Assembly (NCBI GenBank): GCA_035629395.1
Contig: DASPHZ010000056.1
Location: 38,905 to 70,904 of the forward strand
Length of the DNA: 32,000 nt
Source: Thermoanaerobaculia bacterium
GTDB taxonomy: Bacteria; Acidobacteriota; Thermoanaerobaculia; Gp7-AA8
Reading direction: 5' to 3'
Shown in pieces: positions 1 through 32,000 of this stretch. Position numbers and translations under genes: made by a program. Under the pieces are notes generated by a model that saw only the letters and a program-made list of their open reading frames with translations, ran no database searches and was not told the DNA's origin. The first letter of the stretch is position 1; each line of letters opens with the position of its first letter.

Positions 1-8920: not shown

Positions 8921-8960
8921 GTCAGGTGAGAGCGGCGGCGATTCGCGGCTCTCACCTGAC
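8921..8960 (+). terminator. GC-rich hairpin 12 nt after the stop of the 6717..8909 gene
   Basis: GTCAGGTGAGAGC (8921-8933) and GCTCTCACCTGAC (8948-8960) form a perfect 13-bp stem around a 14-nt loop that can itself pair (GCG..CGC). No U-tract follows, so it is not a canonical intrinsic terminator. Confidence 0.5.
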
Positions 8961-9068
8961 TCGCGGCGAGGGCCGGACGACGCCCCACGGAGCCGCCGAT
9001 CCCGGATCGGATGCGCAACGCGACAGGAGCGTGCGTGGGAGGCAGCCGCATTGCAGCGGCGAGGCCGC

Positions 9069-9200
9069 ATGTCATTCCTCTGGATCACCAAACGCCCCGG
9101 CCAGCGCGTCCGCGGCGGGGGCTGCATCGGGTGCGTGCCGTTCGGGTGTCTGCCGGTCCTCGCCATCGTCGCGGGGGCGTTGGCGTGGGTGATGGCGTGA
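9069..9200 (+). CDS. Candidate small Cys-rich membrane peptide (43 aa)
   Basis: Below the track length cut-off. My translation: MSFLWITKRPGQRVRGGGCIGCVPFGCLPVLAIVAGALAWVMA*. 40 of 43 codons end in G or C, as in the clear genes here. C-terminal hydrophobic helix. Only a weak SD (GGCGAGG). No homology evidence. Confidence 0.3.
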   Translation: MSFLWITKRPGQRVRGGGCIGCVPFGCLPVLAIVAGALAWVMA

Positions 9201-9201
9201 G

Positions 9202-10269
9202 CTACTCCGCGTAGGCATCGCCAGGCTCGTAGCGCCACTCGGTCTGGTGTTTCGCGCCTTCGGCGAAACGGGGGTCGACGTACTCTTCGAAGGCGATGTC
9301 GCGATCGAGGACGCCCGTCTCGCGCATGAGCTTCACGATCAGCTCGAAGTCGCTGCGCAGCGGCGTGAGCGGCTGGTACTGCACGCGATCGACGGGATTG
9401 GTCAGCGCCCACTTGAGGAGGCGCGGGTCCTGGCGAAAGTAGAAGCGGCCGACAAAGTCGGCGGCATGCTCGCGGCGCGCGCGGCGTTTGGGAGGGTTCT
9501 CGAGCCAGAGGCCGGAGCGCGCGATGCCGTCCACGAGCACCTGCACGGCTTCCGGTTTGCGCGCGATCGCGTCTTCGCGCACGACGAGGACGCACGAGAT
9601 GTAATCCGGCCAGTATTCGCGCGCGTGAAAGAGGATGCGGCCGAAGCCGGCCATCTCCGCCTGCGACGGATACGGCTCGCCCATGGAGAACGCGTCGATC
9701 GCGCCGGCGGCGAGCGCACCGGCCACGTCCGGCGGCGCCATCTCCACCATGCGCACGTCCTTCGCGTCCATGCCGTTCTTGGCCAGTGCGCGGAAGAGGA
9801 TGAGGCGCTCATCCGAGTAGCGGCTCGGAATGGCGATGGTCCTCCCCTGCAGATCGGTGAACGACTGCACCGGTCCGTTTTTGTGCACCACGACGGCGGA
9901 GCCGTAGCGGTGTCCGAGGTAGACGATCTTCACTGGGACGCCCTGAGCACGCAGGGCGATGGCCATCGGTGCGACCATGAACGCCGCCTGCATCTGATTC
10001 GAGATCAGCGCTTCCTTGATCTCGGGAAATCCCTGGAACATGCGAGGGATGAACAGATGACCCGACTTCGAGTAGGCGGAGATGTAGTCCGTCACCGGGC
10101 ACGCCAGATGTCACGTCACCGGAATGTACGCCACGTTCAGCTTGCGCTGGCTCTCCGGCAGCCGCTCATTGAGCAGCACCGTCCAGTCGACGTTCGTCGA
10201 CAGATGCAGCGCGGTAATGACCGCGACCCAGGCCAGCAGCCCGAGCGCGATCTTGCGTGTCGATGTCAT
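9202..10269 (-). CDS. ABC transporter periplasmic substrate-binding protein (NitT/TauT, SsuA/NMT1-like) interrupted by a single in-frame TGA at 10113..10111 (candidate selenocysteine codon, pseudogene or sequencing error)
   Basis: Track ORF 9202..10095 holds most of the SBP (…AIPSRYSDERLILFRALAKNGMDAKDVRMVEMAPPDVAGALAAGAIDAFSMGEPYPSQAE…). The same frame continues upstream to ATG 10269..10267, which has a strong RBS (AAGGAGGtgcttcATG), giving MTSTRKIALGLLAWVAVITALHLSTNVDWTVLLNERLPESQRKLNVAYIPVT-[TGA]-HLACPVTDYISAYSKSGHLF. 10269-9202+1 = 1068 nt = 356 codons; the TGA is codon 53. Confidence 0.8.
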
Positions 10270-10290
10270 GAAGCACCTCCTTTCTGGCGA

Positions 10291-10486
10291 GATGGAGCGA
10301 CGTGGTTGAGCGATGGAGCTGTTGAGCTGTTGAGCTGTTGAGCCGTTGAGCTATAGAGCGGTAGAGCTATAGAGCGGTAAAGGGGCTCCGCCGCCCCATC
10401 CCCTCTATCGCTCTACAGCTTTACAGCTTTACAGCTCAACGGCTCAACAGCTCAATCGCTCCATCGCTCCATCACTCAACAGCTCC
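10291..10486. repeat. Long imperfect palindrome (about 85-95-nt arms) built from tandem 8-nt units (NNTTGAGC / NNTAGAGC / TGTAAAGC)
   Basis: Left arm: gatggagc..gatggagc tgttgagc tgttgagc tgttgagc cgttgagc tatagagc ggtagagc tatagagc ggtaaagg. Reverse complement of right arm: ggagc tgttgagt gatggagc gatggagc gattgagc tgttgagc cgttgagc tgtaaagc tgtaaagc tgtagagc gatagagg. Symmetry centre is near 10392 (GC-rich loop ggggctccgccgcccc). By eye the arms are about 75-80 percent complementary. It sits in the 231-bp gap between the permease stop and the SBP start. Confidence 0.85.
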
Positions 10487-10500
10487 GCGGCCCCTCCTCC

Positions 10501-11307
10501 TCACTCACTAAACGACCACTTCACAAACCTCAGCTTCTCGGTGCGGCGGATCAGCGCGTCGAGCGCGAGTCCGATGAAGCCGATGAGCAGCATGCCGCCG
10601 ACGACGAGGTCGTAGCGTTTGCCGGCGTTGCGCGCGTCGATGATGAGGTAGCCGAGGCCGGAGTCGACGGCGATCATTTCCGCCGCGACGAGGACGAGCC
10701 ACGCCACGCCGAAGGCGATGCGCAGTCCGACGAGGATGCGCGGCAGCACCGCGGGAAACACGACGCGTACGAGGAGGGCGCGCGTGGAGAGTCCGAAGTT
10801 GCGGCCCGCCTGCACGTAGACCGGCGGCACGTTGCGCACCCCGTTCATCGTCGCCACGACGATGGGAAAAAACGACGCGAGAAAGATCAGAAAGATCGGC
10901 GCGAGATTACTGACCCCGAACCAGATCACCGCGAGCGGCATCCACGCCAGCGGCGAGATCGGCCGCAGCATCTGGATGAGCGGATTCGCGGCGCGTGCGA
11001 GCGACGACCACCAGCCGAGGGCGAGACCGGCGGGCACGCCGAGCAGCACGGCGGAGAGATAGCCGGCGGAAACGCGGAAGAGAGAGTCGCGCGTGTACGC
11101 GGCGAGATGCGGAAGCTCGGTGAGCCCGCGGAGAACGTCGAGAGGAGACGGGAAGATCGTGGTGGCGGTCACGATCACGGCGAGATGCCAGAGCACGAGA
11201 AGCAGAACGCAGAACGCAAAACGCAGGACGAAGAATGGAAAAAGGACGGCGACAGTGCGCGCCCCCTTTCTGCGTTCTGCGTTCTGCGTTCGGCGTGTGG
11301 CGTTCAT
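10501..11307 (-). CDS. ABC transporter permease (NitT/TauT family, SsuC/TauC-like), copy 2
   Basis: Track ORF, 268 aa. Typical BPD-transporter permease with multiple TM helices and the loop region AGRNFGLSTRALLVRVVFPAVLP. By eye about half identical to the 12042..12893 product. ATG 11307 lies 3 nt after the ATPase stop. Confidence 0.9.
   Translation of the reverse strand: MNATRRTQNAERRKGARTVAVLFPFFVLRFAFCVLLLVLWHLAVIVTATTIFPSPLDVLRGLTELPHLAAYTRDSLFRVSAGYLSAVLLGVPAGLALGWWSSLARAANPLIQMLRPISPLAWMPLAVIWFGVSNLAPIFLIFLASFFPIVVATMNGVRNVPPVYVQAGRNFGLSTRALLVRVVFPAVLPRILVGLRIAFGVAWLVLVAAEMIAVDSGLGYLIIDARNAGKRYDLVVGGMLLIGFIGLALDALIRRTEKLRFVKWSFSE
11203..11293. repeat. Hairpin of 7-nt tandem units inside the 5' coding region of permease copy 2
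   Basis: cagaacg cagaacg caaaacg caggacg aaga (11203-11234) against ttctgcg ttctgcg ttctgcg ttc (11268-11291). cagaacgcagaacg is perfectly complementary to cgttctgcgttctg. About 35-nt loop. Confidence 0.8.
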
Positions 11308-11310
11308 GTT

Positions 11311-12045
11311 CTAGACCTGATGCGCGAGTCCAATCTCGCCGAAGATCTCGTCGCGCAGGGCGATATAGCGCGGATCGGACAGATCGCGCGGGTGCGGGAT
11401 GGCGACGTCGAGCACGCGGCGAATGCGGCCCGGACGCGCCGAAAGCACGACCACGCGGTCGGCGAGCTGCACCGACTCCTCGATGTCGTGCGTCACGAAG
11501 AGGATCGTTTTCTTCTCCGCCTGCCAGATGCGCAGCAGCTCGCGGCGCATCTGCAGACGCGTGATGGAGTCGAGGGCGCCGAACGGCTCGTCGAGGTAGA
11601 GCACGTCCGGATTCACGGCCAGCGCGCGCGCCACTTCGAGGCGCTGCTTCATGCCGCCGGAGAGCTCGCGCGGATAAGCCTCTTCGAATCCTTTGAGACC
11701 GACGAGCTGCACGTAGTGGGCGATGCGCTCGCGCTTCTCCGCGTCGCTCTGCCGAAACAAGCCGAAGCCGATGTTCTCCTCGACGGTGAGCCAGGGGAAC
11801 ACGCCGCGCTCCTGGAAAACGAAGATGCGGCGCGGATCGGGTCCGGTGACACGCTCGCCGTCGATCGTGACCTCTCCTTCCGACGGCTGCAGGAAGCCGC
11901 CGACGATGTTGAGGAGCGTCGACTTGCCGCAGCCGGAGGGGCCGAGGAGACAGACGAATTCGCCTTCGCGGACGGAGAGGTGGACGTCGTCGAGCACCCG
12001 GTTGCCGCCGAACGTCTTGCTGATGCCGGAGAAGACGACTTTCAT
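11311..12045 (-). CDS. ABC transporter ATP-binding protein (NitT/TauT family)
   Basis: Start ATG 12045..12043 (MKVVFSGISKTFGG...) overlaps the upstream permease stop as ATGA. Walker A GPSGCGKST, signature LSGGMKQR, Walker B VLYLDEPFGALD, H-loop FVTHD. The longer track ORF (to 12555) is an artefactual upstream extension. Confidence 0.92.
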   Translation of the reverse strand: MKVVFSGISKTFGGNRVLDDVHLSVREGEFVCLLGPSGCGKSTLLNIVGGFLQPSEGEVTIDGERVTGPDPRRIFVFQERGVFPWLTVEENIGFGLFRQSDAEKRERIAHYVQLVGLKGFEEAYPRELSGGMKQRLEVARALAVNPDVLYLDEPFGALDSITRLQMRRELLRIWQAEKKTILFVTHDIEESVQLADRVVVLSARPGRIRRVLDVAIPHPRDLSDPRYIALRDEIFGEIGLAHQV

Positions 12046-12893
12046 TCGGCGGCGTAACCCCAGCGCACCCCCGGCAGTCGCTCGAGGGCACGCATCAGCA
12101 AGTCGAGCAGCACGCCGATCGCGCCGATGAGGATCATGCCGGCCACGACGAGATCGTAGCGGTTGCCGGCGTTGCGCGCGTCGACGATGAGAAAGCCGAG
12201 GCCGGAGTTGACGGCGATCATCTCCGCGGCGACGACCACCAGCCAGGCGATGCCCACGGTGATGCGCATCCCCACGATGAGCTGCGGGAGGATGGCCGGG
12301 ACGATCACGCTGCGTACGAGCTCGCGCGTGGTGAGGCCGAAGTTGCGGCCGGCGGCGAGATGCACGCCCTCGATGTTGTGCACCGCGTTGACGGTCGTCA
12401 GTGTGAGCGGCAGCACGGAGGCGAGGAAGATCAGGAACACGGCCGCGAGATCGCCGACGCCGAACCAGAGGATCGCGATCGGAATCCACGCCAGCGGCGA
12501 GATCGGCCGCAGCAGTTGCAGGATCGGATTGATGGCCACTTCCCCGCGGCGCCACAGCCCGAGGAGCACGCCGGCGGGAACCGCGATGAGAAGCGCGGCG
12601 AGATACCCCCAGGTCACGCGAAACAGCGAAGCGACGATGTAGCGGACGAGCAACCCCTTCTCGGCCAGCTCGACGATGCCGAGGATCGCCTGCAGCGGCG
12701 ACGGCACGAGCGTCCCCGGCGACGTCGCGACGAGGACGTGCCAGAAGAGGAGAAAAAGGAGGATGCCGGTGAGAGGGAGAAAGTGCCGCAAGCGAGCTCG
12801 GGGGGAGGGTAGCAGAGTTTTAGAGGATGAATGCAGAATGCAGAACGAAGAAGCCGGCGCATCCGCCTCCTTTCTTCCTTCATCATTCTGCAT
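12042..12893 (-). CDS. ABC transporter permease (NitT/TauT family), copy 1
   Basis: C-terminal part of the 1187-aa track ORF 12042..15605. The first in-frame ATG that gives a sensible protein is 12893..12891 (MQNDEGRKEADAPASSFCILHSSSKTLLPSPRARLRHFLPLTGILLFLLFWHVL...). An internal TTG (…ARLRHF) is an alternative start. Paralogous to 10501..11307. Confidence 0.85.
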   Translation of the reverse strand: MQNDEGRKEADAPASSFCILHSSSKTLLPSPRARLRHFLPLTGILLFLLFWHVLVATSPGTLVPSPLQAILGIVELAEKGLLVRYIVASLFRVTWGYLAALLIAVPAGVLLGLWRRGEVAINPILQLLRPISPLAWIPIAILWFGVGDLAAVFLIFLASVLPLTLTTVNAVHNIEGVHLAAGRNFGLTTRELVRSVIVPAILPQLIVGMRITVGIAWLVVVAAEMIAVNSGLGFLIVDARNAGNRYDLVVAGMILIGAIGVLLDLLMRALERLPGVRWGYAAE

Positions 12894-12902
12894 TCTGCAT
12901 TC
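12829..12902. repeat. Hairpin of 7-nt tandem units spanning the start codon of permease copy 1
   Basis: gaatgca gaatgca gaacgaa gaag (12829-12853) against ttctgca ttctgca ttc (12886-12902). The outer 14 bp are perfect (gaatgcagaatgca / tgcattctgcattc). ATG 12893..12891 lies inside the mRNA 5' arm. The loop contains AAAGGAGG. Confidence 0.8.
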
Positions 12903-12918
12903 ACGCTGCAGGCGCGCT

Positions 12919-12947
12919 GTAAGCGCGCCGTAAGCGTTCTGTAAGCG
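12919..12947. promoter_or_regulatory. Three direct GTAAGCG repeats phased at exactly 11 bp in the divergent intergenic region
   Basis: GTAAGCG at 12919-12925, 12930-12936 and 12941-12947. This is 25 nt upstream of ATG 12972 (+ gene) and 26 nt upstream of the permease ATG (minus). One-helical-turn phasing is typical of tandem regulator half-sites. Confidence 0.4.
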
Positions 12948-12971
12948 CCGTCGCGCACACTCTCGCGCGTC

Positions 12972-15530
12972 ATGCGTAAACTCCTTTTCCTTCTTCTTCT
13001 CGCGTTCCTTGCCGTGCCGGCGTGGGCGGCGTGCGATCTGTCGCTGACGGTGAACTGTCAGGGTGGGACGTGCACGGCGGTCACGACGAACAACGGCTCG
13101 AGTGCCTGCTCGGGACTGCTGTATTCGCTGTGGTTCTCGGAAGAGCATCCCGACAACCTTCACATCAGCGCGCCCAGCACCTCCATCGGCCTCGAAGAGT
13201 GCGTCGACTCCGACGTCTTTGGCGAGTTCGGCGTGGAGATGGCTTTCGCCTTCTGCTACGGCCAGGGTTCGATCGGTGCGAAGCAGAGCTTCACCTCGAC
13301 CGTGCAGGTCAGCGGCGGCATCGACGCGCCGCTCATGGCGATGACGTGGGTCGGTGACGAGGAAGGAAACGAGACCGGCTCGGCCTACGCGTTCCTGAAT
13401 TTCAACGTGGCGACGTGCCAGCCGACGATCAGCGCGCCGCCGCTGTCGCAGTCGGGCATCGAGTACACGGTGAGCTGGACGGCCGTATCCGATCCGAGCG
13501 CGCAGTACGTCGTCGAAGAATCGACCAGCGCTGACTTTTCGGCCAACGTCACCTCGACGCAGGTCAACGGCCTCTCCAGAACCTTCCGCCACGACGGCAT
13601 GGCCACGACCACCACTTATTACTATCGCGTGCGTCCGACGCACTGCACCGGCAGCGAGCCGCAGTTCTCCCGCACGGCCCAGACCGTGGTGCAGGCCATC
13701 CAGCCGCCGGTCACGCAGAGCGGCGACATCGCGGTGCCCTTCGGCAGCAAGTCGCCGGTGCAGTTCCAGGTGTTCGTCCCCGGTCCGAGCGGCAAAGCCG
13801 CGGTGACGACGACATTCGTCGCGAGCGTCGACAAGCCGTACCTCACCGTCACGCCGAGCTCCGGCACGCTGCCGCCGAGCGGCATCACGCTCACCGTCAC
13901 GGCCGATCCGTCGTCGCTCCCCCCGGGCGCGAGCACCGGCACCGTCATCATCGTGACGGACGTGCAGGGCCTCACCGGCGGCGGTGGCGCGGCCGGCACG
14001 ACGCTCACCATCCCGATCTCGGTCAGCCTCGTCACGCCCGTCGCGCCGGCGACGAAGACCACGCCTCCGAACAACGCGCTCGTGATTCCGGTCGTGACGC
14101 ACGTCAACGGCGCCGCGGGTCCGTTCCTCTCCGACGTCCGCCTCACCAACGGCGGCTCGACGCCGGTGCAGTACGGAATCATGCTCACCCCGACGCAGAC
14201 CGACGGCCGCCAGACCAGCAGGATCACGCAGATCACGGTCGACGCGCTGCAGACGATCGCGCTCAACGACATCGTGAAGAATTTCTTCGGTTACGGCGCG
14301 ACGTCGAATCCCGGCGATGCCGGCTTCGGCTCGCTCGAGATCCGTCCGCTCAATTCGTCGTCCACGGCGACGTACGCCTCCAGCCGCACGTATGCGAGCA
14401 CGCTGACGGGCACGTTCGGGCAGTTCATCGCGGCGATGCCGTTCACGAAGTTCGCGACGCGCCGCCTCCTGACGACGCCGCTTCCGGGCAACCCGTCGCC
14501 GCAGGCGAGCGCACTCCTCTCGCTCCAGCACATCTCCGAGTCCGCCAAATTTCGCACGAACCTCGGCATCGTCGAAGGTGCCGGTGAAGCCGCCAGCGGC
14601 AAGATCCGCGTCTTCGACGCACTCGGCGCGCTGCTCAAGGAGATCGACTACTCGCTGCTGCCGGGCGAGCACCGGCAGATGAACCGCTTCATCGCGCTGA
14701 ACGCCGGCCTCTCCGCGCTCGAGAACGGCCGCATCGAGATCACGGTCGACTCGCCGACCGGCGCGGTCACCGCGTACGCGTCGGTGCTCGACAACGTGAC
14801 GACGGACCCGCTCGCGGTGATGCCGGTCGATCCGGCGAAGGTGAGCGCGACGCGTTACGTCATCCCCGGCATGGCCGAGCTGCCGAACCGCGCGGACAAC
14901 TTCCACTCCGACCTGCGCCTCTTCAACGGCGGCGACGACACGCCGGTCACGCTCACGTACTACCCGCAGGGCGGCGGCGCGCCGGTGACGGCGGAGCCAC
15001 GCACGATCCGCAAGGGCGAAGTGCTCGTGCTCGACAACGTCCTGCCGTCGCTGTTCCACGTCGAGAACACAGGCGGTTCGATCGTGGCGACGACGCCGCA
15101 GCCGTCGTCGCTCGTGGCGACCGGCCGTACGTACACCTCGATCGACGGCGGCGGCTCGTTCGGCCAGTTCATCCCCGGCGTCACGCCGAACGAAGGCGTG
15201 GGCCTCGGCGAGCGTCCGCTGCAGGTCATGCAGCTCGAAGAATCGGCGGGATTCCGCTCCAACGTGGGCCTTGCCGAACTGACGGGCAATCCCGCGACCG
15301 CGCGTGTGTCCGTGCACCTCCCCGATTCGAAGGTGACGGCGTCGGTGGACGTCCCGCTCGCCGCGAACGAGTTCCGCCAGATCCGCCCGATCCTCTCCCT
15401 CGTGCCGAACGCGCAGAGCTACAACGCGCGCGTGACGGTGGAGGTGGTCGGCGGGAGCGGCCGCGTGACGGCGTACGGCTCGGTGATCGACAACAAGAGT
15501 AAGGATCCGACGTACGTGCCCGCGCAGTAG
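12972..15530 (+). CDS. Secreted 852-aa protein: Cys-rich N-terminal module, FN3-like domain, Ig-like domain, then two tandem copies of an about 230-aa beta-rich module
   Basis: Track ORF. Signal peptide MRKLLFLLLLAFLAVPAWA. FN3-like segment IEYTVSWTAVSDPSAQYVVEESTSADFS...TYYYRVRP. Module A runs from about aa 371 (VIPVVTHVNGAAGPFLSDVRLTNGG...GTFGQFIAA...KFRTNLGIVE...VTAYASVLDNVTTDPLAV). Module B runs from about aa 628 (YVIPGMAEL...HSDLRLFNGG...GSFGQFIPG...GFRSNVGLAE...VTAYGSVIDNKSKDPTYV). Confidence 0.88.
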   Translation: MRKLLFLLLLAFLAVPAWAACDLSLTVNCQGGTCTAVTTNNGSSACSGLLYSLWFSEEHPDNLHISAPSTSIGLEECVDSDVFGEFGVEMAFAFCYGQGSIGAKQSFTSTVQVSGGIDAPLMAMTWVGDEEGNETGSAYAFLNFNVATCQPTISAPPLSQSGIEYTVSWTAVSDPSAQYVVEESTSADFSANVTSTQVNGLSRTFRHDGMATTTTYYYRVRPTHCTGSEPQFSRTAQTVVQAIQPPVTQSGDIAVPFGSKSPVQFQVFVPGPSGKAAVTTTFVASVDKPYLTVTPSSGTLPPSGITLTVTADPSSLPPGASTGTVIIVTDVQGLTGGGGAAGTTLTIPISVSLVTPVAPATKTTPPNNALVIPVVTHVNGAAGPFLSDVRLTNGGSTPVQYGIMLTPTQTDGRQTSRITQITVDALQTIALNDIVKNFFGYGATSNPGDAGFGSLEIRPLNSSSTATYASSRTYASTLTGTFGQFIAAMPFTKFATRRLLTTPLPGNPSPQASALLSLQHISESAKFRTNLGIVEGAGEAASGKIRVFDALGALLKEIDYSLLPGEHRQMNRFIALNAGLSALENGRIEITVDSPTGAVTAYASVLDNVTTDPLAVMPVDPAKVSATRYVIPGMAELPNRADNFHSDLRLFNGGDDTPVTLTYYPQGGGAPVTAEPRTIRKGEVLVLDNVLPSLFHVENTGGSIVATTPQPSSLVATGRTYTSIDGGGSFGQFIPGVTPNEGVGLGERPLQVMQLEESAGFRSNVGLAELTGNPATARVSVHLPDSKVTASVDVPLAANEFRQIRPILSLVPNAQSYNARVTVEVVGGSGRVTAYGSVIDNKSKDPTYVPAQ

Positions 15531-15549
15531 CCGGAAGTTGGCGTCAGGA

Positions 15550-15576
15550 CCCGCGGCGGCTCGAAGCCGCCGCGGG
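15550..15576 (+). terminator. Perfect 11-bp GC hairpin 20 nt after the 852-aa gene stop
   Basis: CCCGCGGCGGC tcgaa GCCGCCGCGGG, followed by a weakly T-rich gacgtctgggatttct. Confidence 0.6.
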
Positions 15577-15650
15577 GACGTCTGGGATTTCTCGCGTAAA
15601 CGCATCTCTCGCTAGCACGCGCCGCCAGCCGATCCCTCCCAAACTCCCCC

Positions 15651-15685
15651 GTGCGCGCCCGCAGCGCGCGCGGTTCCTTTTTTTT
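15651..15685 (+). terminator. Hairpin followed by a T8 run (intrinsic-terminator-like)
   Basis: gtGCGCGC ccgca GCGCGCgc, then ggttcc and TTTTTTTT (15678-15685). This is the only long T-run I noticed in the window. It lies 70 nt upstream of the GGDEF gene ATG. Confidence 0.5.
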
Positions 15686-15755
15686 ACGGACTTTGGTGAG
15701 CGTCATCACACCTCCTCCCTCACACGGCACCTCGCTTGCTCGTGCTGCCCGCTCA

Positions 15756-16721
15756 ATGGCGACCCTCGAAGATCAACCGACCCGGCGCAGGAGCGACGAC
15801 GAGTTGCGCGGTGAGCCGCTGCGGGTTCTGGCCGTCGATGACGACCGCATGTACCTCAAGCGTCTCCGCCTCGTGCTCACGCGTGCCGGATTCGACGTCG
15901 TGACGGCGGACGACGGCGCCGCGGCCATCGAGCGCCTCCGGCAGGACCGCGACATCAGCGTCCTCCTCATCGATCTCTCCATGCCCGGCATGGACGGCAT
16001 CGAGACCGTGCGTCACGCGCGGGACGTCTCGGCGTTTCCCGGCCTCTACGCGATCCTGCTCACGGCCAGTGACGGCACCGAGGTGAAGCTGCGGGCGCTC
16101 GACAGCGGGCTGGATGATTTCCTGACCAAGAGCTCGCCCGATTCGGAGATCCTCGCGAAATTGCGCAGTGCGGCGCGACGCATTGAAATGGAGCGGCGCC
16201 TGCACCTCGAAAACGAGGAGCTGCAGACGCTCGCTCTCACGGATGAGCTGACCGGCATCGCCAACCGCCGCGCCCTCTTCCGCGCCGCCGACGCCATCCT
16301 CTCATCGGGGAAGACCCTCAGCGTAGCCCTCTTCGATCTCGACCGCTTCAAGCAGATCAACGACACCTACGGTCACCTCATGGGCGACCGCATCCTCGCG
16401 GACGTCGCGGCGTGCCTCAAGCAGCACACCCGCGTCGACGATTTGATCGCGCGCTACGGCGGCGACGAGTTCGTGCTGCTTCTCCCGGATACGAACATGG
16501 GCGAGGCGCGCCAGATCGTCGACCGCATCCGCACCCGCATCGCCGATTTGCGGTGGGAGCACGCCGGCCGCTCGATCTGCATCGCGGTCGGCACCGGCCT
16601 CTCGACCGCAGGCAGCGGCAGCAGCATCGTGACCCTGCTGGCGGAGTCGGATGCGAAGCTGTATGACGCGAAGATGTGCCGCGACTCAGGGGAGGGGGCG
16701 GAGCTCGGGCTCAGCCTCTAG
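15756..16721 (+). CDS. Response-regulator receiver + GGDEF diguanylate cyclase (PleD/WspR-like)
   Basis: Start ATG 15756 (MATLEDQ...) within track ORF 15651..16721. REC domain (RVLAVDDD...LLIDLSMPGMDG...LTKS), coiled linker, GGDEF domain with intact YGGDEF, and an RxxD I-site (RVDD) five residues upstream. Confidence 0.9.
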   Translation: MATLEDQPTRRRSDDELRGEPLRVLAVDDDRMYLKRLRLVLTRAGFDVVTADDGAAAIERLRQDRDISVLLIDLSMPGMDGIETVRHARDVSAFPGLYAILLTASDGTEVKLRALDSGLDDFLTKSSPDSEILAKLRSAARRIEMERRLHLENEELQTLALTDELTGIANRRALFRAADAILSSGKTLSVALFDLDRFKQINDTYGHLMGDRILADVAACLKQHTRVDDLIARYGGDEFVLLLPDTNMGEARQIVDRIRTRIADLRWEHAGRSICIAVGTGLSTAGSGSSIVTLLAESDAKLYDAKMCRDSGEGAELGLSL

Positions 16722-17552
16722 GTACTCCGACCGCACTTCCTCCGCCCACTGGGAATCGGGATCGAGCTTCAGATACTCGTTCCAGACGGCGTTCGCCTCG
16801 TGCTCGCGCCTGAGCGTTTGCAGGGCGAGGCCGCGATTCCATAACGCCTTGGGGGATTTCGTGCGGTTCCAGACTTCGTCGGCGAGCGCGAGCGCGCGAT
16901 GTGCGTCCGGTTGATCGTCACCGGCACGATACGCGTTGCGCTCCAGCAGAGCCGCGGAGAGATCGATCGTGATCGCATCACGGTCCCGCGCATCGGCTTT
17001 TGCGAGTGCCTCCTGCAGTTCGGCGACCGCCGCGTCGTACTCCGGACGCGTCGTCGCGAGCATCAGCAGGCCCAGCCCGCGTGTCCATCGGTTCGGGCGT
17101 AGCGACGCTTCGTTGTTGCCGAGGATGACGGCGATGCGGGCAGTCTCAGAGTCTTCGACTCCGCCCCGCATCCGGTCATGTTTCAGGTACGGAACGGGCA
17201 GCGAGAGCTGGCCCTCAGTCGGACGTTCTACGAGCGTGCCCGACGCGGCCACGAGCGCGCCCGGGTTGATGCCGAACACCTTGTACCGCACGTCCGGAAT
17301 CAAAAACACCGCCCCCACCGCCGCGGCCGCCGCGAGCGGCGCCAGCCATCGCCCTCCGAACCGAGGGCGCACCAGATTCGCCGGCTCCTCGAACGCGACA
17401 TCCGTCGCCATCAACACGACATCCCGGCAGTCCGCGCACACGTTCATGTGCTCGATCACCATCGCGCGCTTCTCTTCGCTGGCGCGGTCATCAACGAAGG
17501 CGGCCAGCGTCTCGTCATCGGGGTGGTACAGTTCTAAAACGGGAGCAGTCAT
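16686..17552 (-). CDS. Anti-sigma factor (zf-HC2 N-terminus, one TM helix, TPR-like C-terminal domain)
   Basis: Track ORF. HxxxCxxC motif in EHMNVCADCRD, TM helix WLAPLAAAAAVGAVFLI. The start overlaps the sigma-factor stop (ATGA at 17549-17552). Its 3' end overlaps the convergent GGDEF gene by 36 nt. Confidence 0.8.
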   Translation of the reverse strand: MTAPVLELYHPDDETLAAFVDDRASEEKRAMVIEHMNVCADCRDVVLMATDVAFEEPANLVRPRFGGRWLAPLAAAAAVGAVFLIPDVRYKVFGINPGALVAASGTLVERPTEGQLSLPVPYLKHDRMRGGVEDSETARIAVILGNNEASLRPNRWTRGLGLLMLATTRPEYDAAVAELQEALAKADARDRDAITIDLSAALLERNAYRAGDDQPDAHRALALADEVWNRTKSPKALWNRGLALQTLRREHEANAVWNEYLKLDPDSQWAEEVRSEYLEAEPELRPLP

Positions 17553-18415
17553 CCGAGTCCCCCCTGGCCGCCTCGAGCTCCCTCGCCACTTTCATTGGAG
17601 AGACGCATGGACGCGATTTCCGCGGTCGTGACGAGCTCGAGCCTCAGCTCCTGGTCCCCATGCACCAGCAGCCCCGCCACATCCGACTGACTCACTCCCG
17701 CCCTCTCGAGGCCGCGGCGCAGCTCGACGTAGAGCTGGTCCAGCCTCTTGTAGATCTTCTTCTGGTCCATGTGCAACACGCGCGCGATCTCCGGCACCTT
17801 CCGCACGTACCAGAAACGCAGGAGCAGCATCAAACGATCCTGCGACGGCAAAGTCTTCAGAATGTCGTCGATCGTCCGCGCCGCGCGCCGCATCGCCTGC
17901 TCACGATCGCCCCGTTCCACGCGGTCGTGCGCGTCGGACTCGACCGCTACCGCATCCGGCAGAACGTCACTCGAGATCTCCATCGGCCGCGGATTGCGAT
18001 GCGGCAGGCGAATGTAAATCGCCTCCAGCTCCGGAATCGTGAACTGTGAGCCCGCCGGCGTGGTCAGGATGTACACCGCCTCGTGAAACGAATAGCCGTC
18101 GCGGAACAGCAGACGCTCGAGCAGGATGGCCTTGTCGCCGATCCGCTTCGCCTCCGCCGACGGCCGCCATTTCCCCCACTCCTCCACCCGCCGCTGATGC
18201 AGCAGGCGCGTGATGACGGTGGTGAGGTACGTGGAGAACGAGCTCTCCCCCTTGAACTTCCGGATGATCCCGCAGTCGTCCTCATAAATCCGGACGCAGA
18301 CCTCCTGCACGAAATCCTCGGATTCCTGCGGATTGAGGTGGCCCCGGCGCGCGACGCTCGCCGCGATGCGCCTGATGGTCGGGAGGTGCTCGTCGTAGAC
18401 CTTCTTCGGATCCAT
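17549..18415 (-). CDS. RNA polymerase sigma-70 family factor (ECF-like, extended)
   Basis: Track ORF, 288 aa. Region-2-like ESEDFVQEVCVRIYED...FSTYLTTVITRLL and region-4 HTH LLLRFWYVRKVPEIARVLHMDQKKIYKRLDQ. Translationally coupled to the downstream anti-sigma gene. Confidence 0.85.
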   Translation of the reverse strand: MDPKKVYDEHLPTIRRIAASVARRGHLNPQESEDFVQEVCVRIYEDDCGIIRKFKGESSFSTYLTTVITRLLHQRRVEEWGKWRPSAEAKRIGDKAILLERLLFRDGYSFHEAVYILTTPAGSQFTIPELEAIYIRLPHRNPRPMEISSDVLPDAVAVESDAHDRVERGDREQAMRRAARTIDDILKTLPSQDRLMLLLRFWYVRKVPEIARVLHMDQKKIYKRLDQLYVELRRGLERAGVSQSDVAGLLVHGDQELRLELVTTAEIASMRLSNESGEGARGGQGGLG

Positions 18416-18493
18416 CCCCTGCCGCGCTCACTCACATGTTTTCGGAAGCATGCGCAGTCTAGCAGCAAGGGAGCCTCTAAGCGTCAAAGGCGG

Positions 18494-18523
18494 AGGGACG
18501 GCCTTCCGGCCGTCCCTGTTTTG
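18494..18523. terminator. 10-bp GC hairpin with flanking A/T tracts, directly after the 18524 stop
   Basis: AGGGACGGCC ttcc GGCCGTCCCT followed by gttttg on the + strand. On the minus strand it directly follows the stop of the 18524..18817 gene (caaaac-hairpin-ccgcctttg). Possibly bidirectional. Confidence 0.55.
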
Positions 18524-18817
18524 TCACTCCTCGCGCCCCTTCTTCACCGAAGTCACGTCGTCGGTGCCGTCGAGGCGGCTGATGCCCGGTTTGGTCTGAT
18601 GGCCGCCGTGCGCGTTCTCGCGTCCCTGCCGTTCGTCCATCTTCGCGCCGGTGCGGCGAGCCTCGTTCTGCTCGACCGTCAGCCCGCGCGGACCTTCGTA
18701 CTGATGCCCGTGCGCCAGGCTTCCCTTCACCGTGTGAATCACGCGATTTCCGTCGATGCGCGTCTTGCGGTCCTGCGATCCAACCTTCGGATCGGGACCG
18801 CTCTGGTCGTCTCTCAT
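18524..18817 (-). CDS. Small (97 aa) highly hydrophilic protein, function unknown (stress-protein-like composition)
   Basis: In-frame part of track ORF 18524..19141. ATG 18817 is preceded by GGAGGAcacacga. MRDDQSGPDPKVGSQDRKTRIDGNRVIHTVKGSLAHGHQYEGPRGLTVEQNEARRTGAKMDERQGRENAHGGHQTKPGISRLDGTDDVTSVKKGREE. A hairpin follows the stop. Confidence 0.65.
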   Translation of the reverse strand: MRDDQSGPDPKVGSQDRKTRIDGNRVIHTVKGSLAHGHQYEGPRGLTVEQNEARRTGAKMDERQGRENAHGGHQTKPGISRLDGTDDVTSVKKGREE

Positions 18818-18877
18818 TCGTGTGTCCTCCGCCGTCAGAAAGAGCAATCCGCACGCCGTTTGCACCCGTTGCAAGCC

Positions 18878-19201
18878 GTGCAGAAAGAAATCGAGCGCAA
18901 CGACTGGCCGGTATTTTTCGAGTCCTTCACTCTCTCGCACGATCACTGGCTCGTGAGCGTCGACGGAGAGAAGGAGACTCTGCCGCTGGAAGGGATCATC
19001 GCCCGCGAAGATCAGATCGTCATCCGTCTGGGCGGCGACATCAGTCATCACCGCCGCATCGTCATCGACGGCGACCGCGTGACGGTGCAGCAGCGGAACG
19101 GCGTCGACGAAGGTGTAACCATCCTCTCGAAAGACGGACACACGACGCGACTGCAGTTCCGCTCCCCCATGCCGCCGGAGCTCGTGGACGGGATCGCATG
19201 A
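18878..19201 (+). CDS. Small DUF5335-like protein (start uncertain: TTG 18860, TTG 18869 or GTG 18878)
   Basis: C-terminal part of track ORF 18083..19201: (V)QKEIERNDWPVFFESFTLSHDHWLVSVDGEKETLPLEGIIAREDQIVIRLGGDISHHRRIVIDGDRVTVQQRNGVDEGVTILSKDGHTTRLQFRSPMPPELVDG. Its stop overlaps the next ATG (ATGA at 19198-19201). The family call is from memory only. Confidence 0.6.
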   Translation: MQKEIERNDWPVFFESFTLSHDHWLVSVDGEKETLPLEGIIAREDQIVIRLGGDISHHRRIVIDGDRVTVQQRNGVDEGVTILSKDGHTTRLQFRSPMPPELVDGIA

Positions 19202-20499
19202 ATCTCGACGCGCTGCGCGGCGCCATGCATCCCGTGACCGGCGATCCGGGCGATTACGACGCGCTGCTCGAACAGATCGGCGACGCGCGCATCGTCTGCA
19301 TCGGCGAGGCTTCGCACGGCACGCACGAGTTCTATAGCGAGCGCGCGAAGATCACGAAACGCCTCATCGACGAGAAAGGCTTCAACGCCGTGGCCGTCGA
19401 AGCGGACTGGCCGGACGCGTTTCGCGTGAACCGCTTCGTGCGCGGACAAAGCGACGACGTCGGCGCGATCGAGGCGCTGGATGGATTCAAAGCGCGCTTC
19501 CCGACCTGGATGTGGCGCAATGCGGACGTGCTCGACTTCGTCGGCTGGCTGCGCGCGTTCAACGACGCCATCGAAGACGAATCGCAGCGCGCGGGCTTCT
19601 ACGGCATCGATCTCTATTCGCTCTTCTCGTCGATGGAGGCCGTGATCCGCCATCTCGAAGAGATCGACCCGCAGGCCGCGAAACGCGCGCGCGAGCGCTA
19701 CTCCTGTTTCGACCATTACGGCGAGGAAGCACAGTCGTACGGCTACGCCGCCGCGTTCGGCGCGGGCGAGTCGTGTCAGGAAGAGGTGGTCAAGCAGTTG
19801 ACTGAATTGACGCGCCGCGCCGCGGAGTCGGAAGAGTTCTTCTCCGCCGAACAGAACGCGCGGCTCGTGGCAAACGCGGAGGAGTACTACCGGTCGATGT
19901 TCGCGGGGCGGGTTTCGTCATGGAACCTGCGGGACCGGCACATGGGCGAGACCATCGAGGCGCTGGTGGAGTTCCTCACACAGCACACCGGCCGGGCCAA
20001 AGTCGTCGTCTGGGCCCACAACTCCCACCTCGGCGACGCCCGCTTCACCGAGATGGGGCAGCAGGGCGAGCTGAATGTCGGCCAGCTCATGCGCGAGCGC
20101 TACAACGAGGAGGCGTTTCTCATCGGCTTCAGCACCTACACCGGGACGGTCACGGCCGCTGACGACTGGGACTCTCCCGCCGATCGCAAACGCGTGCGCC
20201 CCGCTCTCCGCGGCAGCTATGAAGACCTCCTGCATCTCGTCTCGACGTCGCCGTACTACCTCACCTTCCGCGGCGAAAGCGTGGCCGCGCAGGAGCTGCG
20301 CGAGGCGCGCCTGCAACGCGCGATCGGTGTGATCTACCGCCCCGACACCGAACGCCAGAGCCACTACTTTCACGCCCAGCTCCCCTACCAGTTCGACGCC
20401 ATGATCCACTTCGAGGAGACGAGAGCGGTGGAGCCACTCGAACGCACCGCGCGCTGGCACGAAGGCGAGCCGCCGGAGACGTATCCGACGGGGATCTGA
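19198..20499 (+). CDS. Erythromycin esterase (EreA/ChaN-like) family protein
   Basis: Start ATG 19198 within track ORF 18820..20499. MNLDALRGAMHPVTGDPGDYDALLEQIGDARIVCIGEASHGTHEFYSERAKITKRLIDEKGFNAVAVEADWPDAFRVNRFV...VVWAHNSHLGDAR... is typical of the family (IGEASHGTHEF, AHNxH). Confidence 0.85.
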   Translation: MNLDALRGAMHPVTGDPGDYDALLEQIGDARIVCIGEASHGTHEFYSERAKITKRLIDEKGFNAVAVEADWPDAFRVNRFVRGQSDDVGAIEALDGFKARFPTWMWRNADVLDFVGWLRAFNDAIEDESQRAGFYGIDLYSLFSSMEAVIRHLEEIDPQAAKRARERYSCFDHYGEEAQSYGYAAAFGAGESCQEEVVKQLTELTRRAAESEEFFSAEQNARLVANAEEYYRSMFAGRVSSWNLRDRHMGETIEALVEFLTQHTGRAKVVVWAHNSHLGDARFTEMGQQGELNVGQLMRERYNEEAFLIGFSTYTGTVTAADDWDSPADRKRVRPALRGSYEDLLHLVSTSPYYLTFRGESVAAQELREARLQRAIGVIYRPDTERQSHYFHAQLPYQFDAMIHFEETRAVEPLERTARWHEGEPPETYPTGI

Positions 20500-20502
20500 C
20501 GG

Positions 20503-20947
20503 GTGAGAGCGGTAGAGCTGTAAAGCTGTAAAGCCAGGGAGCTGTTGAGCCCTTGAGCCGTTGAGCTGTTGAGGAGACGGTGGCAGTGCGGTGTGAGCGG
20601 CATCCGTCTGGTTCTGGTCACGTGCAGTTGGAGCCGTCGACACCCGCCACGGCAACCAATGGAGCCCCCGAGTCCAACGCGCGTGCTCCAAGTTCCTCGA
20701 CGCCATCCACGGCCCCCAACCCTCTCTCGCGACGCCCTGCCACCGTCTCCTCAACGGCTCAACAGCTCAACAGCCAATCCCCAAACGCGCGTGCTCCGAG
20801 CTCCTCAAACGCGATCCACGGCCAGCTCGCGACGCCCTGCCACCGTCTCCTCAACGGCTCAACAGCCCAACAGCCTCGAGCTGTAACTCTGCAGGGCCAT
20901 CGAGCGCCCGAGCCCCTTTACAGCTCTACAGCTCTAAAACTCTACAG
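20503..20947. repeat. About 445-bp composite repeat region: outer arms of the same 8-nt unit family as 10291-10486, a 13-bp inverted repeat, and an internal about 100-bp tandem duplication
   Basis: Left arm: gtgagagc ggtagagc tgtaaagc tgtaaagc cagggagc tgttgagc ccttgagc cgttgagc tgttgagg. GAGACGGTGGCAG (20574-20586) is mirrored by CTGCCACCGTCTC at 20737-20749 and 20837-20849. Right arm: ctcaacggctcaacagcccaacagcc...cctttacagctctacagctctaaaactctacag. A 41-nt exact repeat occurs at 20726-20766 and 20826-20866. Confidence 0.85.
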
Positions 20948-20962
20948 TTCCCCCGCCCACCC

Positions 20963-20991
20963 TTGACATCCACTCACTTTAGACTTAATCT
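20963..20991 (+). promoter_or_regulatory. Sigma-70-like promoter (TTGACA, 17 bp, TAATCT) placing the TSS at or near the GTG start of the Fur-family gene; dyad TTAGA-cttaa-TCTAA overlaps the -10
   Basis: TTGACA at 20963-20968, 17-nt spacer, TAATCT at 20986-20991, GTG at 20999. Inverted repeat at 20979-20993. No SD is visible. Confidence 0.45.
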
Positions 20992-20998
20992 AATACTC

Positions 20999-21403
20999 GT
21001 GAGCGTCGAAACAACCCTCCGCCACCACGGCATCCAGCCTTCCGCCCAGCGGGTGGCGGTGGCGTCCTACGTTCTCACCACCGCCGAGCACCCCTCGGCC
21101 GATCTCGTCTGGCGGCGCGTGAAAGAGAGCTTTCCGTGGATCTCCCGCGCGACCGTCTACAACACCCTCAACCTCTTCGTCGATAAAGGGCTGCTGCAGA
21201 GGCTGACGATCGCCGAGGACAGCGTCGTCTTCGATCCCATCCTCGAAACGCACCACCACTTCATCGACGAATCCACCGGCGCGATCCACGACGTTCCGTG
21301 GGATCGCGTGCAAGTCTGCAACATCGAATCGCTGCGTGATTACGAGGTGCACCAGTACCAGGTAGTCATGCGCGGAACATTGAAAGTACAAGGAGAGAAG
21401 TAA
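20999..21403 (+). CDS. Fur-family transcriptional regulator (PerR/Fur-like, adjacent to ahpCD)
   Basis: Track ORF begins at TTG 20963, which is really the -35 box. Start set at GTG 20999 (VSVETTLRHHGIQPSAQRVAVASYVLTTAEHPSADLVWRRVKESFPWISRATVYNTLNLFVDKGLL...HHHFIDESTG...). Winged-helix plus dimerisation domain. The usual C-terminal CxxC pairs are not evident. Confidence 0.8.
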   Translation: MSVETTLRHHGIQPSAQRVAVASYVLTTAEHPSADLVWRRVKESFPWISRATVYNTLNLFVDKGLLQRLTIAEDSVVFDPILETHHHFIDESTGAIHDVPWDRVQVCNIESLRDYEVHQYQVVMRGTLKVQGEK

Positions 21404-21405
21404 AC

Positions 21406-21942
21406 ATGTTGACCGTAGGCGATCAGTTCCCCCAGTTCTCCGTCACCGCGAACGTCGGCCGCGAAAAGGGCAAGGAGTTCAAGACCCTCACGAACGCCGA
21501 TTTCGCCGATAAGTGGCTCGTCTTCTACGCCTATCCGAAGGACTTCACCTTCATCTGCCCGACCGAGATCGTCGAGTTCGGCAAGCACACGCAGGATTTC
21601 GCTGATCGTGACGCGGTCGTCCTCGGCGGCTCCACCGACAACGAGTTCTCGCACCTCGCGTGGCGCAATGCGCATCCCGATCTGGCCGACCTGCCGACGC
21701 CGCTCGTGCACATCAATCCGAGCCTCGCGAACCAGCTCGGCATCATCCACAAGGAAGGCGGCGTGGCACTGCGCGTGACGTTCGTCGTCGATCCGCAGGG
21801 CACTATCCGCTGGGTCGGCGCGTACGACCTCTCGGTCGGCCGCAACGTCCCCGAGGTCCTGCGCACGCTCGACGCGCTGCAGTCCGATGAGCTCTGCCCC
21901 TGCAACTGGCAGAAGGGCGAAGAAACGATCAAGGTGGCGTAA
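21406..21942 (+). CDS. ahpC: Peroxiredoxin, AhpC/Prx1 subfamily
   Basis: Track ORF. FYAYPKDFTFICPTE peroxidatic Cys motif, resolving Cys region DELCPCNW. RBS AAGGAGAG. Overlaps ahpD as TAATG. Confidence 0.92.
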   Translation: MLTVGDQFPQFSVTANVGREKGKEFKTLTNADFADKWLVFYAYPKDFTFICPTEIVEFGKHTQDFADRDAVVLGGSTDNEFSHLAWRNAHPDLADLPTPLVHINPSLANQLGIIHKEGGVALRVTFVVDPQGTIRWVGAYDLSVGRNVPEVLRTLDALQSDELCPCNWQKGEETIKVA

Positions 21943-22484
21943 TGAGCCGCATCGAAGAGCTCCGCGCCTCCATTCCGGAGGCGGCCAAAGACATCAAGCT
22001 CAACCTGCAGAGCGTTCTGCAGCCGGGAGCTCTCACGCCGGCCCAGCGCTGGGGTGTGGCGATCGCTTCGGCGGTCGCCACCCGCAACGCGGCCCTGCGT
22101 GAGGCCGTCATCGCCGACGGCCGCGCGGAAGTCGCCGCGGCGGTCATCGACGACGCGCTTGCCGCGGCGGCGCTGATGGCGATGAACAATGTCTACTACC
22201 GCTTCCGTCACATGATCGGCAAAGAGTCGTACTCGCAGATGCCGGCCCGCCTGCGCATGCAGCGCATCGCCAGGCCCGCGTCGAACAAGGCCGACTTCGA
22301 GCTGTTCTGCCTCGCCGTCAGCGCGATCAACGGCTGCGAGATGTGCATTCGTTCGCACGAGGAAGTGGTCCTGGAGGGCGGGATTTCCGAGGAGCAGGTG
22401 CACGACGCCGTGCGCATCGCCGCGACCATCAACGCGGCGGCCGTGGCGCTCGAGCTGCCGGTCCTCGAAACTGCCATGGCGTGA
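21942..22484 (+). CDS. ahpD: Alkyl hydroperoxide reductase AhpD (carboxymuconolactone decarboxylase fold)
   Basis: Track ORF. Catalytic CxxC in AINGCEMCIRSHE. Classic ahpC-ahpD pairing. Confidence 0.9.
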   Translation: MSRIEELRASIPEAAKDIKLNLQSVLQPGALTPAQRWGVAIASAVATRNAALREAVIADGRAEVAAAVIDDALAAAALMAMNNVYYRFRHMIGKESYSQMPARLRMQRIARPASNKADFELFCLAVSAINGCEMCIRSHEEVVLEGGISEEQVHDAVRIAATINAAAVALELPVLETAMA

Positions 22485-22491
22485 TGACGTG

Positions 22492-22514
22492 GCGACGGCC
22501 CGGGCGGCCGTCGC
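22492..22514. terminator. 9-bp GC hairpin between convergent ahpD and BON genes
   Basis: GCGACGGCC cgggc GGCCGTCGC in the 36-nt convergent gap. No U-tracts. Confidence 0.5.
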
Positions 22515-22520
22515 TACCCT

Positions 22521-22913
22521 TCACCGCGCGACGCGCAGGTCGTTCTGCACGTCCTTTACGCCGCGCACGCTCTCACAGATGTCCTCGGCCACGCGTTTCG
22601 CGTAGCGCTCGTGCACCGTGCCGCTGAGCGTGACCACGCCGCCAGCGACGTTGACCTCGATGTCCGTCGCGTCGACGTCGTGATCCATCGTCAGGCGCTC
22701 GCACACCTCTTCGCGGATGCGCTCGTCGGAACGCTGGTAATTCTTCGGTCCGCGCCCGCGAAAAGACTCGCGATCGGAGCCGCTGCCGATGTTCCACCCG
22801 CGATCCGCGGAGCTCTCGAGGTCGCTGTAGCCACGCGGCCGCGGACGAGGCTCCTGCATGAAACCTTCGCCTTCGTATCCGAACATCCCGCGGTTGCGTT
22901 GATCGTTCGCCAT
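22521..22913 (-). CDS. BON-domain protein (OsmY-like), 130 aa
   Basis: Start ATG 22913, preceded by GGAGGAGGcatcg. MANDQRNRGMFGYEGEGF... is a disordered Gly/Arg-rich N-terminus, followed by a BON domain (RIREEVCERLTMDHDVDATDIEVNVAGGVVTLSGTVHERYAKRVAEDICESVRGVKDVQNDLRV). Confidence 0.85.
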   Translation of the reverse strand: MANDQRNRGMFGYEGEGFMQEPRPRPRGYSDLESSADRGWNIGSGSDRESFRGRGPKNYQRSDERIREEVCERLTMDHDVDATDIEVNVAGGVVTLSGTVHERYAKRVAEDICESVRGVKDVQNDLRVAR

Positions 22914-22957
22914 CGATGCCTCCTCCGTCTCAATGGCAGCAACTACAATGCCTTTCG

Positions 22958-23377
22958 ATGGCGCAAGTGCAGGGTTGCCGGTGGTGCAAGGGGGCGGTGA
23001 GCGGACGCCGGCGCACCTTCTGTTCCGACGCGTGCGTGCACGAGTGGCGGCTGCGATCGAGCCCGACCTATCTCCGTGAGTGTGTCTTCGACCGCGACAA
23101 AGGCGTCTGTGCCTTGTGCGGCTATGACGCGCACAAAGAGCGCCGCAAAGTGATGCGCCTGCCATTTGCGGAACGGATGCGCGAACTGAAGAGGCTGCAG
23201 GAGCACGGCATCATCCATCCGAAACGCAAATCATGGTGGGAGGCCGATCACATCCTGCCCGTCGTCGAAGGCGGCGACTCCAATCTCGAAAACATGAGGA
23301 CGCTCTGCATCCCCTGCCATCGCGGAGTGACGACGGAGCTGCGCCTGCGCCGCCGGCCGGTACAGTCCTTGAACTGA
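22958..23377 (+). CDS. Small stand-alone HNH endonuclease (139 aa)
   Basis: Track ORF 22916..23377; internal ATG 22958 preferred (MAQVQGCRWCKG...). Zn-ribbon-like CxxC...CxxxC N-terminus. HNH core WWEADHILPVVEGGDSNLENMRTLCIPCH. Confidence 0.8.
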   Translation: MAQVQGCRWCKGAVSGRRRTFCSDACVHEWRLRSSPTYLRECVFDRDKGVCALCGYDAHKERRKVMRLPFAERMRELKRLQEHGIIHPKRKSWWEADHILPVVEGGDSNLENMRTLCIPCHRGVTTELRLRRRPVQSLN

Positions 23378-23403
23378 CACGCTCCGACAACAAAGGAGCA
23401 CTC

Positions 23404-24876
23404 ATGCGCAAAGCGAGCCTTCTGCTCACCATCGTCCTGCTCGCGGCCTGCAGTACGAACCCCGCAACAGGAAAACGTGAATTCAACATCGTCTCCGAGT
23501 CGCAGGAAATCTCGATCGGACAATCCTCCCACCAGCAGATCATCCAACAGTTCGGCGTCTATGACGAAAAGCCGGAGCTCACCCGGATGGTCGAGCGCGT
23601 CGGCCGCAGTATCGCCGCCGCCTCCGAGCGTCCCAATCTCCCCTGGACGTTCACCGTGCTCGACTCCCCCATTGTGAACGCGATGGCCTTGCCGGGCGGC
23701 TACATCTACATCACGCGCGGCATGCTCGAGCGCATCAATTCCGAGGATGAGCTGGCGGGTGTGCTGGGGCACGAGGTCGCGCATGTGACCGCGCGCCATT
23801 CGGCACAACAGATCTCCCGCTCCCAACTGGCCCAGCTTGGCATGGTCCTCGGCGCCGTCATCGCCGGACCGGAGGCATTACAGCAGTACGGCCAGCTCGC
23901 GGAGCTGGGCATCGGCCTCCTCTTCCAGCGCTATTCACGAGCGCACGAAACGCAGGCCGATCTCCTCGGCACCGGCTACATGGCCGCAGCGCGCTACAAC
24001 CCCGTGGGCTCGGAGCGCATGCTCATGACGCTGCAGCGGCTCGACAAATCGCCGTCGGGAGGATTGGACCGCTACTTCATGTCGCATCCCGATCCGGCGA
24101 AACGCGTGCGCGACGTCCGACAGAAAATCACGGAAATGGGCGGCATGATGTCCGCCGCCGGCACGCCTCCCCCGCAGCCCGATCGCCAGGCGTATGTGCG
24201 CCTGCTCGAAGGCGCGGTGACCGGCAACAGCACCGAGCACATGGTCATCCGCAACGGCACGATCTATGACCGCGGCCATGGCCTGGTCATCAATGCGCCG
24301 CGCGGCTGGCAGGCGTCCGCGGAGCCGGGGACGCTGTTCGCAATGCGCCCCTCCGGCACGAACGCGCAGAGCTATTTCGTGGCGCAGGAAGTCGACGCGC
24401 GCGAATTGCAGGGCCGCGACGTCCAGAACGCCGTGCGCATCCGCCTCGAACAGATGGGCCTCAAATACGTCGGCTCGCGCGAAGCACGCATGGGCAGCGG
24501 CGAGCGTTTCGCCGTCGACGTCTGGCAGGGACAGACGCAGGGCGGCGTCGTTGGCGTCGAGACGACGCAGTTCGCACACGGCGATCACGCGGCGGTCTTC
24601 ATGTTCGTCTCCCCGTCCATCAGCCGCACCGGCAGCCCGCTCGGCGAAGTGCTGTCGCAGATGCGCGTGGATCGCGCGGCGGTGAGCCGCGTCGATCCGC
24701 CACGCATGCGCATCGGCACTGTGCGCAGCGGCGAGTCGTGGTCCGAGCTCGCGCGCCGCGCCACGGGTAATGCCGGCGATGCCGAAGTCGTCGCGAACAT
24801 CAACGGCTTCGACCTGCAGACCGCGCCACCGGCGGGAATGACGGTGAAACTGCCGGAGGAAGTCGTTCGCGATTAG
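23404..24876 (+). CDS. M48-family zinc metallopeptidase lipoprotein with C-terminal LysM domain
   Basis: Start ATG 23404 (AAGGAGcactc upstream) within track ORF 23233..24876. Lipobox LLAAC; HEXXH in VLGHEVAHV. The final about 50 aa are LysM-like (IGTVRSGESWSELARRATGNAGDAEVVANINGFDLQTAPPAGMTVKLP). Confidence 0.88.
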   Translation: MRKASLLLTIVLLAACSTNPATGKREFNIVSESQEISIGQSSHQQIIQQFGVYDEKPELTRMVERVGRSIAAASERPNLPWTFTVLDSPIVNAMALPGGYIYITRGMLERINSEDELAGVLGHEVAHVTARHSAQQISRSQLAQLGMVLGAVIAGPEALQQYGQLAELGIGLLFQRYSRAHETQADLLGTGYMAAARYNPVGSERMLMTLQRLDKSPSGGLDRYFMSHPDPAKRVRDVRQKITEMGGMMSAAGTPPPQPDRQAYVRLLEGAVTGNSTEHMVIRNGTIYDRGHGLVINAPRGWQASAEPGTLFAMRPSGTNAQSYFVAQEVDARELQGRDVQNAVRIRLEQMGLKYVGSREARMGSGERFAVDVWQGQTQGGVVGVETTQFAHGDHAAVFMFVSPSISRTGSPLGEVLSQMRVDRAAVSRVDPPRMRIGTVRSGESWSELARRATGNAGDAEVVANINGFDLQTAPPAGMTVKLPEEVVRD

Positions 24877-25954
24877 TGGCGATGACCGCATAACGCGATT
24901 TGAGCCGCAGGAACGGCCGTTCGAACCAGAGGTACGACGCTGACGCTACGAGTAGCGTCAGCGTCAGACTCACCGGATAAAGTGCGTCGACGCCGAACGT
25001 CCTCAGTACGAGCTGGATCACCACCTCGTGAACCATGTAGATGCTGAAGGAGATGTTGCCGAGGAAATCGAAGGGCGTCGCGGGAAAGCGGAGCAGCGAT
25101 TTCGGATTCGTGGCCACATTGAAGATCAGCACGCCGAAACAGACTGCATACCATCCGTAGCTGAAGATCGGCTTGTGTGCGTCGGTGACGAGCAGATAGA
25201 CCGTCAACGCGTAGACGAGCACCTGCGTGATGCGGCTGTGCAGGACGCCGAGAAACTTCTTCTCGAACGCGGCCCAGGCAAACAACCCGCCGATGGCCAT
25301 GCACTCCATGCGCGTGAAGTAGAAGTAATTGATCGCGTAATTCCAGAGTTGCAGCGCCTCGCCGTTCGCACGGTTGGCCTGCGCCATCCACAATGCGCCG
25401 TACCGCGCCGCCAGCGTCACCACGATCACGACGACCGCGAGTTTCACGAAACTGCGGAAGCGGCGCATGAGCAGCGGCCACAGTAGATAGAACTGCTCCT
25501 CCACTCCGATCGACCACGCCGGCTCGGCAAACGGCACCGGCTCGAAGATACTCAGGGCGAGCTGCGGCAGGAAGAAGAGGAACAGCGGCAACGTCCACTC
25601 GAGGTTCATGTCCGCATGTCCCGGCAGACGCAGTATGCCGATGTGCGGAAAAACGAAGAACGACAGTCCGATCAACAGGAAATACAGCGGCCAGATGCGC
25701 AGCATGCGGCGGATGTAAAACTGCCTGACCGCAATCGTCTTCGTCTCCCGCTTCTCCTCCAGCAGCAGATATGTGATCAGAAAGCCGCTGAGGACGAAGA
25801 ACAGCGTCACCGCCAGGCGTCCGAGCTCATAGACGACGGGGCGGTCGGCGATGTTTGGCAGTCCGTTGTACTGCTTCAGCAATTCGACGTGACTGACTGC
25901 CACGGCCACCGCGGCGAAGAAGCGCAGCCCATTGAGACCGGGAAACCATTTCAT
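24800..25954 (-). CDS. Acyltransferase family 3 (OafA/YrhL-like) integral membrane protein
   Basis: Start ATG 25954 (MKWFPGLNGLRFFAAVAVAVSHV...) overlaps the upstream stop as ATGA; ATG 25966 is an alternative. About 10 TM helices and the usual acyltransferase_3 N-terminal pattern (GLRxxAAxxVxxxH). The last 77 nt overlap the convergent M48 gene. Confidence 0.85.
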   Translation of the reverse strand: MKWFPGLNGLRFFAAVAVAVSHVELLKQYNGLPNIADRPVVYELGRLAVTLFFVLSGFLITYLLLEEKRETKTIAVRQFYIRRMLRIWPLYFLLIGLSFFVFPHIGILRLPGHADMNLEWTLPLFLFFLPQLALSIFEPVPFAEPAWSIGVEEQFYLLWPLLMRRFRSFVKLAVVVIVVTLAARYGALWMAQANRANGEALQLWNYAINYFYFTRMECMAIGGLFAWAAFEKKFLGVLHSRITQVLVYALTVYLLVTDAHKPIFSYGWYAVCFGVLIFNVATNPKSLLRFPATPFDFLGNISFSIYMVHEVVIQLVLRTFGVDALYPVSLTLTLLVASASYLWFERPFLRLKSRYAVIATNRERLPPAVSPSFPPVARSAGRSR

Positions 25955-26877
25955 GCGCGCACCCATGCTTTCAATTCCGAGCCGATTCCGGCGAAGGTCT
26001 TGTGATTGAGTGGAAATTCGAGGAGCACGTGCAGGAGACTGAGCACGTACAGGACGCTCAGGCCGGTGTTGTAGTCGTGGATGTAAATCGCCACCGCCGC
26101 GACCCACAAAGCGAGGATGGTCGCGAAGCGCATGCGCGGCACGTCGTGCCAGCGGATGATCGACGTCTTCGAGAACCAGTTCAGATAGTGATACATGTAC
26201 GCGAAGGCGATGAGGCGCATCACCGGCAGCGGCTCGAATCCGAGGAGCGTCATCAACTGCTGGTTCAGCGGCTCGAAGAAGGTGTAGATGCCGCGCAGCG
26301 TCTCCGACGCCTCGGCCAGCGGAGCGACGTCGAGCGTCAGTAATGCTGCAATGCAGCCGGCGTAGATGAGCAGCGACGCAATTGCGCTCCTGCTCCGCGA
26401 TTTCAACGCGCCGTACAGCACGAACGCCGCGGTGAACACGAGCACGTGAATCACCGTGACCATCAGATACGCGAGCTGCGCGTACGCGCGGGCGCTGCTG
26501 AAGAGGGCGAGGGCGATGATCCCGCCGAGGACGAGCGCGCCGGCATTCACGGGATGGTGTACCCATAAGAGCAGCGGCGCGGTGAGGAAAACGAGATAGA
26601 CCAGCCCGATCTCCAGGGTCGGCTCCGCGCTCGTGACATAGCCGTACAACAGCACGGCGATGGCGATGCCGACGAGACTGAGCCACCATCGGCGCGCGGC
26701 CGGCCGCGGCGCAAAGTAGTCGCGGTCGTGCAACCAGGAGATCTCGGTCAGGTAATGCAGCGGACCAAGAAAGGCGTAGGCGAAGAGGAACAGGTGGAAC
26801 GGCGCCGCAAACGCCACGACGCACGACACCACCATGAGCGCGGCGTTCAGCCGCTCCACGGACTCTCGATTGTGCAT
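25951..26877 (-). CDS. Polytopic membrane protein of unknown function (about 308 aa, His-rich motifs)
   Basis: Track ORF 25951..26925. ATG 26877 (MHNRESVERLNAALMVV...) preferred over GTG 26925; neither has an SD. 8-9 hydrophobic helices. Conserved-looking polar motifs GPLHYLTEISW, YMYHYLNWF, LLHVLLEFPLN. Confidence 0.7.
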   Translation of the reverse strand: MHNRESVERLNAALMVVSCVVAFAAPFHLFLFAYAFLGPLHYLTEISWLHDRDYFAPRPAARRWWLSLVGIAIAVLLYGYVTSAEPTLEIGLVYLVFLTAPLLLWVHHPVNAGALVLGGIIALALFSSARAYAQLAYLMVTVIHVLVFTAAFVLYGALKSRSRSAIASLLIYAGCIAALLTLDVAPLAEASETLRGIYTFFEPLNQQLMTLLGFEPLPVMRLIAFAYMYHYLNWFSKTSIIRWHDVPRMRFATILALWVAAVAIYIHDYNTGLSVLYVLSLLHVLLEFPLNHKTFAGIGSELKAWVRA

Positions 26878-26986
26878 GCGGGAGTTTACCGGGGTGGCGA
26901 GCGCGACGGCTGGCGTCCGCGCCACTGCTCACTAGCACGGCAGCGGGGACGCTGCCGGATCAGCCGGCGTGGGCGCCGGCGTTCCC

Positions 26987-27400
26987 TCAGTTGCTGCTGC
27001 GGATGTTGCTTCCGTGCAGATGGGCGATCCGCCACCGCCCACCCTCCCGCCGCAGCACGAACGTCCGCCGCGAGGTCACGTTCGGGTTCGCGTTCTGGAA
27101 GGTCACGAGCGCCGTCTCGCCGGACGTCTGCACGCGCAGGTCCTCCGGCGCGGGCAGGCCGCCGCGATAGCCGGGCATGGCAAAGAGCGAAGCGAAAACG
27201 GCGGCGATCTCCCCTCGCCCATTCGCCCGCAGCGGGCGGTCGTTCATCGGAAAGAACACCGTCGCGTCCTCGGTGAAGAGCTCCCCCACCACCGCATCGC
27301 CCGTATCGAGCGCGGCGAGGAACGCATCCACCGTCACGCGCGGCGACTCCGGCACCGACGCACACGCAACCAGCAGCAGCACGAGCGCAAGTCGTTTCAA
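26987..27400 (-). CDS. SnoaL-like / DUF4440 (NTF2-fold) lipoprotein
   Basis: TTG start 27400 (GGAGGacgt upstream) overlaps the upstream stop (TTGA). LKRLALVLLLVACAS lipobox, then TVDAFLAALDTGDAVVGELFTEDATVFFP...RRTFVLRREGGRWRIAHLH, typical of NTF2-like domains. Confidence 0.7.
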   Translation of the reverse strand: MKRLALVLLLVACASVPESPRVTVDAFLAALDTGDAVVGELFTEDATVFFPMNDRPLRANGRGEIAAVFASLFAMPGYRGGLPAPEDLRVQTSGETALVTFQNANPNVTSRRTFVLRREGGRWRIAHLHGSNIRSSN

Positions 27401-28160
27401 ACGTCCTCCACCATGTGCAGGCGCGCCGCGCCCATCGGATCGAGATCGACCCACGCGCGGCGGATCACCGTCAGCACCTCACGCCCCAGCCATCCTTTGG
27501 ATCCGAACCCGAACGGCTGCGGCGCGATGAACTGCTCCCACTCCTCGAACGTCCGCCAGTGGCGCTCATAAAGCGGAGCCGCCTCCGGCCGCGCGAGCAG
27601 CACTTTGTTCCCGCCGATCGCGATCGGCACGAACGCACGAAACTCGCGCAGAAAGGCGTAGAACCCCTCACTGACGCCCGGCCAGTTCGGATTGAACACG
27701 TCGTCGACCGCCACCACACCGTTTCCGAGGAGGGCGCGGTCTGCCGTGTGGAGATCGGCGATTACATCTTCCGCACGATGGCCGCCGTCGATGTGCACGA
27801 ACCTGCACTCCGTCGTGGTCTCTTCGGCAGTGAGCTCCGAGGAGAGCTTCTGGAAGATGCGCACCCGCTCTTCGCCGAGGTGGCGGAGGAAGGCGGCCAG
27901 GTTCCCTTCGCCGGAGCGATCGCGATTCAGCTCCTGCTCGTCGAACACGTCGCACACGCCCACGGCCTCGGAGCCGCGGCGCATGCGCGTCAGGAACAGC
28001 GCGGTCTTGCCGTGATGCACGCCGATCTCGAACAGGTTCCCCGCGATCCCCTCGCGCCGCTGCACCTCGTCGACGATGGCAAACAAAAGGGCGTCGATGG
28101 GAAAGAACCACCCTTCGACGCCCTTCGTGGCTTTCAGATACTCGGAGACCTGCGCGCGAT

Positions 28161-28164
<4 letters not shown>
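27397..28164 (-). CDS. Class I SAM-dependent methyltransferase (Methyltransf_24 / TylF-CmcI-like)
   Basis: Start ATG 28164 (MNRAQVSEYLKATKGVEGWFF...) overlaps the E1-beta stop (ATGA). LFEIGVHHGKTALFL glycine-rich SAM loop region, FVHIDGGH and VAVDDV motifs. The upstream part of track ORF 27397..28497 is an artefact. Confidence 0.75.
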
Positions 28165-29123
<959 letters not shown>

Positions 29124-29139
29124 GGTCGTGATTTTCCTT

Positions 29140-30087
29140 TTACGCGTAGACGTCGGTGGTCAGCTCGTCGAAGCTCGGATACGGCGAGGACTGCGCGAAG
29201 GCGAGCGCGGCTTCGATGGTCTCGTCGACGCGTGCCTTCATCGCCTCGACTTCCTCGGGATCGAGTTGCGCCGTGACGCGCGCGATCGGGTCCTTCTGCT
29301 TCCACGCCTGCAGCTCGTTCTTGTCGACGTAGGCCTGATCGTCCGGCTCCATGTGCCCGCGCACGCGGTAGGTGTACGTCTCGAGGAGGAAAGGCTTGCG
29401 GTACTTGCGCACGTACTCCGCGGCCTCGCGTGCGGCGGCGTGCACGGCCTCGACGTCGTTGCCGTCGACGGTGCGCGACTGCACGCCGTACGGCTTCGCG
29501 AAGCCGCTGATGTGATCCGCGTGCATCGTTTCCTTGCGATGCACGTACGCCTGCCACTGGTTGTTCTCGCAGACGTAAAGGATCGGCAGGTTCCAGATCG
29601 AGGCGAGGTTCAGCGACTCGTGGAAGATGCCTTCGGTGAACGCGCCGTCGCCGAAGAACACCGTCGCGATCGCGTCCGTCTCTTCCATGGAAAGCGCGAG
29701 GCCGACGCCCGTCACGAGCGAGAGCTCGCCGCCGACGATGGTCGAAGTGAGGACGACGCCGAGCTCCGCGACGGAGATGTGCAGCGTGCCGCTTTTCCCT
29801 TTGCAGTAGCCGGTGCTGCGGCCGAGGATCTCGGCGAGGACGCGCTTCGGATCGGCGCCGCGGGCGAGCAGATGTCCCGCGCTGCGATGGTTCGTGAGGA
29901 TGCGGTCCTGCGGACGCAGCGCGCGCACGACGCCGACGGCCGACGCTTCCTGTCCGACGGACGTGCACGTCGACGGCCCCTGCCCCGCCGCCTGCAGCGA
30001 GGCGACTTTCTCCTCGAACGCGCGGATCAGCAGCATGGTCTCGAGCTGCTGCGCGACTTCCGGTTGCACTGCGACTGTGGTGGTCAC
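29140..30087 (-). CDS. TPP-dependent 2-oxoacid/acetoin dehydrogenase E1 component, alpha subunit
   Basis: Track ORF, GTG start 30087 with AAGGAG 10 nt upstream. TPP-binding motif GDGAFTEGIFHESLNLASIWNLPILYVCENNQW. Confidence 0.9.
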   Translation of the reverse strand: MTTTVAVQPEVAQQLETMLLIRAFEEKVASLQAAGQGPSTCTSVGQEASAVGVVRALRPQDRILTNHRSAGHLLARGADPKRVLAEILGRSTGYCKGKSGTLHISVAELGVVLTSTIVGGELSLVTGVGLALSMEETDAIATVFFGDGAFTEGIFHESLNLASIWNLPILYVCENNQWQAYVHRKETMHADHISGFAKPYGVQSRTVDGNDVEAVHAAAREAAEYVRKYRKPFLLETYTYRVRGHMEPDDQAYVDKNELQAWKQKDPIARVTAQLDPEEVEAMKARVDETIEAALAFAQSSPYPSFDELTTDVYA

Positions 30088-30200
30088 TGGTTTCGATCTC
30101 CTTCGACGCTCAATCTAGGCGGCGCACGGAAACCGCGTTGCTAAGAGTTCCCTACGCAGATCCGAAAAGATTGCGGGGTCGCGGCGGCGTTCTTAAACGA

Positions 30201-30210
30201 TTGCTAAGAT
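30201..30210 (+). promoter_or_regulatory. Possible extended -10 element (TGcTAAGAT) 6 nt upstream of the sulfurtransferase ATG (leaderless candidate)
   Basis: TTGCTAAGAT at 30201-30210, ATG at 30217, no SD. The 9-mer TTGCTAAGA also occurs at 30138-30146. Confidence 0.3.
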
Positions 30211-30216
30211 CGCGAC

Positions 30217-31011
30217 ATGCGCTCGCCCCTCGTTTCGTTCGAAGACCTCCCGAAGCTCGACGCCGTGCTCCTCGACGCGCGGCAGAAACAGGACGCGTAC
30301 GACGCCGGCCATCTCGCCGGCGCAATTCACGCGAACCTCGAGACGCAGCTCAGCGCGGCGCGCGATGCGAATGCGGATCCTTCGCGCGGCGGACGCCATC
30401 CGCTGCCGCCGATCGAGCGCTGGGCGAAACAGCTCGGCGCGTGGGGCATCACACCCGATCGCAACGTCGTCGTGTACGACGATCAGGCCGGAGCGAATGC
30501 CGCGGCGCGGCTGTGGTGGATGCTGCGCAGCGCGGGACACGCGAATGCGTTCGTGCTCGACGGCGGCCTCTCTGCGGCTCTGCCGCTGACGACCGATCCT
30601 CCGCGCGTCACACCCGCGGTTCCCTATCCCGTCACTTCGTGGCAGTGGCCGACCGTCGACATGGCGCAGGTCGAATCGTTGCGCAACGATCCCGAATGGC
30701 GCGTGCTCGACGTGCGCAGCCGCGAGCGCTATCGCGGCGAGATCGAGCCGATCGATCCGATCGCGGGACACATCCCCGGCGCGATCAACCTGCCGTTCAC
30801 GGAGAACCTCGAGCACGGCGCGTTCAAATCAGCGGAGGCGCTGCGCGCGCAGTACGCGGAGCTGTTCGGCGACGTGCCGCCCGAGCGCGTGGTCGTGCAC
30901 TGCGGCTCCGGCGTGACCGCGTGTCACACGCTCCTCGCGCTCGAAGCGGCGGGGCTGCACGGCGCGTCGTTGTACGTCGGCAGTTGGGGCGAGTGGTGCA
31001 GGAATCATTGA
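30217..31011 (+). CDS. Tandem-rhodanese sulfurtransferase (thiosulfate / 3-mercaptopyruvate sulfurtransferase, SseA-like)
   Basis: Track ORF, 264 aa. Two rhodanese domains. Active-site loop VVHCGSGVTACH (CGSGVTA type). Confidence 0.88.
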   Translation: MRSPLVSFEDLPKLDAVLLDARQKQDAYDAGHLAGAIHANLETQLSAARDANADPSRGGRHPLPPIERWAKQLGAWGITPDRNVVVYDDQAGANAAARLWWMLRSAGHANAFVLDGGLSAALPLTTDPPRVTPAVPYPVTSWQWPTVDMAQVESLRNDPEWRVLDVRSRERYRGEIEPIDPIAGHIPGAINLPFTENLEHGAFKSAEALRAQYAELFGDVPPERVVVHCGSGVTACHTLLALEAAGLHGASLYVGSWGEWCRNH

Positions 31012-31107
31012 AGCTCGCGCTCTGCGATCTTCACGAGCTTCACGAGATGAGTCTTCGCCGATCCGACGAACGTGCGCGGCTCGTCGACGTAGAAATACTT
31101 CGGATAT

Positions 31108-31671
31108 GTGAGCGGCCTCACCAAACGCCTCCGTTACACTGCTTCCGTGAGCTCTCGTTTCGAAGGAATCCGGCCGCGTGCGAACGTCGACCAGCTCCTG
31201 CGCACCGTCCAGCAGCATCACGTGCAACTGAGCGCGCTCGCCGATACGAAGGCGGGCCTGATCATCACCATCTCGTCGATCGTGCTGACGATCGCGCTGA
31301 GTCGCGCGGGCGATCCGCAACTGCGCGCCGCCTTGCTCACGCTCGCCGTCGCGTGTCTGCTCGCGCTGGTGCTGGCCATCGTCGCAGTGTTGCCGGCGTT
31401 CGCGCCGGATCGAACGTCCCGCGGCGCGGTGGCGCGCAATCTCCTCTTCTTCGGCCATTTCGGCCAGCTCACGGAAGACGAGTTCCTCGACGAGATGGAA
31501 CGCGTCCTCACCTCGGACGCCATGCTCTACGAGAGCGCGCTGCGCGACATCTACAGCCTCGGCACATATCTCTACCGCAAGAAATACCGGCTGCTGCGTT
31601 TCGCGTATGTGGCGCTGCTGGCGGGCTTCGTCCTGGCGACGGTCGTCGAGATCATCGTCGTGACGACGTAG
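31108..31671 (+). CDS. DUF5706 / Pycsar-effector-like (PycTM) small membrane protein
   Basis: Track ORF (GTG start; start uncertain). HHVQLSALADTKAGLIITISSIVLTIAL followed by a second TM helix (LLTLAVACLLALVLAIVAVL) and a C-terminal TM helix (FAYVALLAGFVLATVVEIIVV). The ADxKA motif before TM1 is what I recall for DUF5706/PycTM. No cyclase gene is adjacent within the window. Confidence 0.65.
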   Translation: MSGLTKRLRYTASVSSRFEGIRPRANVDQLLRTVQQHHVQLSALADTKAGLIITISSIVLTIALSRAGDPQLRAALLTLAVACLLALVLAIVAVLPAFAPDRTSRGAVARNLLFFGHFGQLTEDEFLDEMERVLTSDAMLYESALRDIYSLGTYLYRKKYRLLRFAYVALLAGFVLATVVEIIVVTT

Positions 31672-31672
31672 G

Positions 31673-32000
31673 TCACCAGGAGCTGCTCGCTCCCCCGCCG
31701 CCGCTTCGTCCACCGCCGCCGGAGTAACCCGACGAACGCGAAGACGAAGACGAAGAAGAGGACGACGAGCTGCGACTGCTGCTCGTGGCCCACGATCCCG
31801 AGGAGCCGCCGCCGTTGAATCTGCGTCCGCCGCTGTTGAACGTGCGCTGCAGCGCGAGCAGCACGAGCGACGCGGCGAAGAGCACGAACCCGAGGCCGGT
31901 CATTACGATGACGAAGCCGGCCGCTTTCTTGCCGAAGCTCTTCGCGGTCATGCCCATGAGCACCGCGCGTTCGGAGACCGTCTGTCCGTCGCCGGCGTTG
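31673..32000 (-). CDS. C-terminal part of a TPM-domain (YgcG-like) membrane protein; 5' end outside the window
   Basis: The minus frame is open to the window edge (...NAGDGQTVSERAVLMGMTAKSFGKKAAGFVIVMTGLGFVLFAASLVLLALQ...). A TM helix is followed by a Gly/Ser-rich tail ending GGGGRSGGGGASSSW, characteristic of YgcG/TPM proteins as I recall them. Confidence 0.65.
   Translation of the reverse strand, partial: NAGDGQTVSERAVLMGMTAKSFGKKAAGFVIVMTGLGFVLFAASLVLLALQRTFNSGGRRFNGGGSSGSWATSSSRSSSSSSSSSSSRSSGYSGGGGRSGGGGASSSW

Follow-up and report, generated by a model that had tools for sequence, protein, structure and literature searches.

The window, a stretch of 32,000 nucleotides from a contig assigned to Thermoanaerobaculia, carries on its minus strand a four-gene ABC transporter operon whose substrate-binding protein (SBP) gene is crossed by a single in-frame TGA. 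The order permease-ATPase-permease-SBP also occurs in relatives, and the features of the locus are the following.

9202..10269, minus strand: gene for an ABC substrate-binding protein of the NMT1_2 / NitT-TauT type, very probably containing selenocysteine (Sec); 355 aa plus stop; from the translation, Pfam NMT1_2 (8.8e-33) and orthologues
10276..10283, minus strand: ribosome-binding site AAAGGAGG, read from the sequence, 6 nt upstream of the ATG
10189..10269, minus strand: N-terminal signal peptide or membrane anchor, approximately residues 1-27; hydrophobic helix at residues 3-24 in the AF2 model, R-K pair at residues 5-6
10111..10113, minus strand: UGA codon 53, very probably read as selenocysteine; from TGA conservation, Sec/Cys switches and the Sec machinery
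10099..10101, minus strand: Cys57 codon TGC, partner of the putative Sec53 in U-H-L-A-C; Cys nearly invariant
10501..11307, minus strand: ABC permease 1 (BPD_transp_1), a conserved neighbour in 71 of 81 loci
11311..12045, minus strand: ABC ATPase; its ATG at 12045 overlaps the permease 2 stop (ATGA)
12042..12893, minus strand: ABC permease 2, start uncertain (ATG 12893 or TTG 12791)

The initial annotation of this locus had described a strong ribosome-binding site, an ATG at 10269 and a signal-anchor leading in frame into the binding protein, and all three were recovered, with the start codon (10269-10267) kept in orthologues. Codon 53 is the sole TGA, as had also been stated; it stands in the context AYIPVT-U-HLACPVTDY, and beyond it the frame is uninterrupted, free of any second defect, as far as the TAG at 9204-9202. 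RRxFL twin-arginine motifs occur in remote members of the family. A reassigned genetic code, previously judged unlikely, is excluded because TGA serves as the ordinary stop of other genes in the window, among them the permeases and the sigma/anti-sigma and erythromycin esterase genes.

The protein belongs to the NitT/TauT-type ABC substrate-binding proteins through its NMT1_2 domain (114.6 bits against a Pfam gathering score of 24.7) and its cognate operon. Only the ABC genes are conserved around it; inspection of ORF translations identified KsgA, a MoxR-like ATPase, DUF58 and BlaI/BlaR1 as other recurrent neighbours, and these were set aside as ligand clues, being unrelated housekeeping or lineage-specific genes. 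Copper, MerP and DsrE genes are absent from this neighborhood. In soil Acidobacteria the family has representatives in approximately 90 species, together with hundreds of sequences from metagenomes, and it was found neither in NCBIfam nor in a 2026 catalogue of prokaryotic selenoproteins. Public records call the protein at 297 aa, a model that loses the signal peptide and residue 53, and about 90 of the best 120 database matches have this length and start at a GTG (Val59). A representative with 45% identity, P0127 (296 aa), has its start at the position corresponding to Val59; it may belong to a further Sec lineage.

The same codon is TGA in 98 of 106 related loci. Among these 98, 75 distinct full-length sequences (69-92% protein identity) constitute the Sec-type set. 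The non-TGA homologues always carry TGC or TGT in the codon 53 column, and Cys occupies this column in 20 of the 20 full-length database sequences that were aligned; the comparison of homologues that had been proposed as a check returned Cys every time, with no other residue and no gap. The family tree needs 10 changes between Sec and Cys, at least 7 of them forced by starred branches, and one TGT-bearing homologue (P0002) is nested inside the genus clade at 87% identity. The N-terminal 52 codons of the TGA loci are conserved at the protein level with synonymous variation, and the same holds for the five codons (H-L-A-C-P) that separate the TGA from the GTG start of the database records. The Cys57 codon is TGC in 74 of 75 Sec-type genes, compared to a mixture of TGC and TGT in Cys-type genes. 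Across roughly 90 species, purifying selection acts on the UGA and on the frame to either side of it.

The genome also holds the decoding machinery that had been named as worth looking for: selA, selB, a Sec-containing selD with one TGA of its own, and tRNA-Sec(UCA), with the anticodon TCA assigned by ARAGORN. Co-occurrence of the TGA and the Sec machinery is uninformative across the group because every one of the 41 relatives searched carries selA. The original suggestion of a candidate selenocysteine is supported by conservation of the TGA across species, Cys in the other homologues and the presence of this machinery, and UGA codon 53 is very probably decoded as Sec by SelB and tRNA-Sec within one continuous exported ABC substrate-binding protein. 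The 297-aa public records could then be corrected to a full-length selenoprotein, and the family would be the third or fourth transporter binding-protein family with Sec.

How the UGA might be recoded is less readily answered from the adjacent RNA. The hairpin proposed in the initial annotation (GGCG...CGCC around CCG-GUGA-CGG) can be formed in this copy but is not conserved among orthologues: counting nucleotides from the U of the UGA, as is done throughout, position 9, a G here, is C in 42 of the 75 orthologues, and in 58 of 75 the ACG codon is replaced by ACC or ACT. Folding of nt 0-50, 0-75 and 0-100, both as single sequences and with RNAalifold, revealed no conserved structure (RNAalifold energy of the local region after the UGA, ~0 kcal/mol), there is no canonical hairpin with an apical loop 16-37 nt downstream of this UGA, and neither a permissive Rfam scan of the region nor a gathering-threshold scan of the whole window detected a SECIS or a riboswitch. 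Canonical SECIS hairpins are present elsewhere in the same genome, in the formate dehydrogenase (FDH), SelD and PrdB/GrdB-like genes, with stems of 6-8 bp. Further downstream of the UGA, three segments define a candidate long-range structure.

10074..10100, minus strand: block A, nt 14-40, the 5' strand of the proposed duplex; frozen synonymous sites, pairing
9962..9989, minus strand: block B', nt 125-152, the opposite (3') strand of that putative duplex; strongest synonymous constraint in Sec-type genes, compensatory changes
9939..9958, minus strand: hairpin B, CGCCCUG-CGKGCU-CAGGGCG, nt 156-175, candidate SelB-binding hairpin; pairing in Sec-type genes

Synonymous constraint in the Sec-type genes is highest in two segments, codons +4 to +12 and +41 to +59 (nt 14-40 and nt 125-175), and both are unconstrained in 18 Cys-type genes. 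Block A retains the codons CCG and GAC in all 75 Sec-type genes and TGC in 74 of them, and block B' is its best and least variable partner over the whole gene. The mean ensemble pair probability of the block A/B' duplex is 0.76 for the 75 Sec-type mRNAs versus 0.06 for 17 Cys-type mRNAs, and that of hairpin B is 0.93 versus 0.21. The 6-bp core of hairpin B is paired in 75 of 75 Sec-type genes and all 7 bp in 74 of 75, compared to 3 of 17 Cys-type genes on either count. Across the duplex, 94.6% of cells are paired versus 33-47% in slid controls, a figure for a structure derived from the same sequences that were counted. Covariation is limited to two pairs, 36-129 and 33-132, each with double compensatory changes, and the observed values for pairing and compensation were reached by none of 500 shuffles. 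Independent Sec/Cys contrasts link an intact hairpin B to Sec in about 5 of 6 cases and never show the reverse (median p 0.06). The minimum free energy of the long-range fold is no better than that of dinucleotide shuffles (z = 0.02), and in this copy the duplex has rival partners near nt 366 and nt 451, with its probability declining to 0.59 when 330 nt are folded and to 0.32 when 600 nt are folded. Pairing of block A solely with the 3' arm of hairpin B (12-17 with 171-176) is possible and was superseded by the stronger 14-40/125-152 duplex.

These observations suggest a route by which the UGA could be recoded at a distance. The amino acids that follow it may be too constrained for a canonical hairpin to be encoded there; nt 14-40 would instead pair with nt 125-152 (~21 bp), looping out ~84 nt of coding sequence, and the duplex would dock the perfect 7-bp hairpin B (loop CGKGCU) such that its loop stands ~22 nt from the UGA through the proposed structure, compared to a linear distance of 153 nt. 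The docked hairpin B would be the SelB-binding SECIS, displaced downstream, under this looped-out reading, because the post-UGA codons specify a ligand-site motif that cannot vary. A natural looped-out bacterial SECIS, in which an intragenic long-range duplex returns the hairpin to the ribosome entrance, is tentatively proposed for this family, at somewhat short of even odds; no natural bacterial precedent was found in the literature searched. If this is true, Sec recoding in bacteria does not require a hairpin adjacent to the UGA on its 3' side, and there is a class of selenoproteins that SECIS-based searches overlook. A functional long-range structure would relax the textbook rule that a SECIS directly follows its UGA and would explain the misses of the predictors.

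The strongest competing explanation keeps selenocysteine and moves the signal. Sec may be inserted by way of a minimal local hairpin, either C17-G18-G19 / C23-C24-G25 with a U-S-A triloop or CCG-GUGA-CGG, while the long-range duplex and hairpin B serve a different Sec-linked purpose, such as protecting the untranslated mRNA further downstream from Rho or RNases during the UGA pause, or selenium-dependent regulation. The literature places bacterial SECIS elements immediately downstream of the UGA (PMC10778597; PMC8659212), and GUGCCCGGU is common to the candidates and the genome's own FDH SECIS, whose 5' arm and loop (GGUGCCC-GGUCU) are matched by block A. A hairpin of 3 bp can be formed in every codon variant, and ACG is seen only alongside GUG, a combination that would give the GUGA tetraloop; GUC with ACG is never seen. 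Three base pairs are, however, far weaker than the stems of the FDH, SelD and PrdB-like elements, the GGU lies 4 nt nearer the UGA than in those genes, and the features of block A by themselves do not track the switches between Sec and Cys, unlike hairpin B. A local hairpin is an unlikely alternative to the looped-out element, yet one to be taken seriously.

Read-through independent of SelB would dispense with selenium altogether, the UGA-C being leaky and decoded by a near-cognate Trp or Cys tRNA or by a suppressor. UGA followed by C is the weakest termination context, and the C is present in all copies; the lack of a canonical local SECIS also fits. Against this, the column is strictly Cys in the non-TGA homologues and never Trp, selA is present in all TGA-bearing genomes searched, and the conserved Sec-specific RNA structure decays where TGA has become TGY, a structure that leakiness alone does not need. 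This explanation is accordingly given little credence. Even less probable is that the locus makes two products, a 52-residue membrane peptide ending at the UGA and a separate 297-residue cytoplasmic protein from the GTG at Val59. The prevalence of that GTG start among the best database matches is in its favor, but the H-L-A-C-P codons between the parts are kept as amino acids that match the Cys-type full-length proteins, the frame joining both parts is unbroken in 98 loci, no ribosome-binding site precedes the GTG, and an importer could not use a binding protein without a signal peptide. Finally, a recent pseudogene or a miscall of TGC, TGT or TGG, which one isolated defect might suggest in a gene that is otherwise intact, has a negligible chance of being correct: a base-call error is untenable because the same TGA recurs in ~98 independent assemblies, down to 69% protein identity, and a private nonsense mutation does not fit a TGA shared across species, purifying selection that is not relaxed on either flank and the absence of secondary defects.

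With selenocysteine as the preferred reading of codon 53, the fold offers some indication of what the residue may do. The AF2 model of the protein is moderate (mean pLDDT 69.5, and 51-55 around residue 53, from a shallow alignment), and the position of Sec53 therefore rests on homology, which places it in the β1-α1 loop predicted to line the inter-lobe cleft. It adjoins the conserved His54 and precedes the conserved Cys57 by four residues. Members of the wider family have C, D, H or S in column 53 and mostly H in column 54; the closest structure, 3UN6, is a Staphylococcus aureus binding protein deposited with zinc and has His at column 53. The cleft loop, the Cys57 and His54 neighbors and the Cys/Asp/His/Ser column together point to Sec53 as a ligand-binding residue, which most likely would ligate or covalently capture the transported ligand. 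Import of the captured ligand would in that case fall to the operon's two permeases and its ATPase. Our guess at the ligand is a soft (thiophilic) metal ion or complex, or a reactive sulfur or selenium species. Sec at a cleft column that is Cys, Asp or His in relatives points to the import of a thiophilic ligand and makes the family a target for ligand discovery.

The family can be placed against several characterized systems. It shares the Pfam NMT1_2/NMT1 domains and the NitT/TauT-type permease/ATPase operon with SsuA, TauA and NrtA/CmpA, and the fold matches 3UN6, TauA (6SSY) and SsuA (2X26/3UIF) with TM scores of 0.61-0.66 by query and 0.65-0.77 by target. The protein nevertheless falls under every NCBIfam equivalog or subfamily cut-off (SsuA_fam TIGR01728, 125.4 versus 163.5; TauA models, 45-55 versus 300-490), and the U/C-H-L-A-C-P motif is unique to this family, the characterized NitT/TauT members being without Sec. 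The desulfinase DszB and THI5 have the same binding-protein fold (TM ~0.5-0.57) and demonstrate that it can hold a catalytic Cys or His in the cleft; the catalytic residue of DszB is Cys27. Unlike the SBP, both are cytoplasmic enzymes without transporter partners.

The nearest parallel is the SAO system, in which SaoX and SaoB are likewise binding proteins of ABC importers whose predicted ligand cleft contains Sec or Cys (Haft & Gwadz 2022, bioRxiv 10.1101/2022.07.06.499078). In both cases gene callers truncate or split the genes, forms with Sec exist alongside forms with Cys and SECIS prediction by servers fails, and SaoX additionally shares the SsuA/NMT1-like fold. The family is distinct from SaoB and SaoX, however: the SBP scores 64.8 against a cut-off of 300 for the SaoX model NF040735 and has no match to the SaoB model NF040727 in the NCBIfam search. 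The Sec positions also differ, at residue 53 in the N-lobe (U-x-x-x-C) compared to 191-192 in SaoX (TU; CC in homologues) and a CU motif in SaoB. The SAO genes occupy a nine-gene neighborhood in anaerobic Firmicutes, spirochaetes and Deltaproteobacteria, whereas the SBP family has only its four-gene ABC operon and occurs in soil Acidobacteriota (Thermoanaerobaculia). Compared to canonical SECIS elements, of the E. coli fdhF type and of the genome's own FDH, SelD and PrdB-like genes, hairpin B differs in its linear displacement and its dependence on the proposed duplex, but it is likewise a G/C-rich stem of 7 bp with G at loop position 2, and the spacing of its loop through the structure would fall within the canonical 16-37-nt rule.

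The TGA in question interrupts the last gene of a four-gene ABC transporter operon, and the features read from the sequence are as follows.

12893..12042, minus strand: ABC permease, operon member
12045..11311, minus strand: ABC ATPase, operon member
11307..10501, minus strand: ABC permease (permease 1), operon member
10283-10276, minus strand: Shine-Dalgarno AAAGGAGG, upstream of the ATG
10269..9202, minus strand: ABC binding protein, operon member
10269-10267, minus strand: start codon ATG
10113-10111, minus strand: in-frame TGA, codon 53
9204-9202, minus strand: stop codon TAG of the binding-protein gene

As the initial annotation had it, the TGA, in the context AYIPVT-U-HLACPVTDY, is the sole interruption of an otherwise intact frame from ATG to TAG, and reading through it would give a 355-residue protein. 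TGA also serves as the stop codon of both permeases and of six or more further genes in the window, so the genetic code is standard and the earlier view that a reassigned code is unlikely holds. An imperfect palindrome of tandem 8-nt units (10305-10485), (GCTGTTGA)n opposed to (TCAACAGC)n, fills the 232 nt that separate permease 1 from the binding-protein gene. A Cys-rich ORF of 43 codons (9069-9200, plus strand), with a single transmembrane segment, is convergent with the binding-protein gene; no homologue of it was found in 80 related loci and it is therefore lineage-specific or spurious. Elsewhere, positions 1197-3074 (minus strand) and 18820-20499 (plus strand) hold a BlaR1-type M56 peptidase fused to ankyrin repeats and an erythromycin-esterase family gene; in relatives, a BlaI-like repressor adjoins the homologue of the peptidase-ankyrin fusion.

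The TGA is under selection and not accidental, and it very probably encodes selenocysteine (Sec53). In database searches the majority of close relatives (from Thermoanaerobaculia MAGs, 86-92% identity) have an annotated length of 297 aa, with the start placed exactly at a GTG six codons past the TGA. Direct searches of the genomes recovered a single in-frame TGA, at this codon, in 23 species of the window's genus (this genome included) and in one species from another family of the same order, with TGC at the codon in two other genomes of the class, and a scan of species-representative genomes counted 98 TGA versus 8 TGC/TGT among 106 loci. Cys in this column of the homologues had been proposed as a check on Sec, and Cys is found in every full-length homologue (349-359 aa) of the alignment and in 8/8 of the non-TGA loci. 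Amino-acid conservation is combined with synonymous variation in the 52 codons 5' of the TGA as well as in the five, H-L-A-C-P, that separate it from the database 'start', and thus both parts are translated in one frame. The maximum-likelihood tree of 101 sequences contains 10 Sec/Cys label changes, at least seven of them forced by well-supported branches; P0002, a Cys-type homologue (87% identical) nested within the clade of the window's genus, has TGT at the codon, one base away from TGA. When sampled evenly (300 Acidobacteriota species and this genome), the homologue is present in 17 genomes and its TGA form occurs only in 4 genera of the window's family and in a single sister family. P0127, a representative with just 45% identity, has an annotated length of 296 aa with the equivalent of Val59 as its first residue, and given this same truncation signature the Sec codon may extend to its much more distant lineage.

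The genome encodes the machinery for which a search had been advised: selA (485 bits), selB (376 bits, matching over the model's full length), selD (375.9 bits) and tRNA-Sec (70.9 bits; anticodon TCA, ARAGORN) were all found, and selA is present in 41/41 relatives searched. The selD gene has its own in-frame TGA, in a TTGG-U-ACK motif, and a crude genome scan supplied the other sites in the following list, which refers to contigs of the window's own genome (G000).

C13:8896-9822: SelD
C45, plus strand, offset 23267: formate dehydrogenase
C84, plus strand, offset 145583: PrdB/GrdB-like
C38, minus strand, offset 16283: thioredoxin-like, with W-U-H-T-C, a possible further selenoprotein site

The formate dehydrogenase (Sec context ARI-U-HSSTV) has a textbook GGUCU-loop SECIS, in which the UGA is followed by N11 and GGUGCCC-GGUCU-GGGCACC with the loop at nt 22-26, and the PrdB/GrdB-like gene (motif U-P-M-C) has AUCAGGCC-GUG-GGCCUGAU at its UGA site. 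Based on these canonical sites, the SelB of this organism normally meets hairpins of the E. coli kind at the textbook spacing, given as 11 nt between the UGA and a minimal stem whose loop contains G23/U24 (PMC8659212) or, by another measure, as an apical loop 16-37 nt past the UGA (PMC10778597).

At Sec53 the recoding signal is probably non-canonical. Synonymous-site diversity was measured on the codon alignment of 75 distinct complete Sec-type sequences (TGA at the column; identity down to 69%) and normalised per amino acid. Among 214 nine-codon windows, the eleven with the lowest diversity all lie at codons +40 to +61 and the twelfth begins at codon +5. Pro+5 is CCG, Asp+8 is GAC and Leu+53 is CTG in 75/75 genes, Cys+4 is TGC in 74/75 and Ala+55 is the rare codon GCT in 70/75; elsewhere in these genes, codons for Pro, Ala and Ser vary freely. 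The corresponding windows of Cys-type genes (TGC/TGT; n = 18) are unremarkable (ranks 31 and 54 of 177), and their window +52 ranks 174 of 177.

The two constrained blocks pair together when nt 10-200 of each Sec-type mRNA are folded and the pair probabilities averaged (numbering from the U of UGA; nt n is window coordinate 10114 - n). Nucleotides 14-21 and 24-29 pair with nt 137-147 and 150-152, and nt 33 and 35-40 with nt 125-130 and 132 (P ~0.6-0.9 for each), followed by a perfect hairpin B (nt 156-162/169-175, loop CGKGCU, P ~0.95); in the window's own sequence this long-range fold is the minimum-free-energy structure. Standard pairs fill 94.6% of pair cells in alignment A3 versus 33-47% with partners slid 1-3 columns, counted on the same sequences from which the structure was derived. 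Covariation support comes from two pairs only, 36-129 (C-G in 66, U-A in 2, A-U in 1 and G-C in 1) and 33-132 (C-G in 53, U-A in 3), and the observed doubly changed cells and pair types were reached by 0/500 shuffles. The segment starting at nt 124 is the best downstream partner for block A (nt 14-40) at -27.9 kcal/mol (mean of 75 sequences), and also the least variable (standard deviation 2.1). The long-range fold is Sec-specific: the duplex has a mean ensemble probability of 0.76 in Sec-type versus 0.06 in 17 Cys-type mRNAs, and the values are 0.93 versus 0.21 for hairpin B, whose 6-bp core is paired in 75/75 versus 3/17 genes. A single Cys-type gene, a TGT copy, keeps the structure, and the intact hairpin tracks Sec in ~5/6 phylogenetically independent Sec/Cys contrasts and never the reverse (median p 0.06).

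The stability of the fold is at the level of dinucleotide shuffles (z = 0.02), and its probability falls to 0.59 in a 330-nt context and 0.32 in a 600-nt context. In this copy, stretches around nt 366 and nt 451 are rival pairing partners; GGCGGAGAUG (window ~9660, nt ~448-460 after the UGA; codes A-E-M) is complementary to CAUCUCCGCC of block A over 10 nt without a mismatch, and it varies more across species than the partner at nt 125-152.

That the long-range fold is the functional SECIS is close to an even bet, if anything slightly short of one. The post-Sec motif H-L-A-C-P-V-T-D-Y-I-S would be unable to bend to encode a hairpin, so that the hairpin would be placed downstream and docked by long-range pairing. 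With the duplex formed, the path from UGA to the hairpin B loop would be ~22 nt (10 nt, the closing pair, 3 nt and 7 nt), the same as in canonical SECIS elements, and the duplex would start at nt 14, approximately where the mRNA exits a ribosome with UGA in the A site. The chief alternative is a minimal local hairpin, which would leave the long-range fold with some other Sec-linked role. A modest local structure just after the UGA (CCG-GUGA-CGG enclosed by GGCG...CGCC) does exist, as the initial annotation described, but without conservation, and when the 50-100 nt past the UGA are folded with RNAalifold, essentially no conserved structure emerges.

Both sequence and fold searches place the binding protein (Pfam NMT1_2, 8.8e-33) among NitT/TauT-type binding proteins, and it reaches no NCBIfam model's cut-off. 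The structure closest to the family profile is 3UN6 (E = 1.9e-74), a binding component from S. aureus whose deposited entry includes zinc, followed by NrtC/CmpC regulatory domains, TauA, SsuA and NrtA, with the enzymes THI5 and DszB as more distant matches. Across 38 diverse relatives (25-47% identity), the Sec53 column contains Cys, Asp, His or Ser and the one after it mostly His, and the second Cys is common to the nearest subfamilies only, as C-H-L-T/A-C-P; Cys226 is invariant in close homologues. Homology would put residue 53 in the loop that follows strand beta1, where the inter-lobe cleft opens; in the AF2 model, whose confidence is low there, a strand covers 46-48 and a helix begins at 58. 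The sharing of one column by Cys, Asp and His and the zinc-bound relative suggest a cation or thiophilic ligand, for which Sec would increase affinity or nucleophilicity; the neighbouring genes gave no clue to the ligand. The AF2 model also has a hydrophobic N-terminal helix (residues 3-24). Many remote family members in alignment A2 have canonical RRxFL twin-arginine signals (RREFLK, RRDFIK, RRQFL), this protein has R-K (T-R-K-I-A-L) and some orthologues have R-R, and so Tat export is possible.

The first Sec-containing ABC binding proteins were SaoB, with a CU motif, and SaoX, with TU at 191-192, from the nine-gene SAO locus of anaerobes; Haft and Gwadz reported no earlier example, and SECIS servers failed on both (bioRxiv 10.1101/2022.07.06.499078). 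A 2026 catalogue includes SaoX, SaoB, SaoP and a BtuF-type protein, and has neither an NMT1_2 or NitT/TauT binding protein nor a U-x-x-x-C entry (PMC13188914). The present protein differs from SaoX by score, Sec position and locus, and so adds another, independent family, and with it a new member, to the few ABC binding proteins that are selenoproteins.
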